DNA of 63,998 nucleotides, the filler included, from an uncultured bacterium (lineage in GTDB: Bacteria; CAYSBA01), in NCBI GenBank assembly GCA_964429075.1. It is 10 parts of 10 records of this genome, joined end to end, with 100 filler letters (N's around TTAATTAATTAA, not from the genome) between each part and the next. Parts side by side here need not be neighbours in the genome. Positions count along the whole stretch, not along the records: positions 13,420 to 19,999 come from CAYSBA010000073.1; 9 more parts are not named here. The stretch is one strand, 5' to 3'. The notes below the pieces were generated by a model that saw only the letters and a program-made list of their open reading frames with translations, was not told where the DNA came from and did not search any database. The number at the start of each line of letters is the position of its first letter. Position 1 is the stretch's first letter. A program made the position numbers and the translations under genes. Positions 1-63,998 of the stretch are shown piece by piece.

Positions 1-37
1 TTACTGAGAGACAATACAAAGATATTTGTTAATGCTG

Positions 38-103
38 TTGACATTTGGGTGGTATATATGATACATAAAGTGGTATAAAGTGGAATTAAGTGGTTTATAG
101 GGA
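38..103 (+). promoter_or_regulatory. dcw promoter with MraZ-box direct repeats
   Basis: TTGACA at 38-43; AAGTGG repeated with exact 10-bp period at 68, 78 and 88, directly upstream of mraZ, as for known GTGG-type MraZ boxes. Confidence 0.75.
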
Positions 104-108
104 GCTCC

Positions 109-558
109 ATGTTTCACGGGCTATATATACATACGCTTGATAAAAAGGGCAGGGTTAGTGTACCTTCACAATTTAGAGAGATTATTAAATCGCAGGGTTC
201 TGAAAAACTTGTAATAACCAAACACCTCAGTTTTCCGTGTTTAATCTGTTATTCGTACAACGAATGGCGTCGATTAGAAGATAAACTGTCACAACTGTCT
301 ATTTTTGATCCATCATCATCTCGACTTATAAGGATGCTTGTTACAAGGGCAAAGGATGCCCCAATTGATGGCAATGGCCGCATACTTATCCCGCAGGATT
401 TAAGGGATGTTGCCGGAATTGATAGAGAGGTGGTCTGGGCAGGTATGAACAGGGTGATGGAGCTATGGAGTGTGGAAAACTGGCAAAAAGAGCAGCAGTC
501 TATAACAGAGGAGGATTTAACCCGGGTTGTTGAAATAATGAAAAGTATAGGAACATAA
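109..558 (+). CDS. mraZ: division/cell wall cluster transcriptional repressor MraZ
   Basis: Two DxxGR motifs (LDKKGRVSVP, IDGNGRILIP); first gene of the dcw cluster. Confidence 0.97.
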   Translation: MFHGLYIHTLDKKGRVSVPSQFREIIKSQGSEKLVITKHLSFPCLICYSYNEWRRLEDKLSQLSIFDPSSSRLIRMLVTRAKDAPIDGNGRILIPQDLRDVAGIDREVVWAGMNRVMELWSVENWQKEQQSITEEDLTRVVEIMKSIGT

Positions 559-560
559 GG

Positions 561-1514
561 GTGCAAAAGGGCATAGAAATATATCATACACCTGTCCTTA
601 AAGAGAGGGTTTTTGAGTTTTTAAAAAGAGATTGGGACACTGTCTTTCTTGACTGTACAGTTGGAGCAGGAGGGCATGCAGAGTTTATTTTGCAAAGGGC
701 ACCATGGATAAAGCTATATATCGGTATTGATAGAGACAAAGATATCCTAACTCTCTGTAAAAAAAGATTATCAAAGTTCAAAGACAGGGTACATCTTTAT
801 CATGGAAATTTTTCAAATTTTGACAACATACTACAACAGGAGTCACTGGATTCGGTAGGTTATATGCTGCTCGATCTTGGTATCTCTTCATATCAGATCG
901 ATGATCCTAAGCGAGGTTTTAGCTTTATGAAAGATGGCCCGCTTGATATGCGTATGGACAAGGGGCAAAAAAAGAGCCTTAAAGATTTTCTTACAGAATG
1001 GAATGAAAAAGAACTGGCCAGGATCCTGAACAGATATGGTGAAGTCAAAAACTCTTACCGCTATGCCAGGGCTATATTGCGAGACTTTCAGGAAAATAGG
1101 ATAAAAAAAACTGGCGATCTTGCAAAGAGCATCGAAGAGGTTATGCCACCATCAATGAGATATAGAAGTTACAACCTCCTCGCAAAAATCTTTCAGGCAC
1201 TCAGGATAGTAGTTAACAGAGAATTAGAAGAACTTAGTATTTTTTTAAAGAAATTTATAAACTGGTTGCGTGTAGGTGGACGGGTCTTTATTATTAGCTT
1301 TCACTCCTTGGAAGACAGGATGGTTAAACAGTGTTTCAGGTATCTTGAAAAGGATTGTATATGCCCTCCATCGATTCCCTACTGTAGATGTAATAAAAAA
1401 AGGCAGCTGATAAGACTCAATAAAAAGGTAATTAAACCTGATAAAAGTGAGATAGCGCACAATCCAAGGGCAAGGAGTGCAAAATTAAGAGCGGGGGAGA
1501 AGATAGATGGCTAA
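561..1514 (+). CDS. rsmH: 16S rRNA m4C1402 methyltransferase RsmH
   Basis: HTPVL, DCTVGAGGH, DLGISS, GPLDMRM, SFHSLEDR and NPRARSAKLR motifs. Confidence 0.97.
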   Translation: MQKGIEIYHTPVLKERVFEFLKRDWDTVFLDCTVGAGGHAEFILQRAPWIKLYIGIDRDKDILTLCKKRLSKFKDRVHLYHGNFSNFDNILQQESLDSVGYMLLDLGISSYQIDDPKRGFSFMKDGPLDMRMDKGQKKSLKDFLTEWNEKELARILNRYGEVKNSYRYARAILRDFQENRIKKTGDLAKSIEEVMPPSMRYRSYNLLAKIFQALRIVVNRELEELSIFLKKFINWLRVGGRVFIISFHSLEDRMVKQCFRYLEKDCICPPSIPYCRCNKKRQLIRLNKKVIKPDKSEIAHNPRARSAKLRAGEKIDG

Positions 1515-1857
1515 TATGGCTATAACAACAAAGTCGGTTGCCTCAATAAAGAGCAGGCAGCAGGACCATTCTATATCACTGTTTGTCTTGAGGAAGGCAA
1601 AATTTCTTACCATCTTAGTTTTTTTATTTCTTGCACTCTTTCATGTTTGGATTTCTTTTAAGACCCTTTCTCTCGGGATGGCAATTACGGCAGAAAACAG
1701 GCACTGGGAACAGTTATTACAGGAGAACCAGAAACTACGTCTTGAGCTTTCTTCTCTTTCAGGTCCTGAAAGGATACATAATATTTCTTCAAAGCTTCTC
1801 AACATGAGATATCCTGAGAAGAGTCAGTTTGTCATCATAGGTGAGTCTGATGATTAA
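1507..1857 (+). CDS. ftsL: cell division protein FtsL-like
   Basis: Single TM segment plus coiled coil ending LSGPERI; lies between rsmH and ftsI. Confidence 0.8.
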   Translation: MANMAITTKSVASIKSRQQDHSISLFVLRKAKFLTILVFLFLALFHVWISFKTLSLGMAITAENRHWEQLLQENQKLRLELSSLSGPERIHNISSKLLNMRYPEKSQFVIIGESDD

Positions 1858-3829
1858 CGAGTCAAAGGCACTCAGGTTAAGAATACTGTTTATTGCAAGT
1901 ATAGTTACACTTGCAGCTGTTGCTGTACTGATTAGGGCCTATCAACTTCAGATAATTGATAGAGGGAGACTTTACAGAGAAGCAATCTGGCAGTTCAAAA
2001 AGCAGATGAAACTTGCCCCAAAAAGGGGAATAATCTTCGATCGAAATCGCACGCCTCTTGCAATCAGTCTTGATGTTCATTCGATTTATGCAGATCCAAT
2101 TAAGGTAAAAGATAAACAAAAAACTGCAAAGATATTATCCAAACTAACCGGTGTATCCCAGAAGACAATCCTGAGACGGCTCAATAGCAAAAGAAGATTT
2201 GTCTGGATAAAGCGCAAGGTCAGTGAAGATGTTGCTAAGGCTGTTAGGGAGAAAAGGCTTGAAGGGATAGAAATGGTGAAGGAGAGCAAGAGGTTCTATC
2301 CAAATGGTGAACTTCTGGCTCAGGTGCTCGGATTTACAAACATCGATTCAGAAGGACTTGCAGGTATAGAATTAAAATACGATTATCTTTTATCTGGTTA
2401 TCAATATAAACTATCAGTGATGAGAGATGGAAGGGGGAGGAGGTATATCTTAGATGAAAATATTCTGCCAGACAGCTCAAGAGGTGCAAATCTTATCCTT
2501 ACAATAGACAGAAATATTCAGTATATTGTTGAAGAAGAGGTAAAAAAGATCTATCAAAAGTATACACCAAAAGGAATAATTGCTGTTGTAAGCAATCCAA
2601 AAAACGGGAAGATACTTGCACTTGCGAACTATCCCACCTTTGATCCCAATGAGTATCAAAATTACAACACCTCAACATTTAAAAACAGGGCTGTTACAGA
2701 TGTTTTTGAACCAGGCTCAACTATGAAGGTATTTTTGATGGCAGCTGCCCTCAACGAAGGTGTGGTTGACGAAGATGAGAAGATTGATTGCGAGGGTGGT
2801 GTTGTTAAGATAGATGGAGTAACGATTCACGATTCTCACCCCTTTGGTAAACTTTCAATAGATGAGATACTAATCCACTCAAGCAATATAGGTTCAGGCA
2901 AGATAGCAGCTCGACTTGGTAAAGAGGTTTACTATAGATATCTTAGAGAATTCGGATTCGGTCAGAAGACCGGTATTGAACTCCCTGCAGAATCAAGAGG
3001 GCTGTTGCGCCCTCCCAACAGGTGGTACAGGGTAGATCTATTTAATCATGCCTTTGGACAGGGCCTTTCTGTTACAGCCATTCAGTTGATTGCAGCATTG
3101 AATACTATCGCTAACAGAGGTGTCTATCTGGCACCCACAATTGTTGAAAGTGCTGAATTCCCTGGAGGCACTATGATGCCTGCACGTAATCAAAAGAAAA
3201 AGAGGGTAGTCAGTGAAGAGGTCGCTGTTAAGGTTACAAAGATGATGGAGGGTGTTGTCTCAAACATAGGAACCGGCAAGTATGCAAAGGTGAGGGGTTA
3301 CAGGGTTGCAGGAAAGACCGGTACAGCCCAGAAGCTTGACCCTGAGACCGGTAAATATTCAAAGAAACGCTGGACTTCTCTCTTTATGGGCTTTGTCCCT
3401 GCAGATCATCCTGTTTTAAGTGCAGTAATTGTTGTTGATGAGCCAGAAGGGGAGTATTACGGTGGTAAAGTTGCTGCCCCTGCCTTTGCAGCAATAATGG
3501 ACAGAATACTTAAGTATATAAATGTTGTTCCACTCGATAGTGTGGAAAAGGTAAAGGTTACAAGAAATGAAGAATCACAGATTATCAAAAGGGATCGCAG
3601 GATATTTCCTCTATACTTTAGTGGGTCAAAAAGTAATAAGACTACCAACAGAATACCAAATTTTGTGGGTCTTGGGTTAAAGGATGCATTAAGGGTCAGT
3701 CTTAGAATGGGTCTCAAGCTTGATGTATCAGGCAGTGGAGTATGTGTAAGTCAGTGGCCAAAGCCAGGGAGCAGGATCCCATCAGGTAGAAAGGTCAGGC
3801 TGGTATTGGAGGACTACTTTGATGATTGA
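1850..3829 (+). CDS. ftsI: penicillin-binding protein 3 (FtsI) with C-terminal PASTA domain
   Basis: RGxIxDR, EPGSTMK (SxxK), SSN and KTGT motifs; PASTA-like IPNFVGL tail; start could be GTG at 1841. Confidence 0.93.
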   Translation: MINESKALRLRILFIASIVTLAAVAVLIRAYQLQIIDRGRLYREAIWQFKKQMKLAPKRGIIFDRNRTPLAISLDVHSIYADPIKVKDKQKTAKILSKLTGVSQKTILRRLNSKRRFVWIKRKVSEDVAKAVREKRLEGIEMVKESKRFYPNGELLAQVLGFTNIDSEGLAGIELKYDYLLSGYQYKLSVMRDGRGRRYILDENILPDSSRGANLILTIDRNIQYIVEEEVKKIYQKYTPKGIIAVVSNPKNGKILALANYPTFDPNEYQNYNTSTFKNRAVTDVFEPGSTMKVFLMAAALNEGVVDEDEKIDCEGGVVKIDGVTIHDSHPFGKLSIDEILIHSSNIGSGKIAARLGKEVYYRYLREFGFGQKTGIELPAESRGLLRPPNRWYRVDLFNHAFGQGLSVTAIQLIAALNTIANRGVYLAPTIVESAEFPGGTMMPARNQKKKRVVSEEVAVKVTKMMEGVVSNIGTGKYAKVRGYRVAGKTGTAQKLDPETGKYSKKRWTSLFMGFVPADHPVLSAVIVVDEPEGEYYGGKVAAPAFAAIMDRILKYINVVPLDSVEKVKVTRNEESQIIKRDRRIFPLYFSGSKSNKTTNRIPNFVGLGLKDALRVSLRMGLKLDVSGSGVCVSQWPKPGSRIPSGRKVRLVLEDYFDD

Positions 3830-5288
3830 AAAAAAGACAATAAAAGGTCTGCTTAACCTCCTTGGTGTATCAAGTGAAAAAGTGGTCTTTCATGAAAAAG
3901 AGATATTGGGTATATCTTCAAATACAAAGAGGATCAACAAGGACTGGGTATTCTTTGCTCTACCGGGGACAAACTCACATGGGATAGAGTTTGTAGAGGA
4001 GGCTGTTGACAGAGGTGCATCAATAATAATAACTGACACAAAAATAGATAGAAAACTGAATGTCCCCACAGTCTTGGTCCCATCTTCAAGGGAGGCACTC
4101 CGAAAGGCGGTATCATGGTTTTTTGATTATCCAGAGGAGCATCTTTCTGCAATTGGAGTTACGGGGACAAATGGGAAGACAACAACCACATATTTGATTG
4201 AATCCATCTTACACAGTGCCCGGAGGAGATCAATTTTAATAGGAACGATAGAGTATCGTATTAACAAAAAAAGAATAATGAATGGCCTGACAACTCCAGA
4301 GCCAGAAATACTCTTTGGTCTTATGAGAAAGGGTGCAGATGAGGGTGCTGAGTTTCTTATAATGGAGGTTTCATCACATTCCCTTCAACAGGACAGAACA
4401 GGTGATCTTTTGTTTGACATTGCAATCTTCACGAATCTTACTCAGGACCATCTGGATTACCATAAGGATATGGATGATTATCTTTTTGCAAAATTGAAGA
4501 TTGTTGAAAAACTCAAACCTGCCTCAACATTTTTAATCAATTTAGATGATAGATATGCTCCCCGTTTTATGGATAGATGTAACAAATTTGGCAAAAGATT
4601 TCTAACCTATGGAACACATCCCGATGCAGATATAAGATTTGCTGCAAAACAAAAAAAGAGTGGACTTGAGGTAAAAATAGATCTCTTTGATGAAACCTTA
4701 GTTGTAACTACTCCAATGCTCGGCTTTTTTAACGCATATAATGTGGTTTCAGCAGCACTATGCTGTCATCTACTCGGGATTGATAAAGAAAAAATAGTTG
4801 AAGGAATTGAATTATTACAGGGAGTGCCAGGCAGGATGGAGCGTATAAAAACTCCAAGAGATATCCTTGCAGTTGTCGATTATTCTCATACACCAGATTC
4901 ACTTGAAAAGGCACTGCTTGTACTAAGAAGTTATACTAAAAAGAGATTAATATGTGTATTTGGTTGTGGAGGTGATCGAGACAAAAAGAAAAGACCTATG
5001 ATGGGAAGGATTGCCTCAAAACTTGCTGATATTGTTGTGATTACATCTGATAATCCGAGGACTGAGGATCCAGATAGTATAATTGATGACATAAAAAGTG
5101 GTATAAGTGATTCAAAATATTACACAATTACAAACAGGAAAGAGGCAATAAAATTTGCTTGTGAGATCGCAGAAGAGGGAGATACTATTCTGGTAGCTGG
5201 CAAAGGTCATGAAGACTATCAAATAATTGGTAATAAAAAGGTCTTTTTTTCAGATCAAAAAGAGCTGTTAAGATGGCTAAAAAAATAG
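3819..5288 (+). CDS. murE: UDP-MurNAc-tripeptide synthetase (meso-DAP-adding)
   Basis: GTNGKTT, MEVSSH, DHLDYH and DYSHTPD; DNPR indicates DAP specificity. Confidence 0.97.
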   Translation: MMIEKKTIKGLLNLLGVSSEKVVFHEKEILGISSNTKRINKDWVFFALPGTNSHGIEFVEEAVDRGASIIITDTKIDRKLNVPTVLVPSSREALRKAVSWFFDYPEEHLSAIGVTGTNGKTTTTYLIESILHSARRRSILIGTIEYRINKKRIMNGLTTPEPEILFGLMRKGADEGAEFLIMEVSSHSLQQDRTGDLLFDIAIFTNLTQDHLDYHKDMDDYLFAKLKIVEKLKPASTFLINLDDRYAPRFMDRCNKFGKRFLTYGTHPDADIRFAAKQKKSGLEVKIDLFDETLVVTTPMLGFFNAYNVVSAALCCHLLGIDKEKIVEGIELLQGVPGRMERIKTPRDILAVVDYSHTPDSLEKALLVLRSYTKKRLICVFGCGGDRDKKKRPMMGRIASKLADIVVITSDNPRTEDPDSIIDDIKSGISDSKYYTITNRKEAIKFACEIAEEGDTILVAGKGHEDYQIIGNKKVFFSDQKELLRWLKK

Positions 5289-6630
5289 TAGAAAGATACA
5301 CTCTGGGAGAGATTGCAGGATTGACAGGGGCTGGATTGTTTGCAGACCCTAAAGGAGTAATAAAGGGAATCTCTATTGATTCAAGAAAGTTAAATAAAGA
5401 TGAAATCTTTGTGGCAATAAGAGGTAAAAGGTTTGATGGACATCAATTTATTGATGAGGCAATCCAAAAGGGTGCAAGCTGTGTTGTTGTAGAAAAAGGA
5501 TATAAAATAAACAGTGATATAGACAGGCTGGTTGTAGATAATACAATTGCTTGGTTAGGTAGCTTGGCAAAGGTTATTCTTTCTGACTGGTCTGGTAAAA
5601 GAGTCGCAATTACAGGAAGTAGTGGTAAAACTACAACAAAAGAGATGCTCCAGCATATGTTAAAAGCCTTTACTGAGGTTATATCTAATCCTGGTAATTT
5701 TAACAATCAGATTGGGCTACCACTTTCAATCTTTCAGATCAAAGAAGATGATAAGATAGCAGTACTTGAGTTGGGCACCAATTCGAAAGGCGAGATAAGG
5801 TATCTTACTTCAATCATAGATCCTGATGTATATGGAGTTACAAATGTAACATGTGCACATATAGGTAATTTTGGCAGTTTTGAAAGTCTTTTAGAAGAAA
5901 AACTCTCCGGTATTGATCTGCTCAAAGAAGATTCAGTTGTTTTATTAAATGAGCGTCTTAAAAGTCAGACTTCAGGATATAAGAAAGAGATTATTTTCTA
6001 CGGCACAGATAGATCATCTGAATACAGAATTGATAATATCTACCAGAGAGGATGGGATAGTAGATTTCGTTTTAACTATAAAAACAGATCTGTTGATGTT
6101 GATCTTACTCTACCAGGATTACATAACATATTTAATGCATCCTTTGCCCTTGCCATTGTAGATCTACTTGGATTTGAGTTAAATGATGCAGCATTCAGAC
6201 TGAAAGATTTTAGAGGCCTTTCTATGCGCATGGAGAGGATGAAGGCAGGTAATCTTACTCTCATTCTCGACTGTTACAACGCCAATCCAGATTCAACAAA
6301 GGCTGCAATAGATACTATTAGTAAGATATATGATCCAGAAGAGGTGATTCTTGTCCTTGGTGATATGCTTGAACTTGGTGAACTATCACCAGTCTACCAC
6401 GAAGAGGTGGGGTCTCATGCAGCAAAACTTGGGTTCAAAGTCCTTTTGGCAGTAGGACCTCTCTCTGAAAATACAAAAAATGGATTTTTAAAAGAGGGAG
6501 GTGATACTGCAGTATGGGCCGAAGATGTGGATAGGGCGGGTGTATTGATTGAGGAATTACTTGAGGGTCACAAGGTGGTGCTATTGAAGGCATCAAGAGC
6601 ACTGAAACTCGAACGCCTTGTTGATTATAT
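5273..6630 (+). CDS. murF: UDP-MurNAc-pentapeptide synthetase (last few codons lost at contig end)
   Basis: GSSGKTTTK, NFNNQIG, DCYNANP, LGDMLELG and LKASR motifs. Confidence 0.95.
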
Positions 6631-6730
6631 NNNNNNNNNNNNNNNNNNNNNNNNNNNNNNNNNNNNNNNNNNNNTTAATTAATTAANNNNNNNNNNNNNN
6701 NNNNNNNNNNNNNNNNNNNNNNNNNNNNNN
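6631..6730. other. artificial contig spacer
   Basis: N44-TTAATTAATTAA-N44 (stops in all six frames). Confidence 0.99.
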
Positions 6731-7480
6731 CTTTTTTACTCTGTTTTTTTTTTTTCTATCAATATGCTTATCCTACCAATTATCTACATCTATTGTAACT
6801 ATCTTGTAATATATTTGTTACTCTCTATCTAAATAATTCCTTCCCACAAAGTCTTCTTTTAGAAGTATTATCAGAAAATCTCTTACACGCCACTTGCCAT
6901 AAAAAAATACTCACCTCTTTTTCTATAAACGCCTTTTTGTAAACAAAAACCAGTATATCTCTATAAATTTGCCCCTTTTCTTTAAGAAAAACTCTCAAAT
7001 CTACCAATCCCTCTTTTAATCTCCACAAAAAACAGATAAAATTCTCATATACTTCGTTGCTATTACACTTTTTTAAAATCTAATCCACTAAAGAGGACAT
7101 CTTTCTCAAAAATCTTCTTTATACTAAGTACAAAATTGCAAAAACCTTTTCCACGATTTCGTTACCAACTACCATCCCCTATTACAATCTTCGAAAATCA
7201 CTTTTGCTCACTCTCTGACCCCTATGTCAATTTTACATAAAATCATGGGTAAGTGCCAGATTAGTTTCACTCTTTCAAATAACAAATCTATCTGGTTAAG
7301 CTCTCTATAAGTTTCCATCCCTTCCATTACCCTTTTTATTACTCTAAATGCTATATATCTATTACTGGGTATTCCTATCGCTTTCTTGTGACTATTTTTC
7401 TATGTGAATATATTATTTTGCTAAGCCTGCTATATCCAAAGGATTTTGTCCTATCCCCCCTGTTTTTTTCTTACCCGTTT
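6731..7480 (-). pseudogene. decayed coding remnant, possibly IS1634-like transposase
   Basis: No intact ORF; strongly purine-rich minus strand; scattered fragments FGYSR, GIP and a frameshifted VIF...(N)RG/MVV in IS1634-like order. Confidence 0.3.
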
Positions 7481-7510
7481 CCTGTGTCAGTAACCGTTTA
7501 GATAGTATAC

Positions 7511-7551
7511 TTGACAAAAGTGAGGGTCGATGATATTTAAACGAACGTTCG
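7511..7551 (+). promoter_or_regulatory. sigma70-type promoter with palindromic operator
   Basis: TTGACA 7511-7516, TGnTATTTA 7531-7539, perfect palindrome CGAACGTTCG 7542-7551. Confidence 0.6.
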
Positions 7552-7559
7552 ATAATATT

Positions 7560-8141
7560 ATGGGTAAAAAACAGGAACAAAAATTTGACAATATCCTTGA
7601 TGCTGTGGCCAAGGTTGTCTCAGAAAAGGGATATGGCGGTGCAGCAATGAGGATGGTTGCAAAGGAGGCCAACATCAGCCTTGCAGGGATGTATTACTAT
7701 TTTAGTAGTAAAGATGAGATGCTCTTTAGGATCCAGTATGAAACATTCAGGAGCATTGTTGATACCCTCAAGATAAAATTAAAACAGGCAAAGACAGATA
7801 AAGAAAAAATTAGAGCAATAGTAGAAAATCATGTATCTCATTTTACAAAAGACATGAATAGGCTGAAAGTATGTGTGCATGAGCTGGAGAGTCTCAAAGG
7901 AGAATACTATCAACGAGTTCTTGATGTAAGAAGAGATTATTTTAAGCTTGTAAAAGATACTGTAGAGTCAATAACAAATAAGGATGGCTATATTGCATCA
8001 CTACTGTTGTTCGGGATGATAAACTGGATATATACCTGGTACAGGCCAAGAGGGAGAATAAAAAAGGAGGATTTGATAAATCAAACGGTAAATATTTTTT
8101 TAAATGGTATTAATGGGCAAAAGGAGGAAGATCATGTTTGA
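7560..8141 (+). CDS. TetR/AcrR family regulator (KstR2/PaaR-like C-terminus)
   Basis: N-terminal HTH (VAKEANISLAGMYYYFSSKDE); C-terminal GMINWIYTWYRP. Confidence 0.9.
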   Translation: MGKKQEQKFDNILDAVAKVVSEKGYGGAAMRMVAKEANISLAGMYYYFSSKDEMLFRIQYETFRSIVDTLKIKLKQAKTDKEKIRAIVENHVSHFTKDMNRLKVCVHELESLKGEYYQRVLDVRRDYFKLVKDTVESITNKDGYIASLLLFGMINWIYTWYRPRGRIKKEDLINQTVNIFLNGINGQKEEDHV

Positions 8142-9279
8142 AAGGTTTAAAGAGTGGTATTACAACAGGCATGAGTATGCAAAAAGGTGGAAAGAGGAAA
8201 AGGGAGGTAAGATAATAGGTACATTTTGCACCTATGTCCCAGAAGAGATAATCTATGCTGCCGGGGCCCTTCCTGTAAGAGTACTCGGGAGTCATGAACC
8301 GCAGGATGTCTCTGAGAGGTACATCTTTTCTATGTTCTGTCCCTTCTGCCGTGATGTCCTTGCTCAGGGTCTTAAGGGTCGCTATTCCTATCTTGATGGT
8401 ATAACAATTGCACAATCCTGTCTGCATCTCAGGCAGGCATATACTTCCTGGCAAAACCACGTCCCTGTGGATTTTGATTATTATATTTACATGCCGATGA
8501 AGGTTCAGACCCCACATGCAGTCCCTTATTATGCATCAGAGATATCAAAGTATAAAGACTCCCTCGAGCAGTGGATGGGGAAAAGTATAACCGATAGTGA
8601 TATTGAAGAAGCAATTGAGATAGTGAATGAAAACAGGAAACTCTTGCATAAACTTTATGAGTTTCGCAAGATGAATCCTCCACTGTTAACAGGCACAGAG
8701 TCGATGTTTGTAAGTGTAACCTCTCAATTTATCGACAAAAGAGAACACTCAGAGGAATTAAAAAAGCTCCTTGAAAAATTGCCAGACAGAAAGCCACCTG
8801 TAGATGAAGAAAAAAAGAGGTTGATGATAATTGGTAGCGAAAATGATGACATAGAACTTCTTGATATGATAGAATCTCTGAATGCAGTAATTGTTACAGA
8901 CGATCATTGTACCGGGACACGCTATTTCTACAATACGGTGGAAGATCATAAAGATGGACTTTTGCATGCAATATCTCAGAGGTACATAAAACGCCCACCA
9001 TGTCCCAATAAGGATTGGGAAGTAAGGACTAGATTTCCCCACATACTCAAACTCTACGAGGACTTTGGTGCTGAGGGAGTGATACTATTACAACAAAAAT
9101 TCTGTGATCCTCATGAACTCGACATACCACCACTTACAGCCTTCTTAAAAGAGAGAGACATTCCGGTACTATTCCTCGAACTGGATGTTACAGTGCCAAA
9201 GGGGCAATTTAGAATAAGGGTAGAGGCCTTTTTGGAGATGATGAGTCAGGCTGATCTTTTTGATGAAGATCTTTTTTAA
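8134..9279 (+). CDS. bzdN: benzoyl-CoA reductase, bzd-type, subunit N
   Basis: HgdB/FldC fold; [26 protein letters not shown] and KFCDPH; RBS AAGGAGG. Confidence 0.9.
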
Positions 9280-9290
9280 TGGAGAGAGCT

Positions 9291-10589
9291 ATGGCTAAAT
9301 ATAAGACAGAACCCCTTAGATGTTGGAAAAAGGCAAAAGAGCTGAGACTGAAATACTATAAAGACTTTAAGGAGGCAAAAGAAAAAGGTGGTCTCAGGTG
9401 GACAGGCGGTGCATGGTCATTCGATGCACTTCCTGCTGGTCTTGGTGATGATGTCTATAATATCACCGGTGAACCATATGGTGCATCCATTGCCTTTGAT
9501 AGAGAGTTTGCAAAGCGCTGTCAGGAAGCAACAGAAGCTAAGGGATGGGCAAGAGATCTATGCTCCTACATGAGAAACTACTGGGGTTCCATGTATCTTA
9601 ATGAATATGCCTTTGGTGGAGAATATCCCACACCAGATTTTTGTTTTCAGGATCATATATGTTGCAGTCATGCAAAGTGGTATCAGCATGTTTCTGAATA
9701 TAAAAATATCCCCTTTTTCTGTATCGATGTAAGTGTTGGACCCTACAAAAAACTTGATAAAGATAGGCTGAATTATGTTGTAAACCAGATGGAAGAAGCA
9801 ATTGAGTGGATGGAAAAGATAACAGGCAGAAAATACGACGATGAAAAACTTATCCAAGCTGTATATAACGAATGCAGAAGTACATCTCTATGGGCAGAAA
9901 TCTGTACACTTAATAAAGCTGTACCTGCACCTCTAGATGAGAAGACGATGTATTCATTATATGTACTTGGAACTCTGAGGAAATCTTCAAAGGAGGTGGC
10001 AGACTTTTATGAAGAGTTAAGAGATGAGGTCAAATATCGTGTGGAAAATCAAATAGCTGCAATACCAAATGAGAAATGCAGGGTGATGTCTGACACCCAG
10101 CCACCATGGGCATTCTTGAAGATTTTTAGATATCTGCAGGAGTATGGTGCAGTGTCGATAGGGTCACTCTATACCTTTGGTCTTATTGGTATCTGGGAAG
10201 AGAAGGAGGATGGCACCTGGGGTCCAAGGACAACCCCTCAGGAGAAGGGTATAAAGATTGAGACAAGGAGACAGGCACTTGAAATCCTTGCAGACTGGAA
10301 CCTGAGTAAACCTGAATGGCAGCATTTTTACGATCCAGATATAAAATCAGAGATGATGAAACGGATTGTAAAAGAGTGGAAGGTTGATGGTGTTATGCTA
10401 CATCTCAACAGGGGTTGTGAGGGTTTAACCTGTGGAATAATGGAAAACAGACTGAGCCTACTTGAGATGGGGGTGCCCGTTATGACCTTTGAAGGTAATA
10501 TGGGTGATGAGAGGGAATTTGATGAGGCAAGGACCAGGAGCCGAATAGACTCCTTTATGGAGACCTTGGGGTTAAAAAGTGTAAGTTGA
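9291..10589 (+). CDS. bzdO: benzoyl-CoA reductase, bzd-type, subunit O
   Basis: [45 protein letters not shown] and HLNRGCEG. Confidence 0.92.
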
Positions 10590-10600
10590 TGGAGGTGACC

Positions 10601-11368
10601 ATGTCTTATATTGCAGGGCTCGATATAGGAGCAAAATTCATAAAAGCAGTACTTATGAAAGATAAAGAGGTGGTTGCAAGGTTTAAGTCAACCATCGGTT
10701 TTGATCAGAAGGCCTCTATAGAAGAGGCACTTTCAAATCTTCTTTCAGAAGGTGGTGTTAGAAAAGAGGATGTGAGTAAAATCATTGCTACAGGTGCAGG
10801 CAGGAAGCTTGTCGAATTTGCTGACGACTCTATCACAGAGATTTCTGCTGCAGCAGCTGGAGCCCACTATTTGTTTGATTCTGCACGGACAGTTGTAGAT
10901 GTGGGTGCTGAGGAGGGCAGGGCTATAAAGTGTGATGATAAAGGAAAGGTTGTTGATTTTGCAGTAAACGAAAAATGTGCTGCAGGTGCGGGTGCCTTTA
11001 CAGAGTCTATGTCAAGGGCACTTGAACTGAGTCTTGATGAGTTTGCAAAGATATCACTTGAGAGTGACAGAGAGATTGCAATGAATGCACAATGTACTGT
11101 ATTTGCTGAGTCTGAGGTAGTATCACTCCTTCATTCAAATGTCCCCAAAAAGGATATTGCAAGGGCAATTCATGATGCAATAGCAAGCAGGATAGGTGCA
11201 ATGGTAAGGAGGGTTGGATTAAATCAGGATGTTGTAGTTATTGGTGGACTTGCAAAGAATGTGGGTTTTATTGATTCCCTTAAGAGGAACCTCGGTTCAG
11301 AGATCCTTGTGCCAGAAGATCCCGAGTTTGGTAGTGCAATAGGTGCTGCCCTGTTGGGAAGCAATTGA
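10601..11368 (+). CDS. bzdP: benzoyl-CoA reductase ATPase/activase subunit P
   Basis: ASKHA activase motifs GLDIGA, DVGAEEGR, NEKCAAGAG and QCTVFAESEV. Confidence 0.88.
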   Translation: MSYIAGLDIGAKFIKAVLMKDKEVVARFKSTIGFDQKASIEEALSNLLSEGGVRKEDVSKIIATGAGRKLVEFADDSITEISAAAAGAHYLFDSARTVVDVGAEEGRAIKCDDKGKVVDFAVNEKCAAGAGAFTESMSRALELSLDEFAKISLESDREIAMNAQCTVFAESEVVSLLHSNVPKKDIARAIHDAIASRIGAMVRRVGLNQDVVVIGGLAKNVGFIDSLKRNLGSEILVPEDPEFGSAIGAALLGSN

Positions 11369-11392
11369 TCGAACGATCATAAGGAGGAAAAG

Positions 11393-12274
11393 ATGGAAAA
11401 AGAAAAAGAGTTCTGGAGGTGGACAGAATACTCTTGGAGGGATCCAGATCTCAACTGGAAAGAGGCTGAGGTCCTGACCCTTGGTATTGATGTGGGCTCA
11501 GTAAGCTCTCAGGCTGTTATACTCGCAGATGGAAAGCTATTCGCTTACAGTACTGTCAGAACAGGTTCAAACAGCCCTGATAGTGCCAAAAAGGCATTTG
11601 ATGCTGCTGCAGATGGTACCGGGCTAACAATTGAAGATATGAAATATGTGGTCGGTACAGGCTACGGAAGGGTAAATGTCCCCTTTGCTCACAGGGCAAT
11701 AACAGAGATAGCCTGTCATGCAAGGGGTGCTAACTACATGGCCGGCTCAACAGTAAGGACAATTCTTGATATGGGTGGTCAGGATTGTAAGGCAATACAT
11801 TGCGATTCAAGAGGTAAGGTTACAAATTTTTTAATGAACGATAAATGTGCTGCGGGGACAGGCAGAGGTATGGAGGTGATCGCAGATCTCTTTCAGGTAC
11901 CGATAGAGGAACTCGGTCCCCTTTCCCTTCAGGTAGATGAAGATCCTGACCCGGTAAGCAGTACCTGTGTGGTATTTGCAAAGTCTGAGGCCATGGCACT
12001 CCTCAGAGAGGGCTGGTCCAAGAATGAGGTACTTGCTGCTTACTGTGCTGCAATGGTTCAGCGTATTGTAGCTCTACTTGAGAGGATAGGAATGGAGGAG
12101 GATTTTTTTATAACCGGCGGGATTGCAAAGAATGAAGGTATTGTAAAGAGGCTTGCAAAGGTCCTGGGTGTGGAACCTCTTAAGTCAAAGTATGATAGTC
12201 AGATAGCAGGAGCACTAGGCGCGGCCCTTTTTGCAAAGGCCCTGTATGAAAAAAAGGTTAAACAAGGTAAGTAG
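11393..12274 (+). CDS. bzdQ: benzoyl-CoA reductase ATPase/activase subunit Q
   Basis: FWRW N-terminus, GIDVGSVSSQA, DMGGQDCK and NDKCAAGTG. Confidence 0.92.
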   Translation: MEKEKEFWRWTEYSWRDPDLNWKEAEVLTLGIDVGSVSSQAVILADGKLFAYSTVRTGSNSPDSAKKAFDAAADGTGLTIEDMKYVVGTGYGRVNVPFAHRAITEIACHARGANYMAGSTVRTILDMGGQDCKAIHCDSRGKVTNFLMNDKCAAGTGRGMEVIADLFQVPIEELGPLSLQVDEDPDPVSSTCVVFAKSEAMALLREGWSKNEVLAAYCAAMVQRIVALLERIGMEEDFFITGGIAKNEGIVKRLAKVLGVEPLKSKYDSQIAGALGAALFAKALYEKKVKQGK

Positions 12275-12283
12275 GAGAGAAGC

Positions 12284-12559
12284 ATGATTGCAAACTATGG
12301 ATACAAGGATGGTTCTGGAGAGTTTTTTATTACAATAGATACAGACAAATGTATCGATTGTGGTGATAGAGGTTGTATTGATGCCTGTCCACAGCATGTA
12401 TTTGCCATAATTGTGGATGATTATGATGACGAGGTGTGTGAAGTTAAAGAGGAATTTCGAAACAGAATAAGATATGTGTGTGACCCCTGTAAGGGTAAGG
12501 GGGCTGAATTGCCCTGTCTTCTTGCATGTAAACCAGGTGCACTCAGTTTTTCATGGTAA
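12284..12559 (+). CDS. bzdM: 2[4Fe-4S] ferredoxin, BzdM-like
   Basis: IANYGYKDGSGEFFITIDTDKC start; two 4-Cys clusters; directly follows bzdQ. Confidence 0.8.
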   Translation: MIANYGYKDGSGEFFITIDTDKCIDCGDRGCIDACPQHVFAIIVDDYDDEVCEVKEEFRNRIRYVCDPCKGKGAELPCLLACKPGALSFSW

Positions 12560-13319
12560 AAATGAAGATTTTTGTAGACGGCAAAGAACACAGTATAACA
12601 GACAACTATAAAAATCTTGCCAGTCTTTTAGTAGATATTGGATATCAGATACCTGATCTATGCTGGCATCCAGCTTTATCCTTTCATATTCCAGAGCCAT
12701 CAGATTCTGTTCTGGTATGTGGGAAGAGATACAACAACGAAGGGCAAAAAGAGACCCTGCATGCCTGCTGGGTAATGGTCGATGGAAGAAAAGTACCATC
12801 ATGTTCCGTTCTACCCAGAGATGGTATGAATATAGAACTTCTTAACAATACTGTGGAAGATTCGTTTATAAAATACTTCAGTAACCATCCACATACATGC
12901 ATAACTTGTGAGTACAGAGAGGGCTGTACAAGAACACAGTGTTCACAAAATGTTCCGGTTAGTGAGAGATGCTGTAGTATTTTTAACGAATGCAGGCTGG
13001 TGGAACTATGTGACACCTTTGGCCTGCCTCCAAGTACACCTCGCTACAAACCCTCAAATTTACCCAAAGAGACACATGGTATCCTGACAATAAACAGAGA
13101 GCTTTGTACGGGATGTCTCTGTTGTGTAAGGATCTGCGCTGATACCTATGATAGACCTGCACTCGGTTATGTCTTTAATAACGGGCGTCCTTTGATCGGC
13201 TGGATAGAGGATGGTAACGATTGTCATCAGTGTGGACTATGTATTGAGGTCTGCCCAACGGGTGCACTTATGTATTCTAATAACACAAAAACAGTGCCCT
13301 CCTGTATTGATGGATGTGC
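12553..13319 (+). CDS. Fe-S oxidoreductase, N-terminal part (BzdV-like), truncated at contig end
   Basis: NuoG/Fdh-like N-terminal Fe-S region, HxxxCxxC motif, CTGCLCCVRIC and CHQCGLCIEVCP; ends PSCIDGC, like the start of a GltD/NfnB-type module. Confidence 0.65.
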
Positions 13320-13419
13320 NNNNNNNNNNNNNNNNNNNNNNNNNNNNNNNNNNNNNNNNNNNNTTAATTAATTAANNNNNNNNNNNNNNNNNNNNNNNNN
13401 NNNNNNNNNNNNNNNNNNN
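13320..13419. other. artificial contig spacer
   Basis: N44-TTAATTAATTAA-N44. Confidence 0.99.
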
Positions 13420-13420
13420 A

Positions 13421-13537
13421 ACAGAAAGGAGCTCTTACTATCTATTAAAGGAAGCTGATAAAATTAGAGATAGACTGATTTCAATGGGAGTCGAATTGAG
13501 AGATACAAAGGAGGGTACAGAGTGGTTCATAAGGTGA
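13421..13537 (+). CDS. cysS: cysteinyl-tRNA synthetase, 3' fragment
   Basis: Manual translation ...EADKIRDRLISMGVELRDTKEGTEWFIR*, the typical CysRS C-terminus. Confidence 0.75.
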   Translation, partial: TERSSYYLLKEADKIRDRLISMGVELRDTKEGTEWFIR

Positions 13538-14313
13538 TACCAGCAATTGTAGAGAGCTTATCCAGAAAAAGGATCCCCGGGCCATTAAGACCGTTAATTT
13601 TCAAAAGCTATTCTAAGATATTTGATGTAAATCTCCGTGAGCTTAATAGGCCGATCACAGATTATGAAAACCTAATAGATTTTTTTACAAGAGATGTGAA
13701 AAGAAAGGCCGATGAGGTGGAGCCACTATTCCCATCCGATGGGATTTTACGGCATTTCGGAAATGTCAAAGAGGGTGTTTTCAGAATAAAGGGATACACC
13801 TATAGGTTATCTGATTTTTTGCCATCTACAGAGGAAAGTCTGTTTAAAGATGGGGTATACTGGATATTTCATCTAAGGCCAGGTGATTATCATAGGGTGC
13901 ATAGCCCTGTATGTGGCAGAATATTCAATTACTGCTTTTTCCCTGGCAAGGTATATCCCGTAAACAGGATTGGTGAGAGGTTTGTATGTGGGCTTTATAG
14001 AAAAAATGCAAGGCTATCGATCCTAATGGATACAAAAGACTATGGGAAGGTATCTATTGTTATGATTGGTGCCTTTAACGTGGGTGTTATCGACTCTGTC
14101 TGTGGTCTTTTTGATGCAAAAAAAGATCTTTTTACTGACTGGCAGAGCATTGATATTAGAGTCAAGGCAGGTGATTGGATTGGCACATTCTATCTTGGGA
14201 GTACGGTGTTACTTTTAATGGAAAGGGGTTACGATTGTCTGATAAAAGAGGAGGGCAGGAAGGTGTCTGCCCTTGCCAGTATGCGAGAGGGGAATCAAAA
14301 CAAGGAGGAATGA
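13522..14313 (+). CDS. psd: phosphatidylserine decarboxylase proenzyme
   Basis: FFTR, PSDG, DYHRVHSP, GAFNVG and the LGST self-cleavage motif. Confidence 0.9.
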   Translation: MVHKVIPAIVESLSRKRIPGPLRPLIFKSYSKIFDVNLRELNRPITDYENLIDFFTRDVKRKADEVEPLFPSDGILRHFGNVKEGVFRIKGYTYRLSDFLPSTEESLFKDGVYWIFHLRPGDYHRVHSPVCGRIFNYCFFPGKVYPVNRIGERFVCGLYRKNARLSILMDTKDYGKVSIVMIGAFNVGVIDSVCGLFDAKKDLFTDWQSIDIRVKAGDWIGTFYLGSTVLLLMERGYDCLIKEEGRKVSALASMREGNQNKEE

Positions 14314-14315
14314 TG

Positions 14316-15158
14316 ATGAAATATCTAAAAGAGTGGGGCTTTTTTATTGTATCATGTCTTTTTTTAACCCTATTTGCTTGCAGTGGTACAAACAGAGAGA
14401 TAAGGATTATGCAAATAAAGCCTACATGTGAGATACAGCAGCTCAATGGGATAGCAACATCGTTTGATGATGTCAAAGTTACTGCCAGCTTTCACATTGC
14501 AAATCCATCTACTTCTGCACTTGAGATTAATTCTATTGAGTATACCATACAGGCTGTTGCGACTGGCTGGAAGACAACAGGTAAAATAAAGGCATCATCT
14601 CTAAGGGTGGAGCCAAATAAAGGCATTAATACGCCCTTTGAAATAAAATTAAGATATAAAGATTTGATGGCAAAGGGGGAAAAAAGCTCGTCAGTTTCTG
14701 CAAGATTAACAATGGTTGCAAGATTGTCTTCTGGTGGAAATGAACTCCAGTGTAGTGCGAATACTGTAGAGACCCTGCCGATGCCACAGATGCCAAGGGT
14801 GGATTTCAGGGATTTTCAGATAGGTAGATTCTCAAACAAAAAGGCAGAGTTAACTGCAGGAGTGTATATCGTTAATCCAAATCCCTTTAAATTGAAGGTT
14901 GATGGTCTTAAGTATAAGATATTTGTAAATGAAAAGGAGGTTGGATCGGATGAGGTGGCCTATGATGAGACAATATTACCAAACGCATCACTCGAATACG
15001 ATCTCTCGGCCATGCTTAATGAAGAAACATATGGTAAAGAGGTAGTTAAGCTGTTAAAGGAGAAGTTTTTGAAGTACAGGGTGGAGGCTGAGCTTACTGT
15101 TGGTGGTCAAAAAAAGATATTTTCAACAGAGGGTGAGGTAAAATTAGAAGAAAAGTAG
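14316..15158 (+). CDS. LEA type 2 (WHy) double-domain lipoprotein
   Basis: RBS AAGGAGG; lipobox LFAC; two NP-motif domains (IANPS, IVNPNPF). Confidence 0.75.
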   Translation: MKYLKEWGFFIVSCLFLTLFACSGTNREIRIMQIKPTCEIQQLNGIATSFDDVKVTASFHIANPSTSALEINSIEYTIQAVATGWKTTGKIKASSLRVEPNKGINTPFEIKLRYKDLMAKGEKSSSVSARLTMVARLSSGGNELQCSANTVETLPMPQMPRVDFRDFQIGRFSNKKAELTAGVYIVNPNPFKLKVDGLKYKIFVNEKEVGSDEVAYDETILPNASLEYDLSAMLNEETYGKEVVKLLKEKFLKYRVEAELTVGGQKKIFSTEGEVKLEEK

Positions 15159-15168
15159 TTATACACCA

Positions 15169-16386
15169 ATGGAAATTGTTTTTGCAAGACATATGGGATT
15201 GTGTTGGGGTGTTAAAAGGGCGATTAAGATGGCAGAGGATGCCATTGATAGATATGGCAGAGTGGTTGCAACAGGTCCACTCGTACATAATAAAAGGGTG
15301 AACAGTAATCTTAAAGAACGTGGCCTTGTTTTTTCAGATATCAATGATGTAGATGATGGTACCGTTGTCTTGATAAGGACCCATAGCCTTGAGGCAGGAT
15401 TCTACAAAAGATTAAAAGATAAAAACAGCATTATAGTAGATGCAACATGTCCTTATGTAAGGATACCTATCAATAAATGTAGTCTTTATTCAAAACGGGG
15501 ATATACGGTTGTCGTTGCCGGTAAAAAGGATCATCCAGAAGTTAGGGCAGTTGTAAGTTATGCAAAGGGCAGGGTAGTGGTTGTGAATGATCCAGAAGAA
15601 CTCGAAGGATTTAGTGAAAAACGTGTTGCCCTACTTGCTCAAACAACTCTACGAAAGGATCGTTTTGATAAGATTAAGGAACGTCTGTCACAATGTTGTG
15701 GTGAGCTTGTAATAATAGATACAATCTGTGATGCAACTACATTGAGGCAAAAAAGCACAGAAGAATTGGCACAAAGTACCGATGTTATTCTTATTATTGG
15801 AGATAGAACCAGTGCAAATACAAATCATCTTTTTGAGATCGCAAAGAGATTCAATGAGAATGCATACTTTGTACAGGATGCGGATGAAATCGATCCATCG
15901 TGGTTTTCAGATCCATCAATAAGGGTTGGTATTACTGCAGGGGCATCCACTCCAGATGAAATGATAAAAGAGTGTGTTGAAAAAATAAAGTTTATTGAGC
16001 ATGAAAAATGGGGCGAGCGTTTTGAAGATTTTATAAAGAACATACCAGATGGTGCTACATATAGTGCAATATCAGAAAAGGGGTCTATAAAACCTCAGAA
16101 AAAGTCAATTCATCATAAAAGGGATACTGCGACGATTGATCTTCATGGGCTTTTTGTAGAAGAGGCCCTATTAAAATTAAAGAATAAAATAGTAAGTCTT
16201 CTTGGGAAAAACGTTGAATTGAGGATTATACACGGTAAGGGGATACACAGTCCCGAAGGTAGATCCATCTTACAGAAAGCTGTAAGGGAATGGCTTGATG
16301 GAGAGGGCAGGTCATTTATAAGATCGTTCAGAACCGGTAGACCTAAAGAGGGTGGAGATGGTGTAACTATTGTGGTGGTAAAATGA
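15169..16386 (+). CDS. ispH: HMBPP reductase IspH fused to a C-terminal Smr domain
   Basis: GLCWGVKRA, DATCPYV, HPEV, QTT, TICDAT and GITAGASTP, then DLHG, IIHGKG and EGGDGVTIV in the same frame. Confidence 0.9.
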   Translation: MEIVFARHMGLCWGVKRAIKMAEDAIDRYGRVVATGPLVHNKRVNSNLKERGLVFSDINDVDDGTVVLIRTHSLEAGFYKRLKDKNSIIVDATCPYVRIPINKCSLYSKRGYTVVVAGKKDHPEVRAVVSYAKGRVVVVNDPEELEGFSEKRVALLAQTTLRKDRFDKIKERLSQCCGELVIIDTICDATTLRQKSTEELAQSTDVILIIGDRTSANTNHLFEIAKRFNENAYFVQDADEIDPSWFSDPSIRVGITAGASTPDEMIKECVEKIKFIEHEKWGERFEDFIKNIPDGATYSAISEKGSIKPQKKSIHHKRDTATIDLHGLFVEEALLKLKNKIVSLLGKNVELRIIHGKGIHSPEGRSILQKAVREWLDGEGRSFIRSFRTGRPKEGGDGVTIVVVK

Positions 16387-16392
16387 AAGATC

Positions 16393-17277
16393 ATGAGATT
16401 GAGTGATGCAATAGACCTATTTCTTGATCATCTTATCGTTGAGAAGAATTACAGCCCAAACACGATTTCAGCATACGGGAGAGATTTAGACAGGCTAGCT
16501 GAGTTTTTAAAGGACCCTGATGTAAGAAAAATCAACCCGGAAGGTCTATTGAGGTATATCCGTCATCTCGCAAAGAAGGGACTTTCTGCAAGATCGAGAG
16601 ATAGAGTCATATCAAGTATCAGGAGCATGTTCAAGTTTCTTGTGAATGAAGGGGTTTTAAAGACCAGTCCTGCATCTGAGCTTATACTTCCAAAGGTACC
16701 CCGAGATATACCAGATGTACTTACGGTTGAAGAGACCGAAAGGCTGCTTTCTGCACCTGACAAAAATAGTTTACTTGGTATCCGTGACAGTGCTATATTA
16801 GAGCTTTTGTATGCTACCGGTATTCGAGTAAGTGAACTATGTAATATAGATTACGACGATATTGATTTAGAAAAGGGGATACTGCTTGTTTTTGGTAAGG
16901 GGTCCAAAGAGAGGGTTGTACCGGTAGGTGAAAAGGCAAGACAGGCGGTAATTCAATATTCTGAATACTCCCGGAATGTTTTAATCGGTATGGGGAAAAC
17001 AAGTGCTCTTTTTGTTAATAGATTCGGAAAAAGGATAAGCAGACAGGGTGTCTGGAAGATGATTAAGGGATATCTTATAAAGTGTGGTCTCGATCCAGGG
17101 ATTTCACCACACAAACTGAGGCACTCTTTTGCTACACATCTACTTGAAAGGGGGGCAGATATAAGGAGTGTTCAGATTCTGCTTGGTCATTCTGATATAT
17201 CAACAACACAGATCTATACACATGTTGCAAAAGAGAGGCTTAAAAGATTAAAAGAGAAGTATCATCCAAGGGGATGA
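16393..17277 (+). CDS. xerD: site-specific tyrosine recombinase XerD
   Basis: LYATGIRVSE, GKGSKER, HKLRHSFATH, LGHSDISTTQIY and YHPRG terminus. Confidence 0.93.
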   Translation: MRLSDAIDLFLDHLIVEKNYSPNTISAYGRDLDRLAEFLKDPDVRKINPEGLLRYIRHLAKKGLSARSRDRVISSIRSMFKFLVNEGVLKTSPASELILPKVPRDIPDVLTVEETERLLSAPDKNSLLGIRDSAILELLYATGIRVSELCNIDYDDIDLEKGILLVFGKGSKERVVPVGEKARQAVIQYSEYSRNVLIGMGKTSALFVNRFGKRISRQGVWKMIKGYLIKCGLDPGISPHKLRHSFATHLLERGADIRSVQILLGHSDISTTQIYTHVAKERLKRLKEKYHPRG

Positions 17278-17287
17278 CCTGAACAAT

Positions 17288-17304
17288 CTGGCATGGATTT
17301 TGCA
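17288..17304 (+). promoter_or_regulatory. sigma54 (-24/-12) promoter
   Basis: CTGGCATGGATTTTGCA matches TGGCA...TTGCA with exact GG-N10-GC spacing. Confidence 0.65.
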
Positions 17305-17375
17305 AAAAAATTGATTGATGGTTGACGGTAGATACAAAATTATGCTATGTTATTTTTAAAAGCATGGAGTTTACC

Positions 17376-19999
17376 ATGAAATTTTTACATAAGAGTTATG
17401 TTTTTCTGCTACTATTTTTGGTTTTTTGTTTAGGATACACAAAGTTCTCTTTTGCACAGACCCCCCCACCCGATTTGATACCTTACCAGGGGATATTAAA
17501 CAATCTCGATGGGACTCCTGTTAATGGGACAGCCGATCTCATCTTCAGGATATATAACGATCCTCTTGCAGGTACAGAACTATGGGGTGAGAAACACACT
17601 GGTGTAACCATCAGTAACGGTCTGTTTGAGGTAATCCTCGGTTCTGGTTCAGCTGTCGGCTCTGAACCACATCCATCCTTGAGCTCTGTGATTGCTTCAG
17701 GCAGTGCCCTTTACCTTACTATTCAGGTCAATTCCGACACTGAGATGAGCCCCCGTCAACGAATCGCAACAAGTGCCTATTCTCTTAATGCCGATCTATT
17801 TGATGGGTATGATAGCTCAGATTTTTATACTCGGACACAGGCTGATGCTGCCTTTGTAAATGTCACCGGAGACACCATGACAGGTAATCTCACCATCTCT
17901 GGTGCCAACTTTTCTGTAACAGGCACTGCAACAGTTGGCTCCAACATAACTGTGGGAGGAAATGCAACTGTATCCGGTAATATGAATATTGCAGGAAGTG
18001 CTCAGATACAAACTAATCTATCTGTAAGTGGTTCTGGTAGTATTGGTGGCGCACTCTCTGTAACTGGCAACATCAGCACAGGTGGCAACATCATAATGAG
18101 CAACAAAAATATCACCGGGGTTAATTCTATATCTATGACAGGCGGTGACATAACAAATGCAGGCAACATATCGATGACCGGCAATCTGAACACCGGTGGT
18201 GCAGCATCTATAAGTGGGAATACAAGCATAGGTGGTACGTTAACAGTAAATGGTGCAACAACAGCTAACGGTGCAGTTACTGTAAACAACGATGTCACCA
18301 TAAAAGGCAACCTCTCTATGAGTGGTGTCAGTAAGACTATAGATATGAACAATAACAAGATAGTTAATCTTGGGAATCCTACTGCAAACTACGATGCAGC
18401 AACAAAGTGGTATGTGGATAATGCAATTGTTTCTGGTAACTTTGTAAAACGTTCTGGTGACACAATGACCGGTGCGCTTCAATTCAGTGCAGGTATCGGG
18501 AATGCACTTGTACTAAACGATAATAATGTCATTGGTGTAAATGCCATCTATGCAGATGTAGGCTCAGATGCGGGGTACCGCTTTACAGCTGATAATGCGG
18601 GTATATATGTATCCTCTAATACTGATGGTTCTGGTACCCTTGCAGGATATCTACATTTGTTTCCAAGTTCCCAGAAACAGATTCTTGTCCATGGAAGGTT
18701 GGTTATGATGGACAATGGTACCACACAGGGTAACATCAATATGAATGGTAATGCTATTTATAATGTGTCACAGTTAAAAGGTACAGCAGGATCAACACTA
18801 TATATAAACTATAATACCTCTGGTGAGATCCATATTGGTCAGGGTGCAAATGGAACCTTGAGGACCTATGGTGCAAACTATCTTGGAAATTCTGCAACTG
18901 AGCACACCTATATAAGTGGTGATGCCTATGTAGAGGGTGCAGATCTCATATTATATTCCGACACGTCCACCTATTCGAGGATTTGGTTGTCTGGAGGGAC
19001 AAACGCTGATGCAAATGGATCGGATTATATGCGTTTCAGGGACAGTGATAATACATTCTGGCTTGTCGCAGATGGTTCTACAAGGTTGAAACTAACAGGC
19101 TCTACTCTCTCAATTTATGGAAATATGGACGCCAACAATTACAAAATAACAAACCTTGCCGATGCTACTTTAGATCAGGATGCGGTAAACCTGAGGACCG
19201 CAAGGCAGGAGATTCAGAACTACTTGGGTGGTGGGTACTCTGGAGATTTAGCGGTTGCGCATGGCTACAAGCTGATATTTCAGGACGATACAGATCCAAA
19301 TCTTGGTTTTTTCAAAGAGATAACACCTGCCACTACTGATGGAATTGATATTGGGATGTATGTACTTAACAATACAGGGGCTACAGATTCGACAAGATTT
19401 TCTATCTGGGGTGGAACAAGTGAGGCTACGGCCTCTTTGATGCACTATTTTACCTCAACTGGTAAGGCCTATCACGCCACAAATCTTACAATTGGTTCAA
19501 CCACCCCTGTGACCCTCTATCCGAATGGGGCTGGTGCGCTTGTGGTTTCAAATACAAATGGCTATGTAATTGTTGGCCCGCAGAACAGTGGCTGGTCCCA
19601 TTTTTATACCAACAGAGCACGGTATTACTTTGATAAAGAGATTGTTGTTGGTAATGGATTTTTTGGTAGCTACATTGGTGTTCCACTCAGATTACAGGCA
19701 CCATACGGTTCTACAAGAATGACTATACTTACAAATGGTAATGTTGGAATAGGTACCACATCACCTCAGAGAAGGCTTGAGATTTACAGCACAAGTTATC
19801 AATTAAGACTTAGTGGATCCGGTCCAAACGGTATCGAATTTAGAGATTCTGCTGGAGCTGGTCTTAATCTACTTTACCGCACATCATCAGATAGATTGCA
19901 GATAGAAAATGGATCTAGTGTTGCACTCTTTTCAGTAGATAGAGGCACCCAGCAGGTATACATCAAGGGTGCAACAGGTATTGGTACCAGGCCCTCTGG
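17376..19999 (+). CDS. secreted trimeric fibre / adhesin-like protein, 3' truncated
   Basis: Sec signal; N-terminal YQG...GLFEVILG...PRQRI domain; Gly/Asn/Thr beta-repeats; two YadA-stalk-like motifs (KIVNLGNP..DAAT, KITNLAD..DAVN); GDTMTG and GNVGIGTTSP motifs. Confidence 0.7.
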
Positions 20000-20099
20000 N
20001 NNNNNNNNNNNNNNNNNNNNNNNNNNNNNNNNNNNNNNNNNNNTTAATTAATTAANNNNNNNNNNNNNNNNNNNNNNNNNNNNNNNNNNNNNNNNNNNN
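20000..20099. other. artificial contig spacer
   Basis: N44-TTAATTAATTAA-N44. Confidence 0.99.
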
Positions 20100-21476
20100 A
20101 TTTACAGCTATTGGTCTGATATCAGTATTAGGGAGGATTTTTACTTTCGATAATGCCCTTTTAAAGGATTTAACTCTACTTGGATGTAGACTAAATTTGA
20201 TAAATTCTGGTGTCATGTAGCGCCATAAATCCAATTTTCTGTTTAACCTTTTTAAAATTTTTTCTTTTTCTGGTCCTGTACCTGCAACAAGTGTAACGCC
20301 TTCAATAGGATAAATTGTTGTTTTATAAAAGACTCTATCAAGCCCTTCTTTGATCGATGCAACAATCTCAGCCTCCCATTTATCAAGGTAATTCTGTCCC
20401 CCTGGTAAAAAAGTTAGCACTCTTGCTCCCTTTTTTAAAAAAGGTAAAAGCATGTTAAAAAAATCCACAGTATAGTATCTAACGTTAAAGAGATCCGATG
20501 GTGCTGGTGCTACAAGAAGTATTGTGTCGAACAATCCCTTCAGTCTGCCTCCCTTTATAATGCTCCTTGCATCACCAAATATTATTTTTAGATCTTTGTG
20601 ATTTTTACATCCAGTATGCATCATTCTCTGTAGCATCAAAATAGAAGGGTCTAATTCCACTGCAACAACTTTTTTAAAGAGCCTATTCCATTTTGAACAC
20701 GCAAAAAAGCTTGAACCTGGTCCCAAAATCAGTATGTCACCACCGCCAGATATACCATATGCAAGGCCCATTTTTATCTCCAAATCCCTCTCATCTTTAC
20801 TACTGAATAAATAGGAAGAATTCATATATAAAGAGGACTGGTTGCTATTTATGTACAGACTCAGCCTACCAAACTTGGTTTCCTTAACAAAAAATGGTTT
20901 ATTTTTCATAAAATGTTGAAAACTCCATAGGGGATCTCTAACTGACATAACAGGAAAAACTGTAATTGTAAGCAAGTGTAAAAATACAAGTGCTTTTTTA
21001 TTTTTTATGTATAAAAAAAGTAAAATTTGAGCCATAAGTATAGAAAAAACAAAAAAGAGTCCTGCACCAAAGAACTGCAAAAGATAAAAGGTACCACTAC
21101 CTATACCTGCCCCCAGACATTCTGAGGCATACACCTCTACAGGATCGTTACCCTCTTTAATAAAATAGGGGAATAGTATGCCGCCCAAAAATGCAACAGG
21201 AATCGGTATGAGCACAGCAAGGATTGAATCTACAGAGAGCCTCTTTATTTCACCAAAGGGCCATATCAAATCTATTCTTCTTATTGAAATTCCTGTTATC
21301 AATGCAACAATTAAAAGTAATAAAAGAAGATATTGGCCCTTCACATATTTAATGAAGTCTTTTTTTGAGACCGCTATCACACCAAAAGTTGATGATAACA
21401 ACCACGCAGCAAGATATAGGCCCAGTATTAACTCAAGACCCTCGGTTACATAGAATATCTCTCTAAGCAGCATCAT
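20100..21476 (-). CDS. membrane-fused spermidine synthase-like / class I SAM-dependent protein, 3' truncated
   Basis: About 7 TM segments, then ILILGPG, VELDP, GDAR and PNTDIRP; true start may lie slightly upstream. Confidence 0.7.
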
Positions 21477-21556
21477 CTGAAGGCATGAGGAGATAAGACC
21501 ATACAGATAAGGATATCTCAGTATTGATGATCTATGAAATCGTTTAATTACCCCAT

Positions 21557-23554
21557 CTAATATTCCTCTGGGGGAATAGGTAGATAGATGTAAAAGGTTG
21601 ACCCCTGGTTCTTCTTACTTTCAACCTTTATTGTACCCTCATGTGCATCTATAATCTTTTTTGCAATATATAGTCCAAGTCCTGCACCACCATGTTTTCT
21701 TGTGTGTGTTTCTTCGACCTGATAAAAGAGTTCGAATATCTTATCAAGGTTGTCGATATCTATCCCGGTACCATAGTCACGAATCCATATTACGATATAG
21801 TCTCTCCCTTCTGTGCCAAATTTACGCCGTCTTATATCCCTCTTTTCATCGATAATTATATTTTTTTGTGTCTCTATTCCAACCTCGATTCTGGATTTTT
21901 CAGGGCTGAATTTTACAGCATTGTTCAGTATGTTTACGAAAACCTGTTTGAGTTTCAGTTCGTCTCCTAATGTCTGTGGTATTGAGTCTTGTATCTTTGT
22001 GATAATCTCGATATCTTTTTTTTTGGCCATAGGGAGGATCGTCTGAATACAGGATTCAATTACAGGAATAAGGTTAACCTCTCTTTTGCTAAGCGAAATT
22101 GCTCTGTCTTCAAACTGTGTTGCTTCAAGGAGATTTGTGATCAGAGAATACAACTCGTCTGTCTTATTCTCGACAATATCAAGATATTTCTTTACATCAT
22201 CAGAGGCATCCTTTAGATCTTCCCTGATAAATTCAAGGTATCCCTTAATTGATGTGAGGGGTGTACGTAATTCATGGCTTACCTTTGCAAGAAAGGTTGT
22301 CTTCAAGCGGTCAACCTCTTTTAGTTTACTGTAGGCCTCTTCAAGTTCTGTATGTTTTTTCTTCAATTCCTCAAAGGTCTCTTTAAGAGTCTTTACATGT
22401 TGTTCTGTCATTACCTTTACCTTATAGTCTGCATAGATGAGTTCTGTGGCCACTGTAGAGATGCAATTTGCAATTTTTTTTACCCTTTTTTCATCGTAAT
22501 GTGGAAATGGCACCTTTTGATCGATAAGTGAGTATGGACCGATAACAAGCTTCATAATCGGCTCTTCCTGAAAAAGTACACCGGAAATACATGTAGCAAG
22601 ATTTCCCTTTAGGGGGAGAAAAACCAGTTTTTTCTCTTTAAGAACACTCTGCTCTGCCCTTTTGTGCCTTATCAATTCTCCATGTAATTTTGCTATCCTT
22701 GATTTGTGTTGTGAAATTCTCTCGGGGACCCTTGTTATTAAATTTTTGTTAGTGTAGCTATAAAAACTCAGTGGCAATAAGAAGGCCTCAGTAAAACTTT
22801 CCTGTAGTTCATATAGAAGTGTGTCATCAAAATGAAACAACTCTTCTTTTAGTCTATCTTCTATCTTTATCTCTGTAGTTATCCTAAGTTCTGGTTCTTC
22901 GTTCTTTATAAAGGAGAATATTGCCTCTATGAATTCATCGGTTGAAAGACCGGTCTTTTCAACTATTCTGAATCTTACATCGAGGTTGTTCCAGAGAATT
23001 ACAAGAAGTGTTCTCAATGTTTCAAGCACCCCTTCACCATTGATTGCTGATGCCTTAATTACCGGTCTATCAGAATTTCTCATAAACTGTTCGATCTTGC
23101 TGTCCTCAAGCCTGTCTGGAAGATCTATCTTATTGAACTGTATAACCACAGGCACACTGTGGTAATCTATACCGTTGGATTCAAGATTCTCAAGCATATT
23201 TTCCCATGCACTGTTGTTTAGCCTTATCCTGTCTTTTTGTGCGTCTGCAACAAAGACAATGCCATCAACCTGCTGCAGGACCTGTCTCCGTGTTGCGTTG
23301 TGTATAACTTGACCGGGGACCGTAAATAGCTTGAGGTTTATCCTATAGTCCTTTTTTGTCCTGAATGATATTGGTAAAAGATCAAAGAATATGGTCCTGT
23401 CATCCTTGGTGTCAAGTTCCATCAATTTGCCTCTGTACTGTGGTCTGATGAATGAGTATACCTTCTGTAGATTGGTGGTCTTTCCAGAAAGAGGAGGACC
23501 GTAGTATACCACCTTTATTGCCAGCTCTTTTTGTGTGACATTAAGAACTACCAT
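21557..23554 (-). CDS. MglA/SofG-like small GTPase fused to a PocR-like domain and histidine kinase
   Basis: YYGPPLSGKTTNL, DRTIFFD, TVPGQ, NKID and SA; then SHELRTPL, NILNNAVKF, DYGTGI and GAGLGL; one uninterrupted 665-aa ORF with no TM segment. Confidence 0.88.
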   Translation of the reverse strand: MVVLNVTQKELAIKVVYYGPPLSGKTTNLQKVYSFIRPQYRGKLMELDTKDDRTIFFDLLPISFRTKKDYRINLKLFTVPGQVIHNATRRQVLQQVDGIVFVADAQKDRIRLNNSAWENMLENLESNGIDYHSVPVVIQFNKIDLPDRLEDSKIEQFMRNSDRPVIKASAINGEGVLETLRTLLVILWNNLDVRFRIVEKTGLSTDEFIEAIFSFIKNEEPELRITTEIKIEDRLKEELFHFDDTLLYELQESFTEAFLLPLSFYSYTNKNLITRVPERISQHKSRIAKLHGELIRHKRAEQSVLKEKKLVFLPLKGNLATCISGVLFQEEPIMKLVIGPYSLIDQKVPFPHYDEKRVKKIANCISTVATELIYADYKVKVMTEQHVKTLKETFEELKKKHTELEEAYSKLKEVDRLKTTFLAKVSHELRTPLTSIKGYLEFIREDLKDASDDVKKYLDIVENKTDELYSLITNLLEATQFEDRAISLSKREVNLIPVIESCIQTILPMAKKKDIEIITKIQDSIPQTLGDELKLKQVFVNILNNAVKFSPEKSRIEVGIETQKNIIIDEKRDIRRRKFGTEGRDYIVIWIRDYGTGIDIDNLDKIFELFYQVEETHTRKHGGAGLGLYIAKKIIDAHEGTIKVESKKNQGSTFYIYLPIPPEEY

Positions 23555-23751
23555 ATTTATTTTTCCTTATTTTTTAGATCTTTTATAACAAAGATAAAGC
23601 TTTAACAAGTGTATATGAGTATATCTAACGATTATCGATATTTTAATGAGATAATATTCTAAAAAGGGAAGTAAAAAACAAAAAGGGTTGATTTTGACAA
23701 AATCGAGGCTATCATATAAATGGAGTCTTTCGATGAAATGTGAGGTTTGCC

Positions 23752-24594
23752 ATGTATGAGATAGTAGATAAGAAAATCCTTGCAGAAAAAGAGGTGTGGC
23801 TTGAGGTAAATGCACCTGTTGTTGCAAAAAAGCACAGAGCAGGCCAATTTGTTATTGTGATCCCTCATGAAAGAGGCGAAAGGATACCACTGACAGTTGC
23901 AGACAAAGATCCTAAGAGAGGTACAATTGTCCTTGTTGTGCAGGAAATAGGCAAATCGACAGCCTATATAAACAGGATGAAGGTGGGTGAGTCATTTTAT
24001 TCACTTGTAGGTCCTCTTGGTAAACCCACTCATATTAAAAAGTATGGTAACTGTGTTGTGGTAGGTGGTGGAGTTGGAATTGCCCCGCTCTATCCGATTA
24101 CAAAGGCCCTTTATGAGGCAGGTAATAGAGTTACATCCATCCTTGGTGCAAGGACAAAAGAGCTTCTCATTATGGAAGATATGATGCGCTCTGTCAGTCA
24201 TGAGACGATAGTTGTAACAGATGATGGTAGTTATGGTCAGAAGGGGCTTGTAACAGATGCCCTTAAACCCCTTCTTGAATCTAATCAAAAAATAGACCTT
24301 GTTGTTACAATTGGTCCTGCTATAATGATGAAGTTTGTGTGTCTATTGACCAAAGAATACAATGTACCAACATTGGCAAGTCTTAATTCTATCATGGTAG
24401 ATGGGACAGGAATGTGCGGTGCATGCAGGATCGAGGTAGGTGGTGAAACAAAGTTTGTCTGTGTGGATGGTCCTGAATTTGATGGCCATAAGGTAGATTT
24501 TGACCTTTTAATGAAAAGACAGAGGGCCTACATAAAACAGGAGAGGCTTGCATACGAGACCTTTCTAAAAGAGCACAAAAAATGTTACGAATAG
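23752..24594 (+). CDS. nfnA: NfnA/SudB electron-transfer subunit
   Basis: GERIPLT, GPLG, GGGVG and MVDGTGMCGACR...CVDGPEF (Asp-ligated 2Fe-2S motif). Confidence 0.85.
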   Translation: MYEIVDKKILAEKEVWLEVNAPVVAKKHRAGQFVIVIPHERGERIPLTVADKDPKRGTIVLVVQEIGKSTAYINRMKVGESFYSLVGPLGKPTHIKKYGNCVVVGGGVGIAPLYPITKALYEAGNRVTSILGARTKELLIMEDMMRSVSHETIVVTDDGSYGQKGLVTDALKPLLESNQKIDLVVTIGPAIMMKFVCLLTKEYNVPTLASLNSIMVDGTGMCGACRIEVGGETKFVCVDGPEFDGHKVDFDLLMKRQRAYIKQERLAYETFLKEHKKCYE

Positions 24595-24602
24595 CCTCAT
24601 AA

Positions 24603-26033
<1,431 letters not shown>

Positions 26034-26036
26034 AAA

Positions 26037-26597
26037 CTATTTTTTATGTTTCACATACTGGTAGATATTTACCCTAAAATTGTATTGATCCACAACATAA
26101 ATTCTGTCGTCTGGGCTGATCCAGATCCCTGCAGGTAACCAAAGTTTTCCCTCCTGATGTCCAAAACCTCCAAACGGTAGTAGAAAACGACCTTCTCTAT
26201 CAAATATCAGTACTGCACTGAATGCTGCATCTATAACATATATATGGCCTTCACTATCTGTGGATATCCCCTTGCCTCGAGGTATACAGCCTATAACATC
26301 ACAATTGTCACCAAACATCTTTATTAGATTGAAATTCTTGTCATATATATGGACCTTAAAGTTAAAGGTGTCCATTATATATATATTACCATCTTTATCT
26401 ACGTGAATATTTGTTGGGAAATTAAATGTATCCGGACCGGCTGGGCCACGTTTTCCAAATACTCCAAGTTTTTTGTGTGTACTCAGATCGAAATAAACAA
26501 TATGGTGCTTTTTGATATCTATAACATATAATCTGTTATTATTTACATCTACTGCAAGACCAACAGGTTTTTCAAATATTTCTTTGCCACCGATTGC
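26037..26597 (-). CDS. NHL-repeat beta-propeller protein, 5' truncated
   Basis: Frame is open to the contig edge; FEKPVGLAVD, FNFPTNIHVD, PRGKGISTD and LWLPAGIWIS repeats. Confidence 0.8.
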   Translation of the reverse strand, partial: AIGGKEIFEKPVGLAVDVNNNRLYVIDIKKHHIVYFDLSTHKKLGVFGKRGPAGPDTFNFPTNIHVDKDGNIYIMDTFNFKVHIYDKNFNLIKMFGDNCDVIGCIPRGKGISTDSEGHIYVIDAAFSAVLIFDREGRFLLPFGGFGHQEGKLWLPAGIWISPDDRIYVVDQYNFRVNIYQYVKHKK

Positions 26598-26598
26598 A

Positions 26599-26698
26599 NN
26601 NNNNNNNNNNNNNNNNNNNNNNNNNNNNNNNNNNNNNNNNNNTTAATTAATTAANNNNNNNNNNNNNNNNNNNNNNNNNNNNNNNNNNNNNNNNNNNN
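26599..26698. other. artificial contig spacer
   Basis: N44-TTAATTAATTAA-N44. Confidence 0.99.
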
Positions 26699-26727
26699 AA
26701 ATATTTAAAAGAGTATATAAATAGAAA

Positions 26728-27702
26728 ATGATAAAAATATCTCTAAAAAAAATAGTTGAGCAGGCTCCCTTCTTCGCTTATGTACTCACTATGTATGAGA
26801 TTGCATTTTCTGTTGCAGCATTCTCAACCATTAATAGATGGCAGATTGCCCCTCTTGTTCTTTTCCCTTTTTCTGTTATTGCTTTATATCTATTCGTAGA
26901 ATTTTATAAAAATGAAGATAACAAAAGGGAATTTTTCTTACATCTTGCCGCACATCTTGCTATAGTATGTTTACTCATATTTCTGACCCCCAGATTTTTT
27001 ACAGATCTTACTGAGAGCTCAAAATACAATCTTATAAAATCCCTGTACGAGATCTCCAGTATATTGATGGCACTTTTACTTGCCATCCATGGTTTCATCT
27101 ATCGGGACTGCAAAGACTTTGTTGTACTTTTTGTTTTAAGTGCCTTTTACGGTTTTTTACTTGAATCTGGTGGCGTCAGGATGGGCTTTTTTAGTGAAGA
27201 TGGCTACCACCTGTATCTCCCACCCTTTTCTGCACCAATTGCAACAATGATAGGATGGTCGAGTGTATTTTACTCTTCCCTCTTTATTGTTGAAAGATCC
27301 TTTAGATATGACTTTTCCGGGAGTTTCCTAAAGGTCATTCTGTATTCAACTTTGATCGGTATTGTTGCAACCTTTATGGATGTCCCTCTTGATCCTGTTG
27401 CTGTTGATCTAAGGTTATGGAGCTGGTCCAAAGAGCTCGATGCCTTTTTGTTTGATGTACCACTTATAAATTATACCTCCTGGTTTTTTGCAGTCTTTAG
27501 CTTTGGTCTCTTTTACCATGCCTACAGCCGATGGTTCAAACAACGATTTGATGTAAAAGATTTTGTGATCCTTTTGTTGATTATTCCCCTTATCCAACTC
27601 ATTGCGGCAATCCTCAACTTTACCACAATCGCGGTAATAGAGGGCAAAAATAGTCCATCAATAAACATCCTGATAGAATATATAAAAAACAGCCTAACAT
27701 AG
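26728..27702 (+). CDS. CruF-like (carotenoid biosynthesis family) membrane protein
   Basis: Polytopic; E..GV, DVPLDPVAV..LWSW and VPLINYTSWF motifs. Confidence 0.6.
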   Translation: MIKISLKKIVEQAPFFAYVLTMYEIAFSVAAFSTINRWQIAPLVLFPFSVIALYLFVEFYKNEDNKREFFLHLAAHLAIVCLLIFLTPRFFTDLTESSKYNLIKSLYEISSILMALLLAIHGFIYRDCKDFVVLFVLSAFYGFLLESGGVRMGFFSEDGYHLYLPPFSAPIATMIGWSSVFYSSLFIVERSFRYDFSGSFLKVILYSTLIGIVATFMDVPLDPVAVDLRLWSWSKELDAFLFDVPLINYTSWFFAVFSFGLFYHAYSRWFKQRFDVKDFVILLLIIPLIQLIAAILNFTTIAVIEGKNSPSINILIEYIKNSLT

Positions 27703-27746
27703 AATAGACTTGAAAATACCAGACATAATGTACATATTAAACAACC

Positions 27747-28382
27747 ATGCAAGAAATAAATATAGAGCGTTTTGAATTAGGACCACTAACTGTTAACTGT
27801 TATGTGATATATTCTGCTGGCTCTAAGGAGTGCATTGTTGTAGATCCTGGCTGGCCATCTTCTGAACTTGAGTCTTTTCTTTTTAATCAGGATCTAAAAC
27901 CTGCCTATATAATACTTACTCATGGCCATTTTGATCACACCTCTGGAGTAAGGAGATTAAAGAGTCTTTACGAATGTCCTCTTATGATTCACAAAGAGGA
28001 TTCAAACATGCTTGGTAATGAGAACCTTACAGCAGCTTTGTTTGGTCTTTCTGCCGATCCTTCTCCACCTGCAGACTCCTACATATCAGATGGTGATACA
28101 ATCTCTATCTCAAATATAAAAATAGAGATAACACATACTCCAGGACACTCACCCGGAAGCATTTGCCTCATAATAAAAGGACATAAAACTATTATTTGTG
28201 GTGATACACTATTTGCAGGATCAATTGGCAGGACAGATCTACCCGGTGGCGACTATAGTACACTCATTTACTCGATTAAAAACAAGATCCTTATCTTTGA
28301 TAATGATGTTAAGGTCCTTCCTGGTCATGGACCGGCCACTACTGTAGGAAGAGAGAGGGCATTCAACCCCTTTTTGAATTAG
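27747..28382 (+). CDS. MBL-fold metallo-hydrolase (glyoxalase II-like)
   Basis: THGHFDH, TPGHSPG, GDTLF, GRTDLPGG and PGHG. Confidence 0.92.
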   Translation: MQEINIERFELGPLTVNCYVIYSAGSKECIVVDPGWPSSELESFLFNQDLKPAYIILTHGHFDHTSGVRRLKSLYECPLMIHKEDSNMLGNENLTAALFGLSADPSPPADSYISDGDTISISNIKIEITHTPGHSPGSICLIIKGHKTIICGDTLFAGSIGRTDLPGGDYSTLIYSIKNKILIFDNDVKVLPGHGPATTVGRERAFNPFLN

Positions 28383-29292
28383 TTCGGCCTTTTACTCTTG
28401 GTCTTCTCTGTTTTAAGACCTTTTCACAGTATGCCTTATGAATCCTGAGTGCTATAAGTTCTGGCTGTTCAATTAATCCGGCATGGGAGCCCTGTTTTAA
28501 AACCAGTAACTCAGAGTTCGGTATCATTTCATGCATCCTTAGAGATAGATGCATGGGAGTGAACAGATCATTTTCACCGGCAACAATAAGAACAGGACAC
28601 CTTATATCCTGTAAAATATCTTCTGTTGTATGCTCCTGCATCTTTCTGGCAAGCTCAAAAAAAAGAGTAAAATCGAGGTTTGAAAGATGATCGAGGTATG
28701 GGAAAAGATCCTCTTTTGAACATAGATCCCTGTGTATAAGACCTATTAATTTAGCACCTGGATAGGCAATAGGTGATTTTAAGATACTGCTTATGATAGG
28801 CCTAAATCTATTGGCATATCGCCTTGCAACAGGATAGATTATTTTAAACAGATATGGGCTGAGTGCACTGTCAAAAAAGGTATCGATGGGCCTGCCATAA
28901 CTACCGAGTATTGGTACAAGCATTGTTACACGATCTGGGTCTTTTCTATATGCTTCAAAGATTACCTGTGCACCCATACTATGACCGATCAGAATTGCCT
29001 TTCTGATCTTATTATCATCCATTACCCTGAATAAATCCTCTACAAGACCGGGGATATCAAAGGTGCTCATATCAACCGGTGGATCTGATATCCCATGACC
29101 TCTATAGTCCCAGAGTAAAAATTTAAAATAATCAAATAGATATCTTGTGATATGATCCCAGAAGAAGGTGCTGACACCAAGACCATTGCAATATACGATC
29201 CAGTCTCTTCCCCTTCCCAGCGCCCGATATCTTATTTTTGCACCATCGATTGCAGCAACTACACCATCCTTTACATATTCTCCACTCATCAA
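28363..29292 (-). CDS. alpha/beta fold hydrolase
   Basis: WDYRGHG, GHSMG nucleophile elbow, GENDLFTP and GSH. Confidence 0.9.
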   Translation of the reverse strand: MMSGEYVKDGVVAAIDGAKIRYRALGRGRDWIVYCNGLGVSTFFWDHITRYLFDYFKFLLWDYRGHGISDPPVDMSTFDIPGLVEDLFRVMDDNKIRKAILIGHSMGAQVIFEAYRKDPDRVTMLVPILGSYGRPIDTFFDSALSPYLFKIIYPVARRYANRFRPIISSILKSPIAYPGAKLIGLIHRDLCSKEDLFPYLDHLSNLDFTLFFELARKMQEHTTEDILQDIRCPVLIVAGENDLFTPMHLSLRMHEMIPNSELLVLKQGSHAGLIEQPELIALRIHKAYCEKVLKQRRPRVKGRTNSKRG

Positions 29293-31417
29293 TATAAAAA
29301 CCTCCTTTTTTTACTTGACCAATAAAGTAAAATTAGTCCTATTAATAATGCAAAACTATCGCCACTGTTCAAACTTGAACTACAACAGCCTGTTTTTTCA
29401 TCTTTTGTACTCTTATTTTTAAGTGGTACAGCTTCTCCAGATGAATAACAGATATGTTTACCACCCACAGCTGTACACATAAATCCAGAAGGACACCGCT
29501 GTGCATTATCGCAGATAGTAACACAAACACTCTTCTCTAATACTGTCATACACAAATCGTCTATACAATCGTTGTTTGTACTACATTCTTCACCAATTCT
29601 TTCTCCTTTCTGCTTATCTTTGACACATACCCATCCTGAATCTGCTATTTGTTGGCAAATATAACCATCAGGACAATTATCAGAATCTTTATCGCAATAA
29701 TCGGTACAATAATTATTCCCATCTAAATCAATACAAACACCAGAAAAACAANNNNNNNNNNAAAGGGAACTATATCTTTGTTTATAGGCCAGCATATATC
29801 GTCTGATAATATGCCGGTTGAAACACACTGATATCCAGAGGGACATAGATTTTCAGCAGAACATATCGATGTACATAACTCCTGTCCTACAGGGCCATCA
29901 CATAGAGATGTCTCACATTCACTATTTGAATTACATGGCTCACCAAACTTCTTTTGTTTAGTATTATTCTCTATACATTGACCATCAACACAATGATAAT
30001 TATCTGCACAATCTGAATCTATGACACACTCTGATGACTTATCTTGACAACGCCCACCAACACATTCTTGACTGGGCTGGCAATCGGAATTATCAACACA
30101 TTCTGGTTCCTGTACACAAGTATGATTCTGACATTTTTTGCCAGCCGGGCAATCTGCATCCACATTACATTCACCCGGATTATAGGGATAACAGGCACCT
30201 TCACCACTATCTCTACCCACAATTTGAAAACATAATAGATCTTCCCTGGGACAATCATTATAGGCCGGGTTACATTTATAGAGACAGATATTTTCATTGT
30301 TGTAGAAGATACATGTAAGTCCTTCTTTACAATAAAGACGACCTCCACATATATCACCCTCATTCTGAGTTGCCGGTAGACAGGCATAATTACCATCAGA
30401 AAGGGCTACACAGGTATAATTCGGCCCACAATCTTGATTAGAAGGATCGCAAGCAATCCTGCATATCCCAGTCATACCTGATCCTACATCTTTATCACAA
30501 ACAAGATTATTTATGCATGGGCAGTTGTCATCACACTGATCACCAACTTGAGTACCATTTGAACAACCTCTTGGGACGCAATAATTCTCTGTACCAACGC
30601 TATCACATATAAAATTGGAATCACAGTCCATATCACTGTTACATCTTTTTGAACATATTTTTTGTGTATTATTGGTGATACATACAAGACCGGTGTCGCA
30701 ATCCGATGTACTACTACAGCTAAATCCCATTTTAGCACCATTTGATGGGTAGAGATCGCAGACTCCATTTATATCGTCCTGATGAAGAGAACGTTTTGAA
30801 GTTTCACAATATCCGGCTGTTGGAGCCATAGTAGCACCTGACACATCTGAATGTTCTAATCCTAAAAAATGTCCTGACTCATGAGTCACTATATTCTCTA
30901 TATCAACCATATGTCTAAAACTGTCGCAGTATCTTGTTGCATCTGAGGTCCACAAAAAATTTTCACCGTTCATTTCAATATCAGCATCATATATTCTGGC
31001 ATCTGATCTGAACTTTGGGGTAGTTATAGCTATAGCATGTTGTGTATATTCTGGTGGCCAGCCAGATTCTATCCAGTAGACAATATTTTTACCATCGCCA
31101 GTTGCCTGTCTCAATGTTGTTGTACCCATATATATGACTGCAAAATATGAACAGCTTACACTGTTCCAGTGATAAAATCCTCTTATTACGGCATCAATAT
31201 CAGTACCGTCATGAACATCGTCTGACCCGGCTTCGTTAATATAGACTGAAACAGGTATTTTACTCGCAGGCCAGTATATTTTTTCTCCGCTTGATGTAGT
31301 TATATTTGTATATGCAAATGATTTTTCCTGTATAAGAATTATTAATATTAAAATACTCAAATAAAATTTCCTGTATTTTGCCTTATCATAATCTATTTTT
31401 TTGTGAGATAAACCCAT
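29289..31417 (-). CDS. matrixin-family metalloprotease with Cys-rich repeats and MYXO-CTERM-like tail (spans the 10-N gap at 29752-29761)
   Basis: Signal peptide, DADIEMN, HESGHFLGLEH and Met-turn ATMAP; Cx4DC repeats; tail TGCCSS-TM-KKRR; the two track ORFs join by alignment with the paralogue. Confidence 0.82.
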
Positions 31418-31570
31418 GTTAGACCTACCATTTATTCTATACCATATAATAAAGATAAATACCAAATATACATTTTCAGATAGTTTTAAAATAAATTATA
31501 CTACGAGGCTATATTTTTTCAGTACGAAGGTTGTACTTTATTGGCTAACTCAAGAAATGTGTACTCTTAT

Positions 31571-33193
31571 TTAATCTTTTATAAAAGCAGTTTTCCTTTT
31601 ATTTTTTGCCATAAGGAGCAGAAAGAGTCCTAATACACCGGCAAGAAAATCGATTGAACTAATATTCCCACTACAGCAGCCGCCGCCATTTTGTGCCTTT
31701 TTGTTTACATCTATTCCTGTCCCCGGTGAATAACAACCATAGTGGTTTTCGATTGAAGAACAGATAAAGCCAGCAGGACATCTCTGTGTGTCACTGCAGG
31801 TTGAGACACAGACATTCTTTGAAGCCACCTCCAAACAGGATGATCCAAGACATTCTGAATCGGAGTAACAACCTTCACCAACTCTACTTCCCTCTTGTGT
31901 ATCTCTCACACAAACCCACCCTGTTCCCTGTACCTGAGAGCAGCTATAGCCATCAGGACACTGATCGTTTGATGCATCACAGAAATCGGAACAATAACTT
32001 CTACCATCCACATTTATGCAGGCACCCGAAAAGCAGTCAGATGCATTAGTACAGGAACTGCCAAGCTCACCAATCTCTCTGTCCCTTGGCCAACAGATAT
32101 CGTCTGCAATAATACCGGTTGAAACACACCAGTAGTCTGAGGGGCATGGACTGGATAAAGAGCAGGTATTTGTGCATATTTCTTTACCTGGAGGGCCATC
32201 ACATAATCCGCTGGCACAATCGTTATTTGAAGAGCATGACTCACCCATACCCTTTTTGTTACCATTGTTACTCTCTGTTTTGCACTGACCGTTTACACAA
32301 ATCTGACCATTTGGACAGTCGGAATTGGAGGTACATCCACTGCTTGTTGATTTACACTGACCACCCATACATTTCTCACCAGAAGGGCAATCCTGATCTG
32401 TTGCACACTCAGGTGGAGCCTTACATGTATGATTTACACATACCTGACCGGAAGAACAATCAGAATCTGAAGTACATCCACCACCTGAGTATGGATAGCA
32501 TGCACCTTCATCGGTACCACCACCATAGATCTGATAACAAATCAAATCGTCCCTCGGACAGTCACCAATATTTGGATTACATTTGTAGCGACAGGTTGTC
32601 TCATTACCGTAGGTTATACAGATAAGCCCTTCCTTACAGTATTGTGTTGCACTACATGGGTCGCCTTCATCCTGAGTGGCAGGGAAACAGGCTCCACCGC
32701 CATTGTTCAGAGGCAGACAGGTATACCCTGAACCACAGTTTGGACTATTTGGATTACAACTTCTTCTACACTGGCCACTGCTGCTGTTTTGAGATGTCGT
32801 TATACATAAAAGACTGTTCGCACATGGGCATGAGGAAGAGCACTCCTGTCCCTCCTGTGCCCCACCTGATGGGCACTGTTTTGGTACACAGTAGTTTGTA
32901 CCATTTACACTCTGACATGAATAATCACTCCCACAGTCTGAATCCTGAGAACAGGTCTTTGAACAGAAACTGTAAGAACTGTAACTCAGACAGATTCCAG
33001 AGTCACAATCAGAGTTAGAACTACATGGTGTTCCAAAGGCACCACTACTTGCAGGATAAAGATCGCAGACTCCATTTATGTCATCCTGTGAAAGCGATCT
33101 CTTTGAGGTCTCACAGGGTGCAGCAGAAGGTGCCATTGTTGCATCAGGATAACTCGAATGATCAAGCCCTAAGAAGTGCCCTGCTTCGTGTGT
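31571..33193 (-). CDS. paralogous matrixin-family metalloprotease with Cys-rich repeats, 5' truncated
   Basis: Frame is open to the contig edge: THEAGHFLGLDHSSYPDATMAP; tail GGGCCSG-TM-KNKRK. Confidence 0.82.
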   Translation of the reverse strand, partial: THEAGHFLGLDHSSYPDATMAPSAAPCETSKRSLSQDDINGVCDLYPASSGAFGTPCSSNSDCDSGICLSYSSYSFCSKTCSQDSDCGSDYSCQSVNGTNYCVPKQCPSGGAQEGQECSSSCPCANSLLCITTSQNSSSGQCRRSCNPNSPNCGSGYTCLPLNNGGGACFPATQDEGDPCSATQYCKEGLICITYGNETTCRYKCNPNIGDCPRDDLICYQIYGGGTDEGACYPYSGGGCTSDSDCSSGQVCVNHTCKAPPECATDQDCPSGEKCMGGQCKSTSSGCTSNSDCPNGQICVNGQCKTESNNGNKKGMGESCSSNNDCASGLCDGPPGKEICTNTCSLSSPCPSDYWCVSTGIIADDICWPRDREIGELGSSCTNASDCFSGACINVDGRSYCSDFCDASNDQCPDGYSCSQVQGTGWVCVRDTQEGSRVGEGCYSDSECLGSSCLEVASKNVCVSTCSDTQRCPAGFICSSIENHYGCYSPGTGIDVNKKAQNGGGCCSGNISSIDFLAGVLGLFLLLMAKNKRKTAFIKD

Positions 33194-33293
33194 NNNNNNN
33201 NNNNNNNNNNNNNNNNNNNNNNNNNNNNNNNNNNNNNTTAATTAATTAANNNNNNNNNNNNNNNNNNNNNNNNNNNNNNNNNNNNNNNNNNNN
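33194..33293. other. artificial contig spacer
   Basis: N44-TTAATTAATTAA-N44. Confidence 0.99.
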
Positions 33294-33458
33294 AAAGAAG
33301 GATCTGCATTTAGAGGAAACTGAATATCAAAAAATGGGTATTACAAAAAATTATTTAATGCTGGCAGTCAACATTTTATGAATACATGTAGTGCTGTTCT
33401 TAAGATATCTCTCTTAACCTCCCATCATATCTTGAATCACTACAATATTTCCTGAAAT

Positions 33459-33486
33459 TTTTAAAGAAATCATTTTAAAGAAATCA
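33459..33486. repeat. 14-bp tandem duplication
   Basis: TTTTAAAGAAATCA twice, upstream of the acyl-CoA ligase gene. Confidence 0.8.
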
Positions 33487-33560
33487 AAAGGTTCAAATAA
33501 ATATTGAAAAAAATTTCTTTAGCTGTTAAATAAACCTAAAATTTAAACAGGGGAGATCAT

Positions 33561-35366
33561 ATGGAGATAGGCACAAAGACCCTAATTGATTTACTGTGGG
33601 AAGGTGTAGAGAAGTGGGGAGATAAGGAGGCACTTATCAGTAAAAGAGGCGGGACGTGGGTCTCAAAGAGCTACAGAGAGTGGGCAGAAATATCAAAAAA
33701 CATATCACTTGGCCTGATGGCACTTGGTGCAAAGATTGATGATAAAATAACAATAATGAGTAACACAAGAGAGGAGTGGCTTCTTGCCCATTTTGGAATC
33801 CTTGGTGCTGGTTGTGCATCCACTGCCATCTATCCATCATACCTCCCCAAAGATATTGTTTACATAACCAACGACTGTGAAGCAACACTTGCCTTTGTAG
33901 AAGATCAAACCCAACTTAACAAATATCTTGAGATCAAAGACAAGATTCCCAATATAAAAAAGGTGATTATCTTCGATGGAGATAGCGATGCTGATTGGAT
34001 AATCAGTTTTCAAGATCTAATCAAGTTGGGTGAACGTTATGGTGAGGAGCATCCAGAGGCATTCGATGAAGTACGGAAAAAAATAGGTCCTGACAATGTG
34101 GCATCCATAATTTATACTTCAGGAACAACCGGACCACCTAAGGGTGTTATGCTTACTCACGACGCATGGGTATTTGAGGCAGAAAGCATTGGAGGGCTTC
34201 ACTTTATAGAGGATGACTACGTTCAACTTTTATTCTTACCCCTTTCTCACAGCTTTGCACAGGTGCTTTTCCTTATTTGTCTTGTCAAACGATGTCCTGT
34301 TGCATTTGCTGAGAGCATTGATAAGGTGGTAGACAATATGAAAGAGGTACGACCTCATTTTATGGGTGCAGTACCTAGAATCTATGAAAAAATCTATACA
34401 AAGATTACGATGGGTGTAGAAGAGGCAGGAGGTCTGAAAAAGAAGATATTTAATTGGTCACTTGGAGTTGGCAGAGAGGTTAGTAAATTAAAACAGAAAA
34501 AACAGAATATCCCTGCTACCTTAAAATTGAAATTCAAGATTGCAAACAAACTTGTGTTTCACAAAATCAAAGAGATATTTGGTGGCCGTTTACTCTTTTT
34601 CATATCTGGTGGTGCTCCCCTTTCCAAGGATATTGCTGAATTTTTTCATGCAGCTGATATTCTTATTTTAGAAGGCTGGGGATTAACTGAGACAAGTGCT
34701 GGCACCTGTGTTAATAGATTGAGTAATTATAAGTTCGGTACTGTTGGACCACCCCTACCAGGTATAGAGATTAAGATTGCAGATGATGGTGAAATACTTG
34801 TAAGGGCAAGGAGTGTAATGAAAGGTTACTATAAGAAAGAGGCAGAAACAAGAGAGGTCCTTGAACCTGATGGATGGTTCCATACAGGAGATATTGGGGT
34901 CATTGATGAAGATGGATTTTTAAAGATTACAGATCGAAAAAAGGATATCATTGTAACAGCCGGTGGTAAAAATGTTGCCCCACAAAATATAGAAAATCGT
35001 TTTAAATCCCTCTGCCCTTATTGCAGTCAGATAATGGTATATGGAGATAAACGTAAGTATCTTGTAGCCTTAATAACTCTTAATCAGGAAAACATACAGG
35101 ACTACGCAAAAGCAAATGGTATACAGTACAGCGACTATAAAGAACTTACACAGAAAAAGGAAATCTACAACCTCATTCAGACCTACATAGACAAACTAAA
35201 CAGTGAACTTGCCAGCTATGAGACAATAAAATATTTCAAGATACTGGATAGGGATTTCTCAGAAGAAGAGGGAGAAATTACACCCACTCTTAAGGTGAAA
35301 CGAAAGGTGATAACACAGAAATATAAAGATATTCTTGATTCCATGTATGAAGAAAAATTCGATTAA
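33561..35366 (+). CDS. long-chain fatty acid-CoA ligase (FadD15-like)
   Basis: YTSGTTGPPKG, GWGLTET, TGDIG, DRKKD and TPTLKVKR. Confidence 0.9.
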   Translation: MEIGTKTLIDLLWEGVEKWGDKEALISKRGGTWVSKSYREWAEISKNISLGLMALGAKIDDKITIMSNTREEWLLAHFGILGAGCASTAIYPSYLPKDIVYITNDCEATLAFVEDQTQLNKYLEIKDKIPNIKKVIIFDGDSDADWIISFQDLIKLGERYGEEHPEAFDEVRKKIGPDNVASIIYTSGTTGPPKGVMLTHDAWVFEAESIGGLHFIEDDYVQLLFLPLSHSFAQVLFLICLVKRCPVAFAESIDKVVDNMKEVRPHFMGAVPRIYEKIYTKITMGVEEAGGLKKKIFNWSLGVGREVSKLKQKKQNIPATLKLKFKIANKLVFHKIKEIFGGRLLFFISGGAPLSKDIAEFFHAADILILEGWGLTETSAGTCVNRLSNYKFGTVGPPLPGIEIKIADDGEILVRARSVMKGYYKKEAETREVLEPDGWFHTGDIGVIDEDGFLKITDRKKDIIVTAGGKNVAPQNIENRFKSLCPYCSQIMVYGDKRKYLVALITLNQENIQDYAKANGIQYSDYKELTQKKEIYNLIQTYIDKLNSELASYETIKYFKILDRDFSEEEGEITPTLKVKRKVITQKYKDILDSMYEEKFD

Positions 35367-35472
35367 TCCTTAGATGTTAGTATTTATGACTGCAGAACTA
35401 TATTGATTTAATCAGGTTGTAGCTGTTGCTGCTAAAGGTATTTAAGAAGAATTTGGACCAGAGAGATTAGTT

Positions 35473-36645
35473 ATGGAATTTTACAGGGTTTCAAAGCTTC
35501 CTCCTTACATCTTTTCTATAGTAGATGAGATGAAATACAGGGCAAGGAGAGAGGGCAAAGATGTAATAGATTTTGGTATGGGAAATCCTGACGGTGCAAC
35601 ACCAGAACCGGTTGTAAGAAAATTGATTGAAGCAGTAAATAATCCTAAGAATCACAGATACTCAATCTCAAGAGGAATATTCGGCCTTAGGAAAGAGATA
35701 CAGCTTTACTATCAGCGGCGATTCGGAGTGGAACTCGATCCAGAAAAGGAATGTATCGTGACAATTGGATCAAAAGAGGGGCTTGCACATCTTTTACTTG
35801 CCATAATAACCCCTGGCGATGTAGTGCTTGTACCTGATCCGTCCTATCCAATACACACTCATGGTGTCGTGATTGCAGGCGGTCATCTTGCAAAGGTCAA
35901 GATGGGCAACACTGTTGAGAAGTTCTTCAATAATCTTGTGCAAATCTATTCAAACACCTGGCCAAGGCCAAGATTTCTACTTTTAAACTTTCCCCATAAC
36001 CCAACAACACAGATTGTTGAATTAGATTTCTTTGAGGCAGTTATAGACTTTGCACGAAAATACGATCTATTCGTTATTCACGATCATGCCTATGCAGACC
36101 TTTGTTTTGATGACTACAAATCACCTAGTATATTACAGGTAAAAGGAGCCAAAGAGATTGCAGTAGAGTGCTATTCATTGTCAAAAAGCTATAATATGCC
36201 TGGCTGGAGAGTTGGTTTTGTTGTAGGGAATGAGAAGGTTATCCACGCCTTGTCGAGGGTAAAAAGTTATCTCGATTATGGTATCTTTCAACCCATTCAG
36301 ATTGCAGCAATCGTAGCAATGAGAATGGGAGAAAAATTAATAGAACCAATAAGAGAAAAATATAGAGAAAGAAGAGACCTTCTTGTACAGGGGCTCAACG
36401 ATATAGGCTGGCATGTCGAAAAGCCAAGAGCAACAATGTTTGTATGGGCAAAGATACCAGAGAAGATTGATAAAGATTCTCTCTCCTTTGCAAAATACTT
36501 ACTTAGTAGATATAATGTAGCAGTAAGCCCTGGTATTGGTTTTGGTGATGCAGGTGAAGGTTATGTCAGGTTTGCACTCGTTGAAAATAGACAGAGAACA
36601 AGACAGGCACTTAGACAGTTAAAGAAGCTCTTTAGAGATTCATAA
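35473..36645 (+). CDS. class I/II PLP aminotransferase, AlaC/DapL-like
   Basis: [38 protein letters not shown] and KSYLDYG. Confidence 0.88.
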
Positions 36646-37564
36646 TATACCTGCGTGTCTCTTCAACAATACTGTGAACATCTTGGGATTCGAGCTCATT
36701 GATTACCGTTGTTGTTATATATTTTGTATCATTGCTGCTAAATGACCTTTTGTATTTAATAAACCTTTTAGCATCCGGTGTTGATATGCAGCACCATATT
36801 GTCCACCCATCATTTTTTCTCTCCGCATGTACCGCAATAGGAGCCCTACAGCCACCCTCCAATGATCTAAGTATATCTCTTTCTATCCTGAGTGCAGTAT
36901 GGGAACAAACATTGTCAATACCTTTAAGTACTTCCAGTAATTCATGATTGTTTTCAAGTGCCTCTATTGCCACAATCCCCTGTCCTGCAGCAGGGACACA
37001 GATATCATAAGACAGTGGTTCAACAAAAAGATCACTTAGATCTATCTCCATTCTTTTAATGCCCGCCTCAGACATTACTATCATATCGAATTGACTGGAT
37101 CTCAATTTTTTTAACCTTGTCTCAACATTTCCTCTCAGATCCTTGAAACAGATATTTTTTTTCGTAATAAAAAGCTGCGTCTTTCTTCTCATGGAGGATG
37201 TGCCAATACATATTGGATCTTTATATTCAATAAAGGGCTTATCCTTCTGTTTGACAAGACAGTCCCTTGGGAAGTCTCTCTCAAGTACAGCAGCAAGTAT
37301 TATTGTATCTGGAGAATCTGTTGGCATATCTTTTGCACTATGAACAGCTATATCAATCTTTCTCTCCAAAAGTGCCCTCTGTATCTCTTTTACAAACACA
37401 CCTACAGTTTTTATCTGCCATAGTGGGGTACTTCTATCTCTATCTCCTGCGGTCCTGATAGGAATAATATCCACCTTGTGGCCATGATCTATGAGCTCTT
37501 TTTTTACCCTTTCTGCCTGCCACATTGCAAGTCTGCTACCTCTTGTTCCAAGTCTTATCTTCAT
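36632..37564 (-). CDS. hemC: hydroxymethylbilane synthase
   Basis: [32 protein letters not shown] and GGCRAP. Confidence 0.96.
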
Positions 37565-38829
37565 TGTTGTTCCCCACCTTTTATCTCTTTAAACATATCT
37601 TCAAGTGCCTTTGCATACTCAAGTGCCTTATCCCTATTTGGTGTGGTCTTTAGTTTTGTAATGAATTGTTTTACAAACTCATTCATTAGCCTCTTTGAGA
37701 ACTTATCAATCAATGCAAGTTGATTTTGAGTAAAATTCTTATCGCTGAAAAAGGCTTCAAACTCCCTTTTCCTGATGTCCTCTGCAGTTAATCTGACAGC
37801 CTTAATCGCCGGTGAGACCTTTCGTGTGTGTAACCAATTATTGAAATCCTTTGCTATTTCTATAATAATCTCTCTGGCCTTCTTAGCCTCTTTACGTCTT
37901 GCCTCAAGACTCTTTTCTACAACCCGCTTTAGATCATCTACTGTATAGAGAAAAACATTCCCTACCTCTGCACACTCTGGATCCACATTTCGTGGCACAG
38001 ATAGATCAACAACAAGCATTGTTCTGTTTTTTCTCTTTTTAGAAGCACTGGTGATGTGTCTTTCAGTTATTACATAGCTTTTAGATGCAGTTGAGCAAAT
38101 AACAACATCAAATTTGTCAAGGTTCTCAAGCAATTGTTCCATCTCCTTTGGAACACCACCAAATTTTTTAGTAAACTCCTTGGCCCTTTCAAAGGTCCTG
38201 CTTGCTACAAAAAGCGACTTTGAACGATCTGCAAAATAGGTAATGACATCTTCTGCTATCTCTCCTGCACCGATTAAACAGACATCCGTCTTTTCGATGG
38301 CACCAAATATTCTCCTGGATAGCTCTAAGATTGCGTAGCCTGTGCTTATTGCACCTTCACCAATTGCGGTCCTTGTGCGTGCTTCTTTGGCTGCCCTGAA
38401 GGCCATACTAAAGAGTTGATTAAGGTATGGACCTACAGTACCAGACTCTGTTGCGATTTTAAATGCCCTCTTGACCTGTCCGAGTATTTGAGGTTCTCCA
38501 ATTATCATAGAATCGAGACCAGAAGCTACCTTAAAAAGATGTAGTATGGCATCCATATCAATATTAATGTAGAGATAACTGTTTATAACCTCTCTCGGAA
38601 CGGCCCTATCAAATAGCACCTTCTTGGCTATTTCTATACACAGCTCACTATCAGTGCCAACAAGATAGGTTTCAGTTCTGTTGCATGTTGATATGAGTAC
38701 TGCTTCGGATGCCCCCTCTTTTAAGAACTCTCTGACAAAGTCCCTGTATTCTTTCTCAGGCACACTTATTTTTTCCCTGATCTCAAGGGGTGTTCTTCTG
38801 TAATTTATGCCACAACATATAATACGCAC
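37561..38829 (-). CDS. hemA: glutamyl-tRNA reductase
   Basis: STCNRTE, SGLDSMIIGEPQILGQ, GAGE and DLSVPRN. Confidence 0.96.
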   Translation of the reverse strand: MRIICCGINYRRTPLEIREKISVPEKEYRDFVREFLKEGASEAVLISTCNRTETYLVGTDSELCIEIAKKVLFDRAVPREVINSYLYINIDMDAILHLFKVASGLDSMIIGEPQILGQVKRAFKIATESGTVGPYLNQLFSMAFRAAKEARTRTAIGEGAISTGYAILELSRRIFGAIEKTDVCLIGAGEIAEDVITYFADRSKSLFVASRTFERAKEFTKKFGGVPKEMEQLLENLDKFDVVICSTASKSYVITERHITSASKKRKNRTMLVVDLSVPRNVDPECAEVGNVFLYTVDDLKRVVEKSLEARRKEAKKAREIIIEIAKDFNNWLHTRKVSPAIKAVRLTAEDIRKREFEAFFSDKNFTQNQLALIDKFSKRLMNEFVKQFITKLKTTPNRDKALEYAKALEDMFKEIKGGEQQ

Positions 38830-38841
38830 CCTTTTTCTTCC

Positions 38842-39672
38842 TCAAAATGCATGGACCGATGGAAACAGAAGACCGGTTGTAAAGAAATTAATAATTACAA
38901 TCACAAATGCAACAATAGTGAGCCATGCAGACCTTTTCCCATAAATTACTCCCATCCTTTGACTTGCCAAAAGTACAGTATATATTAACCAACTTATGAT
39001 CACATTTAAAAATTTAGGATCCAGAATAAATCTATTCCAGATATCGAATGACCACTTGATCCCTGATATTATCCCCACTGTAAGCAAAACCACACCAACA
39101 AGGTTACCATAGAATATGACTTTCTCCATTAGATCCAGCGAAGGTATCTTATTGAAGAAAAAACCGAATCTCTTGTTTGCTATCTCATTGTAGAGAAGGA
39201 TATACAGAATTGCACTTATGCTGGAAAACAAAAATACAACATATGAAAAAAGTGATGATGCAACGTGAATCTCGAATACAGGTGAAAAAACAAGCTCTCT
39301 ACTGGCATGAGTTCTTGTAATTGTTGAGCCAAGCATGAGGAATATAAATATAATGCTCAATACAGGCTGACCAAAGACCCTATCCTCTATTGCAGATTCA
39401 AGCAAAAGGTATGCTGTGGCTGCAAACCATGCAAAGATAGATACTGCTCCGAAGATATCTGTAAATGGAATGAAACCAAGGCTATAGGTTGCCTCAACAA
39501 TTACAAGCATGTGAATTACAACGACAGTGGAAGTCACAAGGCTTGCAATCTTCCCGCTCTGCTCACCCTCACCAAAAAAGTGAATTGAATACAATATAGC
39601 GCAGATAAGATACAAAAATGGTATAAGATCTCTAAAAAGAGGATCCAATTCTAACCTCAAAAGAATTAACAA
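38842..39672 (-). CDS. CcsA/HemX-type cytochrome c assembly membrane protein
   Basis: About 8 TM segments; conserved His residues, PSLD, G..W and DPK; upstream of hemA. Confidence 0.8.
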   Translation of the reverse strand: MLILLRLELDPLFRDLIPFLYLICAILYSIHFFGEGEQSGKIASLVTSTVVVIHMLVIVEATYSLGFIPFTDIFGAVSIFAWFAATAYLLLESAIEDRVFGQPVLSIIFIFLMLGSTITRTHASRELVFSPVFEIHVASSLFSYVVFLFSSISAILYILLYNEIANKRFGFFFNKIPSLDLMEKVIFYGNLVGVVLLTVGIISGIKWSFDIWNRFILDPKFLNVIISWLIYTVLLASQRMGVIYGKRSAWLTIVAFVIVIINFFTTGLLFPSVHAF

Positions 39673-39786
39673 TCCTTATAACTTCAAGATATACCTATGT
39701 CAAATCAAGTGCAATCTGTATTTTTAACATATCAGGTCTAAATTTTTCTGTAAAAAAGGGTAGCAAAAAACAAATCATATAAAAAG

Positions 39787-39886
39787 NNNNNNNNNNNNNN
39801 NNNNNNNNNNNNNNNNNNNNNNNNNNNNNNTTAATTAATTAANNNNNNNNNNNNNNNNNNNNNNNNNNNNNNNNNNNNNNNNNNNN
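39787..39886. other. artificial contig spacer
   Basis: N44-TTAATTAATTAA-N44. Confidence 0.99.
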
Positions 39887-39986
39887 CTCTTAACCCTTAA
39901 CTTACCACTGCAAATTACCATGACCCTTATCACTTTACATGCATACTTGCTATTAAGGGTGTGTTTTGTTATTCTAAGATGCCCAT

Positions 39987-40059
39987 GGGGCTGTAGCTCA
40001 GCCGGGAGAGCGTCGCGTTCGCAACGCGAAGGCCGGGGGTTCGAATCCCCTCAGCTCCA
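39987..40059 (+). tRNA. tRNA-Ala (anticodon CGC), CCA not encoded
   Basis: GGGGCTG/CAGCTCC acceptor with G3:U70; anticodon arm TCGCG-TTCGCAA-CGCGA; GGTTCGAATCC T-arm. Confidence 0.96.
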
Positions 40060-40090
40060 TAGTAATTAATTATTGGAGAGGTTTGTAAAT

Positions 40091-42862
40091 ATGAACTACA
40101 AAAATACACTCAATCTCCCAAAGACAGATTTTCCTATGAAGGCAAATCTTGCAAAAAGGGAGCCAGAAATAATAAGAAAGTGGGAAGAGATTGATCTATA
40201 CAGAAGGATCTTAGAAAAAAATAGAAATAGAAAGAAATTTGTTCTACATGATGGTCCTCCCTATGCAAATGGCAGGATACATCAGGGCACAATCCTGAAC
40301 AAGATTCTAAAAGATATTGTTGTTCGATACAAAAATATGTCAGGCTATTTTTGCGACTTTATACCGGGCTGGGATTGTCATGGCCTGCCCATAGAACTTA
40401 AGGTAGAAGAGGAATTCAAACAGAAAGGCAAAAATCCAGATCCAGTAACCTTTCGAATGGCATGCAGGGACTATGCAAGGCGTTATATAGATATACAGAG
40501 AGATGAATTTAAACGTTTTGGCGTTATCGCAAGATGGGATAAGCCATATTTGACTATGGAACGCTCCTATGAGGCCCAGATAATTCGAGAACTTGCCAAA
40601 GTAGCACAAAAAGGGCTCTTATATAAACAAAAAAAACCTGTATACTGGTGCTGGTCCTGCAGAACAGCACTTGCAGAAGCAGAGGTCGAGTATAAAAATA
40701 TTAGTTCTCCATCTATATATGTCAAATTCAAGATGAAGTCTGTACCGGACCAATTGCGTGTAGATGATAGAGAAATATATGTTGTAATATGGACAACAAC
40801 CCCATGGACACTTCCTGCCAATCTTGCAGTGGCTCTCAATCCCAATATTCGTTACAGTGTTATAGCGGTTGATGATCAGAAAGATCTTTTTGTTATTGCA
40901 GAAGATCTAATAGAGGATTTTGTAAAGGACTGCGGATTTATGCAGTATAAGATTATAAAAATATTCAGACCAGATTTTCTCGATGGACTTTTACTTCAAC
41001 ATCCTTTTCTTGATTGTGATTCTGTGATTATATTTGGTGATCATGTAACGGTTGAAAGAGGTACCGGTTGCGTTCATACTGCACCTGGCCATGGTGAAGA
41101 GGATTATATAGTTGGTCTAAAATATGGGCTTGATATCTACTCTCCGGTTGATGAAGCAGGCAGGTTTACATCGGATTATAAGGAGATGGAGGGAGAATTT
41201 GTATTTGATGCTGATAAAAAGATTGTTTCTATGCTGGATCAAAAGGGAGTACTTCTCAACAGGCCAAACGATCAAACCATGCACTCCTATCCGCACTGCT
41301 GGCGGTGTAAAAATCCAGTAATTTTCAGGGCTACAGAACAATGGTTTATTGATGTTACTAAGAGTAAAATCAGGGAAGATGCCCTTAGAGAGGTTGATAA
41401 GGTCAGATGGATCCCTGAATGGGGGAAAAACCGCATATCTGGGCTGCTTGCAACCAGACCCGATTGGTGCATTTCACGTCAGAGACTATGGGGTATGCCA
41501 ATCCCTGCATTTAAGTGTAAAAGCTGTGATAAACTGATTGTTGATCCTGTTTTAATATCATACGTTGCTGATATATTTGAAAAAGAGGGTAGCGAGATAT
41601 GGTTTGATAATGTTGAGAGCACCCGATTCCTGCCAGACAATTATAGATGTCCTGAATGTGGTGCAGTGGAATTTGATAGAGAGATGGATATCCTTGATGT
41701 ATGGTTTGACTCAGGAGTAAGTCATACCGCTGTCTGTGATAAAGAGGAGACTCTTAACTGGCCAGCTGATCTCTACCTTGAGGGATCAGATCAACACAGA
41801 GGGTGGTTCCATACATCTCTTTTACATTCTCTTATAACTAAAGGATCTGCACCCTACAGAGCTGTTTTAACCCACGGTTTTGTCGTTGATGGTGAAGGGA
41901 AAAAGATAAGTAAATCACAGGGCAATTTTATCCCCCCCTCCGAACTACTTGAAGAATCTGGTGCAGAAATATTTAGGCTCTGGGCATCCTATGAGGATTA
42001 TACTGGCGACGTAAAGATATCAAGGGAGATCTTTGCAAGACTAAAAGAGAGCTACCGAAAGATAAGAAACACCATAAGGTACATGTTGGGTGTTTTGTTT
42101 GACTTTGATCCTGAGAAAGACAGTATAGATATTACTGATCTCGAGTTGCTCGATAAATGGATGTTAGACAGACTTTTTAAATATGTTGATGAATGTAAAA
42201 AGGCATATGATTCTTTTGAATTTCATAAGATATATCATAAGACCCTTAATCTATGTATAAATGTCTTAAGCTCTTTCTACCTTGATGTTACAAAAGAAAG
42301 GTTTTATGTACTTCTACCTGATGACAGAAGGAGACGTTCTGCCCAGACTGCCGTATATATTGCCATTAAAAATATGTTAATATGCCTGGCTCCAATTCTT
42401 GTATTTACAACCGATGAGGCATGGAGTTATTTACCAAAAACCGGGGAAGAATCGATCCATTTAGTTGATTTTCAAAGGCCCATAGAATTAAAGGTGGATG
42501 AAAGATTCTACTCTGACTGGGATAGTTTCTTTGAACTGAGAGATGCTGTTCTTTCTGAACTTGAAAAAAAGAGAAAAGAGGGTATCATAGGTCAGTCTCT
42601 CGATGCACAGGTATATATCAAGACAGACAATATAAAATATCTTGATCTTGTTGATACCTTTGGAATTGACCAACTAAGAGAGATGTTGATCCTGTCTGGC
42701 CTCAAGATTGAAAAAGCCAGTACAGAACTTAAGATCGAAGTAAAAAAGGCAAAAGGCAATAAATGTGCTCGATGCTGGCACTATTCAACAGATGTTGATG
42801 ACAAAGATGGATATCCCTCTGTCTGCAACAGATGCTTTGATATATTAAGAGTCTTAAAGTAG
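40091..42862 (+). CDS. ileS: isoleucyl-tRNA synthetase (type 1, C-terminal zinc finger)
   Basis: HDGPPYANG, WTTTPWT, WCISRQR, EGSDQHRGWF and KCARCW...CNRC. Confidence 0.97.
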   Translation: MNYKNTLNLPKTDFPMKANLAKREPEIIRKWEEIDLYRRILEKNRNRKKFVLHDGPPYANGRIHQGTILNKILKDIVVRYKNMSGYFCDFIPGWDCHGLPIELKVEEEFKQKGKNPDPVTFRMACRDYARRYIDIQRDEFKRFGVIARWDKPYLTMERSYEAQIIRELAKVAQKGLLYKQKKPVYWCWSCRTALAEAEVEYKNISSPSIYVKFKMKSVPDQLRVDDREIYVVIWTTTPWTLPANLAVALNPNIRYSVIAVDDQKDLFVIAEDLIEDFVKDCGFMQYKIIKIFRPDFLDGLLLQHPFLDCDSVIIFGDHVTVERGTGCVHTAPGHGEEDYIVGLKYGLDIYSPVDEAGRFTSDYKEMEGEFVFDADKKIVSMLDQKGVLLNRPNDQTMHSYPHCWRCKNPVIFRATEQWFIDVTKSKIREDALREVDKVRWIPEWGKNRISGLLATRPDWCISRQRLWGMPIPAFKCKSCDKLIVDPVLISYVADIFEKEGSEIWFDNVESTRFLPDNYRCPECGAVEFDREMDILDVWFDSGVSHTAVCDKEETLNWPADLYLEGSDQHRGWFHTSLLHSLITKGSAPYRAVLTHGFVVDGEGKKISKSQGNFIPPSELLEESGAEIFRLWASYEDYTGDVKISREIFARLKESYRKIRNTIRYMLGVLFDFDPEKDSIDITDLELLDKWMLDRLFKYVDECKKAYDSFEFHKIYHKTLNLCINVLSSFYLDVTKERFYVLLPDDRRRRSAQTAVYIAIKNMLICLAPILVFTTDEAWSYLPKTGEESIHLVDFQRPIELKVDERFYSDWDSFFELRDAVLSELEKKRKEGIIGQSLDAQVYIKTDNIKYLDLVDTFGIDQLREMLILSGLKIEKASTELKIEVKKAKGNKCARCWHYSTDVDDKDGYPSVCNRCFDILRVLK

Positions 42863-42872
42863 GTATTACTTG

Positions 42873-43442
42873 ATGAGAAAGTATCTGATTATCCTCTCTA
42901 TGGCCCTTATAATCCTTGTTTTTGATCAGTGGTCTAAGTTTGTGGTTGTAAGTAAATTAAGCTCATTTAAATTTAAAACAGAACAGGAAAAGGGCTTTAA
43001 AGATTTTTACACAATAAGACATCCCCTACCAGTTGGCAAAGTGTCGGTTGTTCCTGGATTTTTTGATATCCGTTATGTAGAGAATCCATATGGTGCATGG
43101 GGTATGTTTGCAGGTGTATCAGATAAAATTAGAGGCTGGCTATTCCCCACCCTCTCTCTATTTGCTGTGGGAGTCTTAATTTGGTTTATAATAACCGTTC
43201 CAGCTGACAATATTCTTCTTATACTTGCTATGGGATGTGTCAGTGGTGGTGCACTTGGTAATTTTGTAGATCGCTTTAATTATGGATATGTAATAGATTT
43301 TCTTGACTTCTATATAGGACGCCTGCACTGGCCTACATTTAATGTGGCAGATTCATTTATCACCATCGGTTTACTGCTAATCATTGCAGATTCAATAATA
43401 CAATCCCGGAAAGAGATCCAACAAAACAGTCCAGACAGTTGA
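42873..43442 (+). CDS. lspA: lipoprotein signal peptidase II
   Basis: DQWSK, NPYGAWG, GALGNFVDR, VIDF and WPTFNVAD. Confidence 0.95.
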   Translation: MRKYLIILSMALIILVFDQWSKFVVVSKLSSFKFKTEQEKGFKDFYTIRHPLPVGKVSVVPGFFDIRYVENPYGAWGMFAGVSDKIRGWLFPTLSLFAVGVLIWFIITVPADNILLILAMGCVSGGALGNFVDRFNYGYVIDFLDFYIGRLHWPTFNVADSFITIGLLLIIADSIIQSRKEIQQNSPDS

Positions 43443-43446
43443 TATA

Positions 43447-44307
43447 CTACCTCTTTCCAACAGAACTTAGATATTCAATCAACAGCTCGGCTCTATCAGT
43501 CTGAATTATGTGAAAACCTTTATCAACCAGATCTCTGTATTTCTCAGGACCATAGGTATCTGCTGCAAGATCATATGGACCGAGAGAATCAACAAATACA
43601 CCAATACCTTCTTTGCCAAGACGTTCTATCTGTTCTTTTGTTAAAGTGCCTATATCTACCTCTACCAGTATACAATCCTTTATCTTGATGTATTCTTCTA
43701 CCTCCTCATAAGAACCTGCCCGTCCCATAATTGCAATCCCACTATTCAGAGATGAGAGATACTTGGCCTTTTCGAGCCCTTTTGCAAGGAGAAATACACG
43801 ATCTTTCATTCCGGTATTGAGTATTTCATTGACTATATCATCGAGGTGATCTGTCTTTATATCAACATCCACAAGCAGGTTACCAAGTTCCTTTATAAAT
43901 TCTAATGCCTCTTTGAAGGTTGGTATCTTCTGATCCTCCACCCCCTCATAGTGGGAAATAATATTTAGCTTTTTTATATCATCAAGCGTCAGCTCATCTA
44001 CCGCACCATGACCATCGGTCTTTGCGTCGACAGTAGGATCATGAAATACAACAAGGGCATTATCTTTTGTATGTCTTACATCGAGCTCTACGCCATCCAC
44101 TCCAAGCTCATAGGCCTTCTGAAAGGCCACAAGAGTATTCCCGGGTGCAAACTCTACATTTCCTCTATGTCCAACAACAAGGGGTGGATTGCATACCAGT
44201 CTATTTATACAGTATGTATTGTTGGTACTCTTTTTGTGACCACATCCAAAAAGGACAATGTAGATTAAAAAAAGATATCTAAGTCGTGAAAGATTATTAA
44301 CCCACAC
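43447..44307 (-). CDS. glycerophosphodiester phosphodiesterase family lipoprotein
   Basis: Lipobox LFGC; GHRG, GNT, ELDV, HD, DIK and IQTD. Confidence 0.88.
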   Translation of the reverse strand: MWVNNLSRLRYLFLIYIVLFGCGHKKSTNNTYCINRLVCNPPLVVGHRGNVEFAPGNTLVAFQKAYELGVDGVELDVRHTKDNALVVFHDPTVDAKTDGHGAVDELTLDDIKKLNIISHYEGVEDQKIPTFKEALEFIKELGNLLVDVDIKTDHLDDIVNEILNTGMKDRVFLLAKGLEKAKYLSSLNSGIAIMGRAGSYEEVEEYIKIKDCILVEVDIGTLTKEQIERLGKEGIGVFVDSLGPYDLAADTYGPEKYRDLVDKGFHIIQTDRAELLIEYLSSVGKR

Positions 44308-45022
44308 CTTTTAGTAATTCCTTTACCTCTATTATATCTGCGTAATATGAATAAAGTTCCTTTTCTTTTGGTCTTATACGATATATCTCCATCCCAAAAT
44401 CGAAAAATAGCTCTGCTATCTCCGTCTCAAGGATTGCAATTCTTTCATGAAGGACCTTTTTAGGATCTTTGGAACCAAAATCTATCTCATAAGTCTCTTT
44501 TAATTCATCAAGCTTATCTTCCAGTAATTCAAGTTCCTCTTCTCGCTTTAGCTGTGTTTTTAACTCTTCAATCTGTTTGCTCATCCTTAAATACTTAAGA
44601 CGTTCTGCCTTAAGTGCCTCAGATAGATTCTTGGCCTTTGTAATCTCATTCTCCGCCCTATAGGACTCTATTTTATGCTCCATGTTCTGTATAGATTCTT
44701 CTACATACTGAATGGATTTATTCAGGGTTAAAAGTTTTTTTCTGATGCCATCCATCTCTTTTTTAATGGCGTTTATCTTTGTTTGAGTATCTTTTATCTT
44801 TTTTTCTAATGCCTCTTTTGATATCTTTCCGGATCTTTTGGCTCCAATGTCGGCACTCTTCAGACGATTCTTTAACTTTTTTAATCTCCTTAATGTTCTT
44901 TCAATTTTAACTCTTATGTTTTCAAACTCCCCTTGACCAAGATCAAAATCAAGGCCTGCCTCACCAAGGGCACATACCCTGCTAAAGAATAGATCTTCAA
45001 GTTCCCTTTTATTTATCTGCAT
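44297..45022 (-). CDS. hypothetical coiled-coil protein
   Basis: 241-aa Lys/Glu-rich heptad pattern; overlaps the start of the next gene. Confidence 0.7.
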   Translation of the reverse strand: MQINKRELEDLFFSRVCALGEAGLDFDLGQGEFENIRVKIERTLRRLKKLKNRLKSADIGAKRSGKISKEALEKKIKDTQTKINAIKKEMDGIRKKLLTLNKSIQYVEESIQNMEHKIESYRAENEITKAKNLSEALKAERLKYLRMSKQIEELKTQLKREEELELLEDKLDELKETYEIDFGSKDPKKVLHERIAILETEIAELFFDFGMEIYRIRPKEKELYSYYADIIEVKELLKGVG

Positions 45023-45066
45023 GTTATGAATGATACCAGAAAAAATAAAAAATTCAAAAGCTATCT

Positions 45067-46167
45067 ATGAAAAAAACACTCGGAATATACATCCATGTTC
45101 CTCTCTGCAGAAAGAGATGTCCCTACTGCCACTTTTACTCTGTAACAAACTACGACGATTCAATAATATCAGGTTTAATAGACAGATACATCCAGGAGTT
45201 AAAGAATTTCTCATCACTAAGACAAGATCATTGGATTCAATCAATATATTTCGGTGGTGGCACACCATCTATTTTGTCCTGCAATGATATAGAGAGAATA
45301 ATCAATGAGATATTGAGAATCTTTGCAACAGATGGTGAATTTGAGATTACAATCGAGTTAAATCCAGAAGATTTTGCAAAGATAAAAGATCTTATATCAT
45401 GTGGTATAAATAGATTCAGTGTGGGTGTACAGTCGTTAAATGATTCAGTCTTAAGAAGGCTCAAAAGGATGAGTGATAAGATATTAAACATAAGGGTGAT
45501 TAAAGAACTTGTAAGAAAAAATGTAAGTGTCAGTGCTGATATAATTTATGGTGTAAATGTAGAAAATAGAGATGTGTCAGAGGAGATAAGAGAGTTGCTA
45601 TACTTAGATATAGATCATATTTCTGTTTATGAACTTGAAACAGACAATACGAGTTTGCTGGCCTCACTTTTACAGAGAGAAGAGGAGTGGTGCAGGATTT
45701 TAGATGTCTTAGAACGATCGGAACTTTTAAGATACGAGGTCTCAAATTTCTCAAAACAGGATCAGTTTTGTAAACACAATATGTTATACTGGCAGATGGG
45801 AGACTGGTTAGGCATAGGGCCTTCGGCTGTTGGCAATCTGAATTATAAAAGAGGCTTTATACGGATTGAACATCCAATGACTCTTGGCGAGTATCTGTAT
45901 GGTAGCCATGCAAAGATCAGCAGAATTTACGAGAAAGATGCCTTTGTTGAATATCTCATTATGGCACTGAGGACAAAAAAGGGTGCATTGTGGAAAAAAC
46001 TGAAATCTTTTAACATACCGAATGAGATATCTCACCTTAAAGAGGTTATAGATAGATACAGTTTTCTTGTTGATGAAGGGCTACTAATGTTAGATGATAC
46101 GGGAATTCGTTTGACAACGGCTGGACTTGACCGGTATAATAGTATCGTTGTGAATCTCTTGCATTAA
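45067..46167 (+). CDS. hemW: radical SAM heme chaperone HemW-like
   Basis: YIHVPLCRKRCPYCHF, GGGTPS, YEVSNF and HNMLYW. Confidence 0.85.
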   Translation: MKKTLGIYIHVPLCRKRCPYCHFYSVTNYDDSIISGLIDRYIQELKNFSSLRQDHWIQSIYFGGGTPSILSCNDIERIINEILRIFATDGEFEITIELNPEDFAKIKDLISCGINRFSVGVQSLNDSVLRRLKRMSDKILNIRVIKELVRKNVSVSADIIYGVNVENRDVSEEIRELLYLDIDHISVYELETDNTSLLASLLQREEEWCRILDVLERSELLRYEVSNFSKQDQFCKHNMLYWQMGDWLGIGPSAVGNLNYKRGFIRIEHPMTLGEYLYGSHAKISRIYEKDAFVEYLIMALRTKKGALWKKLKSFNIPNEISHLKEVIDRYSFLVDEGLLMLDDTGIRLTTAGLDRYNSIVVNLLH

Positions 46168-46179
46168 AAGGTCTACATC

Positions 46180-46378
46180 ATGAGACTTAAAAAGATCTTT
46201 ACTACCTATTTTGTTTTTAACAAAAGGGTTTATCTGACAACCTTAAGGATACTGATGCTTCTTGTAATACTTCTTCTGTATTATTTTAGAGATCTACCCA
46301 TCTTTCCATTGGAACGATATCTCCTTGTAATATTTACCATGTTTATAGCAATTACAAGCATCGCTCCCTCTCAGATCT
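46180..46378 (+). CDS. membrane protein, 5' fragment
   Basis: Two hydrophobic segments; runs into the contig end. Confidence 0.45.
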
Positions 46379-46478
46379 NNNNNNNNNNNNNNNNNNNNNN
46401 NNNNNNNNNNNNNNNNNNNNNNTTAATTAATTAANNNNNNNNNNNNNNNNNNNNNNNNNNNNNNNNNNNNNNNNNNNN
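46379..46478. other. artificial contig spacer
   Basis: N44-TTAATTAATTAA-N44. Confidence 0.99.
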
Positions 46479-46632
46479 TAAAGGTCATCTTTTATATTTT
46501 TTCCATAGAAATTCAATTGAAATAACGAGATTTTTTGTTATTACTTTATAGAGACTATTTATAGTCCTTAAGCTACTACAATCGTCCATGCTACCTATTT
46601 GACAAAGACAAAATATCTGATATTGCTTGTAT

Positions 46633-48426
46633 ATGAAATACTTAAAAGCTCTAATATTTTCATTAGTTTTTCTATTTATCTTTAATTGTGGTGGTGACAG
46701 TCATCCACCTACCACATGTAAGTCTGATGCAGATTGCCCTACCGGTAAGGTATGCTACAAAAAGGCATGTGTTGATATCTCTGAAGCCGATAACGACGGT
46801 GATGGTGTCTCTGCAAAAGATGGTGACTGTGATGACTCAAATCCGCTTATGTACCCTGAAGCAATTGAAGACTGCGATGGTCTTGATAACGATTGTAATG
46901 GTGTGGTCGACGAAGGCTGTGAATGTGTAAATGGAGAAACACGTCCCTGCAGTAAAAATATGGGTATCTGCAAAGAGGGGACCCAGAAATGTGAAAATGG
47001 CAACTGGAGCGACTGTATAGGTGGCGTTGAACCTCTACCAATTGATGATTGTGGCGACATGCTTGATAATGACTGCGATGGTTCAGTAGATGAACTTTGC
47101 GCCTGCTCTAACGAAGGAGAACAGAGACCATGTGGTACTCCCATTGGCACATGTACAGAAGGAGTGCAGACCTGTACAAATGGACAGTGGACAGAATGTC
47201 AAAATGCTGTGTTCCCACAAGAAGAGATATGCGACGACAATCTGGATAACGATTGTGATGGCTCTATCGATGAAGGATGTACCTGTACAACCGGACAGAC
47301 CAAGGATTGTGGTATGGATGTTGGTGCCTGTTCCAAGGGGACTCAAGAATGTGTTGATGGCAAATGGAGCCTATGCGAGGGTGGAACACTACCAGAACCA
47401 GAGCTCTGTGATGGTTTAGATAATGATTGTGATGGTGAGGTGGATGAAGACTTTGTAATCCTCAACACAGGGTGCAGTGTGGGAGTGGGTGAGTGTAAGA
47501 GGGATGGATTTTATATTTGCAGCCCTGATGGTGAGGGAGTTATATGCAATGTAGAACCCGGAGAACCACACGAAGAGATCTGTGATGGTAAAGACAACGA
47601 TTGCGACGGACAGATAGATGAAGATCAGGATGGCAATCCAATGACTGTACACTGTTATGATGGACCTGATGGGACAGAAGGAGTAGGACCGTGTGTGGGA
47701 GGTGAAAAGCAGTGCATCAATGGGACATGGACGACCTGCGATGGTGAGGTTCTTCCACAACCAGAACTCTGTGATGGGCTTGATAATAATTGTGATGGTC
47801 AGGTAGATGAGATATTTTTGAATCTTGGGCAGCCCTGCAGTGTGGGTCTGGGTGAATGTGAAAGACAGGGGGTGTATATCTGTGAACCTGTTACACAACG
47901 TACAACCATCTGTGATGCAAATCCCGGGACACCACAAAATGAGGTCTGCGACGGCAAAGATAACGATTGTGATGGTCAGGTTGATGAAGAACTTACAAGG
48001 AGTTGCTCATACGGCTGTGGAGAGGGTGCAGAGGTATGTTATCAGGGTCAATGGGTAGGATGCACAGCACCACAACCTTCACAGGAAGTCTGCGATGGTA
48101 TTGATAACGACTGTGACGGACAGATAGATGAAGATTTTACCCTTGGTGGCTCCTGTTCTGTTGGTGTAGGCTCATGTAAAAGCGTAGGATTTATAATCTG
48201 TGACCCCAACGATCCTACAAGAACTGTTTGCAATGCAGTTGCCGGTCAACCTGCTGCTGAGGCCTGCGACGATGGAGTTGACAACGATTGTGATGGTCAG
48301 GTTGATGAGGATTGCGGTGGTTGTGCAAGATATTCAAACTATCTCCCCACGGCATTAGGAGGATTTATCTTTATGTTAATTTTTCGTATTAAAAAAAATA
48401 AAAAGGAGGAGCAAGAAGATGCTTAA
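46633..48426 (+). CDS. Cys-rich lipoprotein with nine MopE-related (putative metal-binding) repeats and C-terminal sorting-like tail
   Basis: Lipobox-like FIFNC; nine CDGxDNDCDGxxDE-type units; tail GGC-TM-RIKKNKK. Confidence 0.8.
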   Translation: MKYLKALIFSLVFLFIFNCGGDSHPPTTCKSDADCPTGKVCYKKACVDISEADNDGDGVSAKDGDCDDSNPLMYPEAIEDCDGLDNDCNGVVDEGCECVNGETRPCSKNMGICKEGTQKCENGNWSDCIGGVEPLPIDDCGDMLDNDCDGSVDELCACSNEGEQRPCGTPIGTCTEGVQTCTNGQWTECQNAVFPQEEICDDNLDNDCDGSIDEGCTCTTGQTKDCGMDVGACSKGTQECVDGKWSLCEGGTLPEPELCDGLDNDCDGEVDEDFVILNTGCSVGVGECKRDGFYICSPDGEGVICNVEPGEPHEEICDGKDNDCDGQIDEDQDGNPMTVHCYDGPDGTEGVGPCVGGEKQCINGTWTTCDGEVLPQPELCDGLDNNCDGQVDEIFLNLGQPCSVGLGECERQGVYICEPVTQRTTICDANPGTPQNEVCDGKDNDCDGQVDEELTRSCSYGCGEGAEVCYQGQWVGCTAPQPSQEVCDGIDNDCDGQIDEDFTLGGSCSVGVGSCKSVGFIICDPNDPTRTVCNAVAGQPAAEACDDGVDNDCDGQVDEDCGGCARYSNYLPTALGGFIFMLIFRIKKNKKEEQEDA

Positions 48427-51040
48427 AAAAATCATTACCCTTGCCCTCCTCATTCTATTGTATAATGTGGAGGTCCATGCACAGGTCTGTGAAAAACCTA
48501 ACATCCTTATACTCCTCGATAGGTCTGGGAGTATGCAGGGTCAAAAATGGTCAAGTGCCGTAAATGCAATAAACTTTATCCTCAATAATTACAGTCAAAA
48601 GGCCAGATTCGGACTGGGCATGTTCCCATCAAACAACGACTGCGGCTCAGGTAAGATATACGTCAATGTTGGTGATAACACGTCAAGTTCAATAATGAGT
48701 ACCTTAAACAGCACCTCTCCAGATGGTATGACTCCAATGGCAGCATCCATAAATACAATGAACCAGTATCCAGACCTTAAAGATCCAAACAGAAGAAATT
48801 TTCTCCTTTTGATAACTGATGGTGCCGATACATGTGCAGCAGATGTAACTAACGATCCGGTTAAGGCTGTTACAAATCTTTACAACAATATCCAGCACGT
48901 CCATACATATGTTGTGGGATTTGGATCTGGTGTTGATGCCAATGTTCTTAACAATATGGCACAGGCCGGTCATACTGCGAGAAGCACTGCTCCATACTAC
49001 TATCAGGCAGACAACCAGTCTCAGTTACAGCAGGCCCTTCAGGAGATAATAGAAAGGAGTCTTCAGGAGATTTGTGACAACAAAGATAACGATTGCGACA
49101 ACAAGATAGATGAAGATTTTCCCCAGAAAAACACAATGTGCACAAAGACTCAGGGTGGATGTGTTGCTACTGGAGTATATGTTTGTAACCAGACCGGTGA
49201 TGGGGTAGAATGTAACGCACAATTCAATCCTACCGAAGAGGTATGTGATGGAATTGATAATGACTGTGATGGTGAAATAGATGAAAATGTTGGCACAGAT
49301 AATGATGGAGATGGTTACAAAGATTGCGTAGATTGTGATGACTCTGACCCTTCTGTACATCCTGACGCAGAAGAGATCTGCGATGGTAAGGACAACAACT
49401 GTAACGGCGTCGTTGATGAATCTGATCCCCAGCTCAATCAACCCTGTGGTACAAGCGACGAAGGAGAGTGTCAATATGGGACATACATATGCTTCAATGG
49501 ACAGCTGTTCTGTCAAGGAGAGATTGGTCCTACAACAGAGATATGCGATGGAAGAGACAACGATTGCAATGGGATAGTTGATGATACCGGGCAGGATGAG
49601 GTATGTGATGATGGGATAGATAATGATTGTGACGGATTGACTGACAATGCAGATCCTGATTGTTTCGCATGTACCCCTGGAGAGACTAAACCATGTGGTA
49701 ATGATGTAGGTGCATGTTCAGTGGGTACAGCCACCTGTCAGGATGATGGAACATGGGGTGATTGTGAAGGCGGAGTACTTCCAACAACAGAAACCTGTAA
49801 TGGGATAGATGATGACTGCGATGGGTTCATTGATGAAGGTGACCTCTGTCCGAGGGGACAATTCTGTCTGTGTGGTATATGTACAAAACAATGTAAGCAG
49901 GGCGATTGCCCCTCCGGACAGGTATGTAAAAGAGACATATGTGTACCTGAAGATGCCCTATGTGCAGGTATTACCTGCAGCGATGGATATTACTGTGTAG
50001 ATGGAGAATGCGAAGATCCCTGCAGTCAAAAAGAGTGTGGTGATAATGAGATATGCAGGGTAAGGGCGTCTGACAATTCAACGAGCTGTAATCCTTCATG
50101 GGATGTTAACTGTGAAGCAATCGATTGTTATGAAACAGGATGTCAGGATGGAGAAAAATGCATCTCCGGTCAGTGTGTTCCTGATCCATGTCTGAATGTG
50201 GCATGTGATCAAAACGAATATTGTGACAATGGGGAATGCAAGAGTCTTGTTGATTGTACATCCTGTGATCAGGGTCAGGTCTGTATAGAGGGGAATTGCG
50301 TTGATTCAGACAGAACCTGCTACAATGTATACTGTAGACCCGGTAGACGCTGTGTCAATGGTGAGTGTCAGTATGATCCCTGTTACAATGTCGACTGTGG
50401 TCCCGGCCTTGTATGTGATAATGGTGAATGCATTCCTGATGACTGCGAGGCCATAACATGTCCGGCTGGTTCATACTGTAAACTTGGTAGGTGCTATATG
50501 GATCACGATACAGATCAGGATGGGATACTCGACAGACAGGACAACTGTGTTGTAACACCCAACCCAACACAAGAAGATGCTGACGATGATGGACATGGTG
50601 ATGCATGTGATAATTGCCCATCTATTGCGAATCCAGATCAGGCAGATGCTGACTCTGATGGGATAGGCGATTACTGTGACAACTGTCCCGATGTGCCCAA
50701 TCCGGACCAGATCGACTCAGACTCTGATGGACAGGGAGATGCATGTAGCACAACTTCAAGCTGTCCTGACTACGATTCCGATGGAGTATGTAATGATCAG
50801 GACAACTGTCCTGTTGTGGCCAATCCAGATCAAAAGGATTCAGATTCAGATGGCAAGGGAGATGCTTGTGATAACGATTCAAATTCAAATGTACAGATAA
50901 AAAAAGAAAAAGGTAGTAGCGGATGTGGATGCAGCTCTTCCAACAAAGATCCACTTGTTCCTATTTTGTTAATAGGATTCTTTATATTAAACCTATTCAG
51001 GAGAAGGGTTAGCTATGAAAAAATTTCAGCTAAAGGTTGA
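48419..51040 (+). CDS. VWA + MopE-repeat + Cys-rich + thrombospondin type 3 surface protein with MYXO-CTERM-like tail
   Basis: Signal peptide; MIDAS DRSGS..T..TDG; six DNDCDG-type units; four DNC..NPxQxDxDxDG units; tail GCGCSS-TM-RRR. Confidence 0.85.
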   Translation: MLKKIITLALLILLYNVEVHAQVCEKPNILILLDRSGSMQGQKWSSAVNAINFILNNYSQKARFGLGMFPSNNDCGSGKIYVNVGDNTSSSIMSTLNSTSPDGMTPMAASINTMNQYPDLKDPNRRNFLLLITDGADTCAADVTNDPVKAVTNLYNNIQHVHTYVVGFGSGVDANVLNNMAQAGHTARSTAPYYYQADNQSQLQQALQEIIERSLQEICDNKDNDCDNKIDEDFPQKNTMCTKTQGGCVATGVYVCNQTGDGVECNAQFNPTEEVCDGIDNDCDGEIDENVGTDNDGDGYKDCVDCDDSDPSVHPDAEEICDGKDNNCNGVVDESDPQLNQPCGTSDEGECQYGTYICFNGQLFCQGEIGPTTEICDGRDNDCNGIVDDTGQDEVCDDGIDNDCDGLTDNADPDCFACTPGETKPCGNDVGACSVGTATCQDDGTWGDCEGGVLPTTETCNGIDDDCDGFIDEGDLCPRGQFCLCGICTKQCKQGDCPSGQVCKRDICVPEDALCAGITCSDGYYCVDGECEDPCSQKECGDNEICRVRASDNSTSCNPSWDVNCEAIDCYETGCQDGEKCISGQCVPDPCLNVACDQNEYCDNGECKSLVDCTSCDQGQVCIEGNCVDSDRTCYNVYCRPGRRCVNGECQYDPCYNVDCGPGLVCDNGECIPDDCEAITCPAGSYCKLGRCYMDHDTDQDGILDRQDNCVVTPNPTQEDADDDGHGDACDNCPSIANPDQADADSDGIGDYCDNCPDVPNPDQIDSDSDGQGDACSTTSSCPDYDSDGVCNDQDNCPVVANPDQKDSDSDGKGDACDNDSNSNVQIKKEKGSSGCGCSSSNKDPLVPILLIGFFILNLFRRRVSYEKISAKG

Positions 51041-51227
51041 AGGCATGAAGTGTCATGGCTGTGCGACTACAATAAAAAACAAGGTAGAGTCTCTGGATGA
51101 AGACAAAATAAAATGCGAAGTCTCCCTTGAATCCAGCGAGGTAACTGTGGAGGCAAAAGAGGATTCCAAAATAAGCATCGAAGATATAAAAATTGCTATA
51201 AAAGAAGCGGGTTACAGGCCTGTTTAG
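51015..51227 (+). CDS. heavy-metal-associated (CopZ-like) chaperone
   Basis: VEGMKCHGC motif and AIKEAGY terminus; 70 aa. Confidence 0.88.
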   Translation: MKKFQLKVEGMKCHGCATTIKNKVESLDEDKIKCEVSLESSEVTVEAKEDSKISIEDIKIAIKEAGYRPV

Positions 51228-51248
51228 CCGTTAATTTACTTCATTTTA

Positions 51249-52337
51249 ATGATAGAACAGGTATTAGAAGATAGCTCATTTTGTGCATTCTGTCCCAAAT
51301 TGTGTAGAGATGTATGTCCTGCTGCATACTCTCTTCCAAGAGAGGATAATACCCCATGGGCAAGAATGTATGCACTCTATTTACTTGGTAGAAATCTGAT
51401 TGATTGGGATGAGGATATTTCTGAATCCCTTTATAGATGTATTAACTGTATGAGGTGTACCACATCATGCGAACACCATATTGACTGTGTGACAAATTTT
51501 ATTGCAGGTAGACAGGAGGTTGTACTCAGGGGCATGATCCCGAAGCATATTGAAGAGATGAAAGACAATATCCTGATACATGGCAGTCCAACCGGGAGTG
51601 ATAATCTTTCAATCATAAAAAGGTATATAGATAATATCTATCTCGCACCTGGATTTAAAGCAGTCATTTTCCCCGGCTGCTATGTGCTAGAAAAAGAGCC
51701 AGATATAATACAACCTTTAATTGATATCCTGGAAGCGGTATTCAAAGTTGACTTTGTAGGGATCTTCCCTGAAAAACTTCAATGCTGCGGGCACCTGCTC
51801 GAGGTATCTGGCTTTTTTAGAGAAGCTGAAACACACAAATCAAAACTGATCAATATGTTCTCTTCATACAGGACTGTAGTTACTCTCTGCTCGGAATGCA
51901 CATATTTTTTAAGGAAAATATTGCCTGCAAACAGGATTGAGGTTCTTCACATTACATCGTTTTTGTATAAATACATCGACAGGATAGACCCCGGGTTACG
52001 TTCAGAAGGTATTTATTACCATGATCCATGCTATCTTGCACGATATCTTACTATAACAGAACAACCAAGAGAGATACTCAAGGTGCTCGGATTCCATGTA
52101 CTGGATTTTCCAGAAAACAGAGAAGACGCCCCTTGCTGTGGCAACGGAACCTACTATAGATACACCAAGGGAGTAGAGGAAAAGAGGAGGGTCATTGCAA
52201 AATGGAGACTTGGTACCCACGATCTCTCACTCCCCGTTGCAACCTCGTGCCTTGCCTGCAGGGACGCCTTCAGGACAGTAGGGGCAAAAGCCTATACAGT
52301 GGTAGAGTTACTGATCAATCGTCTCGTCCAGATCTGA
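51249..52337 (+). CDS. Fe-S / CCG-domain protein (GlpC/HdrD-like)
   Basis: CAFCPKLCRDVCP, CINCMRCTTSC, FPGC, CCG, YHDPC and a second CCG. Confidence 0.85.
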   Translation: MIEQVLEDSSFCAFCPKLCRDVCPAAYSLPREDNTPWARMYALYLLGRNLIDWDEDISESLYRCINCMRCTTSCEHHIDCVTNFIAGRQEVVLRGMIPKHIEEMKDNILIHGSPTGSDNLSIIKRYIDNIYLAPGFKAVIFPGCYVLEKEPDIIQPLIDILEAVFKVDFVGIFPEKLQCCGHLLEVSGFFREAETHKSKLINMFSSYRTVVTLCSECTYFLRKILPANRIEVLHITSFLYKYIDRIDPGLRSEGIYYHDPCYLARYLTITEQPREILKVLGFHVLDFPENREDAPCCGNGTYYRYTKGVEEKRRVIAKWRLGTHDLSLPVATSCLACRDAFRTVGAKAYTVVELLINRLVQI

Positions 52338-52967
52338 ATCTAAGATAGGCAGGTGCATCTATATTGCCCTGTCTTACAACAGGTTTATCGGGTGAAGTGA
52401 TTCTGTTCATTACATCAGTATTTATTTCGAGCTGTGCCGGAACTGTTGGTCTTACCACCTTCTCTTCTCTAACAGAATTGGATTCCTGCTGGATATGTCT
52501 CGTTTCCTCCTGACCAAAACCTGTCGCAATAACTGTTATCTTTACCTCCTCGTGCATTTCCTGTGCAATCCTGTGGCCATATATAACAGTGGCATCGTCA
52601 GGGACAAGATCATACACAAGAGTGAGTGCTCTGTCGACTTCTCTGATTCCCATATCCTGAGGACCCTGAATATTCACAAGAAGTCCTTTTGCTCCTTCAA
52701 TACTTGCATTCTCAATCAAAGGATTATTGATTGCAGCCTCCATTGCCTTAACAGCTCTATCCTCACCTCTTGCTGTACCTATACCCATTAGGGCCATACC
52801 CTTATTTTCCATTATTGTTTTTACATCAGCAAAATCCACATTTATATGGCCACTATAAGTAATTATATCAGAGATACCACTCACTGCATCATAAAGAACC
52901 TGATCTACCAGCTTAAAGGCATCCATGATAGGCATGTCATCATCAGCAAGTTCAAGTAATTTTTGAT
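52315..52967 (-). CDS. ftsZ: cell division protein FtsZ, 3' part
   Basis: QKLL, INVDFADV, ITVIATGF and C-terminal DAPAYLR peptide. Confidence 0.95.
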
Positions 52968-53067
52968 NNNNNNNNNNNNNNNNNNNNNNNNNNNNNNNNN
53001 NNNNNNNNNNNTTAATTAATTAANNNNNNNNNNNNNNNNNNNNNNNNNNNNNNNNNNNNNNNNNNNN
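52968..53067. other. artificial contig spacer
   Basis: N44-TTAATTAATTAA-N44. Confidence 0.99.
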
Positions 53068-53069
53068 GA

Positions 53070-53546
53070 GACATCATTTCCAAGATATCCACAGACATTA
53101 CAAAAGAAGGGAAACGCAAGATAGATACCCAGAAAAAGGGTGATGACTTTTTAATACTGTTTAATAGAGATACCTTTGATGAGGCCTCACACATTTTGAT
53201 CCACTATTATCCCCATACTCACGAGATAAAGGAGATTAAATATTTTAAAGGAAAGGGTGCATACATTGGACAGGAACATATAGAATGGACCGGTAGTGTC
53301 TATGGTATGATGGTCTCAGATGTCTTTTACATCCTCGATCAAGACCTTAATGTGAAACAAAAATTGATGCTCTCTTGCTTGCCCCATACATTCAGGATTC
53401 TCTGGGGTGGTGATGATTTTTACATCTTTTATATGAACGCAGATAAAAAGATGCGTATACACAACACCGGGTGTGATGCAACTGGCTATTACACAGAATC
53501 TGAGACAAAAAGGATATACATGAACTCATTGAGCGGTAGTCTGTAA
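53070..53546 (+). CDS. hypothetical protein, 5' truncated
   Basis: The frame of ORF 53196-53546 stays open back to the contig edge. Confidence 0.55.
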   Translation, partial: DIISKISTDITKEGKRKIDTQKKGDDFLILFNRDTFDEASHILIHYYPHTHEIKEIKYFKGKGAYIGQEHIEWTGSVYGMMVSDVFYILDQDLNVKQKLMLSCLPHTFRILWGGDDFYIFYMNADKKMRIHNTGCDATGYYTESETKRIYMNSLSGSL

Positions 53547-53659
53547 GATAGGCCTTTTGCCTGTCATTCATACCCTTTATCAAAAGAAAATATTAAACAA
53601 TTTAGACAACTCAGCCACTTGACAAACCGACACATCTAATCTAAAGATTTCACCAAAGA

Positions 53660-53734
53660 GGCGGCTTAGCCAAGCGGTAAGGCAGAGGTCTGCAAAACCT
53701 CCATTCGCCGGTTCGAATCCGGCAGCCGCCTCCA
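53660..53734 (+). tRNA. tRNA-Cys (anticodon GCA), CCA encoded
   Basis: GGCGGCT/AGCCGCC acceptor, U73, GAGGT-CTGCAAA-ACCTC anticodon arm and GGTTCGAATCC. Confidence 0.96.
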
Positions 53735-53737
53735 ACC

Positions 53738-54592
53738 TCATTCCACATTCCCAAGCTGTTCCCTGATGTCGGTAACGAGTCTTTTCATCTCAACTATGTG
53801 GGGGGTTATGTATCTGTGCTGAAGCTTAGCTGATGTAGTATTTAGCTCCCTGTATATCTCCTGAGAAATTACATCAAGGGCCCTGCCGCACCTTTCTCTG
53901 TTGGTCTGCCTCTTGAACTCCTCTATATGAATCCTTATCCTATCGAGCTCCTCTGTAACAGTCAGCCTCTCTATCAGATTAGAGATTTCATACAGTACAG
54001 GTTGAGGCACCTCTGTCCAATCAGCAACCCTTTTTATCTGATCTGTGAGTTTTTGCTCTATACTTCTGTATGCATCATCGAGCTTATGGGTAATCTCACA
54101 AAGGTGGTCCTCAAGCCTTTTTAGTTTTTCATCTATCAGCGCCTTTATTTCCCTGCCCTCCCTCTTTCTGTATTCCACAAAGGAATCCAGTGCATCCCTT
54201 ACACATCCGATTATGGCCTCTTCATCTATATCTTCAGTCAAAAGTCCAAGGGCTATCTTTGATATTAATCTTACACTCAATTCTCTTACAAAGGGTTTGT
54301 CATCTTCAATGGTTTTGGTGATCTCTCTGTAGGTTGCAACCGAATTGGCTATCACCTCTTTTAGCCTGCGATCCGAACTTGCGGTAATATGAAAATATAC
54401 TCTGATGATAACACTGCCTCTACAGGCAGCCTCCTTTGCCATCTCATATATGGGCCTGTCCAAGTGTTTTACACTCTCTGGAAGATCAACTCTTATCTCT
54501 AAGGTCTTTGCGTTGTAGCCCCGTATTCTGGTCTCGATCTCTAGACCATCTATGGATCTACTGGCATCCCCAAAGCCTGTCATGCTGATCAT
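53738..54592 (-). CDS. YicC/YloC family endoribonuclease
   Basis: ISMTGFG start, EELDR, GRALD..QE..RE.NT..K and IREQLGNVE end. Confidence 0.9.
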   Translation of the reverse strand: MISMTGFGDASRSIDGLEIETRIRGYNAKTLEIRVDLPESVKHLDRPIYEMAKEAACRGSVIIRVYFHITASSDRRLKEVIANSVATYREITKTIEDDKPFVRELSVRLISKIALGLLTEDIDEEAIIGCVRDALDSFVEYRKREGREIKALIDEKLKRLEDHLCEITHKLDDAYRSIEQKLTDQIKRVADWTEVPQPVLYEISNLIERLTVTEELDRIRIHIEEFKRQTNRERCGRALDVISQEIYRELNTTSAKLQHRYITPHIVEMKRLVTDIREQLGNVE

Positions 54593-55110
54593 CCTCTTTC
54601 CCTCCTCAGCTTCTTTAGCCTCTCTCTTGCGATCTTAAGAAATCCTTTTACCTCCTTTGTCTTGTAGTCGGGATAGGTCCAGGGAAGGGCAATAAAATCC
54701 CCCCTCTCATAGATCAGTGTTACCTCCACATAAAGGTCCCTGCCAAGGGGTGTTCTATGGTATGCAACCTTCCTTGACGCAAGAAGAAGGGAACCCAGGG
54801 TAAGAAGACCTGCATCCAGATTGACCCTCCTTTTCCCCTCCCTTTCGTACCCTTTCTCTATCTCCATGCACATTTTTTTTAGATCTAAGAGACTGTGGAG
54901 TTCAACAAGCGAGGATTCCACATAGAGGATCTTGTAAAGACCCTCTCCCATTTCATCTCTGTAGTATCCAGAATAGCGATCGAAGAGATAGGGCTTGCTC
55001 TTTATGATCCCTCTTTTTAAGACCTCTTTTGTGGCCTTCTCCACAAGATCTATCTCCTGCCCCATAGAAGCTACAAAGGGCAGTGCTAGGTTGGCTTTGT
55101 TTGCTGTCAC
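54589..55110 (-). CDS. DUF4416 family protein
   Basis: YYRDEMG, RRVNLDAG and PWTYPDY. Confidence 0.85.
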   Translation of the reverse strand: MTANKANLALPFVASMGQEIDLVEKATKEVLKRGIIKSKPYLFDRYSGYYRDEMGEGLYKILYVESSLVELHSLLDLKKMCMEIEKGYEREGKRRVNLDAGLLTLGSLLLASRKVAYHRTPLGRDLYVEVTLIYERGDFIALPWTYPDYKTKEVKGFLKIARERLKKLRRERG

Positions 55111-55120
55111 AACAGGGCCC

Positions 55121-55465
55121 TTATTTTACAGACTCCTTCACCCAGTCGAGATAGCTACCCGATCCTGAAACCACTGGAAGCACAAGATATTCAGGAACAG
55201 TGTAGGGGTGGACCCTCTCTATCTCATTAAACAGTTCATTTAACCTGTCCTTTGTGGTCTTTATTACCAGAAGTTCCTCCTCATCCTCACAGAGCCTTTT
55301 CTCCCAGAAGTAAAAAGAGGTGATCCCAGGCAGTACATTTACACAGGCACAAAGATGCTTATTAACGATCTTTTTTGCAATCTCTCTGCCTGATCCAGCC
55401 GGTGCGGTAACAAGACAGACAAAAACCTGTTGATTATCCCTTAGCCCTTCTCTTTGTGTTGACAT
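55121..55465 (-). CDS. cutA: divalent-cation tolerance protein CutA
   Basis: LCACVN, SFYFWE, EELLVIKT and HPYTVPE. Confidence 0.92.
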   Translation of the reverse strand: MSTQREGLRDNQQVFVCLVTAPAGSGREIAKKIVNKHLCACVNVLPGITSFYFWEKRLCEDEEELLVIKTTKDRLNELFNEIERVHPYTVPEYLVLPVVSGSGSYLDWVKESVK

Positions 55466-56972
55466 AGAGCCTCTTTAGATCTTCATCTATCTTGATATAC
55501 TTCATCTTACCCTTTTCTTTATCCAAAACAGACTTCATCTTCTCCTGTCCTCTGTCGCAACCGAGTGTTTCAAGCGCCCAGTATACGGCATAACGAACCT
55601 TATTGTTTTTATCATCTATGAGTTTCAAAAGCTCATCTATTGCCTCTTTTGCTCCCAGATGTCCAAGTACATAAGCTGCCTTTTCTCTTACACGCCATCT
55701 GTTATCCTTCAGCTTACCAGTCCAGCATTTTATATCTTTCTTACACTCTTTGGCTGCTTCAAGTCTTTGTATGGCCTTTTCAAAAAAGGCCTTTGCTTTC
55801 TCATCCTTTTCCCTGCCAATGAGTTTTTTGACTTTTGGAATCTCCCTTTGGTCACCAATATTTGTTATTGCGTCTATTGCAAACTTCTTCATTGAAACAC
55901 TACCAAGCCCGATATATTTAAAGAGTGGTCCAAGGGCAGAACGATCGCCTATAAGGGTGAGTGCTGTTGCAGCCTTTTCTCGAACAGTTTCATCTTCTAC
56001 TTTTAACATCTTTGAAACCAAAGGTACGGCCCTTTTATCACCTATCTTTCCAAGGGCCTCTGCGCTGTTTATCTGGACAAGCACCGTAAGATCAAAGGCA
56101 CCGGTTGGGTCTTTGTATGTGAGCTTCTTCCTCAATAAATCAGATGCCTCTGTGAGTCTAAGATCTCCTAATATAACTGCAAGCTTGGCATATATCGCTG
56201 CTTTGAAAATCTTTGGTTTTCCAGGGACCTCTTCGGTTAATTTATTAATCTCCGGATCCTTGTCTGTAAATGCGTTGATCAGATCATCCTTACATGCCTT
56301 ACCAATTTGAAATAAAGAAAAGCTGGCCTCTCTATAAAAGCTGACACCAGGTCTTTCCACAAAGAGTGCCTTTATCAATTTTTTACAAGCCTTTGGGCTC
56401 CCGATATTGCCCAGTGATATTATTGCATTTTTTACAATAAAGGGATTGACATTTTCGTTATCTATATAACTCAAAAGATAGTCTACAGCGCTCTCTTTTC
56501 CAAGTTCACCAAGTGCCCTTATTGCTGCAAGCTGTACATAGTTTATAGGACTTTTAGTAAGTTGTATAAGTGGCTTTACAGCCTCCTCCACATGCATCAT
56601 ACCGAGTGCCTCTGCAATCTTAGCATTGTCAGTTGCCTTTTTTCTTCCCTCTTTGGTAGCATCAGAGGTTACTGTAAAATCTATACCTTTGATCAACTCT
56701 GATGCAAGCTCTTTTTTCCCCATTCTTGCCACAAAGAGCGCAATTTTGCCCTTAAATTTACCCGCTGAAAAGAGCAACATCATATCAGGGATGGCCTTTT
56801 CATACTTCATATCGATTAATCTATCCAGAGCCCTTTCCGCCTGAACAGGATCAGTAGATTTTAGCTTTTTCAGGTAATACTCTGGAGTACCCTCCTTGGG
56901 TCCACACGAGATCCCTACAAAAAGTAGTGTGAGAAATAATGCAAATACCTGTTTGAAATTATTTAAAATCAT
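55434..56972 (-). CDS. HEAT-repeat lipoprotein
   Basis: Lipobox GISC; repeated AAxALG and VRxxAA motifs. Confidence 0.82.
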   Translation of the reverse strand: MILNNFKQVFALFLTLLFVGISCGPKEGTPEYYLKKLKSTDPVQAERALDRLIDMKYEKAIPDMMLLFSAGKFKGKIALFVARMGKKELASELIKGIDFTVTSDATKEGRKKATDNAKIAEALGMMHVEEAVKPLIQLTKSPINYVQLAAIRALGELGKESAVDYLLSYIDNENVNPFIVKNAIISLGNIGSPKACKKLIKALFVERPGVSFYREASFSLFQIGKACKDDLINAFTDKDPEINKLTEEVPGKPKIFKAAIYAKLAVILGDLRLTEASDLLRKKLTYKDPTGAFDLTVLVQINSAEALGKIGDKRAVPLVSKMLKVEDETVREKAATALTLIGDRSALGPLFKYIGLGSVSMKKFAIDAITNIGDQREIPKVKKLIGREKDEKAKAFFEKAIQRLEAAKECKKDIKCWTGKLKDNRWRVREKAAYVLGHLGAKEAIDELLKLIDDKNNKVRYAVYWALETLGCDRGQEKMKSVLDKEKGKMKYIKIDEDLKRLYVNTKRRAKG

Positions 56973-57111
56973 ACAGACCCCCGGATTAATTTTTCAGATA
57001 TTAACACAGCATGTGTATCATTTCAAGGTGTAAAAGATCTTGACTTTATTAAGACATCGTTGTATCAAGGATATAATTGTATCGTATTTAAACATAAAAA
57101 TGGAGGTCTAA

Positions 57112-59262
57112 ATGGTGTGGAAGAAAGCTCTAACAATCTCTTTTTTTGGTGTCTTTTTGTTTATATTTATTTCTTGCTCAAGTAGTAGCAGCTCAAATGA
57201 CACAAATGACAACTGTACTGATGGAAATTGCAATAATAATGGCAATATATGTGCCAAGGAAGGCGAATCCTGTGAAAAACATACAGATTGTTGCAGCGGA
57301 CTTGCCTGTGATATCTGGACTCACAAATGTGCAGATATCACCTGCAGCTCCAATTCTGATTGCAAAGATCCTTTTTACTGTGACATGCAAACAGGACTCT
57401 GCAGTTCAGACTGCAGTTCCAACGCAGACTGTGGTGGCAACTACAAATGTATTAATGGTCAGTGCCAATATCCACAACCTGCAAGCGATGTTGCTTCCTG
57501 CATCATCACTGACAGAAAAACTGTCTTACATACCGATGCATCCTTTAAATTCCATGCCATTGCACTTGACGCAGATGGTAATGTAATCGCCGGTCAGGAT
57601 TTTGTATGGAGCAGTACAGATTCCAGTGTCCTCGATGTGGCAGATGATGGAACCGCAACGGGCGTATCGGCCGGACAGGCAGACATAACTGCTTCTGTTT
57701 CTGGAAATGAGTCTGTCACCTGTTCAAAGACCGTAACGGTAATCGGATCTGCAGGTGGGGTCAGGGTTGTAGTTGTTGACGAAAACACAGATAACCCTGT
57801 CTCTGGTGCAAAGGTTATAGTTAATGGCAATGAAGTAACAACCGACAACGATGGAATTGCTGAAGTTAGTGGAGTCTCCGCACCCTTAGATGTCCATGTT
57901 TTTCATGACGATTATAATTATGTTAGCGTACTGGGAACAAACTCTACCGACCTACTCATTGCACTCAAAAAACGTCCTTCTGACCTCGCAGGCGGTGTAG
58001 GTGGTAAATTTGACCTCTCTAATCCACAGGCAACCTGCAAGAGTTGTACTGTAAAGCTTGGACTTGTTGGTACGAGCATATACGGCAACCTGATGGACCT
58101 AAATTTCAACGTACTGCTTGGAGAGATGGTCAATGTGTATATCGAGGCCTTTGACACAAATGTTACACTGCCCAATGGCATCGCAATAGGTCTAAACACT
58201 TGGTACAAAGAGACTGCCTATGCTGAAAGTGAGAGTGATGTAACCGTCGTTTGGGGGACAGCTGGAGTAGAGGAATTGCAGACCATACTTGATATTGTAT
58301 CACCTCTTTTAGAAAACTCTGATAACATCGGTGACAATGTGGGCGAGGTTGCCGGTAAACTCATTTCACAGCTATTGCCAATATTCCAGAAATTCTGGCA
58401 TTTTGTTAAGCCTGAGGTTCATATAGATTTTTATCCAAGGGTACCGGATACAGACGATATAAATGCAAATGGTGATACATCAGAGATGATACCTGATTAC
58501 TCAAAATTCAAGCAGATGACCTTCAAGGTTGATCAACCTCTTACATTAAATTTAGATGTTACAGTGCCTGAATTGCCAAAATTTGGTGGCACATGGACTG
58601 ATGGCGCCCTCACACTAATAGGCTCTGAGGTTCCCGGAAGGGGTCTTGTGGTACTCGGTCTTACTGCTGGTGTAGACTCAAAAGACAGCAATGATACACC
58701 TAACGGCAAGATCGACGATCCAATGTCTGTAGCCATGGCTGCAAACCATCATGGTATTGAAGAGAGTCAGTATCTTGCTGTATCGCTTGCCATATCCTTC
58801 TCATCATTTGGGGGCTCGGGAAATCTGTCAACAAGTGGCCTTGTGAAATTCCTCGATAGTATTAAAGATCACGGTACAGTTGAGTTTACAGACAACTACC
58901 TTGGCCTTGCAGAGGGTTCAAGCTGGGACAGTGCCACAGATACGTTTACCTTTGCCACTGCTGACAACACCGCCAAGATATACCGCCTTGTTCTCAACGA
59001 CAACAATACAGGTAGGGATTGGATAATATATTCTAGTCTTGACAATACATCTGTGACTCTACCAGACTTCTCTGAGGCTGCTCCGTTTAAAGACTCAGAC
59101 GAACCGAGGATAGATCTTCTGGATGGAATCACCCTCGATGATCTTGTGGAATTCAATGGAAATGATATGGATTATATGGTACCACTTATTACAAGATTCA
59201 GCACCCTTGCATGCAGCAGTCCATCTGATAAAAATCCGAGCCCACTGTGCGAGATTAAGTAA
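57112..59262 (+). CDS. Cys-rich / Ig-like (Big_2) surface lipoprotein
   Basis: Lipobox FISC; Cx4DC repeats; WSSTDSSVLDV Ig-like motif; PVSGAKV..TTDNDG carboxypeptidase-regulatory-like domain. Confidence 0.75.
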   Translation: MVWKKALTISFFGVFLFIFISCSSSSSSNDTNDNCTDGNCNNNGNICAKEGESCEKHTDCCSGLACDIWTHKCADITCSSNSDCKDPFYCDMQTGLCSSDCSSNADCGGNYKCINGQCQYPQPASDVASCIITDRKTVLHTDASFKFHAIALDADGNVIAGQDFVWSSTDSSVLDVADDGTATGVSAGQADITASVSGNESVTCSKTVTVIGSAGGVRVVVVDENTDNPVSGAKVIVNGNEVTTDNDGIAEVSGVSAPLDVHVFHDDYNYVSVLGTNSTDLLIALKKRPSDLAGGVGGKFDLSNPQATCKSCTVKLGLVGTSIYGNLMDLNFNVLLGEMVNVYIEAFDTNVTLPNGIAIGLNTWYKETAYAESESDVTVVWGTAGVEELQTILDIVSPLLENSDNIGDNVGEVAGKLISQLLPIFQKFWHFVKPEVHIDFYPRVPDTDDINANGDTSEMIPDYSKFKQMTFKVDQPLTLNLDVTVPELPKFGGTWTDGALTLIGSEVPGRGLVVLGLTAGVDSKDSNDTPNGKIDDPMSVAMAANHHGIEESQYLAVSLAISFSSFGGSGNLSTSGLVKFLDSIKDHGTVEFTDNYLGLAEGSSWDSATDTFTFATADNTAKIYRLVLNDNNTGRDWIIYSSLDNTSVTLPDFSEAAPFKDSDEPRIDLLDGITLDDLVEFNGNDMDYMVPLITRFSTLACSSPSDKNPSPLCEIK

Positions 59263-59293
59263 CGACAATTATTCATAAATTCATACAGGTTAC

Positions 59294-59326
59294 AAAAGGG
59301 GCGGCTTTTTCAGGCCGCCTTTTTTT
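59294..59326 (+). terminator. rho-independent terminator
   Basis: AAAAGGGGCGGCTT-TTTC-AGGCCGCC followed by a T-tract. Confidence 0.88.
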
Positions 59327-59555
59327 ATTTAACACTATCTTTGAGTGTAAAAACTTATCTATCAGAAAGTAGAATATATATCTTTATAACCTCGATAACG
59401 TTTCAAAATTTCTATACGATGAGTGACTAAAAACATATATACCACTGCTTTCCAACGTTTAAGAAGAAAAATTTTATAATCTATCCGATTTGAAATTAAT
59501 TTAAGCCATATACTTACCTTCCCTGAAAGAAAACATAAGGAGGTTAGTAATAAAC

Positions 59556-59655
59556 NNNNNNNNNNNNNNNNNNNNNNNNNNNNNNNNNNNNNNNNNNNNT
59601 TAATTAATTAANNNNNNNNNNNNNNNNNNNNNNNNNNNNNNNNNNNNNNNNNNNN
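59556..59655. other. artificial contig spacer
   Basis: N44-TTAATTAATTAA-N44. Confidence 0.99.
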
Positions 59656-60038
59656 TCCCTAAACACTGTAACACCTGATTGAACATGGAGATAAAATTGC
59701 TCTTCGGTGATATCTAATAAGTAGTGCGTTGCAGCATTTCTTAAGTTGTTAATCATTCGAATTACTAATGCTTGTTCTTCATTAAGACACTTAACTTGAG
59801 AATCTGAAAGACATTTTCTAACACAGTGGTCGAATCCTATAGTCTCTTTCGCTTTTTTCTCTCTTATTTTTCCACCATTATACACAATCGTAGCCTTTAA
59901 AAGCATTTCAAAGCTGTGATTTAATAACATAAAAACACTAACAACTCTTCCTCTGCTATATGGCCTATTAAACTGCTCAATAGACAACAGCAAAGAATCT
60001 ATACTCCTGTTTAAAAGTGTTTTTACTTCTCTTTTCAT
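59656..60038 (-). CDS. DUF3644-like (HEPN-related) protein, 3' truncated
   Basis: SIEQFNRP, FEMLLKA and an RxxxxH motif (LRNAATH). Confidence 0.7.
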
Positions 60039-60058
60039 CTTTAACCATGCTATTTTTT

Positions 60059-60379
60059 TTATTCCTTTCCTCTTTTCCCCGCCCTTTTTACTATCTTCCC
60101 CCTATCATCCATAACTCCTATTCCTGTCCCTTCAGTGGCTTTCAAAGCATTCTGGATATTCCTATCATTAACAGCAATATACCGTGCTTTTGATGACCTT
60201 TTTACCTGGTCTATTCCCTGATATACACCGTTTTTCGTGGTTTCAACTTCTATCACTCTATCCTCTGTCACTATATCTATCCCTTTATGCTTTTTATATT
60301 CAGTTCCAAATTTCTTTGCTAACCTCTCTGCAATTTTGTCATGCTTGCTTTTAGTCATCTTTAGCATTCTACTTCTCAT
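60059..60379 (-). CDS. small PD-(D/E)xK-like hypothetical protein
   Basis: About 100 aa; H..., GIDIV....IEVET core; start may be 60358. Confidence 0.55.
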   Translation of the reverse strand: MRSRMLKMTKSKHDKIAERLAKKFGTEYKKHKGIDIVTEDRVIEVETTKNGVYQGIDQVKRSSKARYIAVNDRNIQNALKATEGTGIGVMDDRGKIVKRAGKRGKE

Positions 60380-61367
60380 CTGCTCCCAAACCGTTATTAT
60401 GGGCTATTGGTTGGTTAATTCTTGCAAGCACCTCCAGCACTCTGGCTGCAAAGTGTGTAAAGTACTCTGCACCAGGATAGTGGCCTGGATCAGGAAAGGA
60501 AACCCCTAAAGATTTTCCTGTGATCTTTGCTTTCTCAAAGATACCTCTAAAAAATGATGCAAGTAAATATTCATCACCAGCCCAGGGCCTGGTTGTTATT
60601 GATTTTAGTATTTGATCCAGTAAATGAAATACATTGACCCAGTTTAAGTATAAAAAAGGCTCTCTTAACTCAAAAAGAGCAAACCATTTGTCTCTTTTCT
60701 CAAGTGTAAAGATACCCTGCTTTGTGTCATCTATCTTAGTTAACAATCCAGCTTTGTGCCACCTTTTGAGAATCTCATAAACATTTCTCTGACTGTGAAA
60801 AACCTCTCTTGCGATTGAATTAGAGTTACCTTTGTCATGAGCCAAAAGATATAAAAAAACTTCTGCTTTAGACTCCACTCCAAATATACCTCTGAGTTTA
60901 AGCTGCAGTAGTGATAGTCTTTGAATAAAGGGTTCTGTTACTATACCTCNNNNNNNNNNTCCATATTCAGAACCAGTTTCTTTAAGGAACATTAAACTAC
61001 CCTTAAAATCTCTTTCTTTTTCATCTTTCTTGAAAAGCCCATCAAACAAATCTAATGTCTCTCGATCAATTAGACTGGTATTTTTTAAGTCAGCTATTGG
61101 TGTAACAAATAGATCCCTAACCCTCTTTATCCTTTTGGTATTTATCAATCTACCATAAGTACTCAACCACTCTATGGAGGCACTCAAGAGACGTCTGTCC
61201 AGTACACCTACTGCAAAAGTAGATACAGCTAAAGCTTCAAGATCTATTATCCAGTTCTTCTCTGGATTGATATTAGATGCTACACCGAGAGCCGACCACT
61301 GCTTCCAGTGAATATCAAGAAGGATATCACAAAACCTTTTACTAAATCCTTCTGGCGATATCTTCAT
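60369..61367 (-). CDS. winged-helix protein, putative AbiEi-like antitoxin (contains the 10-N gap at 60950-60959)
   Basis: WKQWSALGV, IDLEAL and LRGIFGV, then HTH (NSNSIAREVFHSQRNVYEIL); coupled to the DUF6036-like gene. Confidence 0.6.
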   Translation of the reverse strand: MKISPEGFSKRFCDILLDIHWKQWSALGVASNINPEKNWIIDLEALAVSTFAVGVLDRRLLSASIEWLSTYGRLINTKRIKRVRDLFVTPIADLKNTSLIDRETLDLFDGLFKKDEKERDFKGSLMFLKETGSEYGXXXXGIVTEPFIQRLSLLQLKLRGIFGVESKAEVFLYLLAHDKGNSNSIAREVFHSQRNVYEILKRWHKAGLLTKIDDTKQGIFTLEKRDKWFALFELREPFLYLNWVNVFHLLDQILKSITTRPWAGDEYLLASFFRGIFEKAKITGKSLGVSFPDPGHYPGAEYFTHFAARVLEVLARINQPIAHNNGLGADEK

Positions 61368-61933
61368 AACCATACCTTATTAAGAAGTCTTTTAATATCA
61401 GCTTAAAACCTCCTGAAACATCCCTGGGTAAGTATCCACTGTGTTGCCTCTTCCATTTCTTTAAAGGTGGGCTTTAAGGCAAACAAATCCTGTACATGAT
61501 AATCGCCTCTGTCCAGGGCGGCATAGAGTTTGAAAAATATTTGATCAACTCTACTTATAAAGTATACAGTTAAAAAGGTTCCATACCTTTTCTTTATAAG
61601 CCTTTCTTCAAATCCATCGGGTAACCCTGTGTCCAGTTGAGAAGCAGGACCAAGATTCAACCAATTTTCAGGTAAATCAAAATCTCTTCCTACAGTATTA
61701 GCTGCCTCTTTTAGCCAGCATGGGAATTCGTTTATCTTTGTAATCCTGATTTTCCCATCTATAATTTCTACCTGTCCAAGCACATCCACATCTTTTGTCG
61801 TTCTACTTACGAGACCAAGAGCTGATAGAGCTGTCCCTCCGCATACTACAAGAGCTATGTGTGACCCACTATAAACACCTATCTGCCTGTCAAGGGCATA
61901 AAAGATCTCTTCAATGTTACCATTATTAATCAT
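61342..61933 (-). pseudogene. DUF6036-like nucleotidyltransferase (AbiEii-like), frameshifted near the 3' end
   Basis: VCGGTAL, RTTKDVD, NWLN and KLYAA; an extra G in CAGGGAT causes a stop at 61403; removing it gives QDVSGGFKLILKDFLIRYGYEDIARRI*. Confidence 0.7.
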
Positions 61934-61937
61934 TAGT

Positions 61938-61966
61938 AGTATAATTGCTAATTATTAGCAGTCATA
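61938..61966 (-). promoter_or_regulatory. promoter with inverted-repeat operator
   Basis: Minus-strand ATGACT-16-TATACT enclosing the inverted repeat TGCTAAT-T-ATTAGCA (61946-61960). Confidence 0.6.
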
Positions 61967-62105
61967 GTGCTATATTAAACCTTAACCTCAGGGATTAACT
62001 CAGGCCTGTTCATCATGTCCCCTCCCTTTGAATAATATTGTAACCCATCTCTATCTCTTATAGGTTGGGAGCCACATCTTTGCTTCGTTTTCATAATCAT
62101 CCTTT

Positions 62106-63887
62106 TTATCCTATATCAAGCTCTCTCAGGTAATTCTCTATCCTTTGCTCTATCATGCCAAGCTCCTTTTCTATATCTTTGAGCTGTTGCCACTCCCTTT
62201 TTACATCTATCTCTTCAATCTCCTCCTCTGGGAACACATAAAGCGTAACATTCAGGTTATAGTCGTTCTCCTTTATCTTCTCAATCTCTACCACTTTTGC
62301 AAACCCTTCAATCTCAGATCTCACATCTCCCAATCTCAAATCCTTATATGCTTTGACTATTTTTTCTATATGCTCATCTCCCAAGCGGTTGAGTTTCCGA
62401 ACATCCGGATGCCTTTCGTATTCATTGCTTGCATTTATAAATAAAATTTTCTCTTTCCTTGGCTTTGGTTTATTTTTATTGAGGACAATTACTGCTCCTG
62501 GTGCTCCAGTATTATAAAAGAGTTTTTCAGGAAGCAGAATAACAGCCTCTATCAAGTCAGCATTGAGTACGCTCGTTCTTGTTGCCTTTTCCTTCCCGCC
62601 TCTAAAAAGGCATCCGTTGTCTATAACAACCCCGACTCTGCCGGTGTCATCCTTTGCTGAAGACAGCATATGCTGTATCCATGCCCAGTCTGCTGATTGT
62701 CTTGGTGTGAACCCGAAGTTGAATCTCTCTCTCCAGAACTCACCTTTTTTAAGAGTCTCCTCGCTATATCCATCCTGATTCCAAGGGGGATTGGCTATAA
62801 CAAGATCGAATTTCTTTAATTTATCACCTTCTTTAAATTTAGGATAAAGCAATGTGTCTCCTAAAGCAAGTTGACCATTTCTGATATCATGAATGTAGAG
62901 GTTCATTTTAGCTAAGGCAAGGGTCTTATGGTTGTATTCCTGCCCAAAAAGAAAGAGTTTGTCTGCCTCTTGCCTGCCAAGATTATTCTCAACATGTTTA
63001 TATGCGCTGATAAGCATACCACCCGAACCACAGGCAGGGTCATATACACTTTCACCTGGCTTTGGATCTAACATTTCAACGATGAGATTTATAACCTCTT
63101 TTGGAGTGTAAACCTCACCCTCCTTTGCCTTTTGAGGGGCAAAGTACCTTAAAATCCACTCATAGGCATCTCCAAGGATATCGGGTGACACCTCTTTCAA
63201 TGAGCGTGAACTGAACAACTCAACAAGCTGTCTCAGGATCTCAGCATTCTCTCTGTTGCTGGTGAACTGTACAAAATCTACATTCTCAAAAACCTCTCTT
63301 ATCTCAGGGTTTCGCTCCGCCAGAGCCTTCATTGCCTTTGAAAAATTCTCTGGAAGTCTTGCAGGATCCTTTCTAATGTTATCCCACAAAAACTCCTCTG
63401 GTATGTCAAAATCGTGATAAACAGCATTTTTTGCCTCAATCTCTGCCTCTTCCTCAGTCATCCCGTCAGATAGTGCCTCTCTGTATGCATCTTCATACTC
63501 CTTTTTCCATTTATCGCTCATCCTTTTGTAGAAAAGAAGAATAAGAATAAAAGTGTAATCTACCCTGGTTCTGATCAGATCAGCTGCAGCCTTAAGGAGG
63601 GATTCAAGATCTGCTCTGTTGAGACCCTCCTTTGGATCGGGCAATTTTCGGGCAATGAACTCCTTGTGACTTACCAGAGTATAAATCCTTTTTCTTGCAT
63701 CCTGTGGATCCATAGCAACTTTCAGCAAACCTACCTTTCTTAACTCGGAGAGGATCACGTTCACCTGATCAGGACTGTCCATGTGTTTATCATTCAGTAC
63801 CCTTGATGCATCCTCTGCACGAAAAGACGCTTCCCCGAATGAATCAAGAAGACTCCTGTAACGCAAATCAAGCCACTTTGGCAACAT
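62106..63887 (-). CDS. hsdM: type I restriction-modification methyltransferase subunit with N-terminal winged-helix extension
   Basis: GDAYE, GEVYTP, DPACGSGG, NPPW and LFYNTG; extra ~85-aa N-terminus ending LSELRKVGLL..DARKRIYTL. Confidence 0.92.
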   Translation of the reverse strand: MLPKWLDLRYRSLLDSFGEASFRAEDASRVLNDKHMDSPDQVNVILSELRKVGLLKVAMDPQDARKRIYTLVSHKEFIARKLPDPKEGLNRADLESLLKAAADLIRTRVDYTFILILLFYKRMSDKWKKEYEDAYREALSDGMTEEEAEIEAKNAVYHDFDIPEEFLWDNIRKDPARLPENFSKAMKALAERNPEIREVFENVDFVQFTSNRENAEILRQLVELFSSRSLKEVSPDILGDAYEWILRYFAPQKAKEGEVYTPKEVINLIVEMLDPKPGESVYDPACGSGGMLISAYKHVENNLGRQEADKLFLFGQEYNHKTLALAKMNLYIHDIRNGQLALGDTLLYPKFKEGDKLKKFDLVIANPPWNQDGYSEETLKKGEFWRERFNFGFTPRQSADWAWIQHMLSSAKDDTGRVGVVIDNGCLFRGGKEKATRTSVLNADLIEAVILLPEKLFYNTGAPGAVIVLNKNKPKPRKEKILFINASNEYERHPDVRKLNRLGDEHIEKIVKAYKDLRLGDVRSEIEGFAKVVEIEKIKENDYNLNVTLYVFPEEEIEEIDVKREWQQLKDIEKELGMIEQRIENYLRELDIG

Positions 63888-63913
63888 AAGTTAATCTCCT
63901 TATTACTTATCAC

Positions 63914-63964
63914 ATAAGCTATTATATTATTTGCTTATATAATTTGCCTTTTCCAAAATGTCAA
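63914..63964 (-). promoter_or_regulatory. hsdM promoter with overlapping inverted repeat
   Basis: Minus-strand TTGACA (63964-63959), 17 nt, TATATA; inverted repeat ATAAGC-N13-GCTTAT at 63914-63938. Confidence 0.55.
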
Positions 63965-63998
63965 GAGCATGAAGTAAATCAACTAAGAACCCCTGTAT

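Follow-up and report, generated by a model that had tools for sequence, protein, structure and literature searches.

We identified a single open reading frame of 405 codons (15169..16386, + strand; ATG start, TGA stop) in which an apparently complete IspH continues in frame into an apparently complete small Smr protein, the product matching two Pfam domains. The fusion is very probably genuine in the DNA. Within the searches made here, IspH-Smr is a singleton. On balance we favour, at somewhat better than even odds (roughly 55%), an accidental, lineage-restricted fusion of neighbouring genes, with two independent activities now carried on one chain.

The fused frame and its junction

The window (the whole stretch of 63,998 nt that was analysed, along which all positions are counted) is a chain of ~6.6 kb contigs separated by spacers of the form N44-TTAATTAATTAA-N44. 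The fused gene lies on the contig at 13420-19999 (6,580 bp), and only the genes on that contig are its true neighbours. Its five genes are co-directional and tightly packed. Upstream of the fused gene are psd (13522-14313, +) and a gene for a LEA_2-domain protein (about 14307-15158, +), which ends 10 nt before the ispH start. Downstream, after a gap of 6 nt, come xerD (16393..17277, +; TIGR02225 recomb_XerD, 353.3 bits against a cut-off of 329.6), which is given as context and lies outside the fusion, and a large repeat protein on the same strand that extends to the contig end. No second ispH, smr or mutS2 was found inside the 64-kb window. Anaerobe-type genes of the same organism include those for HgdC/BcrAD-type activators and 2-hydroxyglutaryl-CoA dehydratase-like proteins.

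The junction was checked in Logan's independently assembled contigs (contigs rather than raw reads) of run X1, a hot-springs metagenome that is the sole public run in which the contig was found (92% of sampled words) and probably the source sample of the window. In Logan record 4 (264 nt, depth 10.7), positions 15811-16074 are reproduced letter for letter and without gaps; this record alone links the end of IspH to 27 codons of the Smr-type extension. Positions 16052-16552 are reproduced in record 5 (502 nt, depth 9.07), which has five substitutions, no gap and an overlap with record 4 of only 23 nt (16052-16074). The stop or frameshift after ...ECVEKIKF that was originally named as grounds for doubt did not appear, with no stop or indel at the junction in these contigs at a depth of about 10x, and the run of five A's at 16004-16008 was confirmed by them. 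Two further runs of the study, X2 and X3, gave no matching Logan contig, which is not proof of absence. Over the junction, both remaining forward frames are broken by several stops. The first 47 codons of the tail have the GC pattern by codon position (0.45/0.38/0.28) of the IspH part (0.51/0.38/0.27), and this was counted for a genuine fused frame.

An artefact would mean that two true genes were merged by a sequencing or assembly error (e.g., a miscounted homopolymer at 16004-16008) or by a chimeric join of two organisms. The sequence at 16001..16025 (+) offers some ground for this reading, as it holds an off-frame ATG (16001-16003), the A5 run (16004-16008) and an off-frame TGA (16023-16025). 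With A6 in place of A5, there would be two overlapping genes of normal size, an ispH ending at that TGA and an smr of the size of its relatives starting at that ATG. The window is also made of short metagenome contigs, several strains co-occur in the sample, and the two Logan records share just 23 nt. Against an artefact, a second assembler gave the identical junction without gaps at a depth of 10.7, with the IspH C-terminus and the 27 Smr-type codons in a single piece, and depth is even over the join (10.7 vs. 9.07). Moreover, the 10-N scaffold gaps suggest short reads, which read A5 runs reliably. We consider an artefact quite improbable.

Two domains and the segment between them

The IspH/LytB domain (HMBPP reductase; aa 3-274, 15175..15990, +) is matched by Pfam LYTB (PF02401) over profile positions 1-267 of 267 (284.8 bits against a cut-off of 24.5; E 8.1e-85), and the NCBIfam equivalog model TIGR00216 ispH_lytB is passed with 276.8 bits against a cut-off of 187.85. 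Matches in the PDB include IspH of A. aeolicus (3dnf, E 4.2e-60) and the E. coli IspH entries (E 3e-43). The original prediction described an IspH that retains three cluster cysteines and the HPEV and QTT motifs, and all of these are present. Specifically, Cys12 (15202..15204, +), Cys94 (15448-15450, +) and Cys187 (15727-15729, +) align with the cysteines of GFCAGV, DATCP and DICYATT in E. coli IspH, DHPEV (aa 121-125, 15529..15543, +), with the catalytic His/Glu pair, aligns with GHPEV in E. coli and KNHPEV in A. aeolicus, and AQTTL is found at aa 157-161. We take the three cysteines to be the ligands of the [4Fe-4S] cluster of IspH. In the alignment with solved IspHs, the catalytic and substrate columns are filled by H40, H72, H122, E124, T159/T160, S215/N217 and S260, the substrate and catalytic residues of E. 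coli IspH presumably being His41, His74, His124, Glu126, Thr167, Ser225/Asn227 and Ser269. Judged by these residues, the IspH half appears complete and catalytically equipped. Within ispH, a minor strain in run X1 (depth 4.7) has 25 differences over 253 positions. Between the co-occurring strains 23 codons are changed, 18 of them synonymously, which indicates purifying selection on the ispH half. With the bifunctional IspH/S1 model NF000907, the protein scored 292.3 bits against 624, over model positions 1-286 of 671 only, and no S1 repeat was matched by Pfam in the fused protein.

The predicted in-frame continuation into a complete Smr domain was borne out, with one 405-aa frame running through DLHG (in IDLHG, aa 323-327), IIHGKGIHS (aa 353-361) and EGGDG (aa 394-398). 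The Smr domain (aa 323-405, 16135..16383, +) is matched by PF01713 over profile positions 1-77 of 77 (64.2 bits against a cut-off of 25.7; E 1.2e-17). In alignment A2 (31 sequences), the DxH catalytic motif, D324-L-H326 (16138..16146, +), falls in columns where H is invariant and D and L are nearly so. H355-G-K-G358 (16231..16242, +), which holds the GxG RNA-binding loop motif (G356-K-G358), lies within the invariant IIHGKGIH. Every A2-invariant residue is kept in the Smr half (H326, IIHGKGIH and both glycines of GGxG). The DxH and GxG motifs have been defined for Smr/SmrB, and in E. coli SmrB a DLH-to-ALA change abolishes activity; Smr domains dock at collided ribosomes, where small Smr proteins are thought to cut mRNA (available parts of 10.1101/2021.08.16.456513).

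An AF2 model of aa 266-405, built with 30 relatives, placed the Smr domain at pLDDT above 90. With Foldseek, the modelled half matched the Smr domain of T. thermophilus MutS2 (2zqe; TMt 0.88, rmsd 1.7), and further matches were 4och, 8r55_z (together with B. subtilis MutS2-disome entries), E. coli YdaL (3qd7) and SmrB on the disome (7qgr_v). The tail is thus predicted to have the Smr fold of solved Smr domains. Among the models for specific Smr proteins, the fused protein scored 24.6 bits against 180 with the SmrA equivalog NF033154, had no match to an SmrB-specific NCBIfam model, and reached 49.6 bits against 400 with MutS2 TIGR01069, where only model positions 703-788 match.

The original prediction placed a ~45-aa linker between the two domains. 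The segment is present (aa 275-322, 15991..16134, +), but it is not neutral, as it aligns with the N-termini of stand-alone Smr proteins and is described here as an N-terminal extension of the Smr module. In the AF2 model, aa 267-290 form a helix that continues the C-terminal helix of IspH (pLDDT 54-70), followed by ~30 residues without regular structure (aa 291-319). In the first 73 Smr loci, the relatives are stand-alone ORFs of 75-286 aa (for the most part 127-215 aa) that end with the Smr domain; the tail of the fused protein (aa 276-405) is 130 aa. The stand-alone relatives start with a sharply conserved MD[FM]x[DE]ILxxW motif, and many have a second motif, WLxxxGxxDKD. In two alignments, these N-terminal motifs align with aa 275-295 of the fusion, specifically with KFIEHEKW and ERFEDFIKNIPDG, and are degenerate here. 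Since the tail has both the length and the N-terminal homology of a stand-alone Smr protein, it is a whole ~130-aa smr gene, rather than a bare domain, that was joined to ispH. From these alignments, the joint appears to lie at the smr start or a few codons from it. We note that a comparable K-x-K-x-I-[DE]-H-E-K-x-G string closes the IspH part of P0209, an IspH of 367 aa, so that part of aa 270-282 may be IspH's own and the joint is placed no closer than aa 275-285.

The N-terminal helix of SmrB forms a hook around uS2, and a construct reduced to the SMR domain showed no ribosome binding (available parts of 10.1101/2021.08.16.456513). The hook motif '--xxxa' is defined for proteobacteria; no exact string of this kind occurs in aa 275-295, where a helix is predicted to ~aa 290 and the N-terminus is not free. 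Outside the proteobacteria, the conserved N-terminal motif of the stand-alone relatives may correspond to the SmrB hook. Because SmrB needs its N-terminal extension and the equivalent here is degenerate and lies behind a 31-kDa domain, the Smr half may not work normally.

Rarity and origin of the fusion

Searches for the LYTB + Smr architecture elsewhere returned only the window's own protein among the matches listed. When 5.8 billion clustered proteins were searched (7,999 scored, 7,408 of them significant), none of the 120 listed was another protein with PF02401 and PF01713, and the tail (aa 276-405) compared with proteins of 222-709 aa found only its own protein among 144 candidates; both clustered-protein searches depend on shared 5-residue words. 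A HMMER search of 1.84 billion representatives gave the same picture, the Smr part being matched by 0 of 149 others among the best 150 of 9,990, where the only long stretch belongs to an FGase-like fusion (P0237). Pfam assignments of 29 longer IspH matches comprised 11 with S1, 7 with UbiA, 3 with an N-terminal cytidylate kinase, 1 FGase-like, 7 without a second family and 0 with Smr. When the tail alone was compared with proteins of 71-228 aa, none of 17 candidates was significant, which we attribute to the limit of the word index because tblastn on loci gave 144 tail relatives.

Pattern scans of species-representative genomes and JGI metagenomes yielded 160 loci, 144 of which contain a relative of the tail and 16 one of the IspH half; in none of the 160 did ispH and smr occur together. 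They were adjacent in none of the five genomes with the closest loci, lying on different contigs in 5/5. Similarly, among 121 sampled Spirochaetota genomes (118 with a match), none of the matches listed spans both halves, and where ispH and smr shared a contig among those matches they were at least 30 kb apart (G034, G097, G026, G045 and G095). In Brevinematales, open frames of 410-419 aa seemed to give IspH a C-terminal extension; they were rejected as further fusions, being over-long upstream frames. Among the matches listed, the nearest IspHs after the window's own protein are plain IspH at 43-45% identity, compared with 26-38% for Spirochaetota IspH. The IspH part is thus closer to other IspHs than to those of Spirochaetota, and the spirochaete-like relatives of the Smr tail therefore do not place the organism. 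In agreement with the original remark that no described IspH-Smr fusion was known to its author, no description of the architecture was found in the literature searched and Smr is absent from the partner list in the available text of the IspH fusion survey (PMC4746011).

The preferred reading, an accidental fusion of neighbouring genes, would most likely start from two abutting or overlapping co-directional genes, ispH followed by smr. The small smr genes of the relatives frequently touch the end of the preceding gene or overlap with it (L010, L011, L096, L013 and L016), so a tiny mutation would be enough to fuse them. Considering that A6 would restore an overlapping pair and that such overlaps are seen in the relatives, a one-base deletion is a plausible origin and 16001..16025 a possible fusion scar, although off-frame ATG and TGA features are also not rare by chance. 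Such a very small mutation would remove the ispH stop and let the frame run into the complete smr. No in-frame ATG, GTG or TTG lies between 15964 and 16218, so that, outside the fused protein, the Smr domain could be made only from an in-frame ATG at 15961. Separate translation of the Smr half from that ATG (Met265) was considered and set aside, as the 20 nt upstream contain no Shine-Dalgarno-like sequence. The product would be one 405-aa chain with halves that we assume to be independent. The IspH half would catalyse the final reaction of the MEP route to isoprenoids, the reduction of HMBPP to IPP and DMAPP, and the Smr half, on a flexible tether, would dock at collided ribosomes and cut mRNA. 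Partners C-terminal to IspH are tolerated, as in the S1, UbiA and FGase-like cases among the 29 longer relatives. We infer the mode of origin, the retention of both activities and the lack of mutual regulation; given that no unfused adjacent ispH-smr pair was found, the proposed ancestral adjacency is undocumented.

A less benign version of the same event is possible but doubtful. In it, the fusion is recent and neutral to harmful, one half (likeliest Smr) is impaired, and the gene is a transient population variant, with other rescue factors or another copy elsewhere in the genome covering for it. The singleton status of the protein fits such a history, the off-frame ATG and TGA resemble fresh scars, and the MD[FM]x[DE]ILxxW motif, which is extreme N-terminal in the relatives, is here both degenerate and internal; the failure of the SMR-only SmrB construct to bind ribosomes points the same way (10.1101/2021.08.16.456513, available parts). 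Yet the Smr half keeps all A2-invariant residues, the variant contig at 16052-16552 carries its five substitutions without an indel, and no decay is visible in either half.

The original prediction raised a possible functional link, in which Fe-S or isoprenoid status is coupled to translation quality control. As a 'Rosetta stone', and by analogy with IspH-RPS1, the fusion would put IspH on the ribosome, or Smr under [4Fe-4S] control, such that Fe-S/isoprenoid status modulates the rescue of collided ribosomes. This would be consistent with the docking of Smr domains on collided ribosomes (10.1101/2021.08.16.456513, available parts), with the retention of all catalytic motifs in both halves, and with the available text of the fusion survey (PMC4746011), where the ribosome-linked RPS1 is already an IspH partner, the cluster is speculated to work as a switch close to ribosome-bound RelA, and IspH fusions are reported from anaerobes, in line with the anaerobe-type genes of this organism. 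Nonetheless, coupling did not find support in the comparisons: the protein is a single example, ispH and smr are never neighbours (160 loci, 5 + 121 genomes), the N-terminal motif by which SmrB is brought to ribosomes occurs here only in degenerate form, no co-variation links the two halves, and fusions with a single example are treated as possibly random in the same part of the survey (PMC4746011). Such coupling seems unlikely to us. We would give very little weight to its more specific form, in which IspH-Smr is a second independent tethering of the oxygen-/iron-sensitive IspH to the ribosome, with [4Fe-4S]/HMBPP gating Smr or Smr delivering IspH. If true, this tethering would be direct support for the long-standing but unproven connection of LytB/IspH with the stringent response. 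If the halves are coupled, the protein would also be a ready-made construct for probing a ribosome-associated second job of IspH, which was raised for IspH-RPS1 and never decisively tested. As the evidence stands, it mainly brings one more partner to the one-off IspH fusions, and it shows that a small Smr protein can follow a 31-kDa N-terminal domain with all motifs intact.

Comparison with known IspH fusions and Smr proteins

As originally stated, IspH fusions to S1 and UbiA have been described, with 447 RPS1 and 47 UbiA sequences in the survey of Rao et al. 2015 (Chem Sci, PMC4746011). The available text of that survey also lists single-species partners (CMP kinase, helicase, FBPase and UDP/PNP phosphorylase), contains 0 occurrences of 'Smr' and 'MutS', and reports that IspH activity of IspH-RPS1 is unchanged without the S1 domains. 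[quoted passage not shown] Unlike in both, IspH is joined here to an Smr nuclease module, and a single case stands against the 447 and 47 of the survey (PMC4746011, available text).

On the Smr side, the closest relatives of the tail are stand-alone small Smr proteins of Spirochaetota and allies (L008, L009, L024, L090, L092 and others; 34-45% identity). The shortest of the stand-alone proteins (127-148 aa) match the tail in length, the IIHGKGIHS and GGxG blocks are common to both, and a small insertion after 'WL' is shared by the tail and L008, L009, L024, L090, L092 and L093. These stand-alone smr genes are separate, often following Bat/TPR/VWA-type genes and preceding a DnaJ-domain gene or tsaE, and none of their loci, taken with 5-6 kb of flank wherever the contig is long enough, contains ispH.

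[quoted passage not shown] Unlike in SmrB, the N-terminus continues from IspH instead of being free, and the '--xxxa' hook is not matched exactly. MutS2 shares the Smr domain, with 2zqe and 4och as the best structural matches (TMt 0.86-0.88), whereas the fusion lacks the MutS ATPase, clamp and KOW domains. Smr is a new partner for IspH, and for small Smr proteins IspH is new as an N-terminal partner.

Strain variation and make-up of the window

At least two strain variants of the ispH half of the fused IspH-Smr gene (window 15588-15840) were present in run X1, the hot-springs metagenome that is probably the source of the window. The major contig in Logan, an independent assembly of this run, differed from the window at 7 positions, all within 15777-15810. 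The minor variant (depth 4.7) carried 25 differences in 253 nt; these altered 23 codons, 18 of them synonymously. The window consists of separate ~6.6-kb contigs joined by N44-TTAATTAATTAA-N44 spacers (6631-6730, 13320-13419, 20000-20099 and onward, every ~6.6 kb), and gene neighbourhood should not be read across them. Two scaffold gaps of 10 N each are also found at 29752-29761 and 60950-60959.

Other genes of the source organism

A gene cluster at 8104-12274 (+), preceded by a TetR regulator, encodes two HGD-D subunits (2-hydroxyglutaryl-CoA dehydratase/benzoyl-CoA reductase-like) together with two BcrAD/BadFG-type ATPases, and points to an anaerobic lifestyle of the source organism. The 665-aa histidine kinase at 21557-23554 (-) carries an Arf/small-GTPase-like domain at its N-terminus (Pfam Arf, E 2.3e-9), which in combination with HisKA and HATPase_c is an unusual sensor architecture. 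Two large proteins at 46627-51040 (+) contain many MopE-type putative metal-binding motifs, the second with VWA and thrombospondin type 3 repeats as well. An ORF of ~890 aa that runs past its contig end (17322-19999, +) has a signal-peptide-like start and is packed with short Gly/Asn/Thr/Ser-rich repeats; its sole domain match, to the T7 tail-fibre N-terminal domain, was sub-threshold.

Other IspH fusions and extensions

Among the protein database matches, P0237 (480 aa) fuses IspH to an N-formylglutamate amidohydrolase/poly-gamma-glutamate hydrolase-like domain, a partner that does not appear among the IspH partners given by Rao et al. 2015 (PMC4746011). A further match, P0209 (367 aa), is an IspH whose C-terminal extension of ~90 aa could be assigned to none of the known families. 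The junction string of P0209 is similar to the IEHEK segment at the junction of our fused protein. Many Spirochaetota IspH matches (genomes G095, G066, G027, G043, G117, and others) lie in open frames of ~550-680 aa, a length suggesting that S1-type fusions may be common in this phylum too.

Stand-alone small Smr proteins

In Spirochaetota and allies, the small Smr proteins that stand alone share a very conserved start, MD[FM]x[DE]ILxxW, often followed by WLxxxGxxDKD. The N-terminal motif was noted in loci L008, L010, L013, L016, L018, L021, L094, L096, and ~100 more. Their genes often have Bat/TPR/VWA-type genes upstream and a DnaJ-domain gene or tsaE downstream. This conserved N-terminal motif may be a non-proteobacterial counterpart of the uS2 hook, the N-terminal helix of E. 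coli SmrB.
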